A stretch of DNA of 18,574 bases. Origin: Oopsacas minuta. Taxonomy: Eukaryota > Animalia > Porifera. The stretch is from NCBI GenBank assembly GCA_024704765.1, contig JAKMXF010000302.1:539769-558342 (forward strand), in the 5' to 3' direction. Below, piece after piece: positions 1 to 18,574 of the stretch; position 1 is the stretch's first letter; every line of letters starts with the position of its first letter. The translations under genes were made by a program, and so were the position numbers. Under the pieces are notes generated by a model. The model was not told the DNA's origin, made no database searches, and saw only the letters and a program-made list of their open reading frames with translations.

Positions 1-503
1 TTATAATAATTAGCCAAAAAAAACAATAAAAATACAAAAATTCATATTAGTGGATAGAAATAACCAGAGGGGGATCTGTTGCGTGAGATTTAAACTCATA
101 TTTTGTGAAGGATCAGTAGCGTGCGATATTTACTAAAAATGGTAAAATATTCCAAACAGGACAAAAAGTCAATATTAAACAAATTTTATTTACATTTAAT
201 GACAAAGCTAAAGTATTTCTGAAAAGTAAATTATGAAATTCGTGAAAACATAGTTTTGAGAAAATCGAAGAAATATAATAAAGTAAAAGATATTACAGAA
301 ATTATTGAAGGTTTAGGAGTGATTATTTCCAGTAATCTTAGACACCAAATTTGGGAAGAATTGTCACATTTTGGTAAATGTTAAGTTCCCATATTTGTAA
401 AATATATTCACCTACATGAATATTGAATAATACGGAAATGACAGTTCAATACATACATTTTCTATTATTTTCTAAAACACACTAAAAGTTCAATTTTGTG
501 GAG

Positions 504-728
504 ATGGGATCCTTCTGTTCTTGCTTTAGAGTTACTGAGAGGACGGTTGAAGAAGAACCGCTAATATACTCTTGTGCGAGGCAACCCTCGTACCCATGTA
601 GACGATACCCTTATGGGTGTCGCGGATGCCTTACGTCACATAAGACGCTGAATGAGGCCACAATACTCTGTAAAGTGCATGGGCCTCCACCGGCTGAGAA
701 TTTCTCTAATTTTCTGTATTATACTTAG
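504..728 (+). CDS. Small ORF or first exon, putative lipid-anchored protein (MGSFCSCFR...EEEPLI)
   Basis: ATG at 504 in good context (gagATGg). The N-terminus has Gly2 plus Cys5/Cys7 (myristoylation/palmitoylation-like), followed by the acidic dileucine-like EEEPLI. The region is less AT-rich than its flanks. No family recognised. Confidence 0.3.
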   Translation: MGSFCSCFRVTERTVEEEPLIYSCARQPSYPCRRYPYGCRGCLTSHKTLNEATILCKVHGPPPAENFSNFLYYT

Positions 729-984
729 TCTACATGTTTTAGTGTTTTAACTTTTTAGTAATTATAGTTTTTAGCATATTATCTGTACCTTCGTAACCTG
801 TATGTTGTTTCAATTATCTTTTCAACATTTGATAACATAACTCAGCATGAGATAATAATTGAGGTTATAGGGCATATACAAGAGTTGGGGGAATAATTGA
901 ATATTATTTGTTGTGTTTCTTCACGGCTGGAGGAGTCATCAGTTAAGCTGTCATTCGCTTAAGACACCACACAATTTTTATTGA

Positions 985-1588
985 TTAAAAAATTATCAAA
1001 CAAAGGTGTCCTTTTGGCATTCTTTTCCTTCTTTTGATGCCTTCTTATCAGGCACCTTGTTGTTATGCTGTATTTGACCTACCAGTATTGTGGAACACTC
1101 TATCCACATTGAAATGAAACCAAGCTGATGTTTCTATGTATTCTCCCCACAGCATGGAGGCGATCGTCTCACCCTCGTTAGAGGAGATCCTCCTAGATTC
1201 GGACAGATCTATCTTGTTGCCTACAACCAAGAATGGGATCGATAGATTCACGTATCTCTTGATGTCTTTTTGTATTTCCTTGATTTCCTGGAGGCTGAAT
1301 CTATCTATGACAGAGAACACCAACAGATAGCCGTCACATTGATGGTAGAAGTCCTCCCGAATAATTCCACACTCATCAGTTCCTGCTGTATCCAGGATCT
1401 GTAAGATGTATAAACTGTCCTCCACTCTAGCCGGAGTCTCGTATACCTCCTCTATTGTAGGAATATATGCACACACGAATTCAGGAAAATGAGACATGTC
1501 TCACCAACAGCACCTACCTCGACACATTGTACATCTTCTGCTTCTCCTTGACTGATTTGTGCCCCTTCAGTGACTTCTCAGCTAGAAT
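985..1588 (-). pseudogene. Ras-family small GTPase pseudogene
   Basis: ORF 1063-1497 has G2 YIPTIEE, G3 DTAGT, G4 GNKID and G5 ETSAW. A degenerate P-loop (VGAVGETCLI) lies in another frame at about 1490-1525, preceded by KQKMYNVS in a third frame. The C-terminal helix LVGQIQH is frameshifted. A polybasic KRRKRMPKGHLCLIIF-stop (985-987) is followed by AATAAA (982-977). Confidence 0.8.
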
Positions 1589-1649
1589 CTAAGAAAATGT
1601 CACTCGTGATTTCAATAAATTACGTGAATTGATTTATTCTAAACTGAAA

Positions 1650-1996
1650 ACACATTATCCATTATCTACAACAGGGGTTCTCAACCAGTGGGTCGCGAGA
1701 GCTTTTTCAGTGGGTTGTGGAAGGTAGGAATTTTTACTGAATTTCAGTGATTCTATTATTATTAATTTGTGGTTAGTGTCGCATTGCGTAATTAGAAACC
1801 CTATTGTCATTATATGAATAATATATACAGGTTAAGTACATACATTTTGAAATTTACATTTTGGTTATGCCTTCATCAGGTGGGGCGCGAACGCTTTAAA
1901 AAGTTGGAAAGGGGGTCGTGGTCAGAAAAAGGTTGAAAACCCCTGATCTACAACAACACATTTCTAACATTAATACACATTATCCATTATCTACAA
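1650..1996. repeat. 22-bp direct repeat flanking the MITE region
   Basis: ACACATTATCCATTATCTACAA at 1650-1671 and 1975-1996. Confidence 0.75.
1672..1945. mobile_element. hAT-family MITE (274 bp)
   Basis: 15-bp TIRs CAGGGGTTCTCAACC / GGTTGAAAACCCCTG (14/15 match). Perfect 8-bp TSD ATCTACAA at 1664-1671 and 1946-1953. No ORF. Confidence 0.9.
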
Positions 1997-2228
1997 TTAC
2001 CTTACCTTTTATGCAGTTAATTCTTAGCTAGAATCAATAAAGGTCTCCCTTGATGAGGCTTCAGGTATCTCCATTTGAATCTATTTAGTAGTACGTACAG
2101 CACACCGTACAATTGCCAGGATACAAAGGAAGTTGACTGGATAAGAAGCTGAAGAAGATCAACAAAGACTACATTATCCACACTCTAACATCAATAGACT
2201 AATTCTACAATAAACAAATTCCACAAAC

Positions 2229-2361
2229 CTTTGTACTTTAAATCCAGCAAATCTTCACCTCTAGCCCTCAGCTCTTCACCCTTAGTCCTCAGCTCGCCAC
2301 TCTTAGCCTCTAGTCCTTCACACTATCCACACCCTTAGTCAGTCAAGTTTAACATCAAGAC
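2229..2361 (-). other. Possible decayed coiled-coil exon with 21-nt repeats
   Basis: The minus strand reads EGLEAKSGELRTKGEELRARGEDLLDLKYK (heptad period; GAGCTGAGGxCTA.. 21-nt units) between an AG at 2363-2362 and a GT at 2228-2227. The 5' part contains stops. Confidence 0.3.
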
Positions 2362-2369
2362 CTATAAAC

Positions 2370-2645
2370 AACAAAAATGAAACCAAGCCAAACAACAAAC
2401 ATTACAGCAAATTGCAAACATATAAAGTCAAACTGCAACAACACCAACAACAACAACAACACTTTACAAACATAATGCTAATACAACATTACAACAATCA
2501 AGCCAACACATTACATATAAGTCAAACAAGCACATTACAAAGAACATAAAGTTAAGCTGCAACAACAACATTTTGCAAACACAAATCTAACACAGCATTA
2601 CATAAAGAAATTTCTACAACTCAATCTCTACATTCCTACAAATCA
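2370..2645. repeat. CAA/ACA-rich low-complexity tract running into the gap
   Basis: Many CAA runs (e.g. caacaacaacaac near 2447-2460) and imperfect ACAACATTACA-like units. Confidence 0.7.
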
Positions 2646-2831
2646 NNNNNNNNNNNNNNNNNNNNNNNNNNNNNNNNNNNNNNNNNNNNNNNNNNNNNNN
2701 NNNNNNNNNNNNNNNNNNNNNNNNNNNNNNNNNNNNNNNNNNNNNNNNNNNNNNNNNNNNNNNNNNNNNNNNNNNNNNNNNNNNNNNNNNNNNNNNNNNN
2801 NNNNNNNNNNNNNNNNNNNNNNNNNNNNNNN
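2646..2831. other. Assembly gap (186 N)
   Basis: Run of N. Confidence 1.
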
Positions 2832-3402
2832 ACAAAATTAATACAATTAAGTAAAGATTGCATATCGTATTACCTCGAATAATCCGCGGGGCGATTATTA
2901 ATTTCAAGCTTCAGAGGTTTAGATATTTGTGCACGATTATTCATATCATACCTATGTTTATGCAATATTATATTTATCCTTACAAACTTAGATTGACCAA
3001 ACTAAAGGGGAATGATTCACTGCATGGTTATATATTTTTAGGACCCACAGGGGGGGCGAATATTCAAGGTAATCGGGAATTTCATATCTACAGGACTATA
3101 GGGAAGACGAATTATTGTCGTTAACAACAATTTCAAGCAAAAATGTCGAGCCACAGACTGGTAGCAGCTCAGGGTCATGTACTTTTGTTCTTTCAAGGGC
3201 AAGTCCCCCTACCCAGAAAATGGCATGCTGGACCACTGATTATGGATCCGGATCAGATAAATATTTTTCAAATATTATAAATTAAATTTGAAAATATCAA
3301 AATTATAATTCACTTACATTACTCCTTAAGGAAGTTAAAATAAATTCTCTGTCATGATTTTAATATTAAGAAACAATACTAAACAATAAATTTTAAGAAA
3401 AG

Positions 3403-5483
3403 TCAGTTAAGATAAAGGATTGGAAGGGAAATTTTCTCTAAACTATTAGATCTATTTAGTTGAAAACTTTCGATGTCATCATCAGAATGAGTAGAGATGG
3501 CTTCTAACTGCACAGCTTTCTGCTTAGTCAAAAGTTCAAGAGGGAGTGAAATGTTGTTAAGCTGACCCAAAGTTCGCAAATCGAAATAATATTTAGCGTA
3601 TAGACTTAAAGGGACATTAACATCCAATTGTAATAGGTCAAAAAAATATCTTTCCATTTTATTGACATCATCAACTTGTAATTCTTCGAAAAGCTGACAA
3701 TAATCCACATTCCACACAGCTTTATCATTCCATACTTTCGAAGCTAACAAGATTGATCCAAACAATATTCGTTTCCAAGTAAAAACTGAAATATGAATCC
3801 CTGCGTATATAAGAAGGCGCTCCAAATAGATGAGAGAAATAATTGCACATTCTGGTGTCAACTCTGCTGGATAAAAAAGCTGTTTCATGAATCTATAAAT
3901 GGTCTTGGTTTCTGGAATAAGGCAGCTATCGAAACAAATTGCATTGTGACTTGAAATTGGGTGTAAACGCTCATCAAAAACATCCAAGTTACGAGGTTGT
4001 TGATTTCTAGAATCGAATATGAGTAAATTATGCACTGCTAACGCTACTGATTTTAGGGTATGCTTCATATTTGGTTGTGCAACTGTATTTGAATCGATAA
4101 AAACACTACTGGTGGAGGAGGACTTCCGAATTTCCTTGTGATTCCCAATTATGGCTAAGTGGTTGTTGTTCCAATAGAACGACCGGAGGAATAGAGTAGC
4201 AGTGACATCTTCAGGTTTAGTAATATTGGTTAGTGAAGGGTATATTGGAATTGTAGAAGAATCTGTATTCCCTATGTCAAAGTTTTGAAGAGGGGTCTGT
4301 TCAGGTGTCTATAGGCAAAATTAAATAAATCGACCCTTGCTAGCGTAGCAACTAGATGTGACATAGGAATTTGAAAATAGCTACATACGTAGTTAATACA
4401 ACAATTAACTTGAGTGAATGACTTATTAATTAATCACACATTCAATGATTAGATACAGCAAGCCTTAAGAATAATAATTCAATATTAATTAGTTACGAAG
4501 TAATTTCTGGTATTATGTAATGCGAGAAATATGGAAATTTAAAGAAAACAAATTACTACAAAACCATAACGTCAATTATAGGAATGAGTATTATATAACT
4601 CACATTGCGGATAGAACATACCAGGAAAGATTCATGAAATGTTTGGAAGAACAGTTGTTCTTCCAATGCCTCGTTTATGGCGTCCTCCAATACAGACATC
4701 AAATTACCTTATAAGGAAACAGAATAGACGTAATGATATTTACATTCTTGTAATTTGAAATCTTGGAAATTAGTGGGGTATTATGAACTATATTTTAAAA
4801 GTCGAGCACTATTCTCTATAGAACTTACAATTCGATCTTTCGTTACTTTCTACACTCTGCTGACGGACTTTACGTAAACTCTCTTCTAAATTAAAGGAGT
4901 TTCGAGATTTTTTTACATGCATATCAACTATATCGTCCTCAACTTCTGCAGGCCTAGATCGTTTGTGTGAAGAATTCGAGTTAATACTAGTTTGGAGTTC
5001 AATGGAACTCGTAACGATGATTTCAGAGTTTCTCAAGTCTTCTAGAGTCTGTTTTTCAGTAAATTTGAAATTATCACCAATTTTAACAACTGTAGGGCGT
5101 TGAGAATGACACATCCTATAATCCTATTTAAGATTAAAAATAGAAACATAATTCGTAGGGATGTATTAAATTGTCACCTCCAAATTGGGACGATTTAAGG
5201 GTGAATTATTGGAATTATCAACATTTGAATACAGTGGATTCCGGTTATAAGAACATGTATGCTACTCACAAGGGTGTTCTTATAACCAGCATCCATTAGG
5301 AACAATTATGCTACTTACTAGTAATGGCGAGTTAGTAGTTATCTTCTCTTGCGATTGTGAGTAGGGAGAGACACAGTGAGGTGAATCATTTGATGAATCA
5401 AATGGCTGGGGCTTAGGAGATGGTAAAGTCCCTGTTCGAGAATCAAAGGGTCCCCTAGATGCCAACTAGTAGATAGATATATA

Positions 5484-5528
<45 letters not shown>

Positions 5529-6161
5529 GTCTATCTATCTATGTTAGATAGGCTAGACCAGACTAGACTAGATTAGACTTACCGTCGCAGATTCAAATAA
5601 TTGTCCCAGTTCTAGGGTGCGGAAAGAAGAATCAGGAGAACGATCATCAGTATTTTCTAATAGCTAAACGAAATAACAACAACACATAATATCAAATATA
5701 AATATCAAACACATTAAGTGGACCCCCCATAACTGCAATACAAATTTTGAGACTCTATGGACCCGGTACTGTCGTCCGTAACCGTTCTATTATTGCATAA
5801 AGATATTACCTGTTCAGTCTGTGATGCTCCTCTTATATATTTTTTTAATGGCGATGTGTTCTTGGGGGTAACTGGATCAAGATGAGGGTATAACATGTTA
5901 GCTGTCTCTCCTGACTCAAGTTGGTTACTCTTTTGTGATCCTAAAACACAATTAAACCAATATTCCAATAGAGTATAATTAATAGTATGGAATTACCTGA
6001 GCAAGTTCCAGGATTGGGTTCAGCTCCTCTACTAAGTAAAAGATAAAACAGATGTTAAACACAGGACAAAGATTGTTAATATTTGAAAAAAGATAAATGG
6101 TAAAGGGAATAATATGAAATAAAAAATATCCGACAACTAACCTCTCTACATTTCCCTGTGC
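3403..6161 (-). CDS. CCNY: Cyclin Y-like protein, copy 1 (multi-exon, long N-terminal extension)
   Basis: The last exon (4308-3403) matches cyclin Y (RKSSSTSSVFID..VAQPNMKHTLKSVALA, LTPECAIISLIYLERLL, WKRILFGSILLASKVWNDKAVWNVDYC, YAKYYFDLR, C-terminal RSNS). Upstream AG/GT exons 6161-6142, 6031-5997, 5940-5810, 5663-5583, 5465-5319, 5123-4829 and 4707-4622 all join in phase, total 1701 nt and have no stop. Possible further exons at 6480-6478 (ATG) and 6432-6286 are less certain. Confidence 0.88.
5232..5298. mobile_element. Tiny pogo/Tigger-like TIR remnant (hairpin) in a cyclin intron
   Basis: TA|CAGTGGATTCCGGTTATAAGAACA ... TGTTCTTATAACCAGCATCCATTA. 24-bp inverted arms, 20/24 match, with a perfect 13-bp core around a 19-nt loop. 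Confidence 0.55.
5471..5542. repeat. (AGAT)2-(AT)n-(TCTA)n microsatellite, intronic
   Basis: About 14 TCTA units at 5486-5541, preceded by AGATAGAT. Confidence 0.95.
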
Positions 6162-7101
6162 CTGTGGAAAATACAAATATTCAATCATTGCAAATAAAAT
6201 ACGATAAAATTCACAGTTTAATATTAATTAATATGAAATTATACAATAGATTATACGACGGTTATATTACTACAACGTGACATACGTTATGTGTATAATA
6301 ACGTGACATACAAGTTGAAGAATTCGTATAATTGCAGATAATGAAAATGAGTAAAATTATGATTCTATCTGTTGTAAAGAAAATTGGACCGAGTTGAGGC
6401 AAATGTCTGCCTACACATTTTCCATATGCAATCTGAAACACGAATTGATAAACCATATTCAGTTAGGAGTTACTCACCATTTTATCAGGAATAATTTTCC
6501 TACTAGTAAGAAAAGTTATACACTTTCTAGCCAGTTTCAAGCAAATTCGAAATAGCACCGTACACGTCCAACGCATAACTTGAAACCCATAATAGATAAG
6601 CACCGACATTTTGAAAACACGATTAAAAGATAAACAAATAACAATTCTATTAAAAGATTATAACTATCATTAGCTTATACTATTAGTGTATTAGTAATTG
6701 TATTTGTGTTTGACAGATAATAATACAATAACTACACGCAAGTTCATTAGTAAAGGAAATAGGTTAATAGAAGTGTTACTATATTGAAAATATATCCAAT
6801 ATTGTATATTTGTTCATTCCTGAAGAAATACTATTAACTTCAAATCCGCAGAAAATAATTTAAATTACTTATTAGTATTTGTTGGGTTTGTTACCATATG
6901 TCTGATAATAATCTCATTAGTATGCTCTACTAGTGTAATAATTCGATCGTAATTAACCATTTTTGGAACGGTGCTAAGAATTATTGATAATCCCAAATCG
7001 GTTACAATTGCTTTCAAAGCGTATTTCCCAAAAATATGTCAAAAGTATTTGGGGAATTATAAATCAGTTAGCATGAGTATCCCTCCTGAATGCTTAGCAC
7101 A

Positions 7102-8032
7102 TATATTTGCTATACAAACTAAGTTCGTTTGTCTCATCATTATGGGTCAAATCATTCCATTGAATTTTGATGTATTCAAGCAAATGCTGAGCTCAGTGTT
7201 GTTGTAAATACAATTATAATAGCCACAAGGTTTACCTTAATACTTCCTAATGATATAGGGAAGTATAATGTGATTCTAGGGATATAAGTATATAATTATT
7301 CTAAAAAATAGATGTCAATTCGGGTCTTAGGGAGGAGTGAGGGGCGCTTTGGCACCTAACTTGGTACCAAGCCAGAGGAAACTCAAAACTTCATTGGCTT
7401 TATATGTATATAACATTCCAATTTTGATGTCCGAAATTGTATATCGCTGTTACTGACATTCATTTGTCCTCCCTTAGGGTGTTATGTATTAATAGGTAAT
7501 AATTGTCACCGATAAAGTGATGATAATAATGTCCAAAAGTTATTTACAGGCATAAGCGGCAATATTCTCAGAAATGTCTCACCTTTGGAACTGGGTTTCC
7601 TATCCGTCTCCCTTTCCTACAACAACACCATAGTAAAGCCAGGATGAAAGATAGAGCAACTATAATCGCTATTCCGATAGGTACTAATGAGTAGTAGTAG
7701 AGATGTGGATTTTCTAAAATGATAAACCAAATGAATAACGAGCCTTGCATTAGGTTACAGTGATATTCGCCTAATAGCAAGTTCATACATTAGTGAGGGA
7801 AATGTCCACATACGACTTGCTAATAGGTGAAGTCCACAGTATATAAGTTCCCTCTTCTAAACGGGAGAACAGTGGGGTTCGCTATTAGCAACTATCCTCT
7901 GCCTTCTGGAAACTTGCTAAATAATGGCGAACACTCCTGTAGATCAATACAACGAAGTTACTCATTGGAATGTGGGCGAATGCACGTGCGTCAATTGCAG
8001 ACTCACTTTTATAATCACAATCCTCCAGTATA
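7102..8032. repeat. Inverted segmental duplication, copy A (partner 17642-18574, runs off the window)
   Basis: Position x pairs with about 25676-x. ORF 7568-7786(-) equals 17890-18108(+) except H/Q. The copies are near-identical over 7102-7800 and differ more over 7800-8032. Confidence 0.95.
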
Positions 8033-8317
8033 CACCATCTGATAAAATCAAACTTGACAAATCTCACTCATTTCGTAATACACAATTGACTAATTCTGTA
8101 ATAGAATATTGAATTGTATACAAACTGAAATAACATACTATCCCCAATCAGAGATCACTTATATACCTATACAAGGCTAATGAGCTCTTTACTATTGAAC
8201 ATTTGGTCAATCATATATTATTAGCGATAATTAATGGAATTTTGGCCCAAAATACTAATTCCAATTAATTAATATTAGTATAAACTTACCAAAAGCATTC
8301 ATCTCTAAGTGTTGTCC
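7327..8317 (-). CDS. Single-pass type I membrane protein, 3' micro-exons (unknown family)
   Basis: Phase-consistent exons 8317-8290, 8038-8007, 7936-7903 (GC donor), 7713-7583 and 7446-7327 give ..GVYWRIVIIKECSPLFSKFPEENPHLYYYSLVPIGIAIIVALSFILALLWCCCRKGRRIGNPVPKRYTISDIKIGMLYTYKANEVL..PP-stop: a TM helix, juxtamembrane CCC and a basic stop-transfer. The 5' end was not resolved. Confidence 0.6.
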
Positions 8318-8677
8318 CTGAGACGTAAATGACGATTAGTAAACATGTGTAATAACACTTTGCCTTTGAGGAACTTCTATATCTACTTTACTCTGTATTT
8401 CATCTTCAGTATATTTGGATTCTGATGAAAATGATAAGTATTGTCCGAATGTTAGTTGTTCCAATGCTTCTATTCCTTCCATTTACTTATCTAATAAATA
8501 TAATTACTTTAAGTTATTCTATGAATTAATTCAGTTTGTACAATTGAGCTATAAACTACTCATAATTTTCCACATTTGATCCTATTTTATGCTAAATGTT
8601 ATTCCTGTCCACATCATATTGGTGTAACTTCCCTATGCATATATCAAGTGTCCATATAGTTTTACTTTACAAGAAAT

Positions 8678-9814
8678 TCACATGAACCTATCTTTACAAT
8701 CACTATGTAATTGGTTGAAGGAGCCTCTATTTATTATATATCATTCGGATGCTAAGATATTCAAAATTGGGATTGAACCACAGCTTGTATTCCTTCAAGC
8801 AATTGTCATTCTGGTATACAATTTAATTTAACGGAGTTAACATTTTCTCAGAGATGAACCAAGATTTCTCATAAATAATTAGAATAATTCCGAGTTCAAC
8901 AACTTTACATAAATATGCTAAGGTTGAATATTATGAATAACTTACCCATGTTCATCTCTCTCCATCAAATGGTATCTACCTCTGAAAGCAACTAAATGCG
9001 CGTAATAAGCATGAGCTGGAATAGATACAGATCTGGTACACACTACATATGTATGACATAATTGGTAAGTAAGAGATTGTAGCTCATCAGCTGTAAAGTT
9101 GTTCTCATCCCATAATACGTGGTAATGAGATGGATGAGATGTTCCCTATAAGAACAATATTAAATTGAATTATCATTTGAATATAAATTGATCGAAGGTC
9201 CAATTGAAACAGTAGGACAGCGGTCCCCAACATTTTCGCCCGTGGACCCATATACCATTTTAACACATGCTGTGGACCTCTTCACATAAACTTTTGACAT
9301 CCTGTGGACCCCCTGCTGTCATCTGTGGACCACCAAATGATCCATGGACCCGCTGCATTAGGAATCTTTTACCTATTAAAATCAATAAGATCGCTAAATT
9401 ATAATCCAATCATATAACTTAATACAAAACTTATATACGTATTCCAATATTTATGTAAAATAGTTCTAAAAATAAGAACTTACAAATATTTACATATAAC
9501 GCTAGTGTATCCATAAATGAAGCAAATTATAATCTACAAATTACAACTACAGATGCCATAAATAATTAATATGACTTTCCTGTACACATACCTGAATACC
9601 TGAATGACGACAGATAGAAATCAAATTCTGTTGGATGAGTAATACCTACATCTACTGTAGTACCAGCTGGGATGTTGCCAGATTTACCACATTGATCTTT
9701 CTTCTCTGAACAGAACAGACGAGTCTGGACGATAACGAATGTAATTCCAGGCTTGTAGTCAGCTTCTAGTTTACTACAAGCTTCTCTTACTGCTCTCAAT
9801 TCTTGACTCAATGC
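8678..9814 (-). pseudogene. AGO: Argonaute (AGO clade) C-terminal PIWI fragment, disrupted
   Basis: Exon 9814-9592 reads [50 protein letters not shown]. Exon 9145-8946 reads [55 protein letters not shown]. The KRHH motif is deleted (12 nt) and a 2-nt frameshift precedes GIQ|gt. A possible last exon at 8726-8678 (GSFNQLHSDCKDRFM-stop) is low confidence. No N/PAZ/MID exons occur in the window. Confidence 0.92.
9218..9355. mobile_element. hAT-family MITE (138 bp) in the Argonaute intron
   Basis: Ends CAGCGGTCC... / ...GGACCCGCTG. TSD CAGTAGGA (9210-9217) vs CATTAGGA (9356-9363), 7/8. Five internal (G)TGGACC motifs. Confidence 0.75.
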
Positions 9815-9967
9815 CTGTGACGTAAATAGACTCATTACATTATAACTATCATACTTTCAACCCTCTCAGAATCTTGCAATTTACAAGAAATTAGGGAAAT
9901 ATTTGCAATTTTCTTACCTGATTCCCCAAATAATCGCCCAAAAATGCGATAACAACAAAGCATAATT

Positions 9968-10002
9968 CACAGTGGTTTGAATGCAAAGAATAGACAAAAA
10001 TA
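9968..10002 (+). other. Putative left TIR, RSS-like: heptamer CACAGTG, 19-nt spacer, ACAAAAATA
   Basis: Perfect RSS heptamer at 9968-9974 and a 7/9 match to the nonamer ACAAAAACC at 9994-10002. Transib TIRs are known to begin CAC-A-(A/G)-TG. Confidence 0.6.
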
Positions 10003-10648
10003 GATTTCATTTTTAATGGTTTAAACTCGTTCTTGTTTGTTTGAATAATGTTAATTTCAAATTTCAATTCGATCGAATCATATAGCTCTCACAATATGAA
10101 TTTAAAGAATCAATCAAAAATAGTTCTATTTGCGGTTTCAGTGATGCTAATATTAGCACCAATTTAAGTTTACTTGAGAGCGTCACAGAATTCTCCGAAT
10201 CAAATTTATTTTATTTCCTCAACACAATTCAGTTATGCTAAATCTGATTTCTCATTTTCGTCAGTGTATCTTTACTAATTTGGATTCAAAGTTGATTTGA
10301 TTAATGGTACTTTAGAGGTACAATATTTTAAAAAAAAGAACTTCCAAATGGCCGCAAAAAAAACACACCACAAAACACCACAAAACACCACTTAGAAATT
10401 AATTCCAAAATGGCATTATAATATCTAGAAAGACATATTAAAATGATAAGCCCCGAAACAGTGCGCAACATGAAAAATTTCAGCGAATTCCATTGTCACC
10501 TTTTTGTTGCTATGCAATTTATATGCTAAATTTATCTACTCGATTGCAGCATTCCAATTACCAATAAATGTAATATATAAATACATGATTAATATGACAT
10601 TAACAAATTGAATTTGCTGATAATCAACCGTTTTCTACGCTTTTACCA

Positions 10649-12200
10649 ATGACTCAAGAACTAACTATCCCTAACTCTCATCTTGAATTTGCGAAGATTT
10701 TGAAAGACAACAACAACTGTATCTCGACGACACTCAGTTTCTTTGACCAGAACTTTCAAATGGACTTCGAAGAAAGGAAACAATTGGAAGCAACGCTCCT
10801 CCGAGTAAGAAGCAGGATCAGGAAGGCAAAGAAATCGCTAGATTGCTTAGAGGGAGACTGGTGGCATTGTGGTATATCCATGGAACCAGAGTTGAAGAGG
10901 AACCGTTTTTATGATACCGTTGAGCTGTCTTCAGATGATGAAGAAGTCATATCCACACTCTCTGCAAACCATAGGAAGAGTATTGACAATCTCACGATGC
11001 AACAACAACGCTCACGACTCTCAAATGTCTTGGAATCTATCAAAGCACTCTCAATCGTTGAGAATACTTCAGAAATCAAGATAGCTGCACTTGCCTTGCA
11101 ACTACTATCGAACCAAACAAAACAGCGAGAAATAGCTAAAGTTTCAAAATCTGTAGTCTATGACAAGTTTTCGGGTCAATTCGGTAAAATGTTGAAGAAA
11201 GAGCTCGATGTTACCAAGACAGTGTTCCTTGTAGATCTCCTAGAAATTGGCAGGAGGAAATACACACAACTCCGACATCACTTGCTATCTAGCGATATTC
11301 GTTTCCCGGCATACTATAGGGTAGTAGAAGAAAGAAACAGTATAATTTTACGGTCGGATATTCAGATGTACCCCAATCCTGAAACTCCACTTGGTGTATA
11401 TATGCCATATGCCCATCACGTCTGCCATACTTTTTGCAGGCTTATGTCCACGCTACCGCCACCTCCAGCTTAAGATTATCCCCTACAATTCCAGATAGCA
11501 GAAGGACTAGATGGCTCTGGAAGTCACACTGTATATAATCAATCAAACACGAATACAGATACTAAGTCGTTTATCTTATTCTGTTTCAGAGCTGTAAAGG
11601 TAATAAGCAATAGCGGTCGCGAACTCTGGAAAAATAACACTCCCAATTCTCCTTTTGCTCAACGTCCGATTTCCTCCTCGCTGCGAAAGAAAACGAAGCT
11701 AATATCAAGCGATTTATGGACGATCTAATCAATACTGATACTGATCTTATGAGAAGTGAAGGATTTACTCTTGGCCCTGATCAGCAAGTACGAGTCGACA
11801 TTGTTCGATCAATGCTTGATGGGAAAATGGCAGGAATTCTATCTGGGGCAGGTGGGGCAAGTTGTCAATTATGTACAGCAACACATAAGGAACTCAGTGA
11901 TCGTGAGTTGATAATACAGGGATTTCCTATCAACAGGTACATTACTGATGCAATTCAACTTTTCGGTGAAATAGAAGACAGCCATTCGTTCTTCTCACTT
12001 CCTTCAAACCAACGTTGTAACATAACGCACGAACCAACCTCAACAATAAACATCCTTCCAGCATCTCCGTTACACTCGTACACTGGCATTTTCAGGTGGT
12101 TCAATCTACTAATTTATCATTTGAATTGTGGAAAACGTACATGGTCACCGACATCTTTGGCGATAAAAATTCGATGATATTTGTCAGAAATCTGATTGAA
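10649..12200 (+). pseudogene. Transib/RAG1-family DDE transposase, disrupted
   Basis: ORF 10649-11473 has LT..QQ.SRL helices and a DDBD-like LDVTKTVFL..KYTQLR..FPAY. Reading through the TAA (11471-11473) gives IAEGLDGSGSHTVYNQ (first Asp, 11510-11512) and LWKNNTPNSPFAQRPI. A 1-nt deletion near 11670 restores RPIFLLAAKENE into ORF 11716-12177 with SMLDGK (second Asp, 11818-11820), SCQLC and SPLHSY. Another probable shift lies near 12168. The catalytic Glu would lie beyond the N. Confidence 0.9.
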
Positions 12201-12201
12201 N
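12201..12201. other. Single-N scaffold join
   Basis: N at 12201, where the transposase stops abruptly. Confidence 0.95.
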
Positions 12202-12962
12202 TTGTGACGCAATCATAGTACGTATACGAAAGTTTACTTGAGATATACACTTTTATCACTATCAACTTATAACTTTCCGCAAGTTCTGATCACCGAATTT
12301 ACCATTACAAAAGTATTTTCATACTAATATTCACAAAATTAATACAATTAAGTAAAGATTGCATATCGTATTACCTCGAATAATCCGCGGGGCGATTATT
12401 AATTTCAAGCTTCAGAGGTTTAGATATTTGTGCACGATTATTCATATCATACCTATGTTTATGCAATATTATATTTATCCTTACAAACTTAGATTGACCA
12501 AACTAAAGGGGAATGATTCACTGCATGGTTATATATTTTTAGGACCCACAGGGGGGGCGAATATTCAAGGTAATCGGGAATTTCATATCTACAGGACTAT
12601 AGGGAAGACGAATTATTGTCGTTAACAACAATTTCAAGCAAAAATGTCGAGCCACAGACTGGTAGCAGCTCAGGGTCATGTACTTTTGTTCTTTCAAGGG
12701 CAAGTCCCCCTACCCAGAAAATGGCATGCTGGACCACTGATTATGGATCCGGATCAGATAAATATTTTTCAAATATTATAAATTAAATTTGAAAATATCA
12801 AAATTATAATTCACTTACATTACTCCTTAAGGAAGTTAAAATAAATTCTCTGTCATGATTTTAATATTAAGAATTAATATATGTGAAAACATTATATTTT
12901 AATGAATCATTGTTAACTATAGCCAATGAGGAAATTAGCAATTTAATATAACCTGAGACACA

Positions 12963-15226
12963 TCAGTTCAGTACAACATAAGATTTGGAAGGAAAAATTT
13001 GTTCTACACTATTAGACCGTGTATTTGGTTGAAAATTTTCGATATCAGAATCACAGTGTGTAGACATTGCTTCCAAATGCACAGCTTTCTGCTTAGTCAA
13101 AAGTTCAAGAGGGAGTGAAATGTTGTTAAGCTGACCCAAAGTTCGCAAATCGAAATAATATTTAGCGTATAGACTTAAAGGGACATTAACATCCAATTGT
13201 AATAGGTCTAAAAAATATCTTTCCATTTCATTGACATCATCAACTTGTAATTCTTCGAAAAGGTGACAATAATCCACATTCCACACAGCTTTATCATTCC
13301 ATACTTTCGAAGCTAACAAGATAGATCCAAACAATATTCGTTTCCAAGTAAAAACTGAAATATGAATCCCTGCGTATATAAGAAGGCGCTCCAAATAGAT
13401 AAGAGAAATAATTGCACATTCTGGTGTCAACTCTGCTGGATAAAAAAGCTGTTTCATGAATCTATAAATGGTCTTGGTTTCTGGAATAAGGCAGCTATCG
13501 AAACAAATTGCATTGTGACTTGAAATTGGGTGTAAACGCTCATCAAAAACATCCAAGTTACGAGGTTGTTGGTTTTTAGAATCGAATATGAGTAAATTAT
13601 GCACTGCTAACGCTACTGATTTTAGGGTATGCTTCATATTTGGTTGTGCAACTGTACTTGAATCGATAAAAACACTACTGGTTGACGAGGACTTCCGAAT
13701 TCCATTGTGATTCAAAGTTATGGGAAAGTGGTTGTTTTTGTTTTTGTTGTAATAGAAACAGTATAGGAACAACACAACGTGATCTGGTGGTGAAGGCCAT
13801 ATTGGTAGAGGGGTCTGTTCAGGTGTCTATAGGCAAAATTAAATAAATCGACCCTTGCTAGCGTAGCAACTAGATGTGACATAGGAATTTGAAAATAGCT
13901 ACATACGTAGTTAATACAACAATTAACTTGAGTGAATGACTTATTAATTAATCACACATTCAATGATTAGATACAGCAAGCCTTAAGAATAATAATTCAA
14001 TATTAATTAGTTACGAAGTAATTTCTGGTATTATGTAATGCGAGAAATATGGAAATTTAAAGAAAACAAATTACTACAAAACAATAACGTCAATTATAGA
14101 AATGAGTATTATATAACTCACATTGCGGATAGAACTTACCAGGAAAGATTGATGAAAAGTTTGGAAGAACAGTTGTTCTTCCAGGGACTCATAAATGGCC
14201 TCCTCAAAAACTGACATCAAATCACCTTATAAGGAAACAGAATAGACGCAATGATATTTACATTCTTGTAATTTGAAATCTTGGAAATTAGTGGGGTATT
14301 ATGAATTATATTTTAAAAGTCGAGCACTATTCTCTATAGAACTTACAATTCGATCTTTCGTTACTTTCTACACTCAAGGAGTTTCGAGATTTTTTTACAT
14401 CCATATCAACTATATCGTCCTCAACTTCTGCTGGCCTAGATCGTTTGCGTGAAGAATTCGAGTTAATGCCTTTTTCAATCGAATTCGTAACGATAATTTC
14501 AGAATTTCTTAGGTCTTCTAGAGTCTGTTTTTCAATAAATTTGAAACTATCACCACTTTTAAGAAGTGTAGGAATTTGGGAAGGACACAGACTGTAATCC
14601 TATTTAAGATTAAAAATAGAAACATAATTCGTAGGGATGTATTAAATTGTCACCTCCAAATTGGGACGATTTAAGGGTGAATTATTGGAATTATCAACAT
14701 TTGAATACAGTGGATTCCGGTTATAAGAACATGTATGCTACTCACAAGGGTGTTCTTATAACCAGCATCCATTAGGAACAATCATTTGTTGAATCAAATG
14801 GCTGGGGCTTAGGAAATGGTAAAGTACATGTGCGAGGAATGTGAATGAATGGGTAGAGATTATTCTTTATTATTTCTCCTGTAGTATTTCGGCTGGGAAA
14901 TCCCTAAATTGTATGTTTGTAAGCGAACTGAATAAATCCAATCACTACGGAGATTCATATACATTTTCAGTGAAGATAACTTAATCTCTCAAGTAATATA
15001 ATTCTATAAATACTTACCAATTGTCCTGACTCTAATTGGAAATTTGGAGGAGCGAGTGGTGTTATGGGTCCTCTAGATGCCGACTAGTAGATAGATAGAG
15101 AGATAGATAGATAGGCTAGACCAGACTAGACTAGATTAGACTTACCGTCGCAGATTCAAATAATTGTCCCGGTTCTTGGGTGGGGAAAGAAGAATTAGGA
15201 GAACATTCATCAGTATTGTCTAATAG
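12963..15226 (-). CDS. CCNY: Cyclin Y-like protein, copy 2 (5' part disrupted and truncated)
   Basis: Exons 13826-12963 (intact cyclin box), 14225-14140 and 14599-14347 are in phase. Upstream are 15226-15146, 15083-15018 and an exon from 14903 that hits TAA at 14774-14772 because its donor was deleted. The gene is cut by the N at 15227. Confidence 0.82.
14708..14774. mobile_element. Second copy of the pogo/Tigger-like hairpin remnant
   Basis: Identical to 5232-5298. Confidence 0.55.
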
Positions 15227-15227
15227 N
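15227..15227. other. Single-N scaffold join
   Basis: N at 15227, exactly at the acceptor boundary of a cyclin exon. Confidence 0.95.
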
Positions 15228-15396
15228 CCTTTCTTAACTTACTTATTGTTTCATATAATTCTGTATTGATAGAAAGCATCTGTTCCAACTTAGTACTGCA
15301 CTCACTCAACTATAAATAGGAAAGTATGAGATCGAACTCAGTCAAAATGTATTATTAATTGAAATAAATACACATTTCTCATTTAGTGAACAGATT

Positions 15397-15741
15397 TCAA
15401 TTTACCTCCTGATTATCTTTGAGTACTTCCCTCTCTCTTCCAGCTGTTTTCAACTCCTCTATCTCCTCAGTATCTCCTTCTACCTGTAAGACCAATTGCT
15501 GGGAACGTAGTCTTGAAACCTCTTTATCCTCCCCAACAGATGATAGCTGTATATCTTGCTTAGTCCTGCTCTCTTTCTCATCAGTATACTCTATACGTAG
15601 AAGTGATAGAGACTTGCTCAGAGCCTCAATTTCATCTGATGTATTAGGTAGAACTTCTTCGAATTCTTTAACTTTATATTCCTTAAACTGATCTAGATTC
15701 TCCTCACATTCTTTCAGAGATTCCTCCAATTTATAAATCAC
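15397..15741 (-). CDS. Glu/Lys/Leu-rich coiled-coil exon, probably downstream of the PCM1-like exon
   Basis: 114-codon ORF with heptad-like composition (LEESLKECEENLDQFKE.., IEALSKSLSLLRIE), ending at a GAG|GTAAAT donor-like site. No clear acceptor. Confidence 0.5.
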   Translation of the reverse strand: MIYKLEESLKECEENLDQFKEYKVKEFEEVLPNTSDEIEALSKSLSLLRIEYTDEKESRTKQDIQLSSVGEDKEVSRLRSQQLVLQVEGDTEEIEELKTAGREREVLKDNQEVN

Positions 15742-15796
15742 AAATATTCATAATAACATTAACAAGTTATTTACCTATCTAGTTATATGTGAGAGG

Positions 15797-16912
15797 TTAT
15801 TCGAGGGGGAATACCTCTGAGATGTCACTCTCATCTTCATCACAAACACCTATTTGTATTGCTTCAAAGTCATCAGGTTTGTCAACGAGTGAGTGGATAG
15901 AGTCTAATGCTTCAGACACCTGATAAGCTCGAGAGACACTTCGCTCATCAACCTTCTCACTTGATCCGGACAGGTTACTGTTCAGGTAGTAGTGTCTGAG
16001 GGGAACATTCTGGCTGGGAGAGTACACGCTCTCTTGTCTCCTCGCCACCTGCAATCTCTCTGACACTTGTGTACAAGGTATGAAAGAAAAAGGGGCGGGG
16101 GGAGGTTGTGGAATAGCAGAGAAGGCTTCAGCATCGATCAGATCACAATTTTCATCATCATTACTCACACGCTTCAGACAACTCAGACCACATTCTCTCA
16201 CATAATCACTATTGAGTAATTGAGCTACACGAATAAGCTCCAGCATGTAGTAGGGACATGTTTCATTCTGTCTTACCAGAGAGGCTACCCCTGAATATAT
16301 CCGTTCCATCACTTCGTCGAATACAGGAGAATCAACACCTGGGGAAACCCTCTTCTGTGAATTGTGACGAGTAACATGACCAGATTTCCTTCTGGGGGAA
16401 GCAGGAACAGCATTCACTTGTTGTTGTGGTTGTTTTCTGTAACAGTGCATAGGAGTGACTTCCCGTCTAGGAAGATTATCACGAGCTAAGGGCACGCGGT
16501 GTTGAGATGATATCATATTATCAGAGAAAGTTAGATCAGTTTGAGTACAGCTAGTAGTTACAGGCACACGTGGCTCATGTATCCACTGGTTAACCGGGTG
16601 TAAAGCAGGATCAGGACCAGGACCAGGACCAGGACCAGGACCAGGAGTAGGTAAGCTCTGGTACATATTAGCATCAACTGAAGAGGGATAGAAGCCAGGA
16701 GTAGGTGTAGGGTAGCTGAGAAGGACAGGAGGAGCTGTCTGGTAGTAAGGAGGGACTGGAAGGGAATAAGGAGCACTAGGGAAAGTAGTACCGTGAGGAG
16801 TAGTACAGTAGTGTATAGCAGGATAGTATGTAGGATAACAGCTACACTGTTGATATAAGGCAGTAGTGGGTACAGGGATGTGAGGCTGTTGTATAGACAG
16901 AAATTGTGTCAT
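15797..16912 (-). CDS. PCM1: PCM1-like (pericentriolar material 1) large exon
   Basis: VFDEVMERIYSGVASLVRQNETCPYYMLELIRVAQLLNSDYVRECGLSCL aligns with the recalled PCM1 C-terminal domain start IYSEVATLISQNESRPHFLIELFHELQLLNTDYLRQRAL. Acceptor cag|ATG at 16913/16912; probable donor GAG|GTATTC at 15815/15814. Confidence 0.7.
   Translation of the reverse strand: MTQFLSIQQPHIPVPTTALYQQCSCYPTYYPAIHYCTTPHGTTFPSAPYSLPVPPYYQTAPPVLLSYPTPTPGFYPSSVDANMYQSLPTPGPGPGPGPGPDPALHPVNQWIHEPRVPVTTSCTQTDLTFSDNMISSQHRVPLARDNLPRREVTPMHCYRKQPQQQVNAVPASPRRKSGHVTRHNSQKRVSPGVDSPVFDEVMERIYSGVASLVRQNETCPYYMLELIRVAQLLNSDYVRECGLSCLKRVSNDDENCDLIDAEAFSAIPQPPPAPFSFIPCTQVSERLQVARRQESVYSPSQNVPLRHYYLNSNLSGSSEKVDERSVSRAYQVSEALDSIHSLVDKPDDFEAIQIGVCDEDESDISEVFPLE
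16606..16647. repeat. Coding hexamer repeat (CAGGAC)x7, giving PGPGPGPGPDP
   Basis: caggat-caggac x5-caggag. Confidence 0.95.
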
Positions 16913-17574
16913 CTGTTCGGCTAAAATACACAGGAGTCAAATGTGTGGAAATATACACATTGGAAAACTTGTAAATGTGCACAACTAGAGGTCACTACAA
17001 GTACACATGCCAAATTTGGTGTCTTAACTTAGAAAGGTGTGAACAGTAGAGCGCAAACATATACGTATATATTATATATACTCAACCATTTTACAACTGA
17101 GCCACTATACTATGCAATAGTATTAATCGGAATAGCAAAAATAGAATATACAATTACATACTCAGAGTGCATTACTTAGATTTACAGCAGCTTGGTATTT
17201 GTTTCGCTTAGCAAACAAAAGTAACATTGCAATGCCATATAAGTAAAATTGATCATTCGGGTTTCTTACTGAGTACTTGAATAGATACGAGTCTTGAATA
17301 GAGATATCTATTTGCTACAACGGAATTATCATCTATAGTTTCTACGATACACTGGTACTCTCATGTGTCTAACTCCTGGGTGTCTCTGAAGAGTAAAGTT
17401 CCTTGGTGGGGAGATACGTAACTCACTCTGTTGCTAGTCTGATGAGGAATATACGTATATATATATTTTTAGCGGGGATAAGGCATTATATTTAGCTGCA
17501 AAAGGATTCCATCTACTAGCCACTTAAACGATAGAGAGAGTTCCACATCTACACTAGCCTGATATACAAGATAG

Positions 17575-18349
17575 TTATCTTGGGCTAGTGCAAAAGACAT
17601 CAAAATTGGAATATTATATACGCATAAGGCCAATGAAGTTTTATACTGGAGGATTGTGATTATAAAAGTGAGTCTGCAATTGACGCACGTGCACATTCGC
17701 CCACATTTCAATGAGTAACTTCGTTGTATTGATCTACAGGAGTGTTCGCCATTATTTAGCAAGTTTCCAGGAGGTAAAGGATAGTAACTAATAGCGAACT
17801 CTCCTGTTCTCCCGTTTAGAAGGGGAAGCTTATGTACTGTGGACTTCACCTATTAGCAAGTCGTATGTGGACATTTCCCTCACTAATGTATGAACTTGCT
17901 ATTAGGCGAATACCAATGTAACCTAATGCAAGGCTCGTTATTCATTTGGTTTATCATTTTAGAAAATCCACATCTCTACTACTACTCATTAGTACCTATC
18001 GGAATAGCGATTATAGTTGCTCTATCTTTCATCCTGGCTTTACTATGGTGTTGTTGTAGGAAAGGGAGACGGATAGGAAACCCAGTTCCAAAGGTGAGAC
18101 ATTTCTGAGAATATTGCCGCTTATGCCTGTAAATAACTTTTGGACATTATTATCATCACTTTATCGGTGACAATTATTACCTATTAATACATAACACCCT
18201 AAGGGAGGACAAATGAATGTCAGTAACAGCGATATACAATTTCGGACATCAAAATTGGAATGTTATATACATATAAAGCCAATGAAGTTTTGAGTTTCCT
18301 CTGGCTTGGTACCAAGTTAGGTGCCAAAGCGCCCCTCACTCCTCCCTAA
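17575..18349 (+). CDS. Membrane-protein gene, inverted copy with a chimeric 5' exon
   Basis: Exons 17575-17667 (LSWASAKDIKIGILYTHKANEVL-YWRIVIIK), 17740-17773 (GT donor), 17963-18093 (TM) and 18230-18349 are phase-consistent. The first exon model is uncertain. Confidence 0.45.
17596..18291. repeat. 47-bp direct repeat (17596-17642 and 18245-18291)
   Basis: GACATCAAAATTGGAATrTTATATAC..AArGCCAATGAAGTTTT, 4 mismatches. Confidence 0.9.
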
Positions 18350-18574
18350 GACCCGAATTGACATCTATTTTTTAGAATAATTATATACTTATATCCCTAG
18401 AATCACATTATACTTCCCTATATCATTAGGAAGTATTAAGGTAAACCTTGTGGCTATTATAATTGTATTTACAACAACACTGAGCTCAGCATTTGCTTGA
18501 ATACATCAAAATTCAATGGAATGATTTGACCCATAATGATGAGACAAACGAACTTAGTTTGTATAGCAAATATA
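17642..18574. repeat. Inverted segmental duplication, copy B (partner 7102-8032)
   Basis: Reverse complement of 7102-8032, continuing to the window end. Confidence 0.95.

Follow-up and report, generated by a model that had tools for sequence, protein, structure and literature searches.

Exons more diverged than introns in a young cyclin-Y-like multigene family of the glass sponge Oopsacas minuta

At MHC-type loci, old exon lineages are carried on homogenised introns. In snake venom three-finger toxin genes, a recently duplicated multigene family, accelerated evolution is combined with exon-segment exchange (ASSET): members have closely similar intron segments but clearly distinct exon segments, variants appear to have been exchanged, and dN exceeds the intron rate (PMC2474615). 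An excess of exon over intron divergence, a pattern described elsewhere for venom and immune genes, is reported here at 5-17x between close copies in a cyclin-Y-like family of the sponge Oopsacas minuta. The window is the whole stretch of DNA that was analysed, 18,574 nucleotides of contig JAKMXF010000302.1; its features are collected in Table 1.

Table 1. Features of the window, with differences over aligned positions between copies A and B (A-B) and in other comparisons
Feature	Position	Strand	A-B	Details
Copy A, annotated 'Cyclin-Y-like' gene KAI6651805.1 (P0134)	3403-8302	-		614 aa; gene call mapped to window
Copy A CDS exons	8290-8302, 7583-7716, 6143-6161, 5998-6035, 5810-5940, 5583-5663, 5319-5465, 4829-5123, 4622-4707, 3403-4308	-
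Membrane-anchor exon of A	7583-7716	-		ENPHLYYYSLVPIGIAIIVALSFILALLWCCCRKGRRIGNPVPK
Copy B, partial (3025 nt, ~3 kb)	12202-15226	-		single N on each side, 12201 and 15227
Copy B exons	15146-15226, 14347-14599, 14140-14225, 12963-13826	-
Member E (inverted first-exon copy)	17642-18574	+		inverted copy, 98%, of 7102-8032; carries membrane-anchor exon
3' flank	2832-3372		0/541 (B 12333-12873, 100% identical)	9.8% from D2, 10% from F
Hypervariable C-terminal tail and proximal 3' UTR	3373-3510	-		three-way alignment
Cyclin box	3511-4130	-	10/620 (1.6%)	Pfam Cyclin_N and Cyclin; from canonical cyclin Y last exon; A-D2 11/620; A-canonical C 43/620
Hypervariable 5' part of last exon	4131-4308	-	178 nt in A, 127 nt in B, net 51 nt
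Intron	4309-4621	-	3/313	3-4 differences per 313 nt among A, B, D2; ~10% from F, G
Exon	4622-4707	-	13/86	Sd 7, Nd 5 over 26 whole codons
Intron	4708-4828	-	2/121	7-9% from D1, G, F
Exon	4829-5123	-	26/253	in-frame gaps of 36 nt and 6 nt
Intron	5124-5318	-	0/183 (5124-5306)	0-4 differences in 183-197 nt in five copies on three scaffolds
Exon	5583-5663	-	7/81	every change alters the amino acid

The exons of copy A were placed by exact mapping of the P0134 peptide with GT/AG flanks (window position = 11528 minus L002 position). Copy A starts directly beside a 186-N scaffold gap (2646-2831), and copy B has no upstream exons, its piece stopping exactly at an acceptor site. Both copies retain an open four-exon reading frame with GT/AG at the exon borders, and every exon indel keeps the frame. 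The counterpart of A exon 5319-5465 is disrupted in B, where 77 nt are deleted and 225 nt inserted, and its donor site is gone. B-specific stretches were found again in per-run contigs (Logan contigs, one sample), none of which bridged the N at 12201 or at 15227 or skipped B; the summed depths of these contigs are not copy numbers for A or B. The placement of B near A is unproven, and B may be allelic or its contig misplaced.

The original prediction took A and B for two cyclin Y copies; they are instead units of a young, recently expanded multigene family restricted to O. minuta. The members P0134, P0135, and P0283-P0287 all come from O. minuta and have a common N-terminal module, and at least five further units exist besides A and B: D1, D2, F, G, and the inverted first-exon copy E, which reads rightwards out of the window. 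Members combine a transmembrane anchor with a long, probably disordered Ser/Pro-rich module of many short exons and a C-terminal domain from another gene. In A and B the C-terminal part is a cyclin-Y-derived last exon with its 3' UTR, and in other members the N-terminal module is joined instead to an OTULIN-like or TRAF-like domain. The hydrophobic stretch encoded by the anchor exon of A is about 23 residues long and precedes a Cys cluster and basic residues; a transmembrane topology is predicted from these features, and the protein would tether a cyclin-Y-type CDK partner at the membrane. A Ras ORF in the window is 100% identical to P0121, and L002 is the window in reverse orientation, which marks the window as O. 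minuta sequence.

The canonical cyclin Y (CCNY) of O. minuta, denoted C, is KAI6661734.1 (P0001) on another scaffold, JAKMXF010000008.1 (L001). The best matches of A and B are cyclin Y proteins (Pfam Cyclin_N E = 3e-09 and 1e-10, respectively), and their last exon matches that of the canonical gene in box, tail, and proximal 3' UTR with 91-93.5% nucleotide identity; no similarity was found between the window and the canonical locus outside the last exon, and the two are not syntenic. An R-S-x-S motif, read from the sequences, is kept in the tail of all copies. Unlike the canonical gene, a single locus elsewhere, the family is multi-copy, and the transmembrane exon, together with a new module exceeding 300 amino acids, stands in place of the MGNC lipid-anchor start. 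The N-terminus of P0134 is MNAFENPHLYYY followed by a hydrophobic helix, without a Met-Gly lipid-anchor start, while other glass-sponge cyclin Y proteins (P0002 and P0004) begin with MGNC, and in the P0001 model an added N-terminal extension precedes the same MGNCLRPYVSLEDR stretch, which begins at residue 14. The N-terminus of B is absent from its piece. A and B were considered as CCNY orthologues and rejected as such: they have the cyclin-box fold but neither the lipid-anchor start nor the single orthologous locus. The cyclin box of A compared with that of C gives a dS of 0.08 and an omega of 0.95 (0.8-0.95 for the box across copies). Distance from the canonical gene is 7-8% in the box and 16-18% in the 5' part of the last exon of A, B, and D2; in the tail it is 15.8% for A and D2, 13.6% for F, and 3.2% for B. 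Since the box flanks are 14-18% from the canonical sequence and the box only 7-8%, the acceleration came after capture.

Global alignment of A (2832-5663) with B (12333-15226) reproduced every exon, intron, and cyclin-box count of the original prediction. Exons differ at 106/1185 positions and introns and other non-exon sequence at 14/1188 (p = 0.008, from circular-shift permutation of the exon annotation, carried out per pair). When dN/dS was computed per exon and divergence per intron, dS was 0.25-0.78 in the diverged exons and intron or flank divergence 0.004-0.012 (5/1196 to 14/1188), so the predicted lag of introns behind exon synonymous sites is borne out. The exon segments have a far deeper history than the introns, and the difference is not due to chance. 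The 5' part of the last exon, where many small indels remain even in a gap-tolerant alignment, has an omega of about 1.1; exons 2 and 3, with omega only 0.35 and 0.12, do not demonstrate positive selection. The C-terminal tail is canonical in B but frameshifted and diverged in A. The identity counted at 5124-5306 in the original prediction is correct; the adjoining 5307-5544 is rearranged, not identical, and holds the annotated A exon 5319-5465.

Because B is a short piece, the A-B contrast might be allelic. B would then represent a further haplotype of A, or of a different member, maybe from another individual or a brooded embryo, inserted nearby by the scaffolder, and the contrast would be exon hypervariability of alleles on a common intron background, as in the balanced-allele idea. 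In keeping with this, the 3025-nt piece sits between two single-N joins with no contig bridging either N, A begins at the 186-N gap, and B lacks upstream exons and covers exactly the stretch from the gap to exon 5583-5663, including 541 nt of identical flank; B is bounded by scaffold joins and lacks unique flanks. The source tissue broods embryos, and Illumina and PacBio DNA were separate extractions. However, the assembly authors anticipated low heterozygosity, the structure of B departs from that of A by the 77-nt and 225-nt indels, and B exon 1 with its adjacent intron is 98.8% identical to D2 on another scaffold. The same contrast is also found at clearly non-allelic loci (A-D1, A-F, and D1-G1), and the haplotype reading is unlikely.

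The pattern is family-wide and gene-wide rather than peculiar to A and B, with an exon excess in several independent pairs. Exons and introns differ at 49/407 (12.0%) and 51/2344 (2.2%) positions in A-D1 (circular-shift p 0.004), at 64/322 (19.9%) and 64/1593 (4.0%) in A-F (p 0.0009), and at 30/274 (10.9%) and 2/315 (0.6%) in D1-G1 (p 0.03). Over five pairs the exon/non-exon ratio is 5-17 in close pairs and 2-3 in the deepest comparisons. A-D2 is an exception, with a ratio of 1.4 when the box is included (p = 0.25), and the close pair A-E runs in the opposite direction, its exon being identical (0/134) and all 15 differences intronic. In the upstream exons, dN, dS, and intron divergence (Ki) are 0.152, 0.095, and 0.022 for A-D1 (Fisher 3e-16 for nonsynonymous against intron sites) and 0.242, 0.180, and 0.040 for A-F. 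Upstream dN is thus about 6-7x the intron rate, dS is also raised about 4-fold, and omega is 1.3-1.6.

The assembly was made with SPAdes, SSPACE, Pilon, and GapFiller, and intron identity could have been created or exaggerated if near-identical repeat edges collapsed in the SPAdes graph, if variant exons were threaded wrongly through intron edges common to several copies, or if polishing drew on multi-mapped reads, RNA-seq reads perhaps among them. 'All Illumina reads' were used, the libraries being RNA-seq, DNA paired-end, and mate-pair, and reads were selected on corrected PacBio reads before SPAdes (k 21-99), SSPACE, Pilon, and GapFiller. No single-base A-B difference is more than 99 nt from the nearest other one, and the long identical stretches contain none, which is what popping of isolated differences in the assembly graph would leave behind. 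The end of the B contig coincides exactly with a splice acceptor, an effect that spliced reads in the graph would have. An artefact of this kind is nevertheless very improbable. Introns of 121-197 nt are shorter than 2k, so a private difference would be k-mer-linked to a copy-specific exon and not popped; 150-nt RNA reads should not map end to end within exons of 81-134 nt; and the substitution spectrum is broad, without an editing-like A-to-G excess. The long intron 6162-7582 keeps 22 A-D1 differences, being 7x less diverged than the neighbouring exons, and the excess is found again, without B, on the gap-free contigs L003 and L005. The locus resembles haplotigs or a repeat collapse in that B is short, lies between scaffold joins near a near-identical region, and has long 100% stretches, but the differences are concentrated in open-frame exons and the contrast recurs across separate large scaffolds.

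The four-gamete test fails for 38 of the 78 pairs formed by the 13 informative sites of exon 2, which fall into 6 partitions. Five states of B exon 2 are in common with F, yet the flanking introns are A-like. Exon segments have probably been exchanged among members, with parallel substitution as an alternative source of the same sites. Differences had been said to begin within a few bases of the splice sites: the outermost are indeed close and always on the exon side, but lie 2-29 nt inside (5118, 4858, 4705, 4633, 4288, and 5608). Past the stop codon, the diverged C-terminal block takes in about 30 nt of the 3' UTR plus a 59-nt indel. Spliced transcripts or cDNAs from other members might have served as templates for conversion or repair of genomic copies, overwriting exon interiors and the 3' UTR and sparing introns and sequence beyond the poly(A) site. 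All well-defined A-B diverged blocks, including the 30 nt of 3' UTR, are transcribed exon, identity returns shortly before the first ATTAAA signal, and margins of 2-29 nt are unaltered at exon edges; exon 2 of B has F-like states between A-like introns, and dS is raised as much as dN, the outcome expected of whole segments derived from older paralogues. Such RNA-templated exchange is nonetheless improbable. Conversion from a cDNA template normally deletes introns, as known from yeast work, whereas all introns are retained here; the likeness of B to D2 includes an intron, the cyclin box is exonic too but only 1.6% diverged, and no exon-matching donor or intronless copy was found among the loci compared.

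The explanation judged best, at about an even chance, is that introns, box, and flanks owe their likeness to recent duplication or gene conversion, whereas the coding module evolves quickly and trades short segments. The family would have spread by recent DNA-level duplication, with members still exchanging sequence by gene conversion, and the neutral or conserved introns, cyclin box, and flanks would thereby stay 0-4% apart within a subfamily. The N-terminal module and the box-side coding segments would change several times faster than introns by substitutions and in-frame indels, and swapping of short exon segments would make each exon a mosaic. Where a segment is dense in mismatches and indels, homogenising conversion may be blocked or selected against, and boundaries between alike and unlike sequence would for this reason sit at exon edges. 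The original suggestion of a disordered region escaping homogenisation agrees with these data, which fit a fast-evolving, probably disordered region; a germline or gamete role is speculative. Selection for protein change may drive the exon excess, and gene conversion, beyond recent duplication alone, probably keeps the introns alike. Family introns fall into two classes, 0-2% or 8-10% apart, which fits a recent homogenisation layer better than constraint. Intron 5124-5318 has a hairpin at 5243-5287 (15-bp stem, fold z-score -4.2) present only in family introns among the loci compared, and intron 4309-4621 has no significant RNA structure (fold z -0.2). A point against duplication and conversion with fast coding change is that the diverged exons have a dS greatly exceeding the intron rate; protein selection alone is therefore insufficient, and old lineages kept apart, distant donors, or exon-aimed mutation are needed. 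Homogenised tracts of 150-330 nt that end 2-29 nt from six splice sites are also awkward for ordinary gene conversion.

The family shares with MHC-type loci an exon dS far above intron divergence, identity tracts that stop near exon edges, and exons that are mosaics of common variants. The picture for an MHC-type excess of dN over dS is mixed, with omega 1.3-1.6 in the upstream exons, 0.12-0.35 in A-B exons 2 and 3, and about 1.1 in A-B at the 5' side of the last exon. Unlike MHC, the contrast is between paralogous loci on different scaffolds, not alleles, and at least ten exons are affected instead of one. With the ASSET toxin genes the family has in common recent duplicates, similar introns, unlike exons, apparently swapped exon variants, and dN above Ki. 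Secreted toxin products were considered for this family and rejected, as members have a membrane anchor with cyclin, OTULIN-like, or TRAF-like domains. While the toxins are secreted, the O. minuta products are predicted to be intracellular, membrane-anchored, and of a signalling type; their variable parts are a probably disordered linker and the flanks of the cyclin box, and omega above 1 is confined to the upstream exons.

Copies A (2832-5663) and B (12333-15226, partial) form a direct repeat in the self-comparison of the window, and global alignment reproduced every A-B count of the original prediction (see table). In both copies the four-exon frame is uninterrupted and the splice sites are canonical. 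In a gap-tolerant alignment the diverged blocks show 8 to 14% substitutions and many small indels. The differences nearest the exon edges are 2 to 29 nt inside the exons, and circular shifts of the exon annotation gave p = 0.008 for the exon excess. The C-terminal diverged block extends into the 3' UTR. The exon-over-intron observation is real, and is stronger than originally reported. The original picture of the region needs correction at 5319-5465, which the annotated model of A treats as an exon; in its B counterpart a 77-nt deletion takes out the donor and a 225-nt insertion is also disruptive.

The excess is family-wide and does not require B. The units aligned were A and B, the partial tandem units D1 and D2 (locus L003), F (L004), G (L005), and E, an inverted first-exon copy in the window. 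Intron 5124-5318 has 0 to 4 differences among five copies on three scaffolds, and the exon next after it differs by 8 to 22% in all pairs, from its fourth base on. Intron 4309-4621 differs by about 1% among A, B, and D2, but F and G are about 10% away; for intron 4708-4828 the divergence is 1.7% between A and B and 7 to 9% from D1, G, and F, with 0/120 differences between D1 and G1. Across five pairs, circular-shift p values for the exon excess were 0.0009 to 0.03, except for A-D2 with the box (p = 0.25). For the upstream exons, Fisher tests against intron sites gave 3e-16 (A-D1) and 9e-17 (A-F) for nonsynonymous sites, and 0.001 and 8e-5, respectively, for synonymous sites. A counter-example is provided by the inverted repeat (7102-8032 versus 17642-18574, 98% in self-comparison): between A and E the anchor exon has 0/134 differences, and all 15 differences are intronic. 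A (GATA)n microsatellite in an intron of A (5480-5544) is missing from B, D1, and D2.

Positions, differences, and rates of the features compared (window coordinates unless a locus is named; Ki, intron value)
Feature	Position	Comparison	Differences	Rates	Remark
3' flank	2832-3372	A-B	0/541
Cyclin box	3511-4130	A-B	10/620
Tail		A-B		dS 0.78, omega 0.29	codon counts inflated because A's tail is partly frameshifted
Last exon, 5' part		A-B	178 nt in A vs 127 nt in B	dS 0.27, omega 1.1
Intron	4309-4621	A-B	3/313
Exon 3	4622-4707	A-B	13/86	dS 0.68, omega 0.12
Intron	4708-4828	A-B	2/121
Exon 2	4829-5123	A-B	26/253 + gaps of 36 and 6 nt	dS 0.25, omega 0.35
Intron	5124-5306	A-B	0/183
Exon 1	5583-5663	A-B	7/81		every one amino-acid changing
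Upstream exons		A-D1	49/407 (12.0%)	dN 0.152, dS 0.095, Ki 0.022	each exon 10 to 15%; contigs without Ns
Upstream introns		A-D1	51/2344 (2.2%)		1.4-kb intron 1.6%; contigs without Ns
Upstream exons		A-F	64/322 (19.9%)	dN 0.242, dS 0.180, Ki 0.040	contigs without Ns
Upstream introns		A-F	64/1593 (4.0%)		contigs without Ns
Intron hairpin	5243-5287, 14719-14763; L003 13172-13216, 15225-15269; L005 4430-4474
P0134	3403-8302				614 aa; annotated copy A
P0135	scaffold JAKMXF010000363.1				835 aa; cyclin-Y-like

The genes were originally described as two cyclin Y copies, but the canonical cyclin Y gene (C) lies on another scaffold and matches the window only in the last exon and proximal 3' UTR (93.5% to B, 90.9% to A). 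Its product, O. minuta 'Cyclin-Y' (P0001, 394 aa), is the best database match of the last exon and has the MGNC start of other cyclin Y proteins. An exhaustive profile search found two cyclin-Y-like O. minuta proteins, P0134 and P0135, and a further one with the same N-terminal module, P0285, lies 11 kb right of the window. P0134 opens with a hydrophobic helix and the sequence CCCRKGRR; a stretch of over 300 residues, enriched in Ser, Pro, Asn, and Gln, separates these from the cyclin-Y-derived part. As the sole query, the N-terminal module matched O. minuta proteins only, including a 1075-aa Peptidase_C101 (OTULIN-like) protein, a TRAF-like protein, and a C2H2 protein. Since the first coding exon of the anchor sits in the inverted repeat, the further member E starts at about 17962 (+), and it reads on out of the window. 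Exact gene records were sought for P0283, P0284, and P0287 and none was found. The object is a new, species-restricted gene family and not a duplicate pair of cyclin Y. Two points call for caution with the annotation: family genes are labelled 'Cyclin-Y-like', and the P0135 model (L003 10001-16737), in which the peptide SQTE.LLDNTDECSPNSSFPTQE.GQLFESATSASRGPITQLAPPNFQLESGQ is present twice, appears to merge two partial tandem units. Judged from sequence, a transmembrane anchor would replace the lipid anchor of cyclin Y, and the family product might by this means tether a CDK partner of the cyclin-Y type to a membrane. That other members have the cassette joined to OTULIN-like and TRAF-like domains, taken with the rate pattern, points toward a putative function in conflict or recognition biology.

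The box differs from the canonical gene by 6.6 to 8.2% (dS 0.08 to 0.11, omega 0.8 to 0.95), and the cyclin-Y-derived stretches flanking it by 14 to 18% in A, D2, and F; the tail of B stays canonical, at 3.2% from C. The capture of the cyclin-Y exon sets an upper limit on the age of these flanks, so they must have evolved faster in place, by about twofold. Close pairs show a far stronger contrast, of 5- to 17-fold, so a second process is needed as well, either recent homogenisation or duplication of the rest. Counted by eye, the box (L001 10001-11407 versus 3511-4130) has 33 to 38 nonsynonymous and 10 to 13 synonymous differences from the canonical gene, which agrees with other glass sponges; the predominance of amino-acid changes, with C like its relatives, suggests a burst of protein change in the family box after capture. 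Among A, B, and D2 the box omega is 0.26 to 0.60. Conversion of the B tail from the canonical gene was also considered and set aside, because the B-C differences (4/125 in the tail, 41/620 in the box) look too few to distinguish it from a retained ancestral tail.

Exon 2 is mosaic. Its 13 informative sites support six different bipartitions, all four gametic combinations occur at 38 of 78 site pairs (four-gamete test), and five states are common to B and the distant F, with the flanking introns of B being A-like; exon 1 of B with its adjacent intron is 98.8% identical to D2. RNA-templated exchange among family members remains a rival explanation for such a pattern. Substitutions are of many kinds, in exons as in introns (exon transitions 44 to 57%), which speaks against RNA editing and adenine-specific (DGR-like) mutagenesis; both were rejected. 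Structured or known RNA as the cause of the invariant introns was likewise rejected: Rfam gave no match at its gathering threshold or at E <= 1, shuffled versions of intron 4309-4621 fold as well as the intron itself, and the one strong hairpin, in 5124-5318, cannot account for 100% identity across 183 to 197 nt. A perfect 13-nt inverted repeat (GGTTATAAGAACA ... TGTTCTTATAACC) gives rise to that hairpin of at least 15 bp (z = -4.2), which could represent a dispersed palindromic element of small size or else a hairpin RNA. A high-copy repeat may still be a cause of intron identity: although the motif occurs in family introns only among the roughly 90 kb of loci examined, 24 to 25 contigs in two runs have the hairpin with other flanks.

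Assembly effects remain another rival for the exon-intron contrast. The window lies in assembly GCA_024704765.1 (scaffold JAKMXF010000302.1) of the glass sponge Oopsacas minuta: the product of a Ras-like ORF at 1066-1497(-) has 100% identity to a protein of this species whose locus is the window in reverse, base for base. Runs of N occur at 2646-2831 (186 N), 12201, and 15227, so that A starts directly after a scaffold gap; B lies within a 3025-nt piece flanked by two single-N joins, has none of the upstream exons, and stops precisely on the acceptor of exon 15146-15226. The assembly was made with SPAdes (careful, k 21-99) from Illumina reads chosen by mapping to Canu-corrected PacBio reads, followed by SSPACE, Pilon, and GapFiller (PMC10280926). 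The Illumina libraries include RNA-seq, DNA paired-end, and mate-pair, and the methods state that 'all Illumina reads' were used (PMC10280926). The end of the B contig at 15226/15227 is the first exon base, as would happen had spliced RNA-seq reads introduced a branch into the assembly graph. A gene that contains a PCM1_C-like segment (ORF 15797-16912; window 15228-17597(-)), duplicated at 96% on L003 (18080-20659), follows the cyclin-like gene at locus D and precedes B in the window, and the 186-N gap is at the equivalent position at locus A; given these differing positions, scaffold order in the window may be wrong. Between A and B lie a Piwi-domain fragment (9566-9835(-); annotated as a 157-aa gene) and two transposase ORFs (10649-12177(+)), originally described as RAG1/Transib-like; the N at 12201 falls 24 nt past the stop of the second and may be a repeat-edge join. 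In L002, the locus of the window in reverse orientation, 21360-22016 and 17573-17691 are 92 to 94% direct duplicates of short pieces of the window (15228-15596 and 17477-17596), situated 6 to 10 kb to its left. The whole neighbourhood is pieced together from segmental copies.

Allelic hypervariability, with B being a haplotype, also remains a rival; the sequenced material was embryo-brooding adults (PMC10280926). Four runs of one sample, the only ones with the stretch, were examined as short Logan contigs and were aligned to 11700-16500 at 85% likeness with 15084-15226 skipped as repeat. The B-specific stretch 14421-14624 recurs exactly, with 0 differences (contig X3 record 23), and 13630-13839 recurs with 1 difference (contig X4 record 29). 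At many exon sites only a small part of the depth carries the letter of B; the depth sums thousands of paralogous pieces and is thus not a copy number, but the low share suggests that the alternative letters are carried by other family members. At intron sites 14280 and 14283 other letters make up 50 to 84% of depth, so introns of other members do differ. None of the run contigs bridges the N at 12201 or 15227. These runs are probably the source data of the assembly, and hence not independent evidence.

The best-supported mechanism is accelerated, mosaic exon evolution over a conserved intron scaffold. A young family would spread and homogenise at the DNA level, while the coding sequence of the membrane-anchored module and the box flanks would diverge fast and swap short segments; segments dense in mismatches and indels would drop out of homogenisation, or homogenised variants would be selected against. 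The original suggestion of paralogues with a disordered region resistant to gene conversion comes close to this account. The account does not fully explain raised dS and the sharpness of the six splice-site boundaries, and RNA-templated exchange, allelic hypervariability, and assembly effects stay rivals for this reason. It is considered quite improbable that heritable sequence exchange in the family is limited to exons through templating by the spliced RNA or cDNA of paralogues, or that the family is subject to a mutational process aimed at exons. If true, either would be a natural diversity generator by which a membrane-anchored signalling family has its coding sequence rewritten but its introns spared, in an animal that lacks a segregated germline.

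If the pattern of accelerated, mosaic exons holds in a clean long-read assembly, then this lineage-specific family, in which the membrane anchor is combined with either a cyclin-Y box or a domain of OTULIN-like or TRAF-like type, has protein evolution several times faster than neutral sequence. Protein change above the neutral rate is the usual mark of genes for conflict and recognition, such as those of immunity, self/non-self, and symbiont control. The innate immunity of this animal group is poorly known. Key metazoan core genes are missing in the group, according to the title of the genome paper (PMC10280926). With at least ten short exons in several copies, the family would also be a compact natural system for asking why alike and unlike tracts end at splice sites, with counter-selection of conversion, barriers set by mismatches, and RNA-templated exchange as candidate causes. 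Exchange of exon segments has been described in snake three-finger toxin genes (PMC2474615), and it is close to the two-layer account proposed here for the O. minuta family.
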